Notes under the pieces: model-generated
Database searches by the model: none
Seen by the model: the letters and a program-made list of their open reading frames with translations, nothing else
What the model was told of the DNA's origin: nothing
NCBI GenBank assembly: GCA_014905635.1
Contig: CM026547.1
Location: 3,100,001-3,164,000, forward strand
Direction of reading: 5' to 3'
Length of the DNA: 64,000 nt
From: Scenedesmus sp. PABB004
Lineage: Eukaryota
Made by a program: the position numbers and the translations under genes
Shown here: one piece after another, positions 1-64,000 of the stretch
Position numbering within the stretch: the stretch's first letter is position 1
Layout of the letters: each line of letters begins with the position of its first letter

Positions 1-661
1 CTCACGTCGCAGACCGTCAGGCCCGGCGCACTGAAGACGAGCTCGGAGCCGGAGGCCTCTGCGACCTCCTCATTGCAGGCAAACACATACGTGCGCAGGT
101 CGCCGCCCGCGAGCGCGCTGAGCTTGCGCGCGACGCAGCGATCTGAGTGCTGCATGACCTCCGACAGCTTCACGGTGCCGGCGCGGACCTTGGCGAGGTG
201 CGCGTTGAGGTCTGCGGCGCCGCGCAGGGGCGGCGCGCGCGCGTCAGCGCCGTGCTGTGCGCGCCGTGGGGCCGCGCACCGCGCACCGGCCCCGAGCCCA
301 GCTCACCGACGTCGCCGACGGTGATGGTCAGCGAGGCGTCGCTGCTGGCGCGCGCCTTCATCTTGGCGCGGATCTCCAGGATATGCCAGACGCCGCCCTC
401 TGAGCTGAGGCGTGCGGAGACGTGCGCGCCGGCGCCGGCATCGCTGGTCACGCAGCCCGCAGCGTCAGCCCGGGCGACGCCGGAGGGCGCGGAGGCCTGC
501 AGGCTCGCCGCGGGGATGGCGACCCAGCGGCCAGCAAACCACTCGGGCCCGCAGTCGGCGCCAAGCTTCACATCAGGGATCGCCTTCGCCTTCGTCGAGG
601 CGGCCGCCAGCAGCACCAGGAGCAGGGCGCCGCCCGCCGCACGCGCAGAGAGGTGGCTCAT
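1..661 (-). CDS. Hypothetical protein with N-terminal signal-peptide-like segment; 5' part only, runs off the window start
   Basis: ATG at 661: MSHLSARAAGGALLLVLLAAASTKAKAIPDVK (hydrophobic core). GT-AG intron ~306-211, then an open exon DLNAHLAKVRAGTVKLSEVMQ... to position 1. Confidence 0.55.
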
Positions 662-718
662 CGTACTGCGGGCGCAGTGCCGGTGCGGCGAGTGATTGCG
701 GGCCGTGAGTGGGGTCAG

Positions 719-767
719 GCGGCGCGTCACCAGGTGATGCCCGCGGCGCGTCACCAGGATGATGCCC
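719..767. repeat. Tandem duplication of a 24/25-bp unit
   Basis: gcggcgcgtcaccagg(a)tgatgccc occurs at 719-742 and 743-767. Confidence 0.8.
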
Positions 768-1296
768 GCGCCGAGGCCGGGGCCACGCCGGCGCCCCGCC
801 CCCTGCGCGGGCCCGCAACAGCGCGCGGCACCCGTGGAGGACGGCGCCCGCCGTGACAGAGCTCGCACCTGACGCGATCGAGCCAAGTAGGCGGAGGGGG
901 CTCGCTCGACAGGGACGGTGCCGGGGCGGGCAGCCGTGGGTCGCGGTGTTGATGACTCTGCGCTGTGAGCGGGAGCGCAGCAGTCAGTGAGACTGATCGG
1001 ACCGGGCGCGGGGAGCTTTTCAACGCGGGAGCGGGGAAACTCGCGAGACGGCGCAGACGGCGCGACGTGCCGGTGACCCGCGCCGCGCCTGGACCAAACC
1101 CAGCCCGTGCAGGCGTCGCGTGCTCTCCTGCAGTCAAACTATCCGCGACGGTGGCCACGCGGGCGGCGCAGGGGGCGGCGGTGGCGCGGCGGCAGCGTCA
1201 AGTGCCGACGGCGGCACCCGCACAAAAACGGGTGAGCCAGTTTGCCCGGGCTTGGAAGCGGCTCCAGCGCCGCCGCGGGCCCAACGTGATGCCAAA

Positions 1297-1598
1297 CTCC
1301 ATGATCACGCCTGCCTGAGGACCGTGGAGCGCCGCGGTGGGCTGCACGGCCGCCTGCGTCGCAGCGGGCCAGGCCGCGCAGCGCGAAGTTCTTCCTCTAT
1401 GCAGGCCGCCGCCACAGTCATGAGCTGACTGTGCCAGTGACGGGAAGAGGCCACAACCATGGCCGCCACAGCCGCCACGCCGGCACCGCAGCGGCGACGC
1501 ACGATGGGGGGCGGCAGAGGATCTCCATGCTCGCGCCTGCCTGCAGACCGTGGAGCGCCGCGGTGGGCTGCACGGCCGCCTGCGGTGACGGGAAGAGG
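1297..1598. repeat. Dispersed direct repeats: 62 bp x2 and 14 bp x2
   Basis: 1297-1358 vs 1523-1584 differ at 4 of 62 positions; gtgacgggaagagg occurs at 1437-1450 and 1585-1598. Confidence 0.85.
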
Positions 1599-1838
1599 CG
1601 CGCCGTCTGCAGCCGCGCGCGACCGACGGCGGATGCGCGGACGGCGATGCGCGCACGTGTTTACGACGACAGCGCAGCCGGAGGCCCGGCTCACACAACA
1701 ACAGAAAGGGGCGGCGGGCGCGCCCGCCAGCTCGGCGTGCGGCCGTTGTGCTGCAGGCGATCAGGCGCGGCAGGCGGCCGTCCCCACCCACACGCACGCC
1801 CAATGACCAAGGCGCACACACCACGCAGGCCGCGAGGG

Positions 1839-1920
1839 GGGTCAGTCGGGTCAAGTTGGTCGGGTCAAGTCGGGTCCAGTCTGGGTCAGCCGTCGTCCGT
1901 CGGTCAACGAGTCTGGTCAG
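1839..1920. repeat. Cluster of short GGTCA(A/G)-like repeats
   Basis: gggtcagtcgggtcaagttggtcgggtcaagtcgggtccagtctgggtcag...cggtcaacgagtctggtcag. Confidence 0.6.
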
Positions 1921-2085
1921 CGCGGGTGCAAAAGCGGCGCCCCCCGTGCGCCCGCGCCTCAACGGCGCTGCCGGTCTGCAGGGGCGCGCCGCACCGGCGG
2001 TCAATGCAACGTCAGCCTTGCAGTGTGTGCCCCCGGTGCTTGCCCCACAACCTGCTCCAAGCACGCCCCTCCCCCTCTTGCTCCC

Positions 2086-4187
2086 TCAGAACGCCGGGGC
2101 CGACCAGTCGATGGGGGGCGGGGGCGGCGGCGGCACGTCCTCCGCCACCGGCGGCGGCGGCGGCGGCGGCGGCGGCACCTCGGCGGCCTGGCGCCCCGCC
2201 TCCTCGGCCGCCGCAGCCTCGGCCTGGCGCCTCGCCTCCTCTGCCGCCACAGCCGCCTCGGCCTGGCGCCGGGCCTCCTCTGCCGCCGCAGCCGCCTCGG
2301 CCTGGCGCCGGGCCTCCTCTGCCGCCGCAGCCGCCTCGGCCTCGCGCCGGGCGTCCTCTGCCGCCGCAGCCGCCTCGGCCTCGCGCCGGGCGTCCTCTGC
2401 CGCCGCAGCCGCCTCGGCCTGGCGCCTCGCCTCCTCGGCCGCCGCAGCCGCCTCGGCCTCGCGCCGGGCCTCCTCTGCCGCCGCAGCCGCCTCGGCCTCG
2501 CGCCGGGCGTCCTCTGCCGCCGCAGCCGCCTCGGCCTGGCGCCGGGCCTCCTCTGCCGCCGCAGTCGCCTCGGCCTCGCGCCGGGCGTCCTCTGCCGCCG
2601 CAGCCGCCTCGGCCTCGCGCCGGGCCTCCTCTGCCGCTGCAGCCGCCTCAGCCTGGCGCCTCGCCTCCTCCGCTGCAGCCGCCTCAGCCTCGCGCCGGGC
2701 CTCCTCTGCCGCCGCAGCCGCCTCGGCCTCGCGCCGGGCCTCCTCTGCTGCCGCAGCCGCCTCAGCCTCCTCCGCGGCAGCCGCCTCGGCCTCGCGCTGG
2801 GCCTCCTCCGCGGCGGCAGCCGCCGCCTCCTCGACTGCGGGCGCCTCGTCAGCCGCGGCCGCGTCGCCAGCCGCGGGCGCGGGCGCGTCGGCCGCCGGCG
2901 CCTCGTCGGCCGCCGCCTCGTCCGCCCCCTCCTCGCCCGCCGCGTCGTCGGCGGGCGCGCCGGGCAGGGGCTCGCCGGGGTGCTCCAGCGCGAACGCGAG
3001 CGCGCCCTTGACGCTGTCCTTGGGCGTCACGCCGACCTGCACGTCCGCGACGCGCCCGCCCTTCTCCACCACGATGTGGCTGCGCGCGATGGACTTGGCG
3101 CCCTTGGTGAAGCCCAGCCGCGCCAGCACCTGGCCGCGGGCGCCGGCGGGCGGCGGGTGAGCGGCGCGCCCGCGCGCGGGCATGGAGCGCTCGTCACTGC
3201 CAGCAGCCGCGCGCAGCCGCCGGCCCACGCCGCGCGCGCCGCACCTCGTAGGAGGGGTCGCAGAGCAGGCGGAAGCCGAGGCCGTGCTTCGCGCGCCAGC
3301 TGGCCTGCGCGGCGGGCTTGTCGGCGCTGATGCCATACACCTGCGCCCGCGGCGGCGGCGGAGCGGTCGCGCGGCGGCGCGCGCGCGCCGCCGCGCGCCG
3401 GCCAGGGCGCGCGGGCGCCGGCCAGGGCGCGCGGGCGCCGGCCAGGGCGCGCGGGCGCCGCCGCGCGCTGGCCAGGGCGCGCTGCGCGGACCTTGTAGCC
3501 CGCCGCCGCGAGCTCGCCGAGCGCGTCGTTCAGGCCCTTGGCCTGGTTGGTGCAGCCCGGCGTGTTGGCCTTGGGGTAGGCGAACAGCACGATGCCGCAG
3601 TCCTTGACCTGCGGTGCGCGGCGGTTGCACCGGGTCGCGGGCGCGGCGCCGCGCGCGGGCGGCGGTTGCGGCGGGTCGCGGCAGCAGCGGGCGCCCGCGC
3701 GCTGCGCGGCGGCGCGCGCGGCGCGCGGCGGGGCCGGCGCCGGGGCCCGTCGCGCCGCCGGTTGCGGCGCGCCGCGACGAGGTGGGCGGCGCGGCCGGGC
3801 GGCGCCCCCGCGCCCGGGCGCGGCCGGCCTCCACAACGTGCGTTGCCGGCCCCCGCGCGTCGGCGCCGCGCGCCGTGCCGGGCCGGCGCCGCGCCCAGGT
3901 ATGCACTGCCACCGCGCGCACGCGCACGAGGCCCGTCCCGGGCGCCGCGCGGCCGCAGCGGCCCGCGCCCAGTGTCGATGGCACCAGGTCGGCGGAGGCC
4001 AACGCACCAGGTCGGCGGAGGCCACGGCCTCGTCGGCATCGTTGACCACCGTGAACGTCGGCAGGTCATCGCCCACGTCGAGGCCGGCCTTGGCCTTGGC
4101 GGCCTTCGCCTTCTTCTTTGGGGGCGCTGCAGTCTCCGCGATCGCCTCGCTGGCCTTGGCCGCGGCGGCGCGCTTGGGGCGACCCAT
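2086..4187 (-). CDS. BCP/PrxQ (Dot5-like) peroxiredoxin with Lys/Ala-rich N-terminus and long Glu/Ala/Arg repeat C-terminal tail
   Basis: Exons 4187-4008, 3608-3492, 3340-3245, 3129-2086 (GT-AG). Motifs [15 protein letters not shown] (PxxxTxxC), [21 protein letters not shown]. Confidence 0.9.
2185..2830 (-). repeat. Coding minisatellite, ~39-bp unit encoding (E/Q)[12 protein letters not shown]
   Basis: About 15 imperfect copies of gcctcggcctcgcgccgggcctcctctgccgccgcagcc (plus strand) inside the last peroxiredoxin exon. Confidence 0.9.
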
Positions 4188-4498
4188 GGTGGTGTCGCGT
4201 GCGGCGGCGCCGTCGCCGGGAGTGCGGGCGCTGGGGGTGCTCCGGCCGGCAGGGCGGGCAGTCAGATGGTCGCGTGTCAGCGGTGCGCCCAGCCGCGCCG
4301 GCTGCGCGCGGCTGCAGCGCGGTCAGCCACAGCCCCGAGCTTCGCGCCCAGCCGCGCCTGCCGCTGCGCCCCGCCACCGCCCCGCGACAGGCCGCACACA
4401 GGAAGCGCCGCGGCGCGCGGCGCCCACGTTCCCGGGCGCGTTCGTGCTCCGCGGCCCCAGTGCGACGCGCACCGGGCCTGGGGGCGCACAGGGGCGCC

Positions 4499-7065
4499 AT
4501 GATTTCGGCCATCTGCTGGCTCCCCAGGGGCGCGGCCGCGCCCGTGCCCGTGCCGGCGCCCCTGACCGAGGAGGAGCTTGCGGCCATGAAGGAGGCCGCC
4601 GCTCAAGCCGCCGCGGGCGTGCTGGAGGTGCGGCGCGGCGCGCGGGCAGCGGCCGCCGCGGCGGCGGCGCCGCGCGCCGCGCGCCGCGCGGCCGCCGTGC
4701 GGCCCGGCCGGCCGGCGTGGCAGCCGACCGGGGCTCCCGCCGCCCGCCTCCGCGGCGCCGCGCCGCGCAGGGCTCCGACGACGACGGCGGGGACGGCGAG
4801 CCGAGCGACAGCAGCAGCGGCTGGGAGACGGACGACGACGGCGCCGGCGGCGAGGGCATGGACGTGGACGCGGCGGTCGCGCGCGCGCGCGCCGCGGCGG
4901 CGGCCATCGCCTCCAGCAGCGGCCGCCGCGAGCCGCGCGGCGGCGGCGCCAATGGCGCCGCCAAGGTGCGCCGCCGCGCGGCCGCCGCGCGGCCGGCGCG
5001 GCCGCCGCGCCGCGCCCCGCGAGCGGGCCGCGCCGCGCCCGCCGCGGCCGCGCGCAGGCTGCCGGCGGGCTGGAGGCGGCGCTCGCTGAGCTGGACATGG
5101 AGCACTATGACGACTCGGACGACGAGGCGCTGGGCGGGCTCGACCCGGACGGCCCCGCCGCCGCCGCGGTCGTCGCGCGCGCGCTCGGCGGGCGCAGCGC
5201 GGGCGTGGTGCTGGACGACCCGTACATGGACCGCGGCGGCGGCGACAGCAGCGACGAGGGCGGCGGCAGCGACGACATGGACAGCGAGGAGCGTGATGAC
5301 TACACGCTGCGCGGCAGCGACCTGCTGCTGCTCGCGGCGCGCAGCGAGGACGACGTGAGCACGATCGAGGTGTGGGTCTACGAGGAGGCCGGCGACAGCA
5401 CGGGTGCGCGCCGCGGCGGCGCGCGCCCGCCGCAGCGCGGCCGCCGGCCGCCCCGCCGCCGCCCAACACCGCGCCGCCGCGCGTTCGCCCCGCCCTCGCC
5501 CACGCCCGCACGCACGCCCACGGCCGCGCTCACGCCCGCACGCACACCCGCGCCCACGCCCGCGCGCGCCCGCGCCCAGGCGGCGAGGCCAACATCTACG
5601 TCCACCACGACATCATGCTCCCAGCGCTGCCGCTCTGCCTCGCCTGGATGGACGTGCGCCCGGGCGGCGCGGCCGGGCGCGCCAACGTCGTCGCCGTGGG
5701 CAGCATGGACCCCGGCATCGAGCTGTGGGACCTCGACGTCGCGGACGCGGTCGAGCCGGCGGCCACGCTCGGCGGGCCCGCGCGCGGCGGCGGCGCGGGC
5801 GGCGGCGGCGCGGGCGCCGCGGACGGCGGCGGCGGCGGCGGCAAGGGCGCCAAGAAGAAGGCCAAGGCCAAGGCCAAGGCCAAGGCGGCCGCGGCGGCGG
5901 CGGCGCTCGCGCCCGACAGCCACGAGGGCGCGGTGCTGGGGCTGGCCTGGAACGCGGAGTTCCGCAACGTCCTGGCCAGCGGCGGCGCCGACGGCACGGT
6001 CAAGGTCTGGGACGTCGCGGCGACGGCGTGCGAGCACACGCTGAGGCACCACAGCGACAAGGTGCAGGCGGTCGCGTGGAACCCCGCGGAGGCGCCGGTG
6101 CTGCTGAGCGGCAGCTTCGACCGCACCGCGTGCCTGGTGAGGCGGCGGCGGCGCCGGCGGCGGCCGCCCGAGCGCGCGCCGCCGGTGCCGGCGGCGCGCC
6201 GCGTGCCTGCGCGCGCGCGGCGCGCCGACGCCCCGCCCCGCCCCGCGCCCGGCAGGCCGACGTGCGCACGCCGGCGGGCGCGGCGCTGAGCTGGCGTGTG
6301 TCGTCCGACGTCGAGGCGCTCGCCTGGAACCCCGGCAGCCCCACCTGCTTCCTGGTGTCGGGCGAGGACGGCCTCGTGGCCGCGTTTGACGCGCGCGGGG
6401 GCGCAGGTGCGCTGGGGGGCCGCGGCGGCAGCGGCGGGCGGCGGCGGCAGCGGCGGGCGGCGGCGGCAGCGGCGGGCGACGGCAGCGAGCGGCGGCAGCG
6501 CCGGCAGCGGCGGGCGGCAGCGCGCGGCGCCAAACTATCCACGCGCTGGCCTGCCCCGTGGCGCCCGTGGCTGACGGTCGCCGGACAGCGAGGCTGCGGC
6601 ATTTTATCTGCGTCGCCGCTCGCGCCCAGAGCGGCGGGGTTATAAGCCCGCGCGACACGCGGCCGCGTGCGCCTCGCCGGCCGCGCCGCTCACGCCGCCG
6701 CGCGCCGCTCGCTGCCCATCGCAGGCAGCAAGCCGCTGTTCCGGCTCGCAGCGCACAACAAGCCAGCGTGCGCGCTCAGCTTCTGCCCCGGCGCGCCCGG
6801 GCTGCTGGCGACGGCGTCGACCGACAAGGCCGCCAAGCTCTGGGACGTGTCCGACGGCGCGCCCAAGCTGCTGGCCAGCAAGGAGCCCAAGCTCGGCGCG
6901 CTCTTCGCGGCGGGCTTCTGCCCGGAGGTGCCCCACCTGCTCGCGATGGCGGGCGCCAAGGGCGCGGTCGGGGTGTGGGACGTGCGCGCGGTGGGCGAGG
7001 TCGCGCGGCGCTACCCCGGGCTGCTGGCCGACGTGGTGCAGCCGCCGGTACATGGCAGCGAGTGA
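4499..7065 (+). CDS. PWP1: Periodic tryptophan protein 1 (WD40 ribosome-biogenesis factor)
   Basis: MISAICWLPRG N-terminus, acidic region, IEVWVYEE, YVHHDIMLPALPLCLAWMD, and WD repeats (HEGAVLGLAWN...VKVWD; HSDKVQAVAWNP). Multi-exon, stop 7063-7065. Divergent from the peroxiredoxin gene by ~310 bp. Confidence 0.93.
6543..6660 (+). ncRNA. Putative intronic box H/ACA snoRNA (predicted 18S rRNA pseudouridylation guide)
   Basis: Lies in PWP1 intron 6407-6724. Upper stem 6610-6621/6629-6640, flanked by pocket strands TTTTATCT (6602-6609) and TATA (6641-6644). ACA box at 6655-6657 is exactly 14 nt from the upper stem. 5' boundary and H box are uncertain. Confidence 0.7.
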
Positions 7066-7253
7066 GCTCTGTGTGCGCGCGCGCGCCGCGCGCGCCCGCA
7101 ACCGCGGCGGTTGTGCCGCCGCCGCAACCCTCGTCGCGACTCGCGGCCCCTCGCCGCCAGCCTCCCCCCCCCCCCCGCTGCAGGGCTCAGGCCAGGTCAG
7201 GCCACGCCGCTGGCGAGACGCACGGTCGCCTCCTAGACCTAGACCGCCTGACG

Positions 7254-8856
7254 ATGCAGCAGCTCGCAGCAGCGCGCGCTCAGGCGGGCGCGGGGGGCCG
7301 CGGGGTCGCTCCGTCAGCCTGCCCCATCATCACAGCACGCAGACCCGTGCGGCGGGCGCCGGGCCCACGCGTGTGCCGTGCGGGCGGGCGCGATGGCGGG
7401 CCTCGCGCTGACAACGGCTCGCCGAGCGCGGACAGCGCTCTCCACGCGGCCACGCGGCGGCTGCAGCAGCTGCTGGACGACGCGGCGCTGAGGTGCGGAG
7501 GAACGGTGTGATCGTGGCGCCGCCCGACGCGGGGCGCGTCGCCGCCCGCGACGCCGCCGCCGCGCCGCGGTGGAGCCGCCCCGTGCCGCCGGCCAGGCAG
7601 TGCCTCAGCTTGGGTTACCCGCACGCCGCTGCCTGCGCGCGCGCCAGCAACAAGGACACGGTGCCGATCGACTTCCTCGATGCCTGCACGCCCGAGGAGC
7701 GGCTGACGCTGTTCACCAACCTGGGCACCCTCGGCTCGATGCTTGCCCTGCTCGTGTGCCTCACCATGGGCGACTACGACCCGCTGCGCCTCTCCGGCGC
7801 CACGCTGGACGCGGCCCTCGCTGGCGCTGCAGCCGCGACGCCGCTGGTCGCGTGCAGCGTCGTCGCGCGCAGCCGCGCCGCGCGGCGCGCGTTCCCGGTG
7901 CTGGAGGAGTTCCACGACATCCAGCACGACATGCTGCGCCACGTCACCGCCGGTGCGGCGGCGCGCGGCGTGGCAGCGGGGCGCGGCGGCGGCGCACGCG
8001 AGAGCCCGCCCCGGCGCCCGCCGCCGCGCCGCAGGCATGAACGGCGTGCAGCGGGGCATCCTCATCTGCTTCACCGTCGCGCCCGCGCTGCTGCTGCTGC
8101 TGCCGGCGGGCAGCGCCGTGCTGTCGTGGGCGGGGCTGTTCCTGCAGACGGCGCTTTTCACGCCGCCGCCTTTCAGCGGCGCGCTGCATCTCAAGCCCGC
8201 GCACGTCGGCCCGCTCGTCGCGGTCGTGCTGCCGCTCGTGTCCGGCTACGCCGCAGGCGCGCGCGGGGCGTGCGCGCGCGCGGCGGCACGGCGGCGTCGC
8301 GGCGCGGCGCGGCGCCCGCGCCCACCACGCCCACCACGCCCGCGCCCGCGCGCGCGCAGGCATGGCCGCGGCGAGCTGCTTTGCCGTGCGGCCCAACCAG
8401 GTCGCGGCGGTGCGCGACGCGGTGCGCAACGCGGACGGCTTCTTCCGCCTCACGCGCGCCGCGACGCCCGCGACGCCGCGCCGCCCGCCGCGCCGCCGCC
8501 CGCCGCCGGGCGCGGCGGCCGGCCCGCCCGCGGTGTTCGCGAGCACGAGCGCCCTCGCGGGCGGCGCGCTCGGCGCGCGGGATGGCGACGACGACGGCGG
8601 GCACGCGAGCGAGCGCGGCGGCGGCGGCGGCGACGGCGCCGAGGCGGCGGCCGCGTTCCGCACGGTCGCGCTGGTCTGGCTGCTCACGCGGCGGCGCGTG
8701 GCGCGGCTTTGCTACGTGCTGACCTGCCTGGACGTCGCCTACCTCGCAGTCATCATGACCGCCACGGGCTCCCTCGCCACGCCGGCGGCCGCGGCGCTGC
8801 TGCACGCCGCCGCCGAGTGCGGGCTCGGCGAGTGGCGCGGCCGGCGCGGCCAGTGA
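7254..8856 (+). CDS. Putative plastid-targeted multi-pass membrane protein (distantly CPBP/CAAX-protease-like)
   Basis: Transit-peptide-like MQQLAAARAQAG...VCRA, several hydrophobic helices, GMNGVQRGILICF segment; 4 exons, stop 8854-8856. Family call is tentative: no EExxxR motif seen. Confidence 0.6.
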
Positions 8857-9549
8857 GGCGGGCCTGCTGCGGGAGGGGGCGGGGGCGGGCAGGGCGGGTG
8901 TGGAGGGGGGGGGGGTGCTCGCGACCGCCGGCTGCGCCGCCGCGAGGCGGCGGCACTGCGTCGCTTGCTTCGGCAGCGCCGCCGCGGCGCGCGCCGGCAT
9001 GCGCGTCTGCCGCCGCGGGGCGCTGACCGATCGGCTGCACTGCACTCACTGTACAACGCTTGTACCACCACCACCGTGTATCAACAGCGACCCCTCATCG
9101 CACCCCATTGTGCGTGTGTGTTGCGCCGTGGGCGGTGGCGCTGAACGACGAGACGGGCGGGCGGCGCTGCCAGCAGAATGCGCATGACCGCGCGCGCCGC
9201 GCCGACAGTCCCGCCCGGCGCGACCTCTGTGCGCAGGCGGCGGCGGCGGCGGCGGCGCGGAGGGAGGCCTCGCGGGAGACCTTGGGGGTAACGCGAGCGC
9301 CGGCGTCTCTGTTTACACTGGCGGCGACACAGCCACAGGGCCGCGCGCACCTAGCTCTCTCCCCCTTCCCTCGGCCGATCGCCAGTGCCTCAGCGTGTTG
9401 GTTGGTGTCGCGACGGCTCTGCAGGTGTGTTGTTGTGCGTTGAAGGGCATGCCGCTACTCACACAAACGTCAACGTCTCTACAGCATGGCAGCGGCGTGA
9501 ACGCCGTGCCATCGCCGCCGGCGCGGCCCCCCTCCCGTGTGCGAGCCGC

Positions 9550-9590
9550 GGCCAATGCGCGCCGATGGGGGCGCGCATTGGCCTTATAAA
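9550..9590. promoter_or_regulatory. Perfect 14-bp inverted repeat carrying inverted CCAAT boxes, abutting TTATAAA
   Basis: ggccaatgcgcgcc (9550-9563), 6-nt spacer, ggcgcgcattggcc (9570-9583), then ttataaa (9584-9590). Confidence 0.4.
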
Positions 9591-10409
9591 GTGGTGGAGG
9601 GGCAGCATATGCACGGGCGGCGGCGGGCAGCAGGTGCGCCGCCGCCGCCCAGCCCCGCCGCTCCCCCCGGGGTGGCGCAGCACAGGCCCCGCCACCCTCT
9701 GCCCCTGCGCGCGCTGCAGCACGCGCCGCCCAGCCGCTGTTCGCCTGCCGCCGCCCGCCGCGCCGCGCCCGCGGGGGCGCGCACGCGGCGTTGCCGAGGC
9801 TCACTTTGCGGGCGCGTGCGTGCCATGCAGATGCAGAGCTCATGTCCGTGCTGTCCCATGGCGTGCCAGGGGGCCAGTGAGCGCAGTCCCGTCCGCCGGC
9901 AGTTGGGCACCGGGGGATCGCTTGCGCCGCTCGCCACAAGAGGAAGACATCCGGCGCCCGCCCCTCGCGCCCGCACCTACCCCACCCGCCCTCGCCCCTT
10001 CTTCCGCAGCCGGGCCGGCCCGAGAGCTGCTCGGGCCCGCGCCACACACGCCGGCGGCGCCGGGGACGGCACCCCGGCGCCTGCTGCACACGGGGGCGGC
10101 GGCGGCAGCACTCGCCGCCGCCGCCCGTGCAGGCCGGCATCAACCTTTTTTCTTCGCCCGCGTTCCGAGCCAGTCCACGGGAGCGCGGCTGTTTATGGGG
10201 TCGCATGGAAAGCCATGCGTGCAAGTCAACTGTCAGCAAAGTGCAGGCCGCGCGCGCGGGCGCACGGGCCTGGGATGGATCCGCCGCCCAACGCGCAAAC
10301 GGCGTCGGCGGTACTAGGTTTGTGGCATTGCGGGCGCTCACGGCGGCCAGTCCGTCAACGCGCCCAGCGCCCCCAGGCAGCCCCCCCCCCACACACACAC
10401 ACTCGTCGC

Positions 10410-10898
10410 TCACACCAGCCCGCCGCCCGCCTGGAGCTGCGCGAGCTCGCCCGCGATGGCCTGCCGCAGCTGCAGGTTGGGCGTGAGCCGCCCGCTGCTG
10501 AGCGGCTGGCCCGTGGCGGGCGAGACGTCGCGCAGGCGCAGCCAGTCGACGATGGCGGCGCGGTCGTACGTGACACCGTCGTCCGCCAGCGTGACCGGGT
10601 CCGACATCAGCGCGTTGCTCAGCGGACACACAAAGTGCGCCGGCCAGCGCCGGCCGCGCCAGCCGCCCGCCGGCGGCGCCGGCCCGGCGCCAAAGCCGGG
10701 CTGGCGCGCGGGCGGCGTGGACGCGCCGCCCAGGTCGCCAAACGCGCTCGCGACGGCCGCGGCCACCGCGTCGCGCGCGCCGGTGCCGCTGGCGGGGCCG
10801 ATGGGCCCCAGGCCGCCCAAGCCCAGGCCGCCGCCGCTGCTGCTGCCGCGGTAGCCGCGCACGTCGCGCGCGCCGCCATAGTCCAGGCTGCCGCGCGG

Positions 10899-10936
<38 letters not shown>

Positions 10937-12802
10937 CGGTCCAGCCGCCGGGCAGGCCGGCGCCTGCCGGCAGCAGCGCGTCTGGGCTTGTGCCTTGGTG
11001 CGACGTGCCGGGGTACGAGCGGCGGTGCGCCATCGCGGCCTGCCCCGGCCCCGGCTGCGGCGCCTGGCCCCGCGGCACGCCGCGCACGCCGGCGAGGCCG
11101 TAGCCGCCGCTGGCGGTGGCCAGCAGCGGGCTGAGGCCGCCGCCGCCGGCGCCGGGGCTGGCGCCCACGGGCGCGCTCGCGTGGCCCTGCAGGCCCGCCA
11201 TGCCGCCCTGCATGTGCGGCGGCAGCGCCGACATGTGTGCCTGGAACAGCGCCGGGTCGATGGCGAGCGCGGCGAGCGCCGCGGGGTCGCGCCCGCCTGC
11301 GAGGTGCAGCGCCCCCGCGTCGGCGCCGCCCTGCAGCGCGAACGAGGCCATCTGCTGCTGCAGCAGCGCTTGGTTGGCCTGCGGCGGCGCGGCGCAGCGG
11401 CGCAGCGGCGTGAGGCGCCGCGCGGCCGGGGCCCGGCCGCCCGGGGTGGCCGCCGCCGGCGCAGCCCTGGGCCTGGGCTCACCTGCTCCAGAAGCTGGCT
11501 GCCCAGCGCGCCGCCGGCGAGGTACGGGTCCAGCGCCGCGCCGCCGGCGCCGCCCTGGCCGCCGTAGCCGCCGAGGCGGCCCAGCAGGCCGAGCTGGCGC
11601 TGCGCGGCGGCCGCGGCCGCGGCCTGCTGGTACGCCGCCGCCGCGCCGCCCCAGCCGCCGCCGCCGGCGGCCGCGAGGCCCTGCGCCTGGCGGTAGAGGC
11701 CCGCGGCCGCGGCGGCCGCTGCGGCGCCGCCCTGCGCCTGCGCCAGCGCGGCGAGCTGGGGGCTGGCGCCCATGAGCTGCCCGTACAGCGAGGCCGCCGC
11801 CGCGGCCGCCGCCGCCTGCTGGTGGTGGTGGTGCTGCGCCGCCGCGTGCGCCTGCTGCTGGTGCTGCAGCGCGCCCTCAAACGGCGCGCCCAGCAGGCCA
11901 GCCGCGGCGCCGCCGCCGTGCTGGCCCGCGGCCGCGGCCGCGGCGGCCGCGGCGGCCGAGAACAGCGACGCGGCGGCGGGGTTGTGCTCCAGCTGCTGCA
12001 GCGCGCGGTCCTGCGCCCACAGCGCCTCCTTCTCAGCCTTGGACATGCGCTTGTACCTGCGCGCCAGCACACACCGCGCGTCAGCACACGCAGCGCCGGC
12101 CGGCGCGCGCCCGCCGCAGCCGCGGCCGCCCCCTGCGCGCGCCCCGCCCGCGCTCCGCGCTCGCGCGCGCGCGCCTGGCGGCGAGCTCGCGGTCGTAGTG
12201 CACGTTGTTGGGGTTGAGCTTGTTGCTCAGGTTGACCGCCGGCTCGCCCAGCTCCTCGTCGCCCAGCCCCGCGCCGCCCAGGCCGCCGGCGACGCCCGGC
12301 GCGCCGAGGCTGCCGCCGGTGAGCGACGCGCGCGGCGCCGTGGCCTCTGCGGGAGGGGGGCGGGGGGTGCGCGCGCGGTGAGGGCGCGGCGCGGGGCCGC
12401 GGGCCGCGCCCGGCCGCGCCGCCGCAGCCTGTGCGTCGCGCGGCGCCGGCCACTCACTGCGCGCGCGCGCGGCCGCCGCGTCGACCGCCTTCGGCCCGCC
12501 CGCGCCGGGCGCGCCGCCGCCGCCGCCGGGCGCGCCGCCCGGCGCGCCGCCGGGCGCGGCGTCCTTCTGGAAACGTATGACGAGCGGCTTGGGCCCCGTG
12601 ACGTGGGGGCTGGGCTGCGCGTCGAGCGCGGCCTTCGCCGCGATGGCGTGGGGCGCGTGGACGTAGTTGACAAACGCAAACGTCTTGCCCGGGAACACGC
12701 GCACGCTCTCGAGCGGGCCGAAGCGCGCAAACAGCGCCTCCATGGCGGGGCGGTTGGGCTTGAGCGGGATGTTGCCCAGCCACAGGTGCCTGGCGCGGGC
12801 GC

Positions 12803-12867
<65 letters not shown>

Positions 12868-13928
12868 GGCGGTGCGGAGTTAAGAGTCGGGGCAGGGCGG
12901 GCGCGCGGCAGGCACGCGGGGCGCGAGGCGCGCCGGTCGCGGCGGCGCGCACCGGCTGGGCCGGCCCTCCGGAATGTCGCAGCAGTCGTCGCCCGCGGCA
13001 GAGCTCGCGTCGCCGCCGCCGCCAAACGCAGCGCCGGCGGTGGCGGCCGCGCCGCCGGCGCCCGGGCCCTGCGGCACGCCCGCGTCGACCGCCGCGAGCG
13101 CCGCCGCCGCGGCCGCCACGTGCGCGGCGGCCGCGGCGTTGCTGTCGGCGCTGCTGCCAGCGGCGACCGCGGCCGCCGCGGCGGCCACCGCGGCAGCCGC
13201 CGCGGCCGCGACGCTGAGCTGCGGCCCGGCGGCCAGGCCCTGCGCCTGGTCGGGCGCCGGCGTCGTGTCGGGGCCGTCGGCCGCCTCGGCGCGGCCCAGG
13301 CCGCCGCTGCCGCCGCTGGGCTGGGGCGCGCGCGCCGAGCTGGCGCCGCTGCCGGTGCTCGACGCGTCGTCGCTCGCGCCCGCCGGCGCGGCGGCGCCCC
13401 CGCCGGCGGCGGCCGTCGCGAGCCAGACGAGGCTGCTGTTGCTGCTGCTCCGGCTGCCGCCGCCGCCGCTGCCCGGCGCGCCGGCGCCGGCGCCGGCGCC
13501 GCCGGCGGCCGCCAGGTTGGCGCTGCTGCCCGCCGCGCTGCCGGGCGCGCTGCCGTGCGCGCTGCTCGCGTTGCTGGCGGTGCGGCTCGCGCTCACGGCG
13601 GCGGGGTCGACCAGGCCCGGCACCATCGCCTCCGCGACCTTGCCCAGCGCGCGGCGGCTGGGCCGGAACTTGACGACCAGGCGCCGGCTGCCGGTGATGA
13701 GGGGGACCTCGCGGTCCTGCACTGCCGCCGCCGCGGCGGCCGCGTCTGCGGGCGACTTGAAGTTGACAAACGCGTACATGCGCCCCGGGAAGGTCACCAC
13801 GTCGTCGACCGCGCCGTACGCCTCAAAGACGCCGCGCAGCACGCTGCGCGGCAGGCGCTGGTGCAGGTTGCCGAGCCAGAGATGCCGGCTGGGCTGGCCC
13901 TTGGTCAGCTCCGCGGGGTCGTAGTCGC

Positions 13929-13959
<31 letters not shown>

Positions 13960-14924
13960 GCCGACGGGCGGCGGCGGCGGCGCGGCGCCGGGGCCGCCCG
14001 GCGGCGCCGCCGCCGCGGCCGCCCGGGGCGAGCCGCCCGCCGCGTCCGCGCCGGCGGCCTGCTGCTGCAGCCGCGTGGCCGCGACCTGCTGCCGCGCCGC
14101 CGTGGACGCCGCGACGCCGGCCGCGATCGCCTCGGCCTCGGCCAGCGCCGCGGCGAAGGACGCGCTGCTGGCGCGCATTGCCTCCAGGTCTTCCAGGCTG
14201 TCGCCCGACAGCGAGTGCGCCATGCTGCCGCCGCCGGCGCTGCCCACGCTGCCGGCGCGGCTGGGGCCGGCGCTCATGCTGCCGCTGCTGGGCACGCAGG
14301 GAACGCCCGCGCCCGCCGACGACGCCGGCGCCGGCGGCAGCGCCGCCCGCGCGGCGCCCTGGTCGCGCGCGCGCGACTGGCCCGCGTCTGGCTGCTGCGC
14401 GCCCGGCGCGGCCGCCGCGGGCGCCTTGGCCGCCTGCTGCGCCGCCGCGCACGCGGCGGACGCCGCCGACGCGGACAGCGCGGCCGCGACGCGCGCCATC
14501 GCCGCGGCGTCGTGCTCGCCGGCGCCGCCGCCGCCGCCGCCGCCGCCGCGGGTGAGCTCGTCGCTGCTGAGCCAGCTCATGAGGTGCTCGCTGCTCGCGA
14601 GGCCGCCGCCGCCGCCGCCGCCGGGCGCGCCCGGGTCGCTGCTGCCGATGAGGCCCATCAGCGCAGGGTCGAGCAGCTGCAGGTGCCCCGACAGCGTGCG
14701 GCCCTCCAACGGGGCGCGCGGCGCCGCGCCGGGCGCGCCCGCGCGCCGCGCCAGCGGCGGGTCCGACGCGTGCGACGCCAGCGGCTGCTGGCGCCGCGCC
14801 GGCGGCGCCGGCGCCGCCTGCTCCAGCGTGAACGCCTCATGCAGCGCCTCTGAGGGCAGCATGCCGCCCGACGCAGCCTGCAGCCGCTGGAGCTGCTGCT
14901 GGTGCTGCTGCAGCCGCTGATGGA

Positions 14925-14974
<50 letters not shown>

Positions 14975-17346
14975 AGCTGCCGCTGCAGCTGCAGGCGCTG
15001 CAGTTGCTGCTCCAGCTGCTGCTCCAGCGCGGACATGCCACCAGCTGCTGCCGCGGGCCAGGAGCCCACCGTGGCGCCAGGCGCCTGCTGCTGCCGGGCC
15101 ACCAGCGGGCTGCCCGGCGCGAGCGGGCTCGGGGGCGCGCCGCCGTGCGCCTGCCCCGGCCTGCCGCCGCCCCAGCCCGCGCTGGCGGCACCGTACCCGT
15201 AGCCCATGTCGCTCGCGCGGCGCGCCGGCGCCGGCCCGGCACCGCCAAAGCCGGCAAATCCAGGGAAGCCGGCCCCGCTGACGGGCGACAGCAGCGCCTC
15301 CACCAGGCTGCCGGGGCGCGGCAGGTGCAGCGCCGCCAGGCCGCCCGGGAAGTGCTCTCGAGTGCCGCCGCCGACGGGCGTGCCCGGCGCGCCCAGCGCG
15401 CCGCCGGCCAGGGCCGCGCCCGCGCCTGCCTGGCCTGCGAGGCTGGCAGGCGAGGCAAAGAGCCGCAGCCCGGGGCTGGTGCCCAGGGCGGCGGGTGCAG
15501 GCACCACCACAGGGTCGCTGGCGCTGCACCCGACGCCCGCGGCGCCCTCGCTCCCGCCCGCCTCGCCGCCCTCAGCCGCGCCGCCCGCCGGCGGGCAGGC
15601 CGCCGGCAGGTGCGACCTGCCGCCGCGCCGCTCGCCGTCGTCGCCGCTGCCGCCGCTGCTGGCGCCGCCGCCAGAGCCGCCGGCGCCGCCACCGGCGCCG
15701 CCGACGCTGCCAGCGGAGCGCCCGCCGCCCGAGCCGCCGGCACCGCCGGCGCCGCCGGTGCTGCCGGCGCCTGCGCTTGTGCCACCGCTGCCGGCATCGG
15801 GCGCGCCGTCGCCGCAGGCCTTGATGCTGCTGCTGCTGCTGCTCCGCGCCGGCAAGCCTGGCGGCTGCGCCGTGCCTCCACCGCAGGGGTCAAAGCGCAG
15901 CGGCGCGGCGGGCTGCTCATCCGCGGGCCGCTGCTGCCCCGCCGCCGCCAGCACGCCACGCTGCACGTGCGCGAGCGCGGGCGCATCCCGCGCCGCTGCC
16001 GGGTCGCTGCCGGTGCTGCTGTCGCTCGTGTCGCTGGGCCGGCTGCGCCGGCTGCCCTTGTCGGACGGCGGGCTGCCGGAGCGGGGCGAGAACACGAGCT
16101 CAATGGTCGCCGTGGCGCCGGCGTCGGGCCGCGGGCCCGCGACGCCGAGGCCGCCGCCCGCGGCCGCCTGCTGCTGCTGCTTGAAGGCCGCCAGCATCCG
16201 GCACGCCGGCTGCGTCAGCGCCGGCTGCACCTCGCTGCTGCCGGACAGCCAGCGCAGGACGGCCGAGGCGCTCGCCTGCGGCGCGGGCGCGGGCGCGCGC
16301 CGGGGCGCGTCGGCGCGCCGCCCAGGCGCGGGCACGCCGCGCAGTGCGCTGTCGCGGGCGGCGCCAGCCCCGCCCACCTGCATCATGCCACCGGCTGTCG
16401 CCGCGCCGCTCCTCTCCACGGCGCCCTCAACGGCCGACACGAGCGCGTGCAGCGCCGCGTTGGACGCCGGCTGCGCCGTCAGGCCGCCCGGCCACGCGCG
16501 CGGCCCCAGCTCCGCACAACAGGCAAGGCACTGCAGCACCAGGCCCTGCTGCTGCTGCTGCGACTGCTGCGACTGCGGCTGCTCGCCCGCAGCCGCTGCC
16601 GCGGTCAACAGCGGGAGGACCGCGCCGCACAGCACGTCAGCTGCACTGCACGGCGCGCCGCCCTCCCCGCCGCCGCCGACGCCCGGGCCGGGCTGCTGCG
16701 CCTGCAGCGCCCCACCCATCAGCCTCGTCAGGGCCCACAGCGCAGCGCCGCCCACGTCGGCGCCGCTGGCGCCAAGCTGCGGAGCTGCCGCCGCCGCCGC
16801 CGCTCCCTGCAGCGCCGCGACGCCGGCGGCCAGCTGCGCCTGCTGCTCGGCGGCCGCCGCGCCCGGCGCGCCCGCCAGCTCACCCAGCAGCAGGCAGCAG
16901 AGCAGCGCCACGGCGGCGCCGGGGCCGCCCGACGCGACGGCGGCCTTGAGCGCAGGCGTCAGCGCTGCCGCGCCGCCCGCGGCCAGCAGGCGCTGCGCGT
17001 TGGGCGCGTGCTCGCAGACCGTGAGCAGCAGCGCCTGCAGCACGTCGGCGAGCTGCCCCCGCTGCGCCTCGCGGCCCGCGAGCGCGCCGACCGCCGCCGC
17101 CAGGTGCTCGACCGCGCCCGCCTGGCCCAGGCCATCCTGGCTGCCGCCGTGGCCGCAGCAGGCGCCGCAGCCCGCGAGGCGCAGCAGCTGCTGCAGCGCC
17201 GCGGCGGCCGCGGCAGGGCCGCCGCCGGCCTGCTGCAGCAGCTGCCTCACGTGCGCCGGCTCCAGGCCGGCCGCCTGCGCGCGCGCGGGCGGGGCGGCAG
17301 TGCGCGCGACGGCGGCGTCACCAACCGCCTCGCCGCGCCTGGCCAT
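10410..17346 (-). CDS. Large protein: helical (ARM-like) N-terminus, low-complexity/polyQ middle, two RRMs, C-terminal U-box
   Basis: RRM1 PSRHLWLGNL...RMYAFVNF (~13890-13660); RRM2 HLWLGNIP...KTFAFVNY (~12790-12565); U-box HFVCPLSNALMSDPVT...YDRAAIVDWL...SPATGQPL...PNLQLRQAI (~10640-10450). Exons from RRM2 to the U-box join in phase. Start uncertain (17346, or upstream ATG at 18096). Confidence 0.85.
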
Positions 17347-18577
17347 GCGGGCCGCGCCCGCTGCGCCAGCACCCACCTGCTCGCTGGCAGCGCCGCCGCA
17401 CGAGCCGCACGCCGGCGCGCTCTCAGCGCCGGCGCCGGCATCGCGCGCCGCCTGCGGGCAGCGGGCAGCGGCGGCCGGCAGCGGGTGGCGCCGCGCGTGA
17501 GCAGGGGCGCGCCCAGCGCGAGCTCTGCCGCCGTCACCAGCTGGCGCGACGCGCGGCGCGTTCCCCCGATGCGCGCCCTCGCGGCCAGGCCGCCCGAGGC
17601 GCGCCGCTGCTGCTGCTGCCCGCCCCTCGCGCCCGGGCGCTCGCAGGCCCTGAGTACGGGCCAGGTGCGTGAGCACAACCCGTGCGATGTAGAGGGCCGC
17701 GCGGGCTGGCCCAGGGGCGCCCACGGCCGCGGCCCGGGGGTTGCTCGAGCGCGCATGGCCCGCCCCCCGCCGCGCGTGCGGCGCCCTGGCCGGCCCGGGG
17801 GCCCGCACAGGGCGCTGCTGCGGGTGTGCCAAGCCAATCGTCAGCCCGCCGCGGCCGCCCGAGGCCCTGTGGCAGGGACAGTTGGCTTGCGCTGACCTCC
17901 CCCCCGCAGCGCACGAGCGGCACAGGGCGTCCAGCAAGCCGCGGATAGCCAGATCAAGGCGCCCTGCCGCTCCCTGCCGCTGCCGTGGCCCGCGCGGGCC
18001 CCCCACCGGCCGCGGGTGCCCCGCCGAGTGCGACACAATCAGGCCGCGCCCCGCCGCGCCTGCGGTCCCTGGACCGCGCGAGCCGCGCTGCAGCATCCCC
18101 AAAGCGTCGCACCTGCGTGATGACCGCGCTGGAAGCGCCGTCCAGGGCACCGATGGCGCCCGCTCGCGCGCCGTGGTGTCCGGTGCTCCAGCTCTCGCCG
18201 CGCGCGGTCAGCGAGCACGCGTGTGATTGAGCTAAGGCTGGCTCAGACTGCTGGGCGCATGGCGGGGTCGACTGGCTCGGCGCCAGGAGCGGGCCGAGCA
18301 TCGAGCATGGCTGGCGCGCGCGCTGCGGGCGGCTGCGGGCGCGCGACTCCTCGCTCTCTGCCCTGCTCGCGGGCGCCGGCCGCGAGGCCGGCAGGCGGGC
18401 GCGAGCCAGCGGCTGAACCACAAGCCCTGCGCCGCCGCCTGAACGACGGCCAGCGCGCCGCCGCCTCCGCCCAGCAGCTCGGCGGCCGGCCGGCGCGGGT
18501 CAGGCCATCTTACACCCAACGCGACCATGGTACAAGCAAGTACACGCCCCCGGCCCTGCGCGCGCGGGGGCACCGCG

Positions 18578-20825
18578 CTAGCTCGCCGGCGGCAGCAGGT
18601 GCTGGGCGAGGTCGAACACCTCGCCAACGTTGCCCGCCTCCTCGCGCAGCGCGGCGCGCGCCGCCGCGAGCTGGCGCAGCAGCACCTCCAGCGAGCTCTG
18701 CGCCTCGGCGGGCGCGCGGGGCGGGGCGGCCGCCGAGTGAGGCGCCGGCGGCGCGGCGGTGGCACCGGCCGCTGCGCGCGGCGCCGCGCGGCGCGGCGCG
18801 CGCACCTGCGGCGGGCCGCCGCCGCCCCCGCCCGCGCCGTCGCCGTCGCCGCCAGCCGCGCCCGCTCCGGCCGCCGCGTCGGCGCCACCGCCGCTGGCGC
18901 GCGAGGCCGCGAGGATGGCGCCGTTGACCACGTCGGCCACGTGCTCGCGCTGGCCGAGGTGCAGCAGGTGCGCGAGCGGCGAGGCCTCGGGGCGCTCGTA
19001 CGCAATGAGCGCGACCACCTCGCGCAGCGCCGCGTCGCGCTGGCCCCCGCCCGGCTGCAGCCCCGCCAGCACCGTCTGCGCAAACTGCAGCGCCTCGCCG
19101 ACGCACGACTGCCTGCGCGGCGGGGCGCGCGGGCTGCGTGTCGCGGCGGCGGGGCGCGCGGCCGGGCGGCGGGGCGCGCGGCCGGGCGGCGCGCCGCGCC
19201 CCCGTGCTGCCGCGCTGCCGTCCGGGTCGTCTCACCGGATGAGCTCGATGAACTGCTGGCAGCTGAGGCAGAACTGGACCTCCTCGCTCACGGCGTGGCC
19301 CTGCAGCACCGCGGGGCACTGCGCCTGCAGCAGCTCCATCGCCGCCACCAGCTGCCCCGCCATGATCGCGCCGCGCACGGCTGCGCGCGTCGCGAGCGTG
19401 GCCGCCATGGCCTCCTCCTCGCCCTCGCTGCGCGGCGCGCGGCGCGCGGCGCGCGGCGGCGGCGTGTGAGCGCGGCGGCGGCGGGCGAGCGCGTGCGGGC
19501 GCGGGCGCGCGCGGGCGGGCGCGGGCGCGCGGGGGCCGCCGCACCACATGGGCTGCTCGATGCCCTCCGCGCCCGCCGCGCCGTCAAACGCCGCGAGCGT
19601 CGCGCCGTAGCCATAGTGCAGCAGGTAGCGCCGCACCACGCTGTGCGCCGTCCCGGCCGACACGTCCACGCTACGCGCGGCGCCGCGCGGGGTGGCCGCG
19701 TCGGCGCGCGGCGCGGGCGGCGCGGGCGGCGCGGGCGGCGCCGCTCCCGCCGGTGCCGCCGCTGCGCCGGCGCCCCCACGCGGGCGCACCGCTGCACGTC
19801 GGCGGCCTCCTGCTCCTGCTCCTCGATGAGCAGCGCCTCGAGGTCAAACTTGAACGGCGACGCGCCAAAGTTGACCGTCACCGCCTCGTTCTTGCTGCGC
19901 GGCGCGCACGGCGCGTGGGCACGGCGGGTCGGGCGGGCGGGGCGGGTCGGGCGCACGACGCAGGGCGGGAGAGGCGGGGCGGGGCGCGGCAGCGCTGGCT
20001 GCGCCGCCGCGCCTGTGCAGGCCGACGGTGGGGAACAGCTGCGTCGCCTGCACGTTGCGGAACGCCGTCTTGAGGCGTTGTCCGTTCTTGCTGCGCGCGC
20101 GGGGGCGGCGCAGCGGGGGGCGTCGGCGTCGGCGGCGGCGGCGGTGGCGCGGCGCGGCCGCGGGCGCCGCCGGCCGCCACCCCACGCGCCCGGGCGCCCG
20201 TGCTCACGTGAAGAAGACCTCCTGGCGGCCGAGGTGCAGGCACGCGCCGACGGTGTCGCCCGCGCCAAAGCGCGGCCCGTAGTCCTCGCCCTTGCCCGAC
20301 GCAGCGTACTTCTGGCCGTCGTCGCCGTGGTAGCCGTAGCTGCCCACCTCCCACCTGCCGCGGCACGGGACGGCGCGGCGCGCGCTCGGCCGGCCGGCCG
20401 GCGGGCAGCGCGCGCCAGGCCGCGCCGCCGCCGCCCGCGCAGCCGCGCGCCGCGCACCCGGGCTGGCGCGTGAGCTTGAAGGTGCGGTCGCTGAAGCCGA
20501 CGCCGACGCGGCCGTGCTCGCCCGCGTCGGTCACGGTGACCTCAAAGTAGTAGAGGCGCTGCGCGGCCGGCGCGGGCGCGTTGGCCTGCGCGGCGCCGAC
20601 GTCGTTCGCGTGCCGCCCCTCGCCCACGTAGCGCAGGCTGAGCTTGTCCTTGCCGACCTCCAGCCCGGGGCCGTGGTTGCTGGTGTTGAGCGCGCTCGGC
20701 GGCGGCTCCGGCGCGAGCGGCGCGCCCGCGGCAGCGGCGGCGCCGGGCGCGACCGGCGCCGCGCCGCCGCCCGGCGCCGTGCCGCCGCGGCCCCCGGCCA
20801 GGCCGCCCGTTGACCGGCGCGCCAG
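18578..20825 (-). CDS. RanBPM: RanBPM/RanBP9-10 (Gid1) homologue: SPRY-LisH-CTLH-CRA, CTLH E3 complex scaffold
   Basis: SPRY motifs YYFEVTV, GYHGDDG, FFTKNG, LFPTVGL, VNFGASPFKFD; LisH VVRRYLLHYGY; CTLH FCLSCQQFIELIR; CRA ALIAYERPEASP...QREHVADVVNGAIL. No in-frame ATG, so the start is placed at the CTG at 20825 (inference). Confidence 0.9.
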
Positions 20826-21055
20826 CGTGCCCACGCCGCCCCGGGCGGCTGCTGAAGGGCTGCGCGCGCTAGAGGAGCGGCGGGCGCGCAGCAGCAGCGG
20901 CGGCGGCGCGTTCGCGGCGCCGGGGGCCGGCTGCGTGGGTGAGCGGCGTGCGAGCGGCGTCCGGCGCTCGCGTGTCGTCGTCGATTCAGAGTACCGCCCC
21001 CCGGGCGGGCGAGCACGCGCGTCGGGGCTGCTCGGCGGTTCAGGGCGGCACGCCG

Positions 21056-21107
21056 CGACCGTCTGCACAATCCGGTGCGCGCTTGGGCACCAGATCGTGC
21101 ACGGTCG
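21056..21107. repeat. Imperfect ~21-bp-arm inverted repeat (hairpin)
   Basis: cgaccgt(ct)gcacaatccggtgc - gcgcttgg - gcaccagatcgtgcacggtcg; one 2-nt bulge and 2 mismatches. Confidence 0.7.
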
Positions 21108-21400
21108 GAGGCACGCAGCGGTCACCCACGCCCGGCGAGAGCCTCCCGCGATGCACAGCCGGTCGATCGGGCGACTGGGGCGCGCGCGCTGCCGGCAGCC
21201 CAAGCCGGCGCGCGCCGCGATGGGCAGCCTGTGAGGCGCGTGTGTGGTGCGTGCGTCGCGGCCGCCCGGATCGCGCACTCCGCGACGGGCGCGTTCCGGA
21301 AGATTTCATGCTGCCCCGCCCCGCGCCGCCCCGCCCCGCAACGCCCCGCCCCGCCCCGCCGTCAGGCGCCACGGCCTGAGCTGAGGGCGTGCTGGGCGCC

Positions 21401-22293
21401 ATGGAGCCGGAGCCGCCGCCACCGCCGCCGCCGATCGGCGGCGGGCAGCAGGAGGCGCAGCAGCGCGCTGGCGCGCCGGCTCAGGCCGATCCCGCGCACC
21501 CCGTGGCGCCCGCCGGCCTTTTCGCGCTGCCGGTGCTGAACTGGGGCGCGCACCGCGACGCGCGCGGGATTGAGCGGCACCGGCTTTGGCAGGAGGGGCG
21601 GCCGGGGCGGTACGACCGCCGCCCGCCCGGCGGCGGCGACTGCGTGCATGCCTGCCTGAACCGCGTGCCTGCATACTCGGGCACGAGCGTCGCCGCGCCG
21701 CCGCGTGGCGCAACGGCCGGGTGCATCATGTGCTCAACAATGCATTCGCATATAGCTTGCTTGCGTGCCGTGCAGAGTGTGCGTGGCGGCTGCGGAAGCA
21801 CGGGCTGAAGCAGCGCGCGCTGCATGCCGTGATTCAGTTGACTGCATACGGCCGGGTCTTTGTGCGCGGGCGCGTCCGGCCGCACGCGCGCCTGCCCGCC
21901 GACCTGCCCGCGGTGGTGCTGGGCATCGGGGACGCCAGCCTGGGCATGGGGGGCTGCATCTCGGGGCCGGGGCCGCCGCGGCAGGCGCTGCTGGCGCTGC
22001 TGCGCACGTACTACGCGCGCCGGCGCGTCGCCGCGGTGCTCATGGACGAGCACCGGACCAGCATCACCTGCTCTGTTTGCGGGGCGCGCATGGAGAAGCT
22101 GCGGGGCATTTACGGTTTGCTGCAGTGCCCCGGGTGCACGGTCGTCGCGCCGCGCGACGACAACGCGGCGCGCAACATCTGCGCGCTCACGCTGCACGAG
22201 TTGCTGCGCGGCGGCCGCGGCACGGCGGGCGGCGCGCGCCTCGCCGGCGCGTTCCGGCAGGCGGCCGCCGCCGCGGTGGACCCCCCGGCGTGA
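21401..22293 (+). mobile_element. Fanzor/TnpB-like RuvC + zinc-finger nuclease gene, short (~295 aa), one frameshift at ~21695-21705
   Basis: Frame 2: WRLRKHGLKQRAL, VLGIGDASLG, GPPRQALL, LMDEHRTSITCSVCG (RuvC-II E, CxxC), LQCPGC (CxxC), PRDDNAARNI (RuvC-III D). Frame 1 starts at ATG 21401 in gccATGg context. Intronless, unlike its neighbours. Confidence 0.85.
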
Positions 22294-22530
22294 GCGGCGT
22301 GTGCGGTGCGCTGCGCTCTCCGTCCTGGGCAGGACGTTAAAAGGCCTCTTGCTGTTGTGTGTTGCCAGGTTAGGTCAGCGGGTGCGCGTGTGCTTCTCGC
22401 ATTGTCACCCGTGGGGGGGACCCCCTCGCGGGGGCACCGACCTGCAGGCCGGTCCCAAACCGTTATGCCTCGCGCCGCAGTGGCCTGTTTCAGGCGGCCG
22501 GCGATCAGAGGATGCCCATGGTCGGTGTTG
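22294..22530 (+). ncRNA. Candidate Fanzor omega-RNA scaffold / element right end
   Basis: Lower-GC segment directly after the nuclease stop. Hairpins: cgtcct/aggacg (22321-22336), cgggtg/cacccg (22379-22411), gggacc/ggtccc (22417-22456), cctc-cgccg-gcctg/caggc-cggcg-gagg (~22468-22511). Long-range pairing caccgacc (22435-22442)/ggtcggtg (22520-22527). Confidence 0.5.
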
Positions 22531-22854
22531 GCGGCGGCGGCGCGCGCGCGCGCCGGTGGCAGCGCCGCGCACGCGCGCCCGCGGCGTCGGGGCGCCCCCC
22601 GGGGCGCCCCGGCAGCCCCCATCCCCCCAGCCGCCGGTGTTGAGACCACCGGCCGGCGCTCCCACGGCGGTAGCGAGGCCGGGGAGCACGCCCACCCGGC
22701 GAGACAGCACCTCGCAACACCCCAGACCGCGCCCGCCTGCGCCCGCCGCGCACGAGCCCGCCAGTACACTCCCACCCGCACCACCTCCGTCGCCGCTGCC
22801 GCCCTGCGCCGCGCCCCCGCCCGCCCCCGCGCCCGCCCCCGGCCACCAGGCACG

Positions 22855-23783
22855 ATGAGCTTCATGCGCGGCACCGGTGAGCGCGCGCGCACGCTCGTAG
22901 GGTCGCCGGGGGCCCAGCGCCGCGGCGCGGGGGCGTTGGGGTCGTTGGCCGCAGCGCGCGCGCGCGCTGCGGCGCCTGGCCGGCCGTGCAGGCCCGCAGC
23001 GGCCCCCACGCCGCGCGCCAGCGGTCGTGCGTCGCGCTTAGCACGCCCCCGGCACCGCGCCGGCGCCGGGCGAGGCGCCAGGGCGCCGCGCAGCGCGTTG
23101 CTGGCGCCCGCACGCCTCTTGACCCGGGCGCGCGGGCACCAACGGCCGGCCCAATTCGGCGCGGCGTGCCGCCCAATAGCGCAGCTGGCGGCCGGCGGGC
23201 CGCGGCCGCGCTGGCGCGACCGGCGCGCGGCAGCGGCGGCAGCGGCGGCAGCGGCGCGCGGCTGTTGGCGGCGGCGGCGGCCGGCGCCCGTCGCTGGCGG
23301 CGCGCGGCGCGGCAGGGCCCCCCTGGCGCGCCCGCGCCTCCCGCACGCCTCCCGCGACGCCCCTGCGCCTCGCGCGCGCCGCCCACGTGCGCCGCCGCCG
23401 CGCGCCGCGCGCCGCGCAGCGAGCCACCCGTGGCACGACCTCTCGCCCGGCAGCGACGCGCCGGCCGTGCTGAACGCGGTCATCGAGATCCCGCGCGGCT
23501 CCAAGGTCAAGTACGAGCTCGATAAGGACACGGGCCTGCTGTACGTCGACCGCATCCTCTACTCCAGCGTCGTGTACCCCCACAACTACGGCTTCATCCC
23601 CAAGACCCTCTGCGAGGACGCCGACCCGCTCGACGTGCTCGTGCTCATGCAGGCACGCGCGCGGGCGCGCGGCGGGCGGGGGCGCGCGCGGGGCGCGCAC
23701 GCGGGCGCGTCGGGAGCGCGCGCGCAGGAGGGGGCCCCAGCGCGAGCGGCCGCAGCGCGCGCGCGCCGACCTCGGCCCGCGCC

Positions 23784-23814
<31 letters not shown>

Positions 23815-24413
23815 GCGCAGGAGCCGGTCGTGCCGATGTGCTTCCTGCGCGTGCGCCCGATCGGCGTGATGCAGATGCTGGACCAGGGCGAGCAGGACGA
23901 CAAGGTCATCGCGGTGCACGCGGACGACCCCGAGTACAAGGGCTTCACCGACATCGCCCAGCTCCCGCCGCACCGGCTCGCTGAGATCAAGCGCTTCTTC
24001 GAGGACTACAAGAAGAACGAGCACAAGGAGGTCGTCGTCGACGACATCCAGGGCGCGGAGGAGGCGATGCGCATCGTCAAGGAGGGACTGGTGCGCGGCG
24101 CGGCGGCGGCGGCGCGGCGGGGGCGGCGCGCGCGCGGCGCGGGGAGGCAGCGGCGTGGCGCGCGGCGCAGGGAGGCAGCGGCGCGGCGTGGGGGGCGGCG
24201 GCCGAGGCGCGCGCCCCGCCCCCCCCCCCCCCCCCCCCCCCCCGCGCGCGCGCGTCGTGCTGCAGAACATGTACCAGGAGCACTACGTGCCCAAGAAGCT
24301 GGTGCGGCGCGCCGCGCGGCGGGGGCCGCCTGCCAGCCGCCGCAGCCAGCGGCCACGCGCCGACCCGCGCCCGCTGCTGCCGCCGACCCGCGCAGCGTGT
24401 GCACTACGACTGA
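22855..24413 (+). CDS. Soluble inorganic pyrophosphatase (family I)
   Basis: [71 protein letters not shown]; 5 exons ending KL|RVHYD*. Confidence 0.96.
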
Positions 24414-25020
24414 GCGGCCGCGGGGCTGGCGCTGGCGCGGCGCGCTGGGCACGGCTAGGTCTGGCCAGCTGCACGTGGCGCGCGCAGGCGCTGCCGCAGC
24501 GGCGGCGGCGGCGGCGCGGCGGCGCGCCGTCGGGAGTCTTTCCTCGTAGCGCGGAGGCAGCGCAGGAGCGGGTTTATTTGATTGGAAAAATCAACAGGCA
24601 CAGCAGGGCCGGCGCCGGGGGCGGCCGGGGGCGTCCGCCGCCTCTTCCTTTCTTCTCTCCCGCGCGTGCATGCGTTACGGGGGGCACGTGTAACGCACTC
24701 ACACGCGCAGACACGGCGAACGAACAAACAGTGACCGCGCGTCGCAGCGCGGCGCGAGCGATGCAGGGGGGGTTGTGTCTATCGATTAAAAGAGCGCAGG
24801 GCCACGGGTGCAGCCGTATTCGCCGGCCTGGCGGAATGGCACGCGCCGCCGGCCCTCTCGCGAGCCCCCCCCCCCTCCGTGCGCGGCAGCGCGCAGTTCA
24901 AACCCGCCAGGTGGCTCCGCGCACTGGCGCGCTGCCTGCTGGCCCCTCTCTCCTGCCCGGAGCAGCTCCGGTGCCGCTCATGCCCAGCGCTCCTCCGATC
25001 GGCTGGCTGCGCGCCCGAGG

Positions 25021-27737
25021 TCAGCCCAGCGCCGCGTCGCCCACGCTGTGCGTGCTGTCGGCGGGCGAGCCCTGGCTGGCGGCGCTGCAGTGGCTCCGGC
25101 GCGCCTCGTGCTCCGCGTGCGCAGCAGCGACCCACCGCGCCTGGTGCGTGTGCTCCAGCTCCGCGTCGTCCGCGCTGCCGCTGCTGTCGTCGTGCCCGGC
25201 CGCGGGGCGGAGCACCACAAACTTGAGCGTGCCGCTGCCGTTGTTCCACACGCGCGGCACCAGGCGCGTCTGCGCGCGGCGCGGCGCGGCGCGGCGCAGT
25301 CGTCGCGCGCCCCGGCGCGCGTGCGCCCCCCCCCCCCCCCACGTGTGTGTGTGCACACACACACGCAGCCGAGCGCGGGCGCCCCACCTCCTCCTCGGGC
25401 GCGAGCACGGTGTCCAGGGCCGTGTCCATGTCGGCCGGCACCGCGTAGTGGCCCAGGAGCACGTCGCCCACGGCGCCCGCGCGCACGGCGAGCTGCCACC
25501 ACGTCGCCGCCTCGCCGCGGCCACACAGCGCGGCGCTGTCCACGATGGTGATCTGCGCGTTCTCGCCCAGCCGCGTCACCGGGTACATCATCAGCGGGTT
25601 GGCCGCCACCTGGCTCAGCACCTTGGCTGTGTAGGAGTTGAACTGCGGTGCGCGAGCGGGGGGGGGGGGGGGGGGAGCGGGCGCGGCGCGTTGCGGCGCA
25701 CCGGCGGGGGGAGGCGGGCAAGGGCGGGCGCGGGCGGGCGAGGGCGGCCGGGCCAACCGGCGCGCGGCCGCGCGCGGCGCACGTTGACGCTGATGCCGAG
25801 CGGCAGGCGCAGGCGGTCCTCGAAGCGGGTCAGGCCCTCGTTGGCGACCTTCTGTGAGATGATGTTGATGGGGCTGTGCGCCGCGTCCTCCAGCAGCTGC
25901 GCCGCCGCGCGGCGGCCGGCGCGCAGCTCAGTGAGCGCGCACGGCCGTCGCGGCGGACACCGCGCGGCGCCGGGCGCCGGGCCCCACGCCAGCGCGCCCA
26001 CGCTGCGCCCGCCCCGGACCTTGCGGACGTTGAGCTGGGCGACCATGACGAGCGAGTCCATGCGCAGCACGCTCGGCGCGTCGACGTCGCCGTCGATGCC
26101 GTTGGCCTCGTTGCCGTCGTGGTCGACCCACAGCTCGTCGCACAGCACCATCGCGCAGCGAAAGCCCGTCACGTCGAGCTTGGCCGCGATGCTGCTGCGC
26201 ACGAGCGGGTTGGCCTGCACGTGCCGCACCTGCACGCGCCGCACCGGGCCGGCGCGCGCGCGCGCGAGCGGTGCGGTGGGCCGCAGGCGCAGGCGCCGCG
26301 CGGCCGCCCAGCCCAGCCGCCGCCGCCGCTCAGCCCCCAGCCCCCGCTCCGGAGCCGCGCGCGCCTGTATGTTCTCCAGGCTGGTGCCCGCCAGCACGGC
26401 GCCGAGGCTGGCCTCAGGCGCGTGGCTGTTGAGGAAGACCACCTCGCTGCCCCGCGGCAGCGCCGACAGGCCGTGGTCGAGCTCACGGATGAGGTCGGCC
26501 ATGAGCGACCGCGACCCCCACCCCAGCACGACGAGGCGCTGCGGGCCGTCGTTGGCCTGCACGGGTGCGTGCGGAGCGGCGGCGCGGGGCGCGCGCACAC
26601 GCGCGTGGGACGGGGCCGTGGCGGCGCCTGCGGCGAGCCCCCCCCTCCGCCCCCAAGGCAAAGCACCAACCTCCAGGTACTCTGGCGGCACGAGGGCGCT
26701 GGACGCCGACGCCGACGCCGGCTCAACGCCGCCGCGCGCCGCAGCGGCAGCGGCGGCAGTGGCGGCGGGCGGCCTGGGCGCGCCGCGCCGCGCCAGCTGC
26801 TGCATCTGCCGGCGCCGGCGCCGCCGCCGCCGCCGCCGCGCGGGCAGCAGCGCGCCGCCGCGCCTGGGGGCCGGCCCGGCGCGCCGCGCCAGCACGCGCG
26901 CGCCCGCCAGGCCGCCGGCGCCGCCGCGGGCGCCGACCGGCACGATGTTGTTGGCGCCCGCCGCAGGGCCGCCGCCGGGCGCCGCGCGCACGTGCCCCGT
27001 CGCGTCGTAGCTGCTGCCGCCCGCCTCGGCCGCCCCGCGCTGCACCTCCTCCTGGCCCAGCCCACGCCGGGCGGCGGGGCGCGGGAGGCCGTCGTCCCAG
27101 CTGCAGCTGGCGCGCGACGCGGCGCCGCGGCGCGCCTCGTGCGCGCGCAGGCCGCTCAGCGTCGCGTCGTCAAGCATCTGGTGGATGCTGAACAGCGGCT
27201 CCCCCCGCCGCGCCTCCCAGCCGCCCGGCTCGTGCTCGCGCGCGGCCGCGCGCGTCGCGGCCTGGGCGGCGCCCGGCGGGCGCGGGCTGTAGGCGGCGCT
27301 GGGATGGCGGTCGGGCGGCAGATGACGAGCGCGTGCGTGTCACGCAGCACAAAGCGCCGCGGCGGCGCCAGCCTGCGGTTTCGGCGGCGGCGGTCACGAG
27401 GCGGCGGCTGCGGGACGGCGGCAGCGCGCACCCGCCCCTGCGTCACCTGCCGCGCCCCGTGAGCCGGTCGACGACGCCCAGCACGACGCCGTCGGGGAAG
27501 CTGTGCGGCAGGTCGCCAAAGCGCGCCCCGACGAGGGAGGGGCAGTAGTGGACGAACACAGCCACCCGGGCGTCAAAGTCAAACAGCGAGTGGCTCACCA
27601 CGCTCATCACGGGGCGCTTGACCTGCGCGCGCGCATGTGTGCGGGAGGCGCGTCGGCGGCGGCGCGCGCGCCGCGCGACTCGGCCGCGCACGCGCCCCCG
27701 CGCACGCGCCCCCGCGCACGCGCCATCTTGCTCAGCT

Positions 27738-27789
<52 letters not shown>

Positions 27790-28437
27790 GTGCGGGCGCG
27801 GGCGTGAGTGAGCGAGCGGCGCGGCGCGGTGCGCGCGGGCTCGAGCACGGCGCGCGCGCGGGCGGCGCGCGTCTCTCACGCGCTGCGCGTTGAGCTGCGT
27901 CGTCGCGAGCGCGATGATGCGGGAGTTGCAGGCAAACTTGAGCAGCGGCAGGGAGTTGCTCGTGCGCAGCTCGACCACGACCTGGCGCGCCAGCAGGCTG
28001 CGATCGAGCGCCTCGCGCGCCGCCGCGGGGCCGAGGTGGCGCAGCACGCCCGCCACCGGGCCGCGCACGGCGCGCGCGTCCAGCGGCGCCAGGCCGTCGC
28101 CGGCGGCGCCGGCGGCGGCGGCGGCGCGGGCCGCGCCCCGCCTGCCGCGCAACTGCGGCGGCGCCGGCGCGATGGGCCCGCCGGTGGTCATCTCATCCAG
28201 CAGTATGGCGCACCTGGGGCGGGCGGCGGGCCGCTCTCTCAGTGCCGGGCCCGGCGCACGCCGTGCCCGCACGCGCGGCGCGCCGCGGCGCGCCGCGCAC
28301 CTCAGCGCCTGCGCGTCTGCCTCCACGCCGCTGCGGCTCTGGTCTGAGACGATGATGGTACTGCTCGCGGCCCCTGCGGCGACCATCGCCAGGTCGCCGG
28401 GGACGAGCGGGTTCCCCTGGCGGAAGACGATCGCAGT
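25021..28437 (-). CDS. CASTOR/POLLUX(DMI1)-related ion channel, cytosolic RCK gating-ring part only (5' truncated in this sequence)
   Basis: TAIVFRQGNPLVPGDL...ADAQALR, VVVEL, LVGARFGDLPHSFPDGVVLGV, PQRLVVLGWG...DLIRELD...LPRGSEV. Multi-exon, with an apparent 1-bp frameshift at ~27302. No start codon, TM helices or pore before the junction at ~28438. Confidence 0.8.
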
Positions 28438-28483
28438 CGCGCAGGGCCCGCACGCACGCCCGCCGGCGCGCGCCCGCGCGCAG

Positions 28484-28758
28484 AGCGGCGACCCGGCGAG
28501 CGGGCACCTGTGCGGCCTGGTCAGCAGTGTTCTGCTCACGGGTGAGCAGGGGACGCGCAGCCGGCAGCACGAGCAGCTCCGCCGGCAACGCGCGCGCCGC
28601 CGAGCCGCCGCCGCCGGTGTCGGCGCTCTGCGAGAGCAGGCGCCATGGGTGCCCGCTTTGCACGCACCGGCAAGCTCATGCCCGCCGGCGTGATGGCGGC
28701 GGCGGGGCTGGTCGGGGCTGCGTACAACTTCAACAAGTACCGCGAGTGGGCCGCCTGA
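28484..28758 (+). CDS. TMEM14/FAX-family small membrane protein, last two exons only (5' truncated)
   Basis: Exons 28484-28541 and 28640-28758 give SGDPASGHLCGLVSSVLLTGAMGARFARTGKLMPAGVMAAAGLVGAAYNFNKYREWAA*, containing the MGxR...KxMPAG TMEM14 signature. Not in the ORF track. Confidence 0.82.
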
Positions 28759-29065
28759 GCGCGCGGCCGCGGCGCCGGCGGCACGCCGCACGCCGCCGCA
28801 CCCCGCACGGCGGTCGGCGCGCCCTGGCCAGCGGCCGCGGCAGCAGCGCCCACTGGCCGCCAGGCAGGTGCGCGCCGGCGCCGGCTCAAACGGCCGCGGC
28901 AACTTCCGAGACGAGCGTATCCTTCATCTGTGTTACACTTCTGCCGGTTGGGGTCGCGGCGTCTGCAACCCGCCTGCCCGCGTGAAGCCGTCCCCGCGGC
29001 GCGCGCCCGCCACTCTCCGCAGCCCGGACGGCCCACCGACAGCAGCCGGCAGCCCGTCAGCAGCC

Positions 29066-29610
29066 ATGGCGCCGCTCGCCCTCGCCCACCACCGCGGCCC
29101 GGCCGGCGCCGCCTGCTGCGGCACCCGCGGCGCGCCCGCGCGAGCCCGGCATGCGGCCGGTGTCATGGGGAGCCGCGGGCGCGCGTCGGCGCTGCGCGTG
29201 AGTGCAACGGCGCAGCCGGAGAGCGAGCCGGCATCCCGCAACAGCCCACCTGCCGGTACGGGCCTGCTGGCGCCCCTGCGCCAGAGCTGCGACCGCCTGG
29301 TGCAGCGTTACGAGCACTCGCTGCTGTCGTCTGGCGTCGGCGCGCTGGCGGTGACCAGCTGGTGCGTGGCGCACGGGCAGGAGCCGTCGACCGCCGCCGG
29401 TGTGACCGTCGCCGCGACCATCACCGCGCTGGTGAGGCGCCCCCCGGGGGCGGCCGCGCGGCCAGCTGCACGCGCGCCGCCGCGCCGCCGCGCGCCGGCC
29501 GCCGCGCCGCCGCCGCGCCGCCGCCGACGCCGCCCGCCGCCGTGCGCCCGCGGCTCGACCAGGTGCTGAACGAGCTGCTGTTTGCCGACGACGTGCCGGG
29601 GAGCAGCTGA
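29066..29610 (+). CDS. Small putative chloroplast membrane protein of unknown function
   Basis: Transit-like MAPLALAHHRG...LRVSA, two hydrophobic segments, intron 29432-29562, ends VLNELLFADDVPGSS*. Confidence 0.7.
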
Positions 29611-30382
29611 GGGGTCGACGAAACGTGCTGGAGCCTCGCTGCAGGGCCTTTTTTGCCTTTGTCGGGAGGGCGGTCGGAGGGCGACGGCCCGTGTTGGTGG
29701 TGGTGGTACAAAGTCGGTGGGGGCGGCTGCGCTGCTGCACCGCGCCGCGCCGCCGCCCCGAGGGCGGCGGCGCGGCGCGCACCCTCAGCGGGGCATGTTG
29801 CACGGGGGCCACGGCGTTTTGGCCGACGCGCGTACGGACGGCGCGCGCGCGCTCGCGCGACTTTCGTCGGACGGCGGCGCCCCGCGACTGGTTTTGGTTT
29901 TGGCTGTGGGGCGCACACAGTTTTCGCTGGCGGCCCGCGGCGGCCGGCTGCGGACGGCAGCGGCAACGTTATCGGCGGCGCCAGCTGCCCGTAGGGACGG
30001 ACACGCACGCCGCTGCGTGTGCGCCTTCTTTCCTTGGCCCTTGGTCTCCCCCTGTCTCCTGTACAGAAGCTTAGGCGCGAGCAGCTAGTCGGCGGCGGGT
30101 GAGCGGGCGGGCGCGACGAGCAGCGTGTGTGCCGGCCGCATGGCGCCGCAGCGAGAGCGCGAGCCTGCAGGGTGTGTGGCGTGGCGGGGAGGGGCTGCTG
30201 CTGCATTGGGTCCTCGTCGTCGTCCAAGAAGCGTGTGTGCATCCTGACCGCGCGGCCAGCTGAGCAAGCTGGGTGCGCCCCCCGGCTCCGCCACGATGGG
30301 CGCTGCCGGGCGCTGTAAGTTGACCCGACCAGCCACGGCGGTTGCCCTTGCCGCCGCGACAGCGCTGCTGCCGCGCGCGCGC

Positions 30383-32569
30383 TCACGCGCCGCTGCTTGC
30401 GCCGCCGCGGTCGAGCACCGCATCGACCGCCGCGCGGTCGAGCACCCACGCGTGGGGCCGTCCCTCGCCAGAATAGCCCATTGCGCGCAGCAGGCCCAGC
30501 AGCAGCGCGTGCTTCTCCGGCGGCACGAGCTGCACGCGCGCCGCGAGTGAGCGCACAAAGGCGTCGAGCCAGGCCTGGCCGGGGTGGTAGCCCAGGCGGT
30601 GCAGGCCCAGCAGCAGCCCCGCATAGTCGTGGCCGTCGCAGCGCCTGCGGCGGCGCGGGCGCGCGCGCGCGTGAGGGGCGCTCGGCAGCTGCCGGGCGGG
30701 TGGGTGGGAAGGCAGAGGCGCTGCAGCGCGCGGCAGCAGCGCGGCCCCCGGCGCTCACGCGAAGCGGGTGCGCGCGTGGCGCAGCGCGAGGGCCATCCAC
30801 TCCTTGCTCGGCTTCAGCCGCAGCGCGCCAAGGCTCCACACGAGCAGCGCGAGGCTGTGCGCGCTGAAGCGTGGCAGCTGCTCTGCCGCCGCTCCGAGCA
30901 GCTCGGCGGCGGCCCGCGTGTTGGGCAGGTACTGCGAGACGCGCGGCGGTGGTGTGTCAGGGGCGGCGCGGCCGGCGCGCGGCGCGGCGTGGCGCGCCGC
31001 GCCCAGCACGCCGCGCAAGCCACCGCCGCGGCGGCCGCGCGCACACCTGCAGCCGCGCGCAGCCCCACATCGTCATCGCCAGCTGCTGATGGCTCATGCC
31101 CGGCGCGGCGCGCGCCGCGCACGCGAGGTGCGCCGTCAGCCAGTCCTCCGGGGGCCGCAGCCGCAGCCGGCCGAGCGCCCAGAGGCAGCCCGCGAGCTCG
31201 CGGCCGTCCATGTTGACCAGCTGCCCCCGCGAGTGCTGCAGCCAGAACGAGGCGAAGCCCGGCTCCACGCAGCCGGGGCCGAGGCGCGCCAGCGCGCACA
31301 TCACCATGGCGCAGTCGGCCGGGTGCAGCAGCGACGCGCCCGCCGGCGCCTGCTCCTGCTGCGGCTGCGTCTGCGGCGGCCCCTGCGGCGCCGCCTGCTG
31401 CGGCGGCTGCGGCGGCCCCGGCGGCGCGGCCTGCTGCGGCTGCTCCGGTGCCTGCTCCCTCTCCGGCGCCTGCACCGGCGCCTGCTCCGCCGGCGCCTGC
31501 TCCGCCGGCGGCGCGGCTGCGGCCGCCGGCGGCGCCGGCGCGGCCTGCCGCAGCTTCAGCAGCGCAACCGCCGCCACAGCCTTGGCGGTGCGCGTCACCG
31601 CGGCCTGCAGCGCCGCCTGCACCTGGCGCGCCATCGCGGCCGCGTCCTGCCCCGTGCGCGCCTGCGGCAGCGCGCCCACGCCCCAGAGCACCATGGAGTG
31701 GCCCTGCGGGCTGAACTGCGCCTGCCGCCCCGCCCACGCGTCGCCAAACGCGCGCATCCACGCGGCGCTGGGCTCGTGGCCGAGCTTGGCAAACGCGAGC
31801 AGCGCCATGCTCAGCTGCTGGGGCGTGAGGCCGGCGAGGTGCGGCTGCAGCGCCGCCGCCGCCGCGCGCGCCCAGCCCGCGCGCGCCGCCGCGACGCGCG
31901 TGCTGGCACGCGGCTTGGCCTCCATGCCCGCCATGCCCGCCAGCAGCAGCACCAGCTCCTGCGGCGCCAGCTCCGGGATAACCGCCTGCGGCGGCGGCGG
32001 CGCGGCGGAGGCGTCGGCGCGGCGGGGGCGTCGGCACGGGCGTGGGCGCTGGCGCGCGCGCTGCCGAGCGCGCCCCCGCGCGCCGCCGCCGCCGCCGCGC
32101 CTTGGTGGCGTCCCAGAAGGCGGCCATCCAGGAGCTGGGCGGGTAGGCCTCGAGGCGCCCCAGCGCCCACGCGCTCATCGCGCAGTCGAGCGGGCTGAAG
32201 TGCCCGAGGCTGCGCGCCGCGGCGCGGTACCACGCCGCCAGCCAGGCGGGCCCCGGCGCGAGGCCCGCGCCCCAGGGCGCGCGCGACACGGCCGCCGCCG
32301 CGTGCAGCGCGACGCTGAGGCCGCGCGGGTCAAAGTCGGGCAGCTGGCGCTGCGCGCCGCGCAGCAGCGCCGCCAGCGCGGCGCGGTACGGCGGCAGCGC
32401 GAGCAGCGGCGCGTCCGGCTGCGCCAGCCGCAGGCGCGCGAGCCCGTTGAGGCACGTGCACAGCTGCTGCGGCCGCATGTCGCCCACGCTCGCGCTGACG
32501 CCACGGCAGAGCGCCAGCAGCAGCAGCCAGTCGTCCGGCGGCAGGTCGGGCGCGGCCGGCGGCTGCTGG

Positions 32570-32602
<33 letters not shown>

Positions 32603-32871
32603 GACGCGCCGCCCAGCTCCTGCTGCACGAGCGCCGCGGGCGCGAGCTGCTGCTCGGCCACCCACCGCCCCGCCGGGCGCTGGCCGTCCTCCTGCTGCTG
32701 CGCCTGCTCCTGCAGCGCCTGCTGCTGGGCGGCCAGCTGCGCCGCGCGGGCGTGCACCTGCTGCACGTCGAGCGCCAACAGCCAGTGCACCTCCGGCGGC
32801 ACCCGCAGCAGCTGCTGGTGTTGCAGCTGCTCCTGCTGCTCCTGCTGCTGCTCCTGCTGCTGCTCCTGCTG

Positions 32872-32947
<76 letters not shown>

Positions 32948-33333
32948 AGCAGCTCCCCCCGCGCCGGCACCGCCAGGCGCAGCCCCAGGCCCCGGGAGGC
33001 GTGCCTCACCGCGGCGCTGACGTGGATCGCGTCCAGCGACGCAGCGTGGCGCACGAGCGTGAGCAGCAGCTCGCCCGCCGAGCCGGCGCCGCCGATGCGC
33101 GCGGTGAGCGCCCGCGCCTGCTGCACAGGCAGCACCGGCCGCGCCAGCGGTGGCTGCGGCGGCGGCCGCGGCGGCGCCGCGCCGTCGCGGTGCGGCCCGG
33201 GCGGCGCCGGCTGCGCGCGCGTCCGCTCCGCCACGCGCGCCGGCCGCCAGCGCGGCCGGGGCGCCCGGCCGCAGCTGCAGCGCCCCGTGGCGGCCGCGCC
33301 GCGCCCCGCACGCAGCAGCGGCTGCTGCTGCAT
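30383..33333 (-). CDS. Octotricopeptide-repeat (OPR) organellar RNA-binding protein
   Basis: Repeats such as MRPQQLCTCLNGLARL, FSPLDCAMSAWALGRLEAYPPSSW, LTPQQLSMALLAFAKLGHEPSAAW and MDGRELAGCLWALGRLRLRPPEDW (PPEW-like). Transit-like N-terminus and polyQ tract. Confidence 0.85.
32820..32950 (-). repeat. Coding (CAG)n polyglutamine microsatellite
   Basis: Long (ctg)n run on the plus strand within OPR exon 1; a similar run lies at ~14925-14975 in the RRM/U-box gene. Confidence 0.9.
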
Positions 33334-33975
33334 CGCGCCGGGGGCGCTGCCGGGCGCAGCGGCGGCGCAGCGGCGGCGGCGTGAGCACGCAGGCGGCGCC
33401 CTGACGCCGTCCCCAGAGCCGGGGCGTGCGGCGGGCCGCCGCGGCGGCGCCGGCGGCGTCCGCAGCCGCGGGCGGCGGCCTCCGCCACCACGCCGCGCGC
33501 ACCTGCGTGCCCCGGCGGGCAGCTCGTGCCTCCCTGGTGGCGTGCCTCAGGCCGTGGGCGTCACCGGCGCGGCGCTGGAGCGGTGTCGTGGCGCAGGCGG
33601 CGGAGCTGGCGGCGGCGCAGCAGCGGCGGGCTGCCGGCGCGCGGCCGCGCGCGGGGCGCCTGCGCAGGCTGCGTTGCGGCGGCTAACCGCGAACTGCCGG
33701 CGTCGCCGTTGGCAGAGCCAGCCCCCCGGGCGCCCGGCGGGGCGCAAGGCTGCTCAACTGCCCGCTCGCCCCTCGCCGCTCGCTCGCCGCGAACGCGCGC
33801 AGCAGCTCCCGTGCATTTCCGACAGCCCTCCCGGTCGCAGCGCGCCCGAGAGGCGTCGAGCGCGATCGCGGCCTATCTCGGCGCTCCGACCACCGCGGCC
33901 CCTGGCGGGCTCAGGAACCGCTCTCTGATGCTGTGAGGCGCTGCCGGCGCGGCGCCGCCGCGTGCGCTGGCGGCC

Positions 33976-36900
33976 ATGCCGCGCAAGCCGGCAGCGTCGC
34001 CGACGGAGCGACGGCCAGCGACGCTGGCGGGCTCCCTGGCGGCGCACGCGGGCGTGGCGTGGAGCCTGTGAGCGACCGCGGCGCGCGCCGGGGCCGCGGG
34101 GGCCGCAGCGGCGCGCTGCGCCTGACGCCCGCGCCCGCGCGCCCGCAGCGGCGGGCTGGCCTCCTACCTCCTGCTCACGGCGGTCGGTCGCGTGCTGCTT
34201 CACTCGGAGGACGCCCGGGCGCGCTGGCACGCGCAGGCGCGGCCCCGGCGCGCCGCGGCGGGCCGCGGCGCGCTGCGCTGCCCCGCGCCGCCGCGGCGCC
34301 GCGCCCCCGCCGCCGGGCGCGCCCGGCGGCCGGCGCCGCGGCGCGGGGCGCCCCGCCGCGCGCGGCGCGCCCTCCGCGCCGGCGCAGCGCCGAGCCGCCC
34401 GCCGCGGGATGCGCCGCAATCCTCGGCCGATCACGGCGCCCGCTCGCGCGCCGCGCGCCGCCGCGCCGCGCCGCGCCGCGCGCAGGTCCCACTGGTGGTG
34501 TATGACCGCTCCATGTTTATGTTTGCGACCGCCTTCTTCATCGACGTCCTGAGCGCGGGCTTTGAGCTGCGCACGGCGCGGCTGGACATGGTGCTGCTGC
34601 CCGCGTTTGTCAAGGGCCTTGCGACGCTCACCAACGCGCTCGTGCGCTACGGCTGGGCCGTCATCGCAGACGGGCCCAGCGGCATGTGCGCGCGGCGGCC
34701 GCGGCGGGGCGGCGCGGGCGGGCGGCGGGCGGCCGGCGGGCGGCCGGCGGGCGGCGGGCGGCCGGCTGGCGGCGGGCGGCCGGCGGGCGGCGGGCGGCCG
34801 GCAGGCGGCGGGCGGCCGGCAGGCGGGCGGCCAGCAGGCGGCGGCGGCCGACGCCGACACCGCGCGCAGGGTGATGGTGCAGCGCTACATCTGCTGGATG
34901 CACACCACGCCGACCGTGCTGCTGCTGGTCAAGATGATCGCCACCAACATCACGCGCCGCCAGGCACGCGACGCGGCGGCGCCAGCCAGCCAGCGCGGCG
35001 CGGCCGCGCGCAGCGGCGCGGCGGCGCCCGCGCCCCGCGGCGCGCGCGTGAGCGCCCGCCGCCGCGCGCGCAGGCCGTGCGCGCGGTCGTGTGCGTGGAG
35101 GTCATGCTCGTGACCGGCGCGGCGGCCTCGCTGTGCAGCGGGGCGCTGGCGGCCGTGCTGGGCGCCGTGTCGCACCTCGCGTTCCTGCCGCTGCTGCCCT
35201 ACCTGCACCAGGGCCTCACAGAGTGCGCAGAGCGCGCGCGCTGCGCTGCGGCGGCCGCAGAGCCTGCGGCGGCGGCCGCAGAGCCTGCGGCGGCGGCCGC
35301 AGAGCCTGCGGCGGCGGGGGCCGGCGGCGGCGGGCCGACCGACCCGCGCGCGCTACGCCGCCGCAGGGCGGGGTGCGTGGTGAGCCTGCACGCGGCGGGG
35401 CCGACGATGACGCTCGTGTACTACATGACCATGGTGCGGGCGAGGGGGCACAGCCCACACACAGCCCACACAGCGCACACAGCCCCCGGCCAGCAGGGCT
35501 GCACAGCGCCGGCGCCGACGCGCGCCGCCGCGCGCCGCCGCCGCGCCGCGCAGCTGATGTGGTGCACCTTTGGCGCCGTGTGGGACCTGCGCATGCTCGG
35601 CCTCGTGCCGCTGCCGGTGGAGGAGGTGGTGTACCTCTGCTGCGACTTCAGCGCCAAGGTCCTCTTCAGCTGCGGGCTCATGCTGTCGTCGTTCAAGGGC
35701 CTCGAGAGCCGGCGCGAGGGCGTGATGCGCCAGATCCAGGAGAGCCACCGCCAGACGCTCATACAGGAGCTCAGGCGCGTCATCGAGCAGAAGGACGCGT
35801 TCATGTCCAGCGTCTCACACGGCACGGGGGGGGCAAGGCCGCGCCGCGCGGGGGCCGGCGGCGCGCGGCGCGGCCCGGCGGCGCGGGGCACAGGGGGCCC
35901 GGCGCGGCGCGGCGCGGCGCGGCCGCTGCTGACGCCGCGCCGCCCGCGCCGCCCGCGCCCTGCTGCGCAGAGCTGCGCACGCCGCTCAACGGCATCATTG
36001 GTGGGCGCCGCGGCTGGGCGGGGCCGGCGTGCCGCCGCCGCCACGCGTGGCCGCGCCGCCGCGCCCGCACACCCAGCGCGTGCTGACTGACGGGTGCGTC
36101 ACCGCGCGCGCAGGCATCTCCGAGGGCCTCCTGTCGGGCTGCTGCGGGCTGCTCGCGGAGAGCGTGCGGCGGCAGGTATACATCGTGCGCACGAGCGGCG
36201 CGCGGCTGCTGGCGCTGATCAACGACGTCATGGACGCCGCGGCGCTGCGCCAGCACCGCCTCGTGCTGCACCAGGAGCGCCTCGAGCTGCGCCAGGTCGT
36301 GGGCGACGTCGGCGACCTCACGCGCAGCCTGGTCGACAACGACGTCTCGCTGCGCAACGACGTGCCAGAGGGCTTTGTCGTCTGGGCCGACAGCGGCCGC
36401 GTCGTGCAGGCGCGGCGCGGCGCGGCGCGGCGGCGCCCGCGGCCGCGCGCGCGCGCCGTCCCCGCCGCGTCTCCGCCTGTCCGCGCGTTGCGGGCTGCCT
36501 GGCCTCACGCGCCGCCCGCCGCCGCCTGCCGCGCCCCAGGTGCTCAACAACCTGCTGGGCAACGCCGCCAAGTTCACGCGGCAGGGCTCGATCCGTGTGA
36601 GCGCGGCCTGGCACGGCGGCAGCCGGCAGTGGGTCGCGGTGACGGTCGCCGACACGGGCATCGGCATCCCGCGCGCCAAGCTCGCGAGCATCTTCCTGCC
36701 CTTTGAGCAGGTCGATGGCAGCATCAGCCGCCAGTACGGCGGCTTCGGCCTGGGCCTGAGCATCACGCAGGAGCTGGTCAAGGCGCACGGCGGCGAGCTC
36801 TGGGTCAAGTCGGCCGAGGGCAAGGGCTCGAGCTTCACCTTTACGCTGCCCAGCTTCACCGGCCAGACACCGCGCCCCGCGAGTGCCGGCGGCCGCCGCG

Positions 36901-39900
36901 GCGCGGCGCTCGCGCGCGCGCCGAGCGACGCCGCCGCGCTCGACCGCCCGGGCGGCCTCGCCGGCGCCGACGCCGCCGACGCCGCGATGGCCGCGGAGTT
37001 CTCACGCGAGCTGCCCTACGACGCGGCGCAGCTGTCGGCGCTCGCGAGCAGCAAGCCCTTTGCGAGCGGCGGCGGCGGCGGCGGCGGCGGCGGGCTCGCG
37101 GCGCCGCCGGCGGAGCGGCGCCGGCGCGCGAGCGGGCCGGCGGGCGCCGCGCGCGACCCGCGGCCGACGCAGCACGCGCGCACGGGGCGGTACCAGGTGC
37201 TGAGCGTGGACGACGACGTGGTCAACCAGACGGTCGTGCAGAGCCTGCTGAGCAGCACGGGCTACGAGGTCGTCTGCCTGCCGAGCGGGCGCGCGGCGCT
37301 GGAGTACATCGACGGCGCGGAGACGCTGCCGGACCTGATGCTGCTGGACGTGATGATGCCAGACATGAGCGGGTGCGCGGCGGCAGGCTGTAGCGTGGCG
37401 CGCTGGGCGCCCAGAGCCGCGCGAGCGCCGGGGCGGGGCGGAGGGGCTGCGGCTGCTGACGCTGAGGGGCGCGGCGCGCCGGCGGGGGCGCCGCGCGGCC
37501 GCCGACGCCGCGCGCAGGCCCGAGGTGTGCCGCCAGCTGTCGCTGCGGCGGCCGGCGCTGGCGCTGCCTGTGATTATGGTCAGCGCGCACACGGAGGAGG
37601 CCATGGTGGTGCGCGGCCTCGACGCGGGCGCGGACGACTACATCGCAAAACCCTTCAAGCGCGCGGAGTTCCTCGCCCGCATCCGCGCGCGCCTGCAGCT
37701 CAGCGGCAGCGGCGGCGGCCTCGACCAGGCGCGCGGCGCGCGGCGCGCGCGCGCGCGCGCGGCAGAGGGGGCATGCGCGGCGACGGCCCCGCAGCGCGCG
37801 GTGTTTGGCGCGGGCCCGCCGCGCGCGCGCTGTTTGACGCGGGCCCTCCGCTCGCGCGTGTGCGTGCGTGCGTGCGCAGGTTGTGAGCGACGGCGGCGGC
37901 GCCGCGCCGGCGGTGCTGTGCGTGGACGACGACGAGGTCGACCACATCGTGCTGGAGGGCATGCTGCAGTCACAAAACTTCAGGCACGCGCCGCGCCGCG
38001 GCGGCGCGCGCCGCCGCTGCGTGCGCTGGCGCGCGCGCGGGCGCGCGCGCGGGCGCGCGCGCTCACGCCCGCCCCGCCCGCCGGCCTGCCCGCGCGGCGC
38101 CGCGCGCGCTGCAGGTACATTAAGGCACGCTCTGGCGCGGAGGCGCTCGCGCTGCTGGGCGACGCCGACGCGGCGCCGCTGGCGCTGGTGCTGCTCGACG
38201 CGGCGCTGCCCGACACGACCGGCCTCGAGGTGCTCCTCTCGCTGCGCGCGCGCTTCAGCCAGGCGGCGCTGCCGGTCGTGATGCTCACCGCGCGGCACAA
38301 CGAGCGCGCGATCGTGGCGGCGCTGGACGCGGGGGCCAACGACTACTGCGTGAAGCCCTTCCGGCGCTCCGAGCTCATGGCGCGCATCCGCATGCACCTG
38401 CGCGCGAGCCAAAAGGCGGCCGCCGCCGCGACGGAGCCGCCGAGCCCCATCGGCTCCAGCCCCCTGGCCGCCGCGCTCGCGGCGGGCGACGACGAGCTGA
38501 GCACCGGGCTGCAGCACCTGCTGCCGTGCGCGGAGCAGCTGCGCTGCGTGCCGCTGCTCGTCGCGCGCGTGGGCGGGCTCGACGCCGCGACGCGCGGCCT
38601 CGCGCCGCCGGAGCTGAGCGCGCTGCTGGGCAGCATCGCCGACACGTTTGACGCGCTCGTTGAAAAGTACGCCGTGCTCAAGGTGCGCGGCGCACGCGCC
38701 CGCGGCGCCCGGGGCGCGAGAGAGGGAGGCCGGGAGGCAGGGAGCGGCGGCTGCGGCGCGGGGGCGCCTGGGCGCGCTCCGACGCGCTGCGCGCGCTCCC
38801 GACGCGCGCGCGCGCGCAGGTGGAGGCGAGCGACCGGGTGCTCATGGTCGCGGCGCCCGTCAGCAGCAGCCCCAGCGCCAGCGGCCGCAGCAGCCTGCAG
38901 CTGCAGCGCTCGCCGGCGGCGCCCGACGGCGGCGCCGCGGCCGCGGCCGCAGACGGCAGCCCGCGCGGCGGCGGCGCGGGCGGCGGCGCGGGCGGCGGCG
39001 TGGGCGGCGGCGCCGCGCTGCAGCGCCTGCTGGCGCTGGCGTCGGAGCTCATGGCCGCCCTCGGCGGCGACGCGGAGCTCGCGCCGGGCGCGGACCCCGG
39101 CGCGGCGCCGCCGCTCGCGCGCACGCAGTCGAGCGTGAGCATGCTCGCGCAGCTGCCGCCGGGCGTGCGCGGCGCGCTGTCGCTGCGCGTGGCGGTGCAC
39201 GTGGGCGCCGTGCACGCGGGCGTCGTGGGCGCGCGGCGGCCGCGGTACCGGCTGCTGGGCCCGGCGCTGCAGTACGTGAAGCAGGCCTGCGCCGCGGCGC
39301 CGCCCGGGACCATCGTCGCGACCCAGGCGGCGAGCGTGGAGCTGCTGGCGCGAGGCGCGACGGGCCTGGAGCCGCTGTCGGTGGCGTGGCCCGGCCCCGA
39401 CGGCGAGGCCGGCGGCCGCGGCGGCGCGGGCGCGGCGATGGAGCAGCTCTGGCTGTACGGCGCGTCTGCGGCGGGCGGCGCCGAGGGCCCCGGCATATCA
39501 GGGAGCCTGTCGGGCAGCTGCCCTGCGTTGCAGCTGCTCCAGCCCCCAGCGAGCGCGCGCGGCGCCAGCTGCGCGGCTGCGCCCCCGCCGAGCGGGGCAC
39601 AGCAGCTCTCGGCAGCGGCGCCGCGGCAGCCGCAGCACAAGGCGAAGCAGCAGGTGCAGCAGCAGGCGCAGCCAACGACACCTCTGCAGGGACAGCAGCA
39701 GGAACAGCAGCAGCAGCAGCAGCACGAGCAGCAGCACGCGGCGCCGGCGCCGGGCTCGGCGTGGCCCGCGGCGCGCCAGGCCCCCGGCGGCAGCTCGAGC
39801 GGCTCGTCGTCGCGTGCTCCCACGCGCAGCGCCAGCAACGCGAGCTCCTTTGACCCGCAGGCCCTGGCCGCAGCGAGCTTCAGCCCGCTGCGCTCCGGCG

Positions 39901-40379
39901 ACCCGAGCGCGGTGCTGCTCGGGCCCGGGGGCATGGGCGGGGCGCTCGGCGGCCCCGCCGACCTTGCGGCGGCGCTCGCGGCGGCGGGCGGCTGGCAGCT
40001 GGGTGCCGCGGAGGCGCAGCAGATGGTGCTGCTGCAGGCCGAGCTCGAGCTCATGCAGCAGCAGCTCACCTACCTCGCCTGGTCGTGCGGCGGCGGGGGC
40101 GCGCCCGAGCAGCAGGGCTTTGGCTGCGCCCCGCACGGCGCCCACGGCGCCGGGCCGGCCCTGCGCGAGGAGGCGCCCGCCGGGTGCGCCAGCGCCAACG
40201 GCAGCAGCGTGGACGGCAGCACGCGCGTGCTGGCGGCCCCCGGCGCCGAGCCGCCGCGCGCCGGGGCCAAGCAGCCGGGCGCCAAGGCCGCGCGCGCCCC
40301 GGGCGGCGGCCGGGCGGCGCCGCTGGCGAATCTGTTCCGCCGACGCCCCAAGCAGCAGCAGCAGCCCGGCGGCACCTAG
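33976..40379 (+). CDS. Histidine-kinase rhodopsin (2c-Cyclop-like): rhodopsin - HisKA/HATPase - REC - REC - degenerate class III cyclase
   Basis: Helix C QRYICWMHTTP; helix G CDFSAKVLFS (retinal Lys); H-box FMSSVSH|ELRTPLNGII; N/G boxes QVLNNLLGNA, DTGIGI, GGFGLGLSI; two receivers (LLDVMMP..KPF, LLDAALP..KPF); cyclase-like RVAVHVGAVHAGVVG. About 13 exons. Confidence 0.93.
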
Positions 40380-41377
40380 GGGGGCAAGGGCAAGGGCGGC
40401 CGGGGCGGGCACGGGTGGCAAGCGACTCTGTCGGGCGCCTGGGGGGGCTCCCGCATCTTTTCACTTCAACTTCCTTCCCCTCAACGCATAGAGAAACACC
40501 CTCCATGTTGCGCGCACGCTGGGGATGGGGATGGTGGTGGGGTTGCAGTGTCACACGCGCTGCCCTGGCCCACGGGGCAGCGGCGGCGCGGGAGGCCGCG
40601 CATTAGCCGCGCCGCGCGTGTTATGCTGCTGCGAGCAGCACGGCGGCGCTGGGCGGCGACGGCAATTGCCGGGGCGCGTGCACGCGGCCGTGTGGGCAGG
40701 GGGACGAGCTGCTGCTGCCCGCGTGACTGCGCCGAGGCGGCGCCCCGCCCGCCGGGGGGGGGGGGGGGGATCAATCATGCGGCTTCGGTTTGGCCGCGCG
40801 CGCCAAGCGCACGAGCGCATGAGCGTGCGCAGGATATGCACCTTTTTGGCCGCCGTCGCCGATGCCCGCGCGATGGCGGTGGCGGCGGAAGGGGTGGTGG
40901 GCGCACGATTTGTGACACCGCGACGCTTGCCGGGGCTTGAAGCGCGCCAGGGCTGAGGCGCTCCTGACGCGCCGAGCCCCCCATACCACCCGATCACCTC
41001 ACCAGCTCACACGCGCGCCCCCAACCGCCCGCCCTGCCGCGACAGCTGCGCCGCCGCCGCCGCAGCAGCAGCGCGTGCTGCCGCAGTTCGCGCCGCCCGC
41101 AGCGGGGCCGCGGAACCGTGCGCTGCCTCACGCCCGCTGCTCGGCGAGCGCACGTGCCAATCGTGCGCGGGCGCCGCGAGCCGGGCACGAGCGGTGTCGG
41201 CCACACAGGGCGCGGGCGGCATTTCACTCTCGGGCCCGCCGCTGCGCCGCGGAGGCGAGGCCCGCTGCGCGAGACGCGCGACATCAGGCGCCTCTGCTTT
41301 ACCTGGCAGCAGGGGCAGCAGCACCGCGGCGTCGCTGCTCCTACGCGCAGCGGCGGCGGCGCCGTGGCGCCGCGGTG

Positions 41378-42538
41378 ATGCCCTCCGCGCCGGGCATGCT
41401 CCTGCAGGCGGCCCTGGAGCCGGCCGGGCAGCTCGCCGCCCCCGCGGGCGCGGCGGCGAAGCAGGCGCCGGGCGGCGCGGCGCGCGAGGAGGGGCAGCGG
41501 CAGCAGCAGCAGCAGCAGCCGCAGCTCGGGCAACCGCCGTCGCCCGGCGCGGCGCTCGCCGCGCGCGTGCCGCACGTCCCGCAGCAGTACAGCTGGGACT
41601 GCGGCCTCGCGTGCGTGCACATGGTCCTGCGCTCGCTGGGGCGGTCCGACGCGGGCCTCGGCGCCGCGCTGCGCGCGCGCGTGGGCACGACGAGCGTGTG
41701 GACGATCGACCTCGCCGCGCTGCTCGCCGACTACGGCGCGGCGGTGAGCTTCAGCACGACCACGATCGGCATCAACCGCGCGTTTGAGAACGAGTGGTTC
41801 TACATGGAGCACCTGCACGCCGACGCGGCGCGCGTGGCGGCGCTCTTCGCCGACGCGCCGCGCCGCGGCGTGGCCGTGCGCGAGGCGAGCGTGCCGCTGT
41901 GCGAGCTCGTCGCCGCGGTGTCGGCCGGCACGCTCGCGGTGCTGCTGGTCGACCGGCGCAAGATCGACCCCTGGCAGGCGGCGGCCGACGTGGCGTGGAA
42001 CCTGACGACCGGCGTGACGAGCGCGACGAGCTACACCGGGCACTATGTGCTCCTCGCCGGCTACGACCCGCCGCCCCCGCCCGCGGCGGCCGCCGTGGCG
42101 GCGGCGGCGGCGGCGGCGCAGCAGCAGCCGCAGCAGCAGCAGCAGCCGCGCGACGGGGGCGGGCCGGCGCCGCTGCCGGAGCAGCAGCTGGGACAGGCGC
42201 GGCCGCAGGCAGGGCCGCAGGCGCCGCCGGAGGAGCAGGCGGCGCCGCGCCAGGCGGGCGCGGGGCGCGGCAGCACGCCGCCGACGCCGCCGACGCTCGA
42301 GGCGGCGGGGCGGCTGGGCTACTTCTGGGTGCAGGACCCCGCGCACTGCCGCGGCCCCGTGCGCATCCCGGCGTCGCTCGTCGACTCGGCGCGGCGCAGC
42401 TTTGGCACCGACGAGGACCTGCTGCTCGTGGAGGTGCCGCCCGGCGCCCCGGCCCAGCAGGCCCAGCAGGCAGCGGGCGCCGCCGGCGGCGGCAGCTGCA
42501 GTGGCAGCAGCCGCTGCAGCAGCGCGGACGCGTGCTGA
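41378..42538 (+). CDS. GUCD1: GUCD1 / AtGC1-like protein (peptidase C39-like fold)
   Basis: VPHVPQQYSWDCGLACVHMVL, SVWTIDLA, YTGHYVLLAGYD, ARRSFGTDEDLLLV; apparently single exon. Confidence 0.9.
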   Translation: MPSAPGMLLQAALEPAGQLAAPAGAAAKQAPGGAAREEGQRQQQQQQPQLGQPPSPGAALAARVPHVPQQYSWDCGLACVHMVLRSLGRSDAGLGAALRARVGTTSVWTIDLAALLADYGAAVSFSTTTIGINRAFENEWFYMEHLHADAARVAALFADAPRRGVAVREASVPLCELVAAVSAGTLAVLLVDRRKIDPWQAAADVAWNLTTGVTSATSYTGHYVLLAGYDPPPPPAAAAVAAAAAAAQQQPQQQQQPRDGGGPAPLPEQQLGQARPQAGPQAPPEEQAAPRQAGAGRGSTPPTPPTLEAAGRLGYFWVQDPAHCRGPVRIPASLVDSARRSFGTDEDLLLVEVPPGAPAQQAQQAAGAAGGGSCSGSSRCSSADAC

Positions 42539-42776
42539 GCGCCGCGCCGCCGCGTGACTACTGCGATCGATTGCGCGCGCCCGCTGGCGGGCGGGCGGCG
42601 CGGAGCGGAGCGAGGGTTTGAGGCGGCGCTGGCTGCGGCCGCGCGCTGTACACAGCTGTACACGAGGACACGCGAGGGCGGGCGCGCGGGGAGAGCGAGG
42701 GCGTGGGTCCCTCACGCGCGGGGCTGGTGCGTAAAGTGCCTCCATCTCCTGTTGCCGCCCGCGCCCGCGCCCGGAG

Positions 42777-42834
42777 CTACAGCAGCAGCCCCGGCTTGTA
42801 CACGCGGATGCTGCCGGGCTGCTCGCCGCGCCCC

Positions 42835-42869
<35 letters not shown>

Positions 42870-45800
42870 CGCCTTGGCAGCGCGCTGCACGCCGCGCTGT
42901 GGCCACACGTCGGCGGCGCACGGCTGCCCCTGCGCCGGCGGGCCGCCCCAGCCGCCGGCCGCGCCGCCGCCCCCGCGATCTCGCTGCGAGCCGTCGTCCG
43001 CGCTCGACGTGCGGTTGCGCATGACCGTCTGCTGGTAGTGCTGCGGCGGCGTCGGCAGCAGCGGGCTGCCCGCGGGCTGCTGCCACTGGCCGCAGGTCGG
43101 CGCCGAGTGCGGCTGCGGTGCGAGCTGCAGCGCCGCGCCCGACCCGGGGCGGCCGTAGCCGTCGGCGGTGCCTGGCGGCGCTATGCCGGCCGCCGCCGCC
43201 TGCCAGTGCAGGAACTGCTGCAGCTGCAGAGCCGCCCACGCCGCGTGCTGCGGCTGCTGCGCCCACGAGTACGCCGCGCCAGGGTGGAACGGCAGCTGCC
43301 CGGGGCCGCACGCGCCGCCGCCTGGCGCGTGCGCGGGCGCGGCGGCGGCCAGCGCGGCCGCCGCGTGCGGGCCCAGCGCGTGTGACAGGTGCGCGGGCTC
43401 GGACCACACCGCCGCGTGCGGCCACGCGCCAGGCGGGCAGCCCGGCGGCGGCAGCCCACAGCCCGGCGGTGGCACGCCCCACGGCGCTGCCATCCAGCCG
43501 GGCATGGCCGGCGCGCCCGGCGGGAACTGCAGCGGCCAGCACGGCCGCTGCTGGCCGCCGCCGGCGCTGGCGCCGGCGCCGGCGCCCGCGCCGGGCGGCG
43601 CGCGCGGGGGCGGCCTGCCCTCCCACTGCTCCTTGGCCCTGGTGGGCGCGAGCGCGCCCCGAGCCCCGCCCGCTGGCGGCTCGCGCGCCTGCGCCCAGCC
43701 TGGTGCCGTGCGCGCGCCGGCGCCCGCGCGCGCGGCCGCCAGCTGCGGCTGCCGGGGGCCGGCCGGCGCGCGGGGCGCGCTGGCGCCCCTGCACCCCCGC
43801 GCAGGGCCTGCGCCAGCCGCACCCGCAGCGGCCGCCGGCAAGGGCAGGGGCGGCGCCCTGTCATGCAGCATGCGCGCGTCAAGCTGCTCCAGCGACGCCA
43901 GCAGCGCTGCCTCCTCCGGTGACAGCCCGGCCTCCGCCGGCGGCGGGGCGGCCACGCCACGACGGCGTGGCCCGCCCTCGCCCTCGCCGCGGCAGGCGGC
44001 GGCAGCCGAAGGCGTGCGCCTGGGCTGCCTGCCAGGCGCGGCGCTCTGCCGCGCGGTCGGCGCTGGCGGCGACTGCCTGGCCGCGCCCCCCACGTAACTG
44101 CGGGGCGACCCCGCAGCAGGCACGGGCGACGCGGCCCGGGGCGGGGCCCGACCGGCTGAGCCGGCGGCGGGCGCGGCGCGCACGCCCGGCGCCTGCAGCG
44201 TGCCGCGTTCAGCGCAGGCCGGCGGCGGCGCGCTGCGCGCGGCCGCCGCCGCCGTCGCCGCCTGCACCGCCGCCCACATGCCCGGCTGCTGGGCGCCGGC
44301 CGCCGCCGCGGCGATGGCCGACGCCAGCGGCACGACGCGCGGCCGCGCGCCTGCGCCGGGCGCCGCCACCGGCGCTGCGCCTGGCCGCTCGTTGTCGCCC
44401 GCGCGCTCCAGGCAGTCCAGGTCACTGTCCCACGACTCCACGAGCTCGCGTGGAGCGCTGGCACAGCAGCCGCCGGGCTGCTCGCGCGCGGCAGCGCGCG
44501 CCGACGCATCGCCGTGCGGCGTGCCGGGCGCGCTGGGGATGCGGGACACCGCCTGCGCGGGGCTGCGTGCGCCGCCGCCGTCGCCGGGCGTGCTGCTGCC
44601 CCCGGTCAGCGCCTGGCCGGGCGGCGCCACCCGTGCGCGGCGCGGGGGGCTGGCGCCGCCGCCGCTGGTGGCCGGCGGGCTCTGCGACGGGCGGCGGCCG
44701 CCCGCAGCGCGCGCCGCCTCTGGCTCAGCGGGCGGGCGCTGCGGCTCCGGCACCTCTGCCGCCTCACGCCGCTGCGCAGCGCCCTGCCGCGCCGCGCCGG
44801 CTGCCGCCTCCAGGCGCTGCCGCTCCGCCTGCTCCCTCTCCAGCCGCTGCCGCGCCTGCAGGGCGGCCGCCGCGTAGCTGCCCTGGTTGAGCAGCGGCCG
44901 CTCCGCTGCCGCCGGGGCCGCTGCGGCGTAGCCGCTGGGCGCTCCCGCGGGCCTGGCGCTGTCTGTGCGCGGCGGCCGCCCGCCCGCCCTCGCCTGCCAC
45001 GCCAGCTTCGCCAGGAAGGTGTCGCCGCCGCCCGGCGCGGCGGGGCCCGCGGCGGGTGCAGCCGCGAGGCCGCCGGAGTGGCGCGGCGCGAGCGCGGCGG
45101 CCGCGGCTGCGGCAGCCACGGCCGCCGCCATGCTGCCGCCCGGCGACGGCAGCGGCGAGGTGTGCCTGCTTCGGGCGCACGTGGGGCTGCCGGTCACCCA
45201 CTTGGACACCGCGCCGCGCCGCCCGCCAGGGCTGGAGCAGCGGCTGCTGCACGCGCTGTCGCCAGCCCCTGGCCCAGCGCTGAGCGACGACGGCGCCGCA
45301 GCCAGACGCGGCGGCACGCTTGCGACCAGTGCCAGCGGGGGCGGCTGCAGCGGCAGGAGCTGCATCGCGGGCGAGCCACAGCCGCCGGCGCCGCCGGGCA
45401 CGCCACACGCCTGCGGTGGGAGGCCCTCTGATGCCTGGCAGCTGCCGCCGCAGTCGCCGGCGCCGCCGAGCGGAGGCTGCGCCGCCGAGCGCAGAGGGTT
45501 GCCGCCGCTGGGAGGCTGCTGCTCCTGGTACTGCTCCGGCTCCTGGTGCTGCTGCGCCTGCGCCTGCAGCTGCAGGCGCGCCGCCCCGGTGCCAAAGGAG
45601 AAGGACAGGTCGAGCGCTGCCGGCGCCAGCTGCGTGGGCGGGGACGGCTGCACCGTGCTGGCTGGCTGCGGCTGCGGCTGCGGCTGCGGCTGCGGCTGCG
45701 GCTGCGGCTGCGGCTGCGGCTGCGGCTGCGGCTGCGGCTGCGGCTGCGGCTGCGGCTGCGGCTCTCCCACACGCAGCCGCTGCTGGCGCTGCTGCGGGGG

Positions 45801-47982
45801 CGAGCCGCTCGCGGCAGCGGCAGGCAGGGCGACCGCGTCAGTGCCAGCGGCCTGCGGCTGCTGCGGCCGGTGGCCCTCCTGCTGCTGGTGGCACTGCTGC
45901 TGCTGCGGTGGCGACTGCCGCGGCGACTGAGCCGCCAGGGCAAAGCCCGCCTCTGAGAGCCCCAGGCTGCCCATGGCAGCGGCGATGCTGCCGTGGCCCA
46001 TCGCCACAAACTCAGCCTTCAGCGCCTTGCGCAGCGCCGCCAGCTGCTGCACCTCTGCCAGCAGCGAGCTGAGGGTGGGGCCCTCGGCGGCGGCGACGAG
46101 GCCAGGTGCGGCCCCAGTCGACGCCACCGCCAGCTCCGCCAGCGGCGCGGCTGGCGCGGCCTCTGCCGTCAGGTCTGCTGGCACTTCCTCCAGCGCCGCC
46201 TCAGGCGCCGCGGCCGTCACCACCTCTGGCACTGCCGCCGCTGCCGCTGCCGCTGCCGCCGCGGGCGTTGTCGCCTCTGGAGCGTCCTGCGCAGCCTGCG
46301 GTGCTGCTGCCTCGACCGCTAGGCGCGCCGGCCCAGCCTCCGGGTCTGCGGGGCAGCCCGTCGGGCTGCAGGTGTCGCTCCACTCCTGCTCCTCCTGTGA
46401 CCTCGGCGGCGCTGCTGCCGCCTCTGCCAGCTCGCCCTGCACGGCTGCTAGCGGTGGACTGCCGCGGTCAGCGCTGGCGGCCGGGCTGGCGCGCCCGGAG
46501 GTGCTGGTGCCGTCGCACGCCGCGCCCTCGGCGGCCAGCTGCTCGTGCGCAGGCGACCAGCTGCCGCCAGCCGGGCGGGCCGGCGCCGCGGCGTCAGCGC
46601 GCGGGGTTGCGGCGCCTGCCGCCGGCGGCCAGGCGTGGTGCTCCGCGGACGTCGCGCGGTGAAGCCGCTCCATGGACTCCCGCAGCGCACACGCCACCTG
46701 CTCGGCGGAGCCGGAGAGCTGCTCCGAGCCGCCGGCGGCTGGCGGTGGCGGAGCGCAGGCGTTGCCGCTGCCACCGGCAGCGACAGGCAGGTGCGCGGCG
46801 TCGGCGGGGGGCTGCGCTGCTGATGCGCGCGCCGCCGCGGGCGGCGCCTGTGCCTGGGCCGGGGCCGCCTGGTCCACGCCGGGGGGAGGGTCCGCGTCGC
46901 CGCCCCCCGCGCCGCCCTCTGCCGCCGGCTGAGGCCCCTGCGCCGCCGCGTCGAGCAGCTGCATCATGCGCGCCGCCCACTTGGAGGTGGGCGAGCTCGC
47001 CAGCCCGCCGCCGCCGCCGCCACTGTCGCCGCCGCCGCCGCCGAGCGGCTCCGCGACCTCCTGCAAGGGCGGCGGCAGCGGCGGCCAGCCCGCGCCGGCC
47101 GCGCCGTCCAGCAGCAGCGCGGCGGCCGCGCCGCCGCCCTTGGCGCGGGTCATGCCCGGCCGCCGCCAGGCGGCCTGCCCCGCCGGCGCCTGCTCCGCCG
47201 CCGCCTGCTGGTGGCGCAGCAGCTCCTCAAATCCCGCCTCGGCAGCCAGCTTGAGCTCCTGCCACGATAACGCGTCGGCCGCCGGCTGCTCGTCGCAGGG
47301 CTGCGGTGCCGCAGCGCGAGGGTGAGGTGCGGGGCGGGCGGGAGCCGCTCCACCCCCGGCGCGCACGTCTGCCGCCGCGCCGCGCGCACCTTGCCGCCGG
47401 CGCACGCCGCGTCGCGCTGGCGTGCGATGTACTGCTTCAGGCCCTCGCTCCACGCGCGGCGCTGGCGGTCGAGGTCGGCCGGCGGCACCGCCCCGCCGCC
47501 CGCCGACGCCGCGCGCGGCTGCGAGCTGCCCGGCGGCGGCGTGCGCGCGCGCGCGCCGGCGCCCTTTCGCAGGATGGCCCGCTGAGGCGCGGCCGGCGCC
47601 GCCGCGGGGTTGCGCATGAGCTCGTCCATGCGCGCACGCTCCGCGCGGCGCCGCTCCAGCGCCGCCTGCGCCTGCGGCGCGCGCGCGCGGGCGCGTCGGC
47701 GGCGGCGCGCGCCGGCGTGTCGGAGAGAGCGCGCGGAGAGCGCGCGGCGGCGCGCCCACCTCGGCGTGCCGCTCGTCTTCAAGCCGCCGGCCGGCGTCCT
47801 CGTAGCGCCTGCGGCCGCGGGCGCGCGGCGACGGCGGCGGCGGCGCGCGTGTTGGCACGCGCGCAGCGCGCGCTCGCCCGCTCCCCGCGCGGCGTGCCGC
47901 ACCGCCGCCGTTCCTCGTTGTCCTTGATGCTCGCCTTCCAGCGCAGCTCCTGGCTCGCGCGCATGCTGCCCCCTGCCGGCAT
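42777..47982 (-). CDS. Large low-complexity hypothetical protein with N-terminal coiled coil
   Basis: About 4.5 kb open terminal exon ending GSIRVYKPGLLL*; upstream exons QELRWKASIKDNEERR / RYEDAGRRLEDERHAE / AQAALERRRAERARMDELMRNP. Start uncertain (47982-48216). Confidence 0.65.
45664..45762 (-). repeat. (CAGCCG)n hexanucleotide repeat encoding poly(Pro-Gln)
   Basis: About 16 perfect ggctgc units on the plus strand. Confidence 0.9.
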
Positions 47983-48402
47983 GGCCTCGCCGCCGCGTCC
48001 GCGTCGTCACGGCGCCGCGCCGCGCGGGCTGCGCATGCGCATGGCGCCCGCCCTGGCCGCCGGGGCCTCGCTGGACGGGCGGGGCAGCTCCCGGCGCCCG
48101 GCGCGCAGCCGGCCGTCGGCCGAGCAGCGGCGGTCAACGCTGCTGTTCGCGCCGCCCGCGCCGGCGCTCCTCGGGCGCGCCTCGCGCGCTGCCGGCGGCG
48201 CCGCAGCGGCCTGCATCTCTCTGCCCGGCTGCTGCGCGGCGGCGCCAGCAGCGCCCGCTCCACCACCTAAGACCGCCGCGCAGACCCGCCGCTGCAGCCG
48301 ACGCGCGCCGCCGCACTTGAGCGCGCGCGCGCGCCTCCCAGCCCGCTCGCGCTCTCCCCGCGGCCCTCCCAGCTCCCACCACACCCCCCGGCGCCATCAG
48401 CC

Positions 48403-50751
48403 ATGCAGCTGGCGCAGCAGCAGTGCGTCGCGGGCGCGCGGTGCGTGGGTGGCCGCGCCGCGGCCGCCCTGCCCCGCCTGCCCCGGGCGGCGTGCCGCGG
48501 CAGCGTGAGGTCGCGCGTGGCGGCGGTGGACCCGCCGGCGGTGGCCACGGATGAGCGCGGCTTCGCGCTCAAGGCGGTGCGTGCGCAGCCCCTCGCTGCG
48601 CCCGCACTCCCGCCCGCCCGCGCCTCCCCGGCGCGCGCCGCGGCGCCCCGGAGCTGCGTCCCGCCGCGCCTGGGCCGATGCCGGCCCGCCGCGCCCGGCG
48701 CGCCCACGCCTGGCCCGCCGCGCCCGCCTGATGGCCGGCCCACAGGACGGCTCCTACGACCTCTCCGCGGCCCCGCCGTTCAGCCTCAGCGACATTCGCA
48801 ACGCCATTCCCGCTCACTGCTGGGTGAAGGACACCAAGGTGAGGGTTTGGGCCCCCCCGCGCCGCCGCTCCGGCGCCGCCGCTGGCGCGCCCCGGCCCCG
48901 CCCGCGCGCGCGCGCGGCGGCCGAGCCCCCGCGCCGCCGCGCCCGCAGCGCTCCATCGCGCACCTGGCGCTGGACGTGGGCATCGTGGCGGGGCTCGCGT
49001 ACGCGGCCTTCACCGTCAACGCCTGGTGCGCGCGGCGCCGGGCGCGCCGCCGCCTTGCAGGACGGCGCGCGCCGCGCGGCGACGCGGCCGGCGCCGGCGC
49101 CGACGCGTCGCGCGCCCGGCTCGCAGGTGGGCGTGGCCGCTGTACTGGGTCGCGCAGGGCACGATGTTCTGGGCGCTCTTTGTGGTCGGCCACGACTGCG
49201 GGCACCAGTCGTTCAGCAACAACCGCGACCTCAACGACCTCGTCGGCAACATCGCGCACGCAAGCATCCTCGTGCCCTACCACGGCTGGCGCGTGAGCCA
49301 CCGCAAGCACCACGGCAACCACGGGCACGTCGAGAACGACGAGTCGTGGCACCCGACCACCAAGAGCCAGATCGACGAGATGGTGCGCGGCGCGCCGCGC
49401 CTGCAGCGCCAGCAGCGCCAGCGGCAGCGGCGCCGCGCAGCAGCGCCGCGCGGCAGCAGCGCGCGCGGCAGCGGCGCCCCGCGGCAGCAGCGCCCCGCGG
49501 CGGCAGCGCCGGCAGCGCCATCAGCGCGAGCCGCGCTCACGCGCCGCGCCGCCGGCGGTCGCCGCAGGAGCCGATGGGCCGCCTGGGCCGCCTCAAGTTC
49601 CCGTGGCCGCTCTTTGCGTTCCCCTTCTACCTCTGGGCGCGCTCCCCGGGTGCGGCGCCGCGCAGCAGCAGCACGTCGCGCGCGCGCGCCCCGCCGCGCC
49701 CCACGCGCCCCACGCGCCCCGCCGCACGCACGCGCACGCTCACGCGCCCCACGCGTCCCCGCGCGCGCGCGCGCAGGCAAGCAGGGCAGCCACTACGACC
49801 CCGGCTGCGACCTCTTCCAGCCGAGCGAGCGGCGCATGGTGCTCACGAGCGACGCGTTCATGCTGGGCATGCTGGGCGTGCTCGCCGCGTGCACCGCCAA
49901 GCTCGGCGTGGTCGCGATGTTCAACCTCTACTTTGTGCCCTGTGAGCAGCGGCGGCGCGGCGCCGGGGGCGGGCTGCGGGCGGCGCTGGCGGCGTGCTGC
50001 GGGCGCGGCGCCGCGGACGGCGGGCGGCGGCGACAGCAGCAGCGGCCAGCGCCGCGCAGCGCAGCGCGCGCCTGGGGAGTCCCCTCCCTCGCCTGCCTCT
50101 CACCCGTCGCCGTTGCCCGCGCGGGGGATGGCCAGACTGGGTGAACGTGATGTGGCTGGACATCGTGACGTACCTGCACCACCACGGCTCGGACAACCCT
50201 GGCGAGAAGATGCCCTGGTACCGCGGCGAGGAGTGGAGCTACCTGCGCGGCGGCCTGACCACGCTCGACCGCGACTACGGCATCTTCAACAAGATCCACC
50301 ACGACATCGGCACCCACGTGGTCCACCACCTGGTGCGGCGGCCGCGCCGCCGCCCGCCGCCCGCCGCCCGCCGCCCGTGCCGCCCGCCGCCCGCCGCCCG
50401 CCGCCCGCCGCCCGCGCCCGCGCCCGCGACGCCGCCCGCGCCGCCGTCCCCCTCGCGCCCCTCGCCCGCGCCCGTGGCCCGCGCGCACCCGCCCCCGTCC
50501 CCTGTCCCGCGCTCACCCGTCCCCCCCCCCCCCCCCCCCCCCCGCAGTTCCCCCAGATCCCCCACTACCACCTCGAGGCCGCGACCGAGGCGGCCAAGGG
50601 CGTGATGGGGCCGTACTACCGCGAGCCCGCCAAGAGCCCCGGCCCGCTGCCCACGCACCTGTGGGCGCCGCTCGTGCGCAGCTTCAACAACGACCACTAC
50701 GTCCCAGACAGCGGTGACATCGTCTTTTACGAGCGCGACGCGCGCGTGTAG
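48403..50751 (+). CDS. FAD7: Plastid omega-3 fatty acid desaturase
   Basis: Transit peptide; [17 protein letters not shown]; His boxes [33 protein letters not shown]; 8 exons. Confidence 0.95.
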
Positions 50752-51356
50752 GGCGCCGCGCGTGTAGCGCGCGCGTACGCGCATTCAGTGCGCGCGTGTG
50801 CGGAGTGCATAATGTGCGCGCGCGCGCGGAGCGAGCGCGCGGCGGCGGCGCGCCCTCCCCGCCGGACGCACGCGGCGCCCCCGGGCGCGCGTGTCTTGTC
50901 ACAACGCAAGCACACATTCATTGTTTGCGGCGGGCGGGCGCGCGCCGCCGCGCGCCGCGCCGCGCCGTGAGCAGCAGCAGCAGCAGCCTGTCGTGGGCGC
51001 GCGCGGTGTCGCCGATCAGCGGCGCCGCCGCGCCGCGCCCGGCCCCACACCAATCAATCGTTTAAAGTGTAGCGCCCATTCACTTGGGCGGTCGTGAGCT
51101 GCCCCGCGGACGCGGGCGAGAGCCGCCGTCGGACGGGCGAGGGCCCCAGCCCCGCCCCTCGTGCTGCCGTGCCGGACCCCGGCAGGGTTCAGAGGAGTGC
51201 TGGTTTCGTTCTTAGCTGAGAGCGGAGGAGGAGCTGCGCCAGCGGGCCTGCGGCCGCCGCGCTGGAATCAGGCGGCGGCGCCGCCGCAGGCCGCACTCAG
51301 GGTAACCCGTCGTGTGTTACCCTTGCCGCACGCGCGCGCGGCGCCCGCCCGCGCGC

Positions 51357-53156
51357 TCAGCCGAGCGGCGCCGCGTGCTTGCCGCGCCTCACGGGCGCGA
51401 GCGCCTCCTCGAGCGCGTCGGCGGCGCCCGCCGCGACGAGGTGCGCGCAGAGCACGAGCGCGTCGACCCACGCGTCGGCGGCGTCGCCGTCGTCTGCGAC
51501 CAGGTAGGTGCCGGCGGGGCTGGCCGCCGTGCTCACCCAGATGCCGCCGCCCTCGGGCAGGCTCGGCTCCGCGCAGCGCCGCACCGCGAGCAGCTCGCGC
51601 AGCGGCAGCACGAGCGGCTCGTCGTCGCCGCCGCCCCCGCCGCCGCCGCCCGCGCGCTGCTGGCTCGCCGACGGCACGCCTGCGGCGCGGCGTGGGCCCC
51701 GCGGGGGAGCAGGGGAGGCGTGGGGCCGTGCGGCGCCGGCGCGCGGCGGCGCGCGCGCGCGCGCGCAACGACCACCCCGCACCCGCGCCGGCGGTTGAGA
51801 GCGAGGTCTCCATGCTGCTCGCCTGGCGCAGGCTGTGCTGGTCCAGCACAAACCAGTCGCGGCGCCACGTCTCGGTCACGGTGCCGATGGAGCGCGCGCG
51901 CGGCGCGGACAGGTGCCCCGCGCGCAGGAACGGCAGCGGCAGCATCGCGCGCACGACGGAGAGCGACTTGCGGTAGATGTCACGCGCCGGCGCCAGGGCG
52001 TGCGCGAGCGCGATGTACTGTGCCGCGCCGGCGAGCAGCCCGCGCACTGCGTGCTCGCGCGCGCCGCGCGACGGCGGCGCGTCTGGCGGCGGCGGCGAAG
52101 CGGCGAGGCGGCGAGGCGGCGGCGGGGCGTCAGCGGGGGCTGCGGGGCGCGCGCCCGCCGCGCCGGCGCCGCCGGCGCCGTGGCTGCGGCGCGCACCCGC
52201 TGCGCCCTGCAGGGCCATGGCAAAGGTGTAGAACACGGTGCCCAGGTTGTACGTGCCGCGGTCAAAGTCGGGCCGGCCGCGCAGCGCGAGCCTGAACTTG
52301 TCCATCGCGCCCCGCACCAGCGCGTCGCGCTCGCCCCAGCTGCGCGCGTCCGACGACAGCTCCTGCGCGCGCGCGCCGCGGCGCCGCCGCGGTTGGCTGC
52401 GCCCGGCCGCGCCGCCGCGGGCCCCCCTTCCCTCCCCTGCGCGCGCCCGCTGCGAGAGGGGGAGGGCTGCCCACCCACCTGCAGCACGAGGCCCCAGTTG
52501 TTGAGCGCCTGCGGGTTGCGCGGGTGCAGCTGCAGCGAGCGCGCGTACTTTTGGGACGCGAGGTGCAGCGCGGCGGTCGCCTCGGCGGGGCTGCCCGCCT
52601 TGACCGCGCGCGCGAGGTCGCTGAGCGCGACGCCCCAGTTGTACAGTGCCGCGTGCGCGGCGGGCCGGAGCGCGAGCGCCGCCTCGTAGCGCGCGCACGC
52701 CGTGCGCAGCATCGCCGCCTGCTCGGCCGAGCCCGGCGGCAGCTTGCCGCTGAGCTCCTGCAGCACCAGGCCGTGGTTGTACAGGCCCTCAAAGTCGCCC
52801 GGCTGCTCCGCCGTGGCGACGGCGTACTGGCGCGCCGCAAACGCGAGCTCGCGCACGTGCAGGTCCGCGTCCTCCGCGAGCGCCGCGAGCGGCGGCTGCG
52901 CGGCGGGTGCGGGTGCGGGTGCGGCGCGCGCGGGCGTGGGCGGGCGTGCGAGGGGAGGGGAGGGGCTGCGCGTGTTCCGCGTGGCGGGCGCCGGCACGCC
53001 GCCGCCGCCTGCACAGCGCCGCCGCCAAACCTGCAGCGCGCCGCCGATGAGCGCGCCCGACAGCGTCGCGCACGCGCGCTTGAGCTCCTCTCCGCCAAAG
53101 GAGGCCTTGAAGCCGTCGCAGCGAGCCTCCAGCTCCGCCGCCAGCGCGTCCGCCAT
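51357..53156 (-). CDS. HLB1-like TPR protein with C-terminal PH-like domain
   Basis: TPRs LYNHGLVLQE, LYNWGVALSD, PQALNNWGLVLQE, TYNLGTVFY; then LPLPFLRAGHLSAP, WRRDWFVLD and TYLVADDGDAADAWVDAL. Confidence 0.85.
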
Positions 53157-53564
53157 CGCGCCGCGGCGCCGCTGCTGCGCCGCGCGCCGGCCCGCGCCGC
53201 CCGCTGCCCCGCAAGCCCGGCCGCTGCGCTCACGCGGAGCCCACGATGTCGCTGTGGCGCCCGCAGGGCGCAGGGCCGCCGGCGGCGCTCGCCGGGCGCG
53301 CGGCGCGGTCGACAGCGGCGCGCGTGATGCGGGTGGGGGCGCAGCGGTTGCGGCGGGTGGCGGCGTGCGCTGCGGGGGCCTGCTCTGGGCTGCAGTGACT
53401 GCCCTGCACGCCTACGGCCACAGGCCAGGCGCGGCCGGCTGAGCCCTGCGCCGCGTGCGACGCTCGTCAGTCGGCGCCGCCGCCGTCGATGGCCGCGGCG
53501 CCGCAGCTCGCCCGCCACACCGGGGGCGTGGGCGTGCTGCACTAGGTCCAGGGTGCGGGCCGCC

Positions 53565-56500
53565 ATGCTCGAGGGGCTCACGTTCGGCGACAAGGCCTCT
53601 CTCGAGGCCGAGGCCGCCCGCGCCGAGGCGGAGGCCCGGGAGGCCGCGCGGGCGCGCAAGGCGGCCAAGAAGAAGCAGAAGAAGGCGCGGCACCAGCGCC
53701 GGCGCCGGCGGCCGGCGCGGCGGCGGCAGCAGCAGCAGGGCGCTCACGCTGCCGCGCCGCCGCTCGCGCAGGAGCGGAAAAAGCACAAGAAGGAGAAGGG
53801 CAGGAAGCACCGGGACCGAGATGCCTCCTCTGGTGCGGCGCGCGGCTGCGCGGCTTACGGCGGCGCTGGCCGGCAGCAGCGCCGCGCGCCCGCGCCCCCG
53901 CCCACCGCGCCCCTCCGCCGCCGCCCGCAGGCTCCGACAGCGGTGGCGCCTCCAGCGACGACGCTGGCGCGCGGCAGCGCCGGCGCAGCGGCAGCGCCAG
54001 CCCCGGCGGCGCCGGCGACGGCGAGGCGCAGCCGGCCAAGGCGCAGCGCGAGGACTGGATGACGGTGCCAATGAAGTCCTCCCTCTTCCAGGCGGACCAG
54101 CCCAAGCAGCCGGAGAAGCCGCCCGAGGTGGGGCCGCGCGGGCGCGGGCGCGGGCAGCCGCGCTGCGTGCGGCGCGGCCGAGCTGCTGACGACGGCTCGG
54201 TTGCCCGCTGCCGCCCTGCAGCCGGAGGAGGCGCCGGTCGTGTTTGGCATTCGCTACAAGAGCGCGGAGCAGGAGAAGGCGGCGGCGGAGCGAGCCGCCG
54301 CGCGCGAGGCCGCCGTCGCGGCCGCCGGCGCCGCCGGCGCGGCGGGCGGCGCGGCGGGCGTGTCGTGGCGCGTGCGCGCGCTGCAGCGCGCGCAGCAGCT
54401 GGCCAAGGAGGAGGGCCGCGACCTCAACGAGGTGCGCGCAGGGCGCGCTGCGCCCCGCCCCCGCCCCCTGCAACGCGGCGGCGCTGGCGCCAACGGCGCC
54501 GGCGGAGACTGCTGCCCGCGGCCGCCGACGCCGACGCCGGCGCCTGCGCCATGCCGCCGCCGCCCGCACGGCAGGTGCTGACCGAGCGCTGGGGCTCTGC
54601 CGCCGAGCTGGCCAAGGGCATCATCGACGGCGCCGCGAGCCTGGGCGCGCCCGGCGCCGGCGGCGGCGAGCGGGAACGCGAGCGCGAGCGCGGCGGCGGC
54701 CAACGCGAGCGCGGCGGCGGCGGCGGCCGGGACGGGCCCACGCCCCACTACCTGTCCAGCATGCGGTCGGAGCAGCTGGCGATGCGGCGCCCCGCCGGCG
54801 CCGGCGTCGGCGGCAGCAAGCTGTCGTGGCGGCGGCCGGACCCCGCGGGCGCGGGTGGCGCCCGCGGCGGCGAGCGCGGCGACAGGGGCGGGCGCGAGGC
54901 AGAGTCCGGCGACGGCGGCCGGGCGCGCGAGCGCGAGGACCAGCGCGGCGAGCAGCGCGACGGCAGGCGCGACAGCCGGCGTGACAGCCGGCACGAGCCG
55001 GAGCGGGAGCCGGGCCGCGAGCACGAGCGGCAGCCGGCGCGCGAGCGGGAGCGGGAGCAGCAGCCGGACCGCGAGCGGGAGCGGGAGCGGGAGCGCGAGC
55101 GGGAGCGCGAGCGCGAGCGGCAGCCGGACCGCGAGCGGCAGCAGCTGCGGCCAGACCGTGAGCGGGAGCAGGACCGCGACCGGCGCGGCGGCCCGCCGCG
55201 GGACGACCGCGACCGCGACCGGCGCGGCGGCCCGCCGCGCGACGACCGCGGCGGCGGCGGCGGCAGGGGCGGCGGCGGCGGCAGGGGCGACTGGCGCTCG
55301 AGGCGCGAGCAGGCGCAGCAGCAGCAGGAGCAGGTGCGTGGCCGCTTTGGCTGGCGCGGCGCGGCGGCAGGCTGGGGCGGCGCCGCCCCGCCCTCCGCCA
55401 CTGACTCTGCCGCCCGCCGACTGCTGCGTCGCCGCCGCCGCCGCGCGGCCGCGCCAGGCCCAGATGGTGGCCGCGCTGCAGGCCGTGGCGGGCAGCCTGA
55501 ACACGTTCAAGAACGACGGCTCGTTCATGCGCCAGCTCGCCCAGCAGCAGGGCGGCGGCAGCGCCGGCGCCAGCCCCGCCAGCCCCGGCGCCCAGCGCGG
55601 CAGCCGCTCGCCCTCGCCCGGCGCGCCCGCAGCGGCGGGCGCGCGCGGCGGCGGCGACGTGGAGATGGCCGACGCGGCGGGCGGCGGCGGCGGCGAGCCG
55701 CCGCTGGGCGCGGCGCCCAAGCTCGTCGCGGCCGCGGGCGCGCCGCCGGCGGGCGGCGGCGAGCCGCCCAGCAACCGCAGCACGGCGGAGCTGCTCCGCG
55801 CGCGCCTGGCCGGCAAGGCGCCTGCAGCCGCAAGCGGCGCCGGCGGGAACCGCTCGTCGCAAACGCGCTGCGCGCGCGGCTGGGCGGCAAGGCGCCGCCC
55901 GCCGCCGCCGCGGGCGCCGAGGGCGGCAAGCCCGCGCGCGAGGTGGTGGTGCTGCCGCTGGTGGACGCGGAGGGCCGCGCGATGCCGGGCGCGTTTGGGC
56001 GCGAGAGCGCGGCGCAGGCGCAGCGCGCGCGCGAGGCGGCGGCGGGCGGGCGCGTGCCCAAGCGCGTGCAGCGCTACGGCGCCGGCGGCGAGCGGGAGCG
56101 CTACTTTGCGGACGACGACAACGTGGACCTGCAGGCGCGCGGCGCGCGGCGCGCGGCGCGGCGCGGCGCGGCGCGGCGGGGCGCGCACGCGGCGCCGGCG
56201 GGCGTGCGCGTGCGCGGCCGCGTGCGGGCGCCGCGCGCCCGGCGGCGCGCACGCCGACGCCGCCGGCGGGCGCCGCGGCGCGCAGACGCTGGTCAAGCGC
56301 GCGAAGCACGGCGACGACGCGATGGATGGCCTCGACGCGACGATGGCGACCAACATTGCCCGCACCGCGCGCTTCAAGGAGGCCGACCTCGACGCTGACG
56401 CAGAGTACGACCACGACGCGGGGCTGGAGATGTGAGCCCGCGCGCGCGCGCGCGCACGCGGGCTGGGGCGCGACCACCGCGGCGCGGCCGCGCTCTGGCC

Positions 56501-57488
56501 AGGGCACAGGGACTGGCGGTCCCGCGCGCTGCGCGCTGCGCGCCGAGCGACGCCGCCCGCCGCCCGCCGCCGCGCCGCGGCGCAGGAGCGACAAGCGCCG
56601 GCGCGGCGACGCGCAGCAGCAGCGCGTGCGCGAGCGGCAGCGCCAGGTCGCGCAGTTCAACCGCGCGCAGCGCCTCGAGGACAGCTGCACGCTCTGCTTC
56701 AGCAGCCCCGCGCGGCCGCGCGACCTCGCCGTCGCGGTGGGCCAGGCGACCTACCTGGCGCTTGTGCAGCGCGGCAGCCTCGCGGAGGGCCACTGCTGCA
56801 TCGTGCCCGCGGAGCACACGCCCAGCATCCGCCAGGTGCGGCCCGCCCGCCCGCTGGCGCCCGCGCCCGCCCGCGCGCGCTGCCCGCTGCGCGCTGCGCG
56901 CGGCGCGGCTGCGCCGGCGCCTATCGACCCCCGGCCGCGACCGCCGCCGCCGTGGCCGCCGCGCAGCTCGACGATGCGGCGTGGGAGGAGGTGCGCAACT
57001 TCCAAAAGTGCCTCATTCGCATGTTTATGGCGGGCGGGCAGGAGGTGGTGTTCATCGAGACGGCGATGGGCCTCGGCACGCGCCGGCACCACGCGCGGCT
57101 CGAGGCGGTGCCGCTCGGCGCCGACGCGTTTGCCAAGGCGCCGCTCTACTTCAAGAAGGCGCTCGCCGAGAGCGAGAGCGAGTGGGCGCAGCACGCGGCC
57201 AAGGCGGTCATCGAGACGGGGCCCAAGGGCCTGCGCGGCGCGGTGCCGCCCAACTTCCCCTACGTCTTCGTGCAGTTTGGCTGGGGCCGCGGCTTTGTGC
57301 ACGTCATCGACGACGAGGCGCGCTTCGACGCCGACCTCGCGCGCCAGGTGCTCGTCGGCCTGCTGAAGCTGCCGCCCGAGGCGATGCACCGCCGCCAGCG
57401 CGCCGAGCCGCGCGCCGTGCAGGCCGCGGCCGCCGCCGCGCTGCGCAAGCGATTTGCGCCTTACGACTGGACCACGGCGCTCGGCTGA
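53565..57488 (+). CDS. CWF19L2: CWF19-like protein 2 (CwfJ C-terminal domains; intron-lariat spliceosome factor)
   Basis: CTLCF, GHCCIVPAEH, WEEVRNFQKCLIRMF, VVFIET, APLYFKKAL..ESEWAQH, PPNFPYVFVQF, GFVHVIDD, FAPYDWT. Apparent 1-bp frameshift at ~55856. Confidence 0.9.
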
Positions 57489-57919
57489 GCGGCGGGCGGG
57501 CGGCGCGCGGGCGCGGGCGCGGGGGTCTGCGCGCTCGGGGGCGCCGGCAGCGCTGTGTTGCGGCGGCGGCGCCGCGCAGGCGCGCGCATCATGCAACGGC
57601 ACGAACCAACACCCGCGCGTGACGGGTCGCAGCAGCGGCAGCGACGGCCGGCGCCCGGGCGGCGGCGGCGCAAGGCAGCCCAGGCCCCGGCGCCGCCTGA
57701 CCGCCTGCCCCCCCCCCTCCCGTGTGTGCGCCACTCCCGTTCCGTCCAGCCGGCCTGCGGCCCCAGCAGGTGCGCGGCGCGGCCGCAGCCGGCAGCAGAA
57801 AGGCGATCTGCGGCCCTTCACGACGCCGCGCGCCGGCGCCTCTCACGCCGCGGCCGCGCCTTCGCAGATCTCAACGCCCCCCGGCCGCAGCGCGTGCGGG
57901 CGCAGCGCAGCGGGCCGCG

Positions 57920-60374
57920 ATGGTGCGGAGCGGCCTGCCGCGGGCCCTGGCGGCCCTGGCGCGCGCAGGTGAGGGCGGATCAGGGGGACTGTGGCCTGAT
58001 CCGTCGCGCCCGGTCGCTGGGGAGCCGCCGCCGCGCCGCCAGGGAGCGCGCAGCAGCCGGCACCGGCAACGGCAGCGCCGCCGCTCACGCCGCGCCCCCG
58101 CCCCGCGCCGCCGCCGCCGCCGCAGGCCTCGCCCGCCAGACCGAGGTCAGCAGGTGCGCGCCGCAGCGCAGACGCGGCGCAGCGGGCAGCGGGCGGCGCG
58201 CCAGCGGGCGCAACCGACGCGGCGCAGCCGCCGGGCGGCGAGCAGCGGCGCCGCTCACGCCCGCCCCTGCCGCCCGCCGCCCCGCTCCCTTCTGCACACA
58301 GCAATGCGGCCGCGCCGGCGCTCAGGGCGCTGGGCCTGTCCGCCCAGCGGGTGAGCAGCAGCGGCGGCTGGCGGGGGGCGGGGCGGGCGCGGCGCGCGGC
58401 GGCGGGGCGCGGGCAGCGGGCGCCGCAGGCGCGCCGCGCGCGCGCGGCCGCGCCGCGCTCACCCGCTGCGCACGCGCGCCGCGCGCAGGGCTTTGCGGCG
58501 GAGAGCAAGCCGCTGGACGAGATGCGGCGCCCCAAGTTCAGCAGCAAGTACCTGATCCAGCACATCAGCCAGAAGCTCATCCCCGCGGTCAAGGAGTGGG
58601 AGAAGAGCTACCAGCCGCCCATCATCCACCTGGGGCGCGTGCTCAGCGTCGGCGACGGCATCGCGCGCGTGTACGGCCTGCGCAGCGTGCAGGCGGGCGA
58701 GCTGGTGTGCTTTGACAGCGGCGTGAAGGGCATGGCGCTCAACCTGCAGCACGACCACGTCGGCGTCGTCATCTTTGGCCAGGACCACGCCATCCACCAG
58801 GGCGACCTCGTCTACCGCACGGGCCAGATCGTCAACGTGCCCGTCGGCCCCGGCAACCTCGGCCGCGTGCTCGACGCGCTCGGCCAGCCCATCGACGGCG
58901 CCGGCCCGCTCACCGGCGTGCGCAGCAGCCTGGTGGAGGTCAAGGCGCCCGGCATCGTGGCGCGCCAGTCCGTGCGCGAGCCGCTCTACACCGGTGAGCC
59001 AAGCGCGCGCGCCGCGACGGCGGCCGCGTCAGCGGCGGCAGCCGCGGCCTGGCAGCAGCGGCTGCAGCGGACGCGGCCGGCAGCGGCGGCTGCGGCGGCT
59101 GCGGCAGCGGCAGCGGCAGCGGCAGCGGCGCGGCAGCGGCTGCGGCGCGGCCGCGGCAGCGGCGGCAGCGGCAGCAGCGGCAGCGGTGGCAGCGGCGGCA
59201 GCCGCAGCGGCAGCTTAGCAGCGCGCACGCCGCTGCAGCAACGGCGCTGACGCCCCGCCCCGCCCTGCGCCCCGCCGCACGCCGCGCGCCGCCAGGCGTC
59301 AAGGCGGTGGACAGCCTGGTGCCGATCGGGCGCGGGCAGCGCGAGCTGATCATCGGCGACCGGCAGACGGGCAAGACCGCGATCGCGGTGGACTGCATCC
59401 TGCACCAGAAGGCGTGCAACGCGGCGGTGCCCAAGAACCGGCGCGTGTACTGCGTGTACGTCGCGATCGGGCAGAAGCGCTCGACCGTGGCGCAGCTGGT
59501 CAAGCTGTTCACGCAGACGGGCGCGATCAAGAACACGATCATCGTCTCCGCGACCGCCAGCGACGCGGCGCCGCTGCAGTTCCTCGCGCCCTACAGCGCG
59601 TGCGCGATGGCCGAGTACTTCCGCGACACCGGCAAGCACGCGCTCATCATCTACGACGACCTCTCCAAGCAGAGCGTCGCGTACCGCCAGATGAGCCTGC
59701 TGCTGCGCCGCCCGCCCGGGCGCGAGGCCTTCCCCGGCGACGTCTTCTACCTCCACTCGCGCCTGCTCGAGCGCGCGGCCAAGATGTCGGCCGACCTCGG
59801 CGGCGGCAGCCTGACCGCGTTCCCCGTGATCGAGACGCAGGCGGGCGACGTGAGCGCGTACATCGCGACCAACGTCATCTCCATCACCGACGGCCAGATC
59901 TTCCTGGAGACCGAGCTCTTCTACAAGGGCATCCGCCCCGCGCTCAACGTCGGCCTCTCCGTGTCGCGCGTCGGCTCGGCGGCGCAGTTCCCCGCGATGA
60001 AGCAGGTCGCGGGCACGCTGAAGCTCGAGCTCGCGCAGTACCGCGAGGTCGCCGCGTTTGCGCAGTTTGGCAGCGACCTCGACGCGGCGACGCAGTACGT
60101 GCTGGAGCGCGGCGCGCGGCTGACGGAGATCCTGAAGCAGCGCCAGTTCAACCCGATGCCCATTGAGCAGCAGGTCGTCGTCGTGTACGCCGCGACCAAG
60201 GGCTACCTCGACAAGGTCGCGACCAGCGACATCACCGCCGCCGAGACGGCCATCCTGAAGCACGTCGACCCCGCGGTCTACAAGGTGCTGCGCCACAACC
60301 ACAAGATCAGCCCCGAGCTCAACGCGCACCTGCACGCCCAGATCACGGCCGTGCCGCTGCCGGTCAAGGCCTGA
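57920..60374 (+). CDS. ATP1: Mitochondrial F1-ATP synthase alpha subunit, nucleus-encoded with presequence
   Basis: [16 protein letters not shown], Walker [31 protein letters not shown]. Spliceosomal introns, presequence [15 protein letters not shown] and chlorophycean N-terminal extension. Confidence 0.97.
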
Positions 60375-61174
60375 GCGCCGCGCCCGCCAGCGCGCGGCGC
60401 GGGCGGCCAGCCTGCAGGCGGCCAGCGGCGGCGCGCGGGCTGGGACGGGCACGGGAGGGGGGCGGGAGCACAGGGGGGAGCGCGAGCGTGTGGCCGGCGC
60501 GTGGCGCGGCCGGCGCGCCGCGCGCTGCGCCGCCAGCCGGGCGGTGCGCGGCGCGTGGGGCGCGGGCGGCTGTCGGGAGCTTGGCAACCTGGACCGGGGG
60601 CACGGGCGTGGCTGCAACCTGGGTCGCGACGGCTCCCCCGAGCAGCTCGCGCGCGGCGCTGGAAGCTGACTGCGGCGGCGCGGCGCGATTAGCACGCGTT
60701 GAGCAAAGCCGCCGCGCCGCCTCTCCGTGCGCACTTGCATCGCTGGCCCGCCGCGCCCTCGCCGTCGCCGCGCGCAGCGCTGGGAGCCCCGCACGCGGCC
60801 AGACACACACCGACGACGTGCCGCTCAGCCCGCGCGCCTGCTCCCTCCGCGCACGCCCGGCCCGGCCGGCAGCCGCTATGGCCGTCCCGGCAGCTGCGCT
60901 GCTCCTGGCCGCGCTGGGCCCAGGAGCCTGCTGCTGGCATGCATGGCGTCGACCGTTGGTGTTCAAGTCCATAAACCAACATCAACCAACGTAAACCACT
61001 GGCACCCCCCCCGGATGCCCCGGTGCGCGCCAGGCACTAGGGCGGCGCCGCACGTCGCGCGCCCCGTCCGGCGCCGATTCCCCGCCGCGCGCCCGCGCCG
61101 CCTCGGGCCTGGGCCCCCGCCGTCCGCGCCGTAATTCTTATTGCAAAAAATCAACCACAGGAGTAGGTAGCCGC

Positions 61175-63396
61175 GGCGCGCGCTGCGGCGTGTGTCGATG
61201 CTCCCGCGCATGTCGTCGTTTGGCCGCGCCTTTGCGGCCAACGCGTACGCGCTGGCAACGGTGCTCTACGCGGGCCAGTTTGGGGGTGGCTTGACGGAGC
61301 AGCATCTCACTGACATCCTAAAGTGGTGCGGAGGGCTGGTGGACGCAGGGTTGGACCCCGAGGGCGACCTGCGCCGCCCGCCCGGCATCCCCAAGGCATG
61401 CATGGCTGCGCATCCGAGGGAGGGAGGCATGGGGCTGCTGCCGGTGCGCGAACACCTGCATGCGCGTTGGGCGATGGAGGGCGCGGAGCTCATCATGGGG
61501 CAGGGGGCCGCGGGTGCAGTGCCCTGGGCGGCGGCGTGTGGGGAGCTTTGGCGCGTGTGGGCAGATCGCGTGCGCCCCGATGCGGGCGCGTGCGGGGACA
61601 CGGGGTGGGGGTTGATGTTGTGCGACAAACGCCTTCTTTTTGACAGCGGGCGCCAGCGGCTGCCGCAGCCCCTGCGCTCGTTCGCGCTCGGGCTGCGCGC
61701 GCTGCCGCCGCTGGAGTGGCTGGGGCCGGGCGAGTATGACTGGCGGGCCCACAGCTGGGATGCCCCCCTGTGGGGCAACCCGCTGCTCACGGTGCGGCAG
61801 CAGTGGCGCTGGCCGGCCCAGCCGGGGGAGGAGTGTGTGCGTGATGTGGCAGTGGGCTTGGAATGTGTGGCGGCCCCGGGCTTGCGCGGGCTGCCCTGCC
61901 TGCAGACGGTGGGCCAGGCGGTCACGCTGCTGGCCGTTCTTGAATCGGATCGGTTGACTCCGCCTCGTTGGGGCCTTGGGTTGGCGGAACACATGAATTA
62001 CCTGGCTACAGTCTGGGTGCCATGCCTGGCTTCCCGGCAGTGTTACCAGGCAGGTAGGCAGCGTGCACTCGATGACGTGCGCGCGCTGGTTGACAGGCTG
62101 CCGCCATCCTGGGTGGCGGCGGCGCGAGCTCGGCTGGCGGCGGCGGCGCGCGCGGGCCAGCCCGTGAGCGCCCCGGCGCCGGTGCAGCCAGCAGCGTTGG
62201 CGGCGGCGCGTGCGGCGATTGCGGTTGGCCTGGGCTGGCCGCTTGTGGGTCGGCCGGTGCAGCCTGGTTGCCGGCCGGGGGTACGGCTGGGGCAGCTCAC
62301 GGTGGCGCTGGCCACGCGGCTGCAGGCGCTGCCGGCGCGCGCTGAGCTGCATGCCCGCCACCACCGCCACTGTCTGACGGTTTCTGAGTTTGATGGTTTG
62401 CCGCACATTGGGGGTGATGAGCTTGCGAAGCGCACGCGCCACGCCACGGTGTGCCAAGCCCTGGCGCGCTGGTGGCAGCTCAAGGTGCCCAACACGTACA
62501 AGGAGGCGGCCTGGCGGCTCACGCTGCAGGCCTTTCCGACTGCCAGCCGCATGCAGCCGGGGCCGGGCATGGTGGACTATTGTGTCTACTGCTGCCCAGG
62601 GCCGCCGGAGGCGCCGGAGCCAGCGGAGGCGTCCGGACTGGGCGGCGCGCTGCACCCGAGCGAGGCGCACCATTTCTGGCGGTGCCCGGTGGCAGGCGAG
62701 GTGTGGGGTGAGATCGAGAAGCAGCTGGCTGCTTTTGACTGGTGGCCGGACGGCGCGCGCTTGCACTGCAGGCACATCTGGCTGGGGCGCCGGCCGCGGG
62801 AGCAGCTGTCCCAGATGGTCTGGGACATGGTCTGCATCGCTGCAATTCACGCGTGCGAACGCGGCCGGCGCGTGGCCTGGATTTTCCTGCAAGTGCGGGA
62901 GCGTGCCTTGCCCTTTGACGTGGCTCGAGACATAGTCAGGCGGGCGGCAGTGAGTGCGTTTTGGGAGGCGCTGGCCGACTTTGCGGCGACCGCTTACGTG
63001 CCCCGCGCTGCCCGTACGCCCGACCTGACGGGCCAGCCCTTTCTGGCTTGGTGCACTCCCCGCGTCGCGGGGAGTGGCTTGGTTGTTATTCGGCGATGAG
63101 GATGGTGGCATTCTCCCAGCACTCCCGCGCGCGCGGGTTGCGCGCTCGCGGGCACGCGCGACCCGCGGTCACCGGCTGCCGCCGACACTGAAATACTGCT
63201 ACTGCCCAGCAGCGAGCGATCGGTCAAGGTGTGTGCGCGGAGACAGCACTGAGTGTGTGCAGGTGACGCTTTTGGGCGTGAGCGTGGCCACGGGCGGCAG
63301 CTGCGCGTGAGTGACTGACTATACCAAAGTGATGGGGTCCGTGTTTGCGCCGTAGGCGCTTGTTCACCCCTGGTAACGCCCTTCTTCTTCCAAAAA
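61175..63396 (+). mobile_element. 5'-truncated non-LTR retrotransposon (L1/Tx1-like) with short A-tail and 10-bp TSD
   Basis: TSD aggtagccgc at 61165-61174 and 63397-63406; A6 run at 63392-63397. Uninterrupted ORF to 63099 with post-RT motifs MSSFGRAFAAN and PREGGMGL, plus C-terminal CVYC...HHFWRC zinc-binding motif. Confidence 0.88.
61192..63099 (+). CDS. C-terminal portion of LINE ORF2 (post-RT region and CCHC-type domain; RT core absent)
   Basis: 635-aa stop-free, intronless ORF. No YADD motif because the element is truncated at the 5' TSD. Confidence 0.75.
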   Translation: MSMLPRMSSFGRAFAANAYALATVLYAGQFGGGLTEQHLTDILKWCGGLVDAGLDPEGDLRRPPGIPKACMAAHPREGGMGLLPVREHLHARWAMEGAELIMGQGAAGAVPWAAACGELWRVWADRVRPDAGACGDTGWGLMLCDKRLLFDSGRQRLPQPLRSFALGLRALPPLEWLGPGEYDWRAHSWDAPLWGNPLLTVRQQWRWPAQPGEECVRDVAVGLECVAAPGLRGLPCLQTVGQAVTLLAVLESDRLTPPRWGLGLAEHMNYLATVWVPCLASRQCYQAGRQRALDDVRALVDRLPPSWVAAARARLAAAARAGQPVSAPAPVQPAALAAARAAIAVGLGWPLVGRPVQPGCRPGVRLGQLTVALATRLQALPARAELHARHHRHCLTVSEFDGLPHIGGDELAKRTRHATVCQALARWWQLKVPNTYKEAAWRLTLQAFPTASRMQPGPGMVDYCVYCCPGPPEAPEPAEASGLGGALHPSEAHHFWRCPVAGEVWGEIEKQLAAFDWWPDGARLHCRHIWLGRRPREQLSQMVWDMVCIAAIHACERGRRVAWIFLQVRERALPFDVARDIVRRAAVSAFWEALADFAATAYVPRAARTPDLTGQPFLAWCTPRVAGSGLVVIRR

Positions 63397-63543
63397 AGGT
63401 AGCCGCACGCCCCGTTCCACGCCCCCTCACCGTCGCGCGCTCGCGCGCCCCGGGCCTGGTGTTGGTTCCGCGCTGTTGGTTCCGCGCCATCATCCAGGTC
63501 GCTGCCATGCATGGCAATCAAGGAAAACGCACATGAGCTTTTT

Positions 63544-64000
63544 CTAGTACCCGCGCTTGACGAGGCGCTGCGCAGGCATCTCGACCAGGAGGAAGCATGG
63601 CAGCGCCAGCCCGAGGCTGGCGAGCGTGAAGAGGGCGTAGCTGAGCAGGTAAACGGCCCAGCCGGCGAACAGCGAGGTCGTAACGCCGACCAACGTCCAC
63701 GAGGGCAGTCGGTCGAGCGGCAAGTCCTGGAGGAGGTATGCTCCGTAACTCAAGCTCGCGGCTGGCAGCCACAGCCGGCTGCCGACGACAAACTCAATCG
63801 GCCTGCAGCGCCCGAGCAGCGTCGCGCCGAGCACCCAGGCGAGTGCCGCGCCAAAGAGAGGGCGGCCCAGTACTGTAAGGAACAAGTCCAGGTCCAGGCT
63901 CAGCGTCGAGGTGTGGCGGTTGACGCCGACGCCCAGCCACGCCAGCCCGAGGCAGACCAGGAATGCAAACACGTCGGCGCACAGCAGCAGCGCGGCTGTC
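63544..64000 (-). CDS. Acyltransferase-3 (OafA/NRF-6-like) membrane O-acyltransferase, 3' end
   Basis: Multi-TM segment with RPLFGAALAWV, WLPAASLSYGAYLLQ and FLLVEMP motifs; stop at 63544-63546; continues beyond the window. Confidence 0.75.
   Translation of the reverse strand, partial: TAALLLCADVFAFLVCLGLAWLGVGVNRHTSTLSLDLDLFLTVLGRPLFGAALAWVLGATLLGRCRPIEFVVGSRLWLPAASLSYGAYLLQDLPLDRLPSWTLVGVTTSLFAGWAVYLLSYALFTLASLGLALPCFLLVEMPAQRLVKRGY

Follow-up and report, generated by a model that had tools for sequence, protein, structure and literature searches.

Organization of the locus

Does the short Fanzor1-like reading frame described here encode an unusually small nuclease, or is it what is left of a larger one? 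Fanzor1 proteins are eukaryotic homologues of TnpB, that is, RNA-guided RuvC nucleases found on transposons and giant-virus elements. The open reading frame (ORF; 21586–22293, plus strand, 235 aa) represents the C half of a Fanzor1-like gene and lies in a 64-kb stretch of DNA, hereafter the window. Our analysis favors, with a probability of roughly 0.7, a recently inactivated, 5′-truncated relic of a green-algal Fanzor1 gene, i.e. an ordinary young transposon remnant.

The remnant occupies the ∼2-kb gap between two host genes of a Scenedesmus-like alga, which are those named in the first-pass annotation. On one side lie the minus-strand exons of a SPRY-CTLH (RanBPM-like) gene (19232–20690; Pfam SPRY, E = 3.3e-7; CTLH, E = 1.5e-4), and on the other several plus-strand exons of a soluble, ppa2-like inorganic pyrophosphatase (22856–24301; Pfam PF00719, E = 1.4e-54), which match ppa2 of Scenedesmus sp. 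PABB004. The ∼500 nt 5′ of the ATG at 21401 reach the 5′ end of the minus-strand host gene.

Two overlapping frames contribute to the remnant. Frame 2 runs without a stop from ATG 21401 as far as 21808, and the open stretch of frame 1 begins at 21574. The N part (21401–21694, plus strand, frame 2) comprises 98 aa counted from the first ATG and the C part (21697–22293, plus strand, frame 1) 198 aa plus stop. Read through with an X at the break, they give 98 + 1 + 198 = 297 aa, without introns across ∼890 nt. The N part starts with Pro/Ala/Gly low-complexity sequence, after which it becomes family-like. The C part is organized into a helical linker, RuvC-II, the zinc ribbon (TNB), RuvC-III, and C-terminal helices.

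Conserved motifs and catalytic residues

All motifs from WRLRKHGLKQRAL through PRDDNAARNI were recovered at the codons assigned to them in the first-pass annotation. Alignment and family profile identify WRLRKHGLKQRAL (21784–21822, plus strand) as the conserved RRWRLRK helix motif of the family. Likewise, the GAHRDARGIERHRLWQEG motif (21545–21598, plus strand) is conserved after RuvC-I in the full-length relatives.

In Fanzors, the canonical RuvC-II glutamate is replaced by glycine or proline, and an alternative glutamate is located ∼45 residues further downstream (PMC10530073). The remnant shows this relocation. The first glycine (G76, 21922–21924) of the GIGDAS strand (21922–21939, plus strand) takes the canonical RuvC-II Glu position, and the alternative catalytic glutamate of DEHRTS (E118, 22048–22050, plus strand) follows 42 residues later, directly before the zinc ribbon, as expected of the Fanzor1 type that had been proposed. 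Both residues are invariant in an alignment of the closest relatives (A2, 8 rows), and E118 is found in at least 90% of the 44 rows of a second alignment (A1). The cysteines of the C4 zinc ribbon CSVC…CPGC (22069–22137, plus strand; C125, C128, C144, and C147) are nearly invariant and fall within the Pfam match, and the RuvC-III Arg-Asp pair of PRDDNAARNI (22153–22158, plus strand; R153 and D154) is again invariant in A2. Altogether, the remnant retains all 15 invariant columns of A2.

The superfamily motif is given in PMC3627910 as D-X(125,275)-[TS]-[TS]-X-X-[C4 zinc finger]-X(5,50)-RD. The stretch R-T-S-I-T-C-S-V-C … C-P-G-C at 22057–22137 conforms to the [TS][TS]-x-x plus C4 zinc finger pattern, and in CPGC-TVVAP-RD five residues separate C147 from Arg-153, within the 5–50 required. 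A candidate for the RuvC-I aspartate is that of “QADPA” (21488–21490, plus strand), 190 residues before the TS motif and inside D-X(125,275). The earlier suggestion that this “ADPA” may be a RuvC-I relic agrees with MAFFT, which places the aspartate under the DPG of six relatives, but has no statistical support; the HMM alignment stops short of the aspartate. The family motif reads (G/A)(V/I)DPG, whereas the remnant has an alanine in place of the glycine of DPG, and the segment after “ADPA” falls short of that in the relatives by 16 residues or more, as counted on the MAFFT alignment.

Family membership and predicted fold

The ORF at 21586–22293 matches Pfam PF07282 (Cas12f1-like TNB) with 40.8 bits against a cut-off of 26.3 (E = 2.5e-10), which bears out its assignment to TnpB/Fanzor. 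The NCBIfam TnpB and Cas12f2 models match partially, the TnpB ones far under their cut-offs, and the top PDB sequence match is the mimivirus Fanzor2 L79 (9b0l). An exhaustive HMMER search returned 43 relatives at E ≤ 1e-3, including longer ones that a word-indexed search did not find. Eleven of the 43 have at least 400 aa and 7 have 555–632 aa, and 32 are predicted proteins of <300 aa. Relative P0002 (627 aa), for example, is 41% identical to the remnant (E = 6.3e-14). PF07282 is matched by 12 of the 13 relatives scanned at E ≤ 0.01 and by 7 of these 13 above the cut-off. Judged by their motifs and best structural matches, the relatives are probably Fanzor1 rather than Fanzor2 proteins. The remnant belongs to this green-algal Fanzor1 family.

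More distant relatives were found by a viral scan with A2, which gave 17 giant-virus loci of 25–43% identity. A metagenome scan gave four weak loci (33–48% identity), none of them close or of help with element ends or empty sites. Metagenome locus L001 looks bacterial, with methyltransferase-like ORFs, and was matched through a short word of the “AAVLMDEH” type.

An AlphaFold2 model of the C part, limited to the residues of 21697–22290, has a pLDDT of 80.5. The top Foldseek rows for this model are Cas12f, Fanzor, and TnpB (probability 1.00, best E = 1.6e-3). In VIA-align, the predicted structure superposes with residues 689–844 of PpFz (Z = 8.2, rmsd 2.8, 127 aligned), residues 467–633 of SpuFz (Z = 7.6), residues 227–378 of ISDra2 TnpB (Z = 7.4), and AsCas12f (Z = 7.2); Z scores near 8 are middling, and they carry weight through their agreement with the sequence-based results. 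The best 50 VIA-align rows listed are all Cas12, TnpB, or Fanzor. In the structural comparison with SpuFz1 and ISDra2 TnpB that had been proposed for the locus, the modeled C part matches the C-terminal RuvC regions of both, and a RuvC/TNB fold is accordingly predicted for 21697–22290.

The WED/REC half is missing

In the full-length relatives of 555–632 aa, the WED/REC front half accounts for 165–290 aa, and the remnant stops before it, retaining about 45% of the protein, counted from its C terminus. We built a family profile of 505 positions from six full-length relatives. The frame-1 piece of the remnant matches profile positions 295–485 (E = 7e-37). Upstream, a frame-2 piece matches positions 240–266, collinear with the C part (E = 0.0013 among 48 pieces, 0.023 among 839). 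None of the 839 six-frame pieces of the entire window matches positions 1–239, the WED/REC half, and therefore the gene starts at about RuvC-I. Searches by tblastn with 11 relatives agree: only their residues from ∼146–546 onward align. The absence of a WED/REC N terminus, noted in the first-pass annotation, is thereby confirmed for the window. Having lost WED and REC, the product would be unable to hold a guide RNA–target duplex and therefore to act as an RNA-guided nuclease. The remnant lacks two features of a functional Fanzor/TnpB RNA-guided nuclease, the WED/REC domains and an uninterrupted frame.

The frameshift and a sister copy

The first-pass annotation had postulated that a single frameshift at ∼21695–21705 separates ATG 21401 from the ORF. 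Contigs from two DNA runs (X1 and X2), derived from a ∼97%-identical relative, locate the break at 21695–21696, where the window reads CC and this sister copy CCC. The extra C behind 21695 puts the frame of ATG 21401 and the ORF in register, giving ∼297 aa; it is carried at a depth of 13.3 of 20.1 in X1 and 10.5 of 10.5 in X2. Over the covered 21595–22187, the sister frame is intact, and X2 record 21 differs from the window by 14 substitutions and one insertion. The CC form was seen elsewhere in one short X1 contig only (depth 6.8 of 20.1). The CC/CCC site is a homopolymer, where the assembly of the window may be in error. An intron instead of a frameshift was considered for three GT…AG pairs picked by eye (21644–21775, 132 nt; 21665–21775, 111 nt; 21610–21775, 166 nt); none is in phase, and we dropped this reading because the relative shows a 1-nt indel.

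The X1/X2 contigs also have the flanks of the window, from 20976 to 22542, and the sister copy is an allele, a paralogue, or a copy from a close strain. Joints in the contig comparison all had short sides (20–26 nt) within low-complexity sequence, and we took them for spurious; no empty-site contig was recognized among the contigs compared with the window.

A 98%-identical stretch forms part of an annotated protein in Scenedesmus sp. PABB004. This second copy or allele is on a 1.30-Mb contig, where another gene follows it, whereas ppa2 is on a 4.85-Mb contig. The gene model begins at an internal methionine and continues into an unrelated OB-fold gene, and because of this we regard it as a prediction artefact rather than as support for a protein. 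The OB-fold part is absent from the window. An exon following “DPPA” in relative P0001 was sought downstream in the window, and the scores (33–43) stayed below the best chance scores elsewhere (46–54).

Surroundings of the remnant and its 3′ flank

We found no second copy of 20901–22700 in the 64 kb and no convincing element ends around the remnant in the window, where both neighbors are host genes. The search for terminal repeats gave 59 inverted pairs, GC-rich and 70–94% complementary, none of which sensibly brackets the ORF; they resemble chance pairs.

The 3′ end of the ORF and the lower-GC flank behind it (22254–22566) are covered by metatranscriptome contigs (X10 records 11–12 and X8 record 24) with 0 differences, the contigs being compatible with either strand. 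The X8 and X10 contigs do not cover 21003–22171, a gap that carries no information on expression. Folding of 22254–22566 was not better than that of shuffled sequences (z-scores of −1.3 on the plus and −1.1 on the minus strand). No Rfam family matches the 3′ flank; the only hit, mir-5856, scored 25 bits against the 90 needed, as expected by chance. Of all parts compared between the copies, the 3′ flank is the most poorly conserved (5 indels in ∼170 nt).

Coding constraint and origin of the locus

Compared with the sister copy, the ORF carries 14 substitutions in 594 nt (2.4%), and the flanks 7 in 330 nt upstream (2.1%) and 5 in ∼170 nt downstream (2.9%). The ORF has diverged in a neutral-like manner, at about the same rate as the non-coding flanks. 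The codon changes are 6 synonymous and 6 non-synonymous (pN/pS 0.39, p = 0.087, not significant). No indel occurs in 21697–22290, as opposed to 9 events in the ∼500 nt of flanks. GC content by codon position is 0.85/0.62/0.90 in the N part and 0.74/0.57/0.90 in the C part, and flat in the flanks. GC3 in the remnant is host-like (0.90–0.97). The codon-position GC is what coding constraint that acted until recently, or still acts, would leave behind; the retained invariant columns, the indel-free ORF, the pN/pS, and the frame-intact sister copy likewise count against a mere relic.

For a 5′-truncated relic, the front half would have been lost on insertion or later, in line with reports on Helitron2-borne Fanzor1 copies in Chlamydomonas, and a 1-nt deletion at 21695/21696 would have split the frame of the window copy. 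The host-like GC3 together with the retained catalytic and zinc residues suggests that truncation and inactivation were recent and is not proof of function. Of the options raised in the first-pass annotation, that of a decayed or truncated copy agrees best with the data. Its leaning toward a nuclease that is “unusually minimal” or domesticated is not supported, given that 165–290 front residues are gone, the frame is broken, and divergence equals that of the flanks; moreover, 5′-truncated Fanzor1 copies and Fanzor fragments have already been reported from green algae (PMC3627910; bioRxiv 10.1101/2024.09.03.611062).

We nevertheless weighed a host-retained or domesticated protein of ∼297–300 aa, consisting of the RuvC core and zinc ribbon without WED/REC, which could serve as a nuclease that needs no guide, as a DNA-binding factor, or as a protein that partners or inhibits full-length Fanzors; the frameshift in the window would then stem from misassembly or mark a null allele. 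We consider this unlikely. Host-like codon-position GC in both parts, the presence of the catalytic glutamate, the Arg-Asp pair, and all four zinc cysteines, the frame restored in the X1 and X2 contigs, and a compact fold predicted with confidence would suit such a protein, and its partial annotation in PABB004 would do so if the model were not an artefact. The pN/pS of 0.39 points the same way but rests on 12 changes and is not significant, the substitution rate is the same as in the flanks, and the 594 nt without indels may only reflect a contrast with GC-rich, low-complexity flanks. Furthermore, a divergence of ∼2.4% between the copies is too small to show long-term retention, and what may remain of RuvC-I is no better than a degenerate ADPA followed by a shortened hairpin. 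More doubtful still is a naturally miniaturized Fanzor derivative of ∼300 aa that consists solely of the split RuvC core with the zinc ribbon. Such a protein, with an unbroken frame in the sister copy, host codon usage, and its catalytic Glu and Asp and zinc ligands in place, would be kept by the host as a guide-independent nuclease, DNA-binding factor, or modulator of full-length Fanzors, the window copy being null or misassembled.

Slightly less probable again is a mobilizable non-autonomous element. The remnant together with its 3′ flank would then be the 3′-terminal piece of a Fanzor1 carrier, whether Helitron2-like or of another type, and a guide (fRNA/omega RNA) encoded in the flank would be usable in trans by full-length copies. 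The RNA contigs over 22254–22566, from two runs of one study, do overlap the 3′ end of the ORF at the relative place of the CrFNuc fRNA, the 3′ UTR (PMC10530073), but could equally represent the 5′ UTR of the pyrophosphatase gene, and the flank has neither a significant fold nor an Rfam family and is poorly conserved. PMC3627910 reports that Fanzor1 Helitron2 copies are retained with a 3′ bias, and the PABB004 copy lies beside another downstream gene on a contig other than that of ppa2. However, 20901–22700 has no other copy in the window, the inverted repeats are GC-rich and 70–82% complementary as chance gives here, and the flanks common to X1/X2 and the window fit an allele or segmental duplicate, not transposition. 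Least plausible of all is a full-length, intron-containing Fanzor1 gene with missed N-terminal exons. Although host genes here are intron-rich and Chlamydomonas CrFNuc has introns (PMC10530073), profile positions 1–239 find no match in any frame of the 64 kb, nor by tblastn; the ∼500 nt 5′ of ATG 21401 run into the minus-strand host gene, and the frames are joined in the relative by a 1-nt indel, not by an intron.

Comparison with known systems

Bacterial TldRs keep their RNA-binding domains and lose RuvC residues, the opposite of the remnant. As nuclease-dead, domesticated TnpBs, they are a precedent for a host-kept, non-transposon role (bioRxiv 10.1101/2023.11.30.569447).

Among green-algal Fanzor1 genes, CRe-1, 2, and 3 of Chlamydomonas reinhardtii, carried on Helitron2, are frequently 5′-truncated with the 3′ part kept, according to PMC3627910. 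CrFNuc is a Chlamydomonas Fanzor1c with introns, whose fRNA maps to the 3′ UTR (PMC10530073). The remnant resembles these, by description only, as a green-algal Fanzor1 with 5′ truncation. Where the non-coding RNA of CrFNuc maps to the 3′ UTR, the 3′ flank here is covered by RNA contigs compatible with either strand. Unlike for the CRe elements, no Helitron2 ends, target-site duplication, or further copies were found in the window. The preprint bioRxiv 10.1101/2024.09.03.611062 describes a Fanzor fragment on chromosome 17 of C. reinhardtii and fragmentary Fanzor arrangements in a giant endogenous virus. The remnant is likewise a fragmentary Fanzor1 in a host chromosome with giant-virus relatives; in contrast to the giant-endogenous-virus fragments as described there, it is flanked by two host genes and no viral ones. 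It adds a Scenedesmaceae example to the reported pattern of 5′-truncated green-algal Fanzor1 copies.

For annotation, the locus illustrates that, in algal DNA of extremely high GC content, a truncated relic can underlie a strong TnpB/Fanzor motif match, and that gene predictors fuse such relics with neighboring genes, as in PABB004 model HT031_003426. It also marks a family with full-length relatives of 555–632 aa, a possible source of active nucleases. If the short form were conserved and expressed, it would bear on the minimum size of a RuvC nuclease.

PpFz of Parasitella parasitica (9cf1) and SpuFz1 of Spizellomyces punctatus (8gkh, 9cez) have the same RuvC-II/zinc ribbon/RuvC-III fold that is predicted for the remnant, which aligns to their C-terminal 155–165 residues (Z = 8.2 and 7.6). 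They also share the relocated glutamate before the zinc ribbon and the RD…NAA..NI motif. Whereas these proteins comprise 600–850 aa with WED, REC, and a guide RNA, the remnant has ∼297 aa, no WED/REC, and a broken frame. The RuvC/TNB core is also common to ISDra2 TnpB (8h1j) and Cas12f, from which the remnant differs by the glycine at the canonical RuvC-II Glu position and by its eukaryotic, GC3-rich host codon usage.

Family assignment and predicted fold

The ORF (21586–22293, plus strand) lies between a SPRY-CTLH gene and an inorganic pyrophosphatase (PPase) gene, in eukaryotic DNA that has a G+C content of 78.8% across the window. The left, RanBPM-like neighbor on the minus strand has exons with SPRY (E 3.3e-7) and CTLH (E 1.5e-4) domains, and the right neighbor matches PF00719 (E 1.4e-54). 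In its best local segment, the match of the PPase exons to ppa2 of Scenedesmus sp. PABB004 reaches 100% identity; all three exon matches are at 96–100%, with the mismatches falling at match ends.

Translation of the ORF returned every motif that the first-pass annotation had read there, each at its predicted codon. The ORF scores 40.8 bits with the Pfam Cas12f1-like TNB model (cut-off 26.3); the NCBIfam TnpB and Cas12f2 models match over the last ∼50 positions only, with scores far under their cut-offs. Among PDB sequences, Fanzor2 L79 of mimivirus (9b0l, E 0.0013) matches best, ahead of LaTranC, Cas12m, and Cas12f. An exhaustive HMMER search yielded 43 relatives at E≤1e-3, two of them at E≤1e-10; 11 of the 43 have at least 400 residues, seven have 555–632, and 32 have fewer than 300. 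PF07282 was matched at E≤0.01 by 12 of the 13 relatives scanned, and above its cut-off by seven of the 13.

The order of motifs is fixed across full-length relatives: (G/A)(V/I)DPG (RuvC-I), h-R-D/T-A-x-G, an RRWRLRK-type helix, G-x-G-D/N-A-S, DE(W/H/Y)RTS-x-x-C-x-x-C, C...C, and DRD-x-NAA-x-NI. All 15 invariant columns of an eight-row alignment are retained in the window (numbered along the C-terminal part of the locus: Gly-58, Gly-76, Pro-94, Asp-117, Glu-118, Thr-121, Ser-122, Cys-125, Ser-126, Cys-128, Cys-144, Arg-153, Asp-154, Ala-157, and Asn-160). Gly-76 occupies the canonical RuvC-II position, and Glu-118 is located 42 residues downstream. The locus is thus a member of the TnpB/Fanzor family, and its proposed Fanzor1-type identity holds. 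Relatives matching residues 59–174 of the C-terminal part at 25–43% identity were also seen at 17 loci (L005–L021) on giant-virus metagenome contigs, several of them labelled GVMAG.

An AlphaFold2 model of 21697–22290 only, built with a 44-row alignment, is confident (pLDDT 80.5, pTM 0.71). The best Foldseek rows are Cas12f, Fanzor2, PpFz, and SpuFz at a probability of 1.00, with a best E of 1.6e-3 and no row at or under 1e-3. VIA-align placed the model on residues 689–844 of PpFz (Z 8.2, rmsd 2.8, 127 aligned), 467–633 of SpuFz (Z 7.6), and 227–378 of ISDra2 TnpB (Z 7.4), and its best 50 rows are all Cas12, TnpB, or Fanzor. Because Z values near 8 are middling, the predicted fold agrees with the sequence evidence and is not independent proof.

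Frameshift and second copy

Frame 2 is open from the ATG at 21401 to 21808, and frame 1 from 21574. Contigs of ∼97% identity from two freshwater-metagenome DNA runs, X1 and X2, carry an extra C behind 21695 (depth 13.3/20.1 in X1 and 10.5/10.5 in X2), which brings the two frames into register and bears out the frameshift predicted earlier. In a 603-nt contig of X2 (21595–22187), the extra C and 14 substitutions account for all differences. An 896-nt contig of X1, for which 19 of 21 substitutions are listed, has a further in-frame 9-nt insertion behind 21594, and none of its 23 gap letters (all listed) falls within 21697–22290.

A six-member full-length profile matches the frame-2 part at positions 240–266 (the "AHRDARG" motif), collinear with the frame-1 match at positions 295–485. 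The E of the frame-2 match is 0.0013 when 48 pieces are searched and 0.023 when the search takes in the entire window (839 pieces), in which it ranks second. GC by codon position, each part in its own frame, is 0.85/0.62/0.90 in the N-terminal part (21401–21694) and 0.74/0.57/0.90 in the C-terminal part (21697–22293); the PPase exons show 0.65/0.35/0.99 and the flanks no periodicity. The frame-2 part is family-like and no filler. The collinear matches and the coding-type periodicity in both parts indicate that the ∼295-residue reconstruction was correct, the frames being joined by a 1-nt indel (297 residues when read with X at the break).

A predicted protein, HT031_003426 of Scenedesmus sp. 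PABB004, is identical to 21946–22290 at 113 of 115 residues. Beyond the remnant, by way of a GTGAGC that shares bases with the stop codon, it runs on into an unrelated OB-fold protein (PF21473) not present in the window. The contig that bears it measures 1.30 Mb, and that of ppa2 4.85 Mb. Its two changes, M to V and L to V, also occur in the X1 and X2 contigs, which have the window's own flanks over 20976–22542. X1 and X2 each contain both variants (depth 13.3/20.1 at 21701; 10.5/20.1 at 22090 in X2). This pattern implies two closely related copies; allelic or haplotig variants, a segmental duplicate, and the presence of two strains could each account for them. The HT031_003426 model takes an internal Met codon of the remnant (21946) as its start and is spliced from GTGAGC at 22290–22296 into the OB-fold gene; it is likely an annotation chimera, and a sign of a second copy or haplotype with another downstream neighbor.

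Absence of the N-terminal half

In the relatives, DPG is found 165–290 residues from the N terminus, after motifs such as FAGH-x-x-TDGV; the first ATG of the remnant is 29 residues ahead of its "ADPA". No frame of the 64 kb window matched profile positions 1–239, tblastn with 11 relatives aligned C-terminal parts alone, and the 500 nt upstream extend into the minus-strand host gene. MAFFT placed "ADPA" under the DPG of the relatives, with the TS motif 190 residues further on, inside the published D-X(125,275) spacing range (PMC3627910). Because the HMM alignment stops short of "ADPA", Ala replaces the Gly of DPG, and the hairpin after it falls short of that in the relatives by 16 residues or more (manual count), "ADPA" is no more than a candidate RuvC-I motif. 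Two short predicted relatives, P0003 (240 residues) and P0011 (274 residues), likewise start right after the RuvC-I region, from internal Met codons at the h-R-x-A-x-G...W motif, which suggests that many members of the family are 5′-truncated copies, or models cut at that position.

We consider the locus a recently inactivated, 5′-truncated Fanzor1 remnant, with a probability of about 0.7. The earlier proposal of a minimal or domesticated nuclease is unsupported, as WED/REC is absent and the frame is broken in the window; by analogy with the solved complexes of PpFz, SpuFz, and ISDra2 TnpB, a protein without WED/REC would be unable to bind a guide–target duplex as TnpB and Fanzor do. That a short protein has been retained is unlikely. 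Its GC3 is host-like, and the two copies differ by six synonymous and six non-synonymous codon changes (S = 165, N = 429 sites; pN/pS 0.39), a ratio that falls short of significance (p 0.087). The 594 nt of ORF contain no indels, against four indel events in 20976–21305 and five in 22294–22463, but these flanks are low-complexity GC repeats prone to unit gain and loss. Moreover, substitutions in the ORF (14/594, 2.4%) equal the flank rate (7/330 upstream, 5/∼170 downstream), and ∼2.4% divergence says nothing on long-term retention. Missed upstream exons are highly improbable, given the lack of any match to profile positions 1–239 across the window.

Earlier reports describe similar copies. The Chlamydomonas Fanzor1 families CRe-1, 2, and 3, carried by Helitron2 elements, are reported to be "frequently 5′-truncated" with intact 3′ parts (Bao and Jurka, PMC3627910), and a 2024 preprint reports Fanzor-only arrangements and element fragments, as well as a piece of a Fanzor on chromosome 17 of C. 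reinhardtii (10.1101/2024.09.03.611062). The remnant would be another case of this known pattern, a 5′-truncated green-algal Fanzor1 copy. Among the literature matches listed, a preprint on bacterial TldR is the sole domestication study.

3′ flank and local composition

RNA contigs from two metatranscriptome runs of one study cover 22254–22566 with no differences; a variant of this sequence agrees with the sister copy. This segment, directly after the ORF, is lower in GC (62–72%) and is the only part of 21000–22800 found at 100% identity in metatranscriptome contigs, in both allelic forms. The CrFNuc fRNA sits in a 3′ UTR (PMC10530073), a position similar to that of these contigs; by this analogy the segment might belong to the 3′ end of a non-autonomous element and encode a guide RNA. 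We regard this as quite improbable, since folding of 22254–22566 is unremarkable and the segment is the least conserved stretch between the two copies. With the PPase ATG at 22856, the RNA fits a long PPase 5′ UTR equally well; it could be that, the 3′ UTR of the remnant, or a separate RNA. At 22320–22345, ∼30 nt past the stop codon, CGTCCTG/CAGGACG forms a short, perfect palindrome with TTAAAAGG behind it; this could act as a terminator or in processing, or represent a 3′ hairpin of the Helitron type.

An Rfam match to mir-5856 at 21047–21117 (minus strand; 25 bits, gathering score 90, E 0.028) is almost certainly due to chance in GC-rich DNA. A CCCCGCC-type repeat run (21306–21365) directly precedes the ATG at 21401, in the promoter region shared by the divergent host genes; the read alignment skipped 21308–21444 as repeats. 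Throughout 20000–24000, for example at 23400–24100, introns and intergenic DNA are far more GC-rich than exons, the reverse of the usual pattern. The PPase exons have 58–66% GC (GC3 0.98–0.99, GC2 0.26–0.35), and the intron between them ∼93%, so that exons of this genome can in practice be located by their dips in GC.

Follow-up and report, generated by a model that had tools for sequence, protein, structure and literature searches.

The window, a stretch of 64,000 nt from Scenedesmus sp. PABB004, includes one copy of a mobile element family with about 30 copies in a single 40-Mb genome (Table 1). The copy follows a RanBP9/10-like gene in head-to-head arrangement and precedes a pyrophosphatase gene (PF00719), and it consists of a left 0.6 kb joined to a right 1.15 kb (21547–22691). 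Long copies of the family are about 8–9 kb (full copies 8.5 kb), and the window copy is an internal-deletion derivative, from which the SAE2 domain, an OTU-like segment, the N-terminal part of the Fanzor nuclease and RuvC-I have been deleted.

Three copies start near 20963 and others at 20976–21101. Three loci start at 21012–21015, inside the left GAGCACGC repeat, and four about 35–50 nt further out. A second left-end type, in which the GGCGGTTCAGGGCGG motif is inverted, occurs in L058, L063 and L069, and in L069 a 2-kb right part follows it directly. The insertion in the window may have removed or replaced the start of the RanBP9/10-like gene (20700–21402, minus strand). From its SPRY exon to the element the minus strand has no ATG, and the only minus-strand ATGs in 20691–21560, at 21309 and 21402, both fall within the element left part.

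Table 1. Features of the window copy and its right flank, in window coordinates.
Feature	Position	Strand	Basis
Element left part, predicted ATG at 21402	20963–21551	+	80–96% match to 5′ ends of full-length copies
GAGCACGC, direct repeat of right terminus, Replitron-like, may be chance	21011–21018	+	Sequence match
5-bp microhomology junction of ~6.8-kb internal deletion	21547–21551	+	Comparison with full-length copies
Fanzor1 C-terminal remnant: rearranged glutamate motif DEHRTS, C4 zinc finger, RD motif	21547–22293	+	Motifs
Conserved non-coding right end, putative omega-RNA scaffold region	22294–22691	+	Copy alignments, fold z
220-nt RNA contig identical to window allele	22347–22566		Metatranscriptome
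Predicted long-range helix, G run 22414–22420 with 22622–22628, crossing the originally proposed boundary	22414–22628	+	
Helix CACCGACC/GGTCGGTG, predicted nested, closing a multiloop	22435–22527	+	Partition-function folds
GC-rich hairpins, originally proposed as spacer, element-internal	22531–22612	+	Homology, fold
Hairpin with one two-sided change, U-A to C-G in L029	22633–22653	+	Copy alignment
Terminal hairpin, ending 4 nt short of terminus	22658–22687	+	94–98% of cells paired; changes one-sided only
Right terminus GAGCACGC	22684–22691	+	27/27 scored copies; boundary independently by BLAST
Flank, putative guide, ~160 nt upstream of the inferred start of the host pyrophosphatase gene	22692–22711	+	

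Nuclease and SAE2/CtIP domain

The ORF preceding the non-coding end (21586–22293, stop codon 22291–22293) encodes a TnpB/Cas12f zinc-finger domain (Pfam PF07282, E 2.5e-10). Owing to the internal deletion, the window copy lacks RuvC-I with its aspartate. In the family, the RuvC-I motif was found in 14 of the 32 loci scanned, and D, E and D lie in one stop-free frame in 10 of these 14. The Fanzor1 pattern D-X(125-275)-[TS][TS]-C4 zinc finger-RD was found in 10 of the 14 copies as GIDPG ... DEHRTS ... CxxC/CxxC ... RDDN. RuvC pN/pS values of 0.40 and 0.49 between subfamilies (12 synonymous and 13–16 non-synonymous changes) point to purifying selection. Inactivation of the nuclease, for which the original prediction supposed there could be selection, applies to the window copy; a family-wide dead nuclease is ruled out by the ten in-frame triads and the RuvC pN/pS.

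A model of the C-terminal 510 aa of an intact sibling (pLDDT 59) gave SpuFz1 as the top three Foldseek matches (E 1.5e-5 to 2.9e-5). With VIA-align, the same model gave Z of 10–11 for Cas12f, CasPhi, Fanzor2 and TnpB and 8.7 for GtFz1; the margins by which the fold would assign the protein to Fanzor1 rather than Fanzor2 are modest. Among named protein records, the nearest (94% identity) belongs to Scenedesmus sp. PABB004 itself, and the Atlas gave no usable match for the Fanzor N-terminal stretch. One public annotation (P0031) fuses a Fanzor copy and a host mannose-1-phosphate guanylyltransferase gene into a 3,130-aa protein, probably a gene-model artefact.

Unusually for a Fanzor element, the N-terminal part of the element encodes a captured SAE2/CtIP C-terminal domain (PF08573, E 9e-7, 30.4 bits against a cut-off of 19.8) with CxxC, RHR and TPxGFW motifs. 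The C-terminal part of CtIP is reported to carry sites required for resection (PMC10706839, in part). The domain was found at seven long element copies and at one other locus, taken to be the single host CtIP gene, with which the element domain shares 60% amino-acid identity. Its motifs are intact in six of the seven copies and frameshifted in L060. The ATG, the SAE2 domain and the OTU-like segment share a frame in L066, as do the OTU-like segment and RuvC in L067, and L064 has one stop-free frame from SAE2 to RuvC that contains an out-of-frame stretch. None of the copies has an undisturbed frame over the full length, and a single protein of ~2,700 aa carrying both SAE2 and Fanzor is therefore only inferred.

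The OTU-like segment, which resembles an OTU protease in its motifs, had no Pfam match, and its model (pLDDT 42) had no fold match. A weak lead is an Atlas row (0.90) in which 19% of the members have PF02338. Between L066 and L067 the segment has 53% amino-acid identity and a pN/pS of 1.44, and the SAE2 and RuvC parts of the same pair are 95–96% identical; the segment may have changed fast or been swapped.

No report of a Fanzor–CtIP fusion was found in the literature searched, which omits most subscription journals. The closest likeness is to the engineered Cas9–CtIP fusion, which also combines an RNA-guided nuclease with part of the resection factor CtIP. That fusion is artificial and its activity is reported to lie in CtIP residues 1–296 (PMC5859065, in part), whereas the element has a C-terminal Sae2-like domain. 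If confirmed as a natural counterpart of such constructs, the fusion would be of interest to genome engineers.

Right terminus and folding of the non-coding end

The original prediction placed the end of a guide RNA scaffold at 22528–22530, with an abrupt switch to host sequence at 22531 and a GCG/GC repeat as the flank-derived spacer. The segment 22294–22550 has 40 matches in the 40-Mb genome, of which ~30 are substantial. By BLAST, homology runs through 22530 and ends at 22691–22703 in 27 of the 29 other loci and at 22611 and 22639 in the remaining two; none of the 29 stops at 22530. A query of 22600–22695 found 30 loci. Relative to the window copy, 20 aligned copies have a mean identity of 0.95 over 22491–22530 and 0.86, 0.90, 0.94 and 0.92 in the four following blocks up to 22691. 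The GC repeat at 22531 is thus conserved element-internal sequence rather than flank. In L023, an internal gap from 22540 to 22602 removes most of the GC-rich hairpins and the terminus is kept.

The element right end is 22691, 160 bases beyond the earlier proposal. The 27 copies scored over the terminus were picked by the terminal motif itself, with one duplicate excluded. Just past GAGCACGC these copies have C (24 copies), C (19) and A (17), followed by background, and the 3′ flanks of most copy pairs diverge within 3 nt of the terminus. With the element ending here, a flank-derived guide would begin at 22692–22695, which excludes a scaffold end at 22528–22530. The CCA at 22692–22694 may be part of the scaffold rather than of the guide; inclusion of flanking bases in the scaffold is described for other systems (PMC10711439, in part). 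The spacer had also been expected to match many sites in its own genome. The true flank 16-mer has a single exact match, itself, and 53 matches with up to two mismatches, compared with 60 for the reversed control, and with this uniqueness the self-targeting argument falls.

Several features of the original description were confirmed. GC content is lower in 22294–22530 (67%) than in the upstream ORF (74%), in 22531–22691 (87%) and in the window (79%), and the predicted fold shows at least four hairpins. CACCGACC (22435–22442) and GGTCGGTG (22520–22527) are exact reverse complements, and GGGACC (22417–22422) and GGTCCC (22451–22456) flank the former. A pair of this kind is within chance expectation: 49% of 2000 dinucleotide shuffles of the segment contain an 8-nt reverse complement with 30 nt or more between the two parts. 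The folding of 22294–22550 is unremarkable (z −0.77; 48 of 200 shuffles equally good). The whole right end, 22294–22691, gave a z of −3.2, and the intact copy L004 gave −2.6 and, for its last 324 nt, −3.9 (60 shuffles each). Folding is strongest at 22500–22720.

The segments above had been combined into a pseudoknot next to the guide, as in TnpB and Fanzor2 RNAs. The pseudoknot described for the latter pairs about five guide-adjacent bases with an apical loop (PMC10711439, in part), whereas the CACCGACC/GGTCGGTG helix is predicted to be nested and ends 164 nt before the terminus. In partition-function folds, which are not pseudoknot-aware, the outer GGGACC/GGTCCC stem has a pairing probability of 0.00 in both the window copy and L004. 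The CACCGACC/GGTCGGTG helix has 0.99–1.0 in L004 and 0.04–0.08 in the window copy when this is folded to 22691. In the 18 other copies covering the site, a neighbouring hairpin is completed by 7 nt that are missing from the window copy. Across 21 aligned copies, the inner helix is 98% paired and the outer stem 74–86%, with no compensatory change in the 14 pairs of the pseudoknot model. On these grounds the pseudoknot was rejected. The SpuFz1 omega-RNA is described as lacking one (PMC10432273), and it was apparently lost in Fanzor1 (PMC10711439), as far as the accessible parts of both sources go.

A nested model of 55 pairs is 95% paired, and two-sided changes in two of the pairs, a number reached by 27 of 500 shuffles, are suggestive only, the copies being too alike. 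Several pairs are preserved through wobble-type changes, and the RNAalifold consensus departs from the nested single-copy model in the 5′ half. The long-range helix has a probability of 0.82–0.99 in L004 and is unproven, since only 86% of its cells are paired and it shows no covariation.

Rfam gave no family or ribozyme for the right end, with a single chance-level match (E 3.3). Among outside relatives sought for covariation, a word-index protein search gave nothing, and a representative search yielded 28 proteins, all distant (best 37%) and unusable for this purpose. Metagenome loci match at 30–48% over short stretches, and a 17-nt core motif is absent from the viral contigs searched. Within the genome, the diverged matches L071 and L072 are degraded and without the right end. 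L072 (G000:C8, about 723,800–724,200) is a distant TnpB/Fanzor-like remnant, 33% identical, in an intron of what we take to be a cullin gene.

Propagation of the family

Left ends are scattered between 145 nt and more than 9 kb from the terminus, giving variable 5′ truncation. Target duplications of 16–21 nt were found in 5 of 29 copies, representing four independent events, in a scan of 225–1500 nt of upstream sequence; the maximum in 806 mismatched pairs was 12. Right-hand duplicates begin 2–6 nt past GAGCACGC, and the intervening bases are missing at the left duplicate, which indicates that these bases move together with the element. In 14 of 377 pairs drawn from 28 flanks, the initial 6–14 nt are shared in a nested pattern, and further out no shared run exceeds 5. 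Copies would carry flank bases of their parent, and a hierarchy of inherited guide-side bases can be traced across the family. We suggest that copies arise by one-ended copying that would start 0–14 nt past the right end, keep introns and stop at variable points.

Inherited flank bases would give mismatches between the guide start and the empty site in copies with duplications. By eye, the three targets without a slippage tail do mismatch the first guide bases, and the four reconstructed targets have no common TAM-like motif. The mismatches sit badly with simple homing; if the CCA belongs to the scaffold, part of this puzzle of empty-site recognition would be resolved.

No autonomous partner was found. 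Helitron_like_N (PF14214) and Replitron_HUH (PF21859) had no match in the genome, in searches with a silent positive control that may miss intron-split genes. Two long element frames have no Rep HUH transposase by Pfam, PIF1 is present at one locus, and all 22 exact matches of the terminal motif are family members. Upstream frames of the diverged copy L115 look host-gene-like by eye. Copying may quite possibly, though short of probably, be started by a diverged or lost HUH transposase of the Replitron/Helitron2 type acting in trans; a starter other than HUH, break repair or a LINE is decidedly unlikely.

The family works like the Chlamydomonas Fanzor1 elements. CRe-1/2/3 of C. reinhardtii (CrFNuc, Fanzor1 in non-autonomous Helitron2) are likewise green-algal and intron-bearing, with intact 3′ ends, 5′ truncations, internal deletions, variable target duplications and extra 5′ sequence (PMC3627910, in part). 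Unlike them, the Scenedesmus family has no T-rich target, convincing asymmetric inverted repeats or detected RepHel partner, where Helitron2 has such repeats of 8–15 bp with the 5′ copy no more than 2 bp from the end. Between the terminal 125-nt stretches, inverted matches of at least 9 nt are absent and those of 7–8 nt are internal. Duplications flank 5 of 29 copies compared with a reported 10–70% of CRe loci, and the protein, an inferred ~2,700 aa with an SAE2 domain, compares with 830 aa for CRe-1 in the same partial account. CrFNuc is reported to show no cleavage in vitro (PMC10530073, in part), which counts against the guide-RNA explanation preferred below. Replitron-1/N1 of C. reinhardtii (PMC10288648, in part) shares a right-end hairpin, parent-derived fuzzy right ends, variable duplications and a short direct repeat near both ends, the last of which may be chance here. 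It differs in that the Scenedesmus family carries a Fanzor, has no Rep in the element or detected in the genome, has scattered rather than fixed left ends and shows no evident RG target.

Spread without any transposase is possible, if somewhat unlikely. A break, made by Fanzor or otherwise, would be resected with the aid of the fused SAE2/CtIP domain, and its 3′ end would anneal by 3–6 nt of microhomology past the donor right end and copy until falling off. The failure of the partner searches and the single PIF1 locus fit such a process, as do the SAE2 domain of the long copies, mostly motif-intact, and overlaps of 6, 5 and 3 nt between the target duplicate and the flank of the best-matching sibling in L013, L006 and L027. 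Against it, the two HUH searches are those with the silent control, and the four reconstructed targets share no seed match by eye. The 5′ overhangs reported for SpuFz1 (PMC10432273, in part) have the wrong geometry for flank priming, and Replitron-1, with a known Rep, yields the same fuzzy ends and duplications. Moreover, Cas9–CtIP activity comes from the N-terminal fragment, not the C-terminal domain, and no single copy has a clean frame from ATG to RuvC. That a giant Fanzor1–SAE2 fusion steers break repair into right-end copying, with daughters inheriting the first 2–14 bases of the parent guide, we consider unlikely. If true, the transposase-free route would put to the test the idea, already proposed, that the unusual duplications seen with rolling-circle elements of algae are caused by Fanzors.

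It is improbable that a resident LINE reverse-transcribes unspliced or omega-RNA transcripts at nicked targets. The 5′ truncation, variable duplications, junction microhomology and filler are consistent with this, the genome has 34 RVT_1 matches, some near-identical, and several copies begin within the non-coding end. However, the two introns predicted in the element from GT-AG ends and frame are retained, intron 1 in 8/8 copies and the other in 7/7, the terminus has no poly(A) tail, and 15 RT loci (~3.7 kb each) showed no similarity to the element ends, although RT 3′ tails may lie outside the sequence compared. Many near-identical loci for LINE-type reverse transcriptases (L139–L153) are often near contig ends.

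Some loci show further rearrangement. L016 and L022 have their left flank and internal deletions in common and different right flanks, and one seems to have been copied from the other with upstream host sequence included. Inverted duplications of right-end pieces, in the non-coding end of L022 and in L116 (G000:C30, about 58,400–60,000), suggest template switching while copying. At L015 (G000:C1, near 2,175,900), the left and right flanks are from different genes, a possible rearrangement at insertion; the right flank is presumably a coding fragment for ribosomal protein S18.

Candidate guide RNA

The right end is likely to give rise to an omega-RNA, as judged from the fold z of 22294–22691 and from the RNA contigs of one study. 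The segment 22294–22550 covers two-thirds, from the 5′ side, of the non-coding right end belonging to the Fanzor1-carrying element. The RNA would start ~40–100 nt past the stop codon (about 22335–22390), run through 22691, fold into nested helices without a pseudoknot and bind Fanzor, and the next 15–20 nt of host flank would serve as guide. The window copy, having lost RuvC-I, could contribute nothing but RNA, to be loaded by Fanzor that intact copies encode, in the manner of SpuFz1 ghost loci. Taken as a whole, with the RNA end at 22691, a flank guide, use in trans and one-ended copying, this is probably the best explanation. From the original prediction, the assignment to a non-coding TnpB/Fanzor-type 3′ end that is probably part of an omega-RNA survives with a corrected end; the specific claims for end, pseudoknot and guide mostly fail.

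RNA contigs cover 22254–22566 in all three freshwater metatranscriptome runs, which are shallow and from one study. Besides the contig identical to the window allele, the others are sibling-type alleles, and three contigs begin at 22347. The longest stop at 22552 and 22566 and none gets to 22691; contigs give neither RNA ends nor strand, and the uncovered part past them is 87% GC and repetitive. No cover was found over 22582–22691 or the flanking host genes, and the coding part had only short divergent pieces; with three shallow runs of one study, absent cover is no evidence of silence. The cover is a weak hint that RNA from the non-coding end is abundant.

The proposed RNA resembles those of other systems. 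The accessible parts of 10.1101/2023.06.13.544871, PMC10530073 and PMC10432273 describe Fanzor RNAs that run over the element end. According to the first, the Chlamydomonas Fanzor1 RNA starts ~100 bp past the last exon and crosses the element end, lying in the 3′ UTR in CRe-1/2/3; the right-end RNA proposed here would correspond to it. TnpB and Fanzor2 omega-RNAs also derive from the right end and take their guide from the flank. The family further shares with SpuFz1 and its ghost loci in Spizellomyces punctatus (PMC10432273, in part) the Fanzor1 fold, a right-end omega-RNA (here putative) that lacks a pseudoknot and takes its guide from the flank, copies reduced to RNA production that could supply the protein in trans, and an element without internal transposase. 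Unlike Spu-1, with 30-nt terminal inverted repeats, the family has no inverted repeats and a 400-nt right end. The length of the proposed RNA, 340–400 nt against 88–90 nt for SpuFz1 in that account, speaks against the preferred explanation.

It is very unlikely that the RNA is processed to about 22347–22550 and uses a GC repeat encoded in the element as an invariant guide, the final 140 nt being only a DNA copying signal. The starts and stops of the contigs lean this way, and with it toward the original boundary; in addition, the strongest match in the diverged copy L030 ends near 22550, and L023 has lost most of 22540–22602. However, RNA ends cannot be read from contigs, those Fanzor RNAs that have been characterised extend over the element end, and the pseudoknot is unsupported. 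A guide made of a common GC repeat should also do harm, and still most RuvC-I-bearing copies keep the triad. Equally doubtful is that the right end is an mRNA 3′ UTR with DNA hairpins for the copying machinery and holds no functional guide RNA: hairpins are general at HUH transposon ends (PMC10288648, in part), folding is strongest toward the terminus and Rfam has no family for it, but RuvC is under purifying selection, wobble-type changes keep several pairs, and, as a weak point, the contigs lie on the non-coding rather than the coding part of the stretch searched.

On the preferred reading, a guide-RNA end is expected biology for a Fanzor1 element, of which only the boundary needed correction. 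The family itself is young, with ~30 copies and intact catalytic residues, and its predicted protein also includes a DNA-resection domain of host origin. The role of Fanzors for their elements in eukaryotes is described as unsettled (PMC10432273; PMC10288648, both in part), and the family makes this question testable in a culturable alga.

The 3′ flanks of L002, L006, L011, L018, L025 and the window copy apparently lie 110–200 nt upstream of the start of a co-directional host gene, and promoter sequence may be a frequent source of guides. The first flanks are often below the window average in GC.
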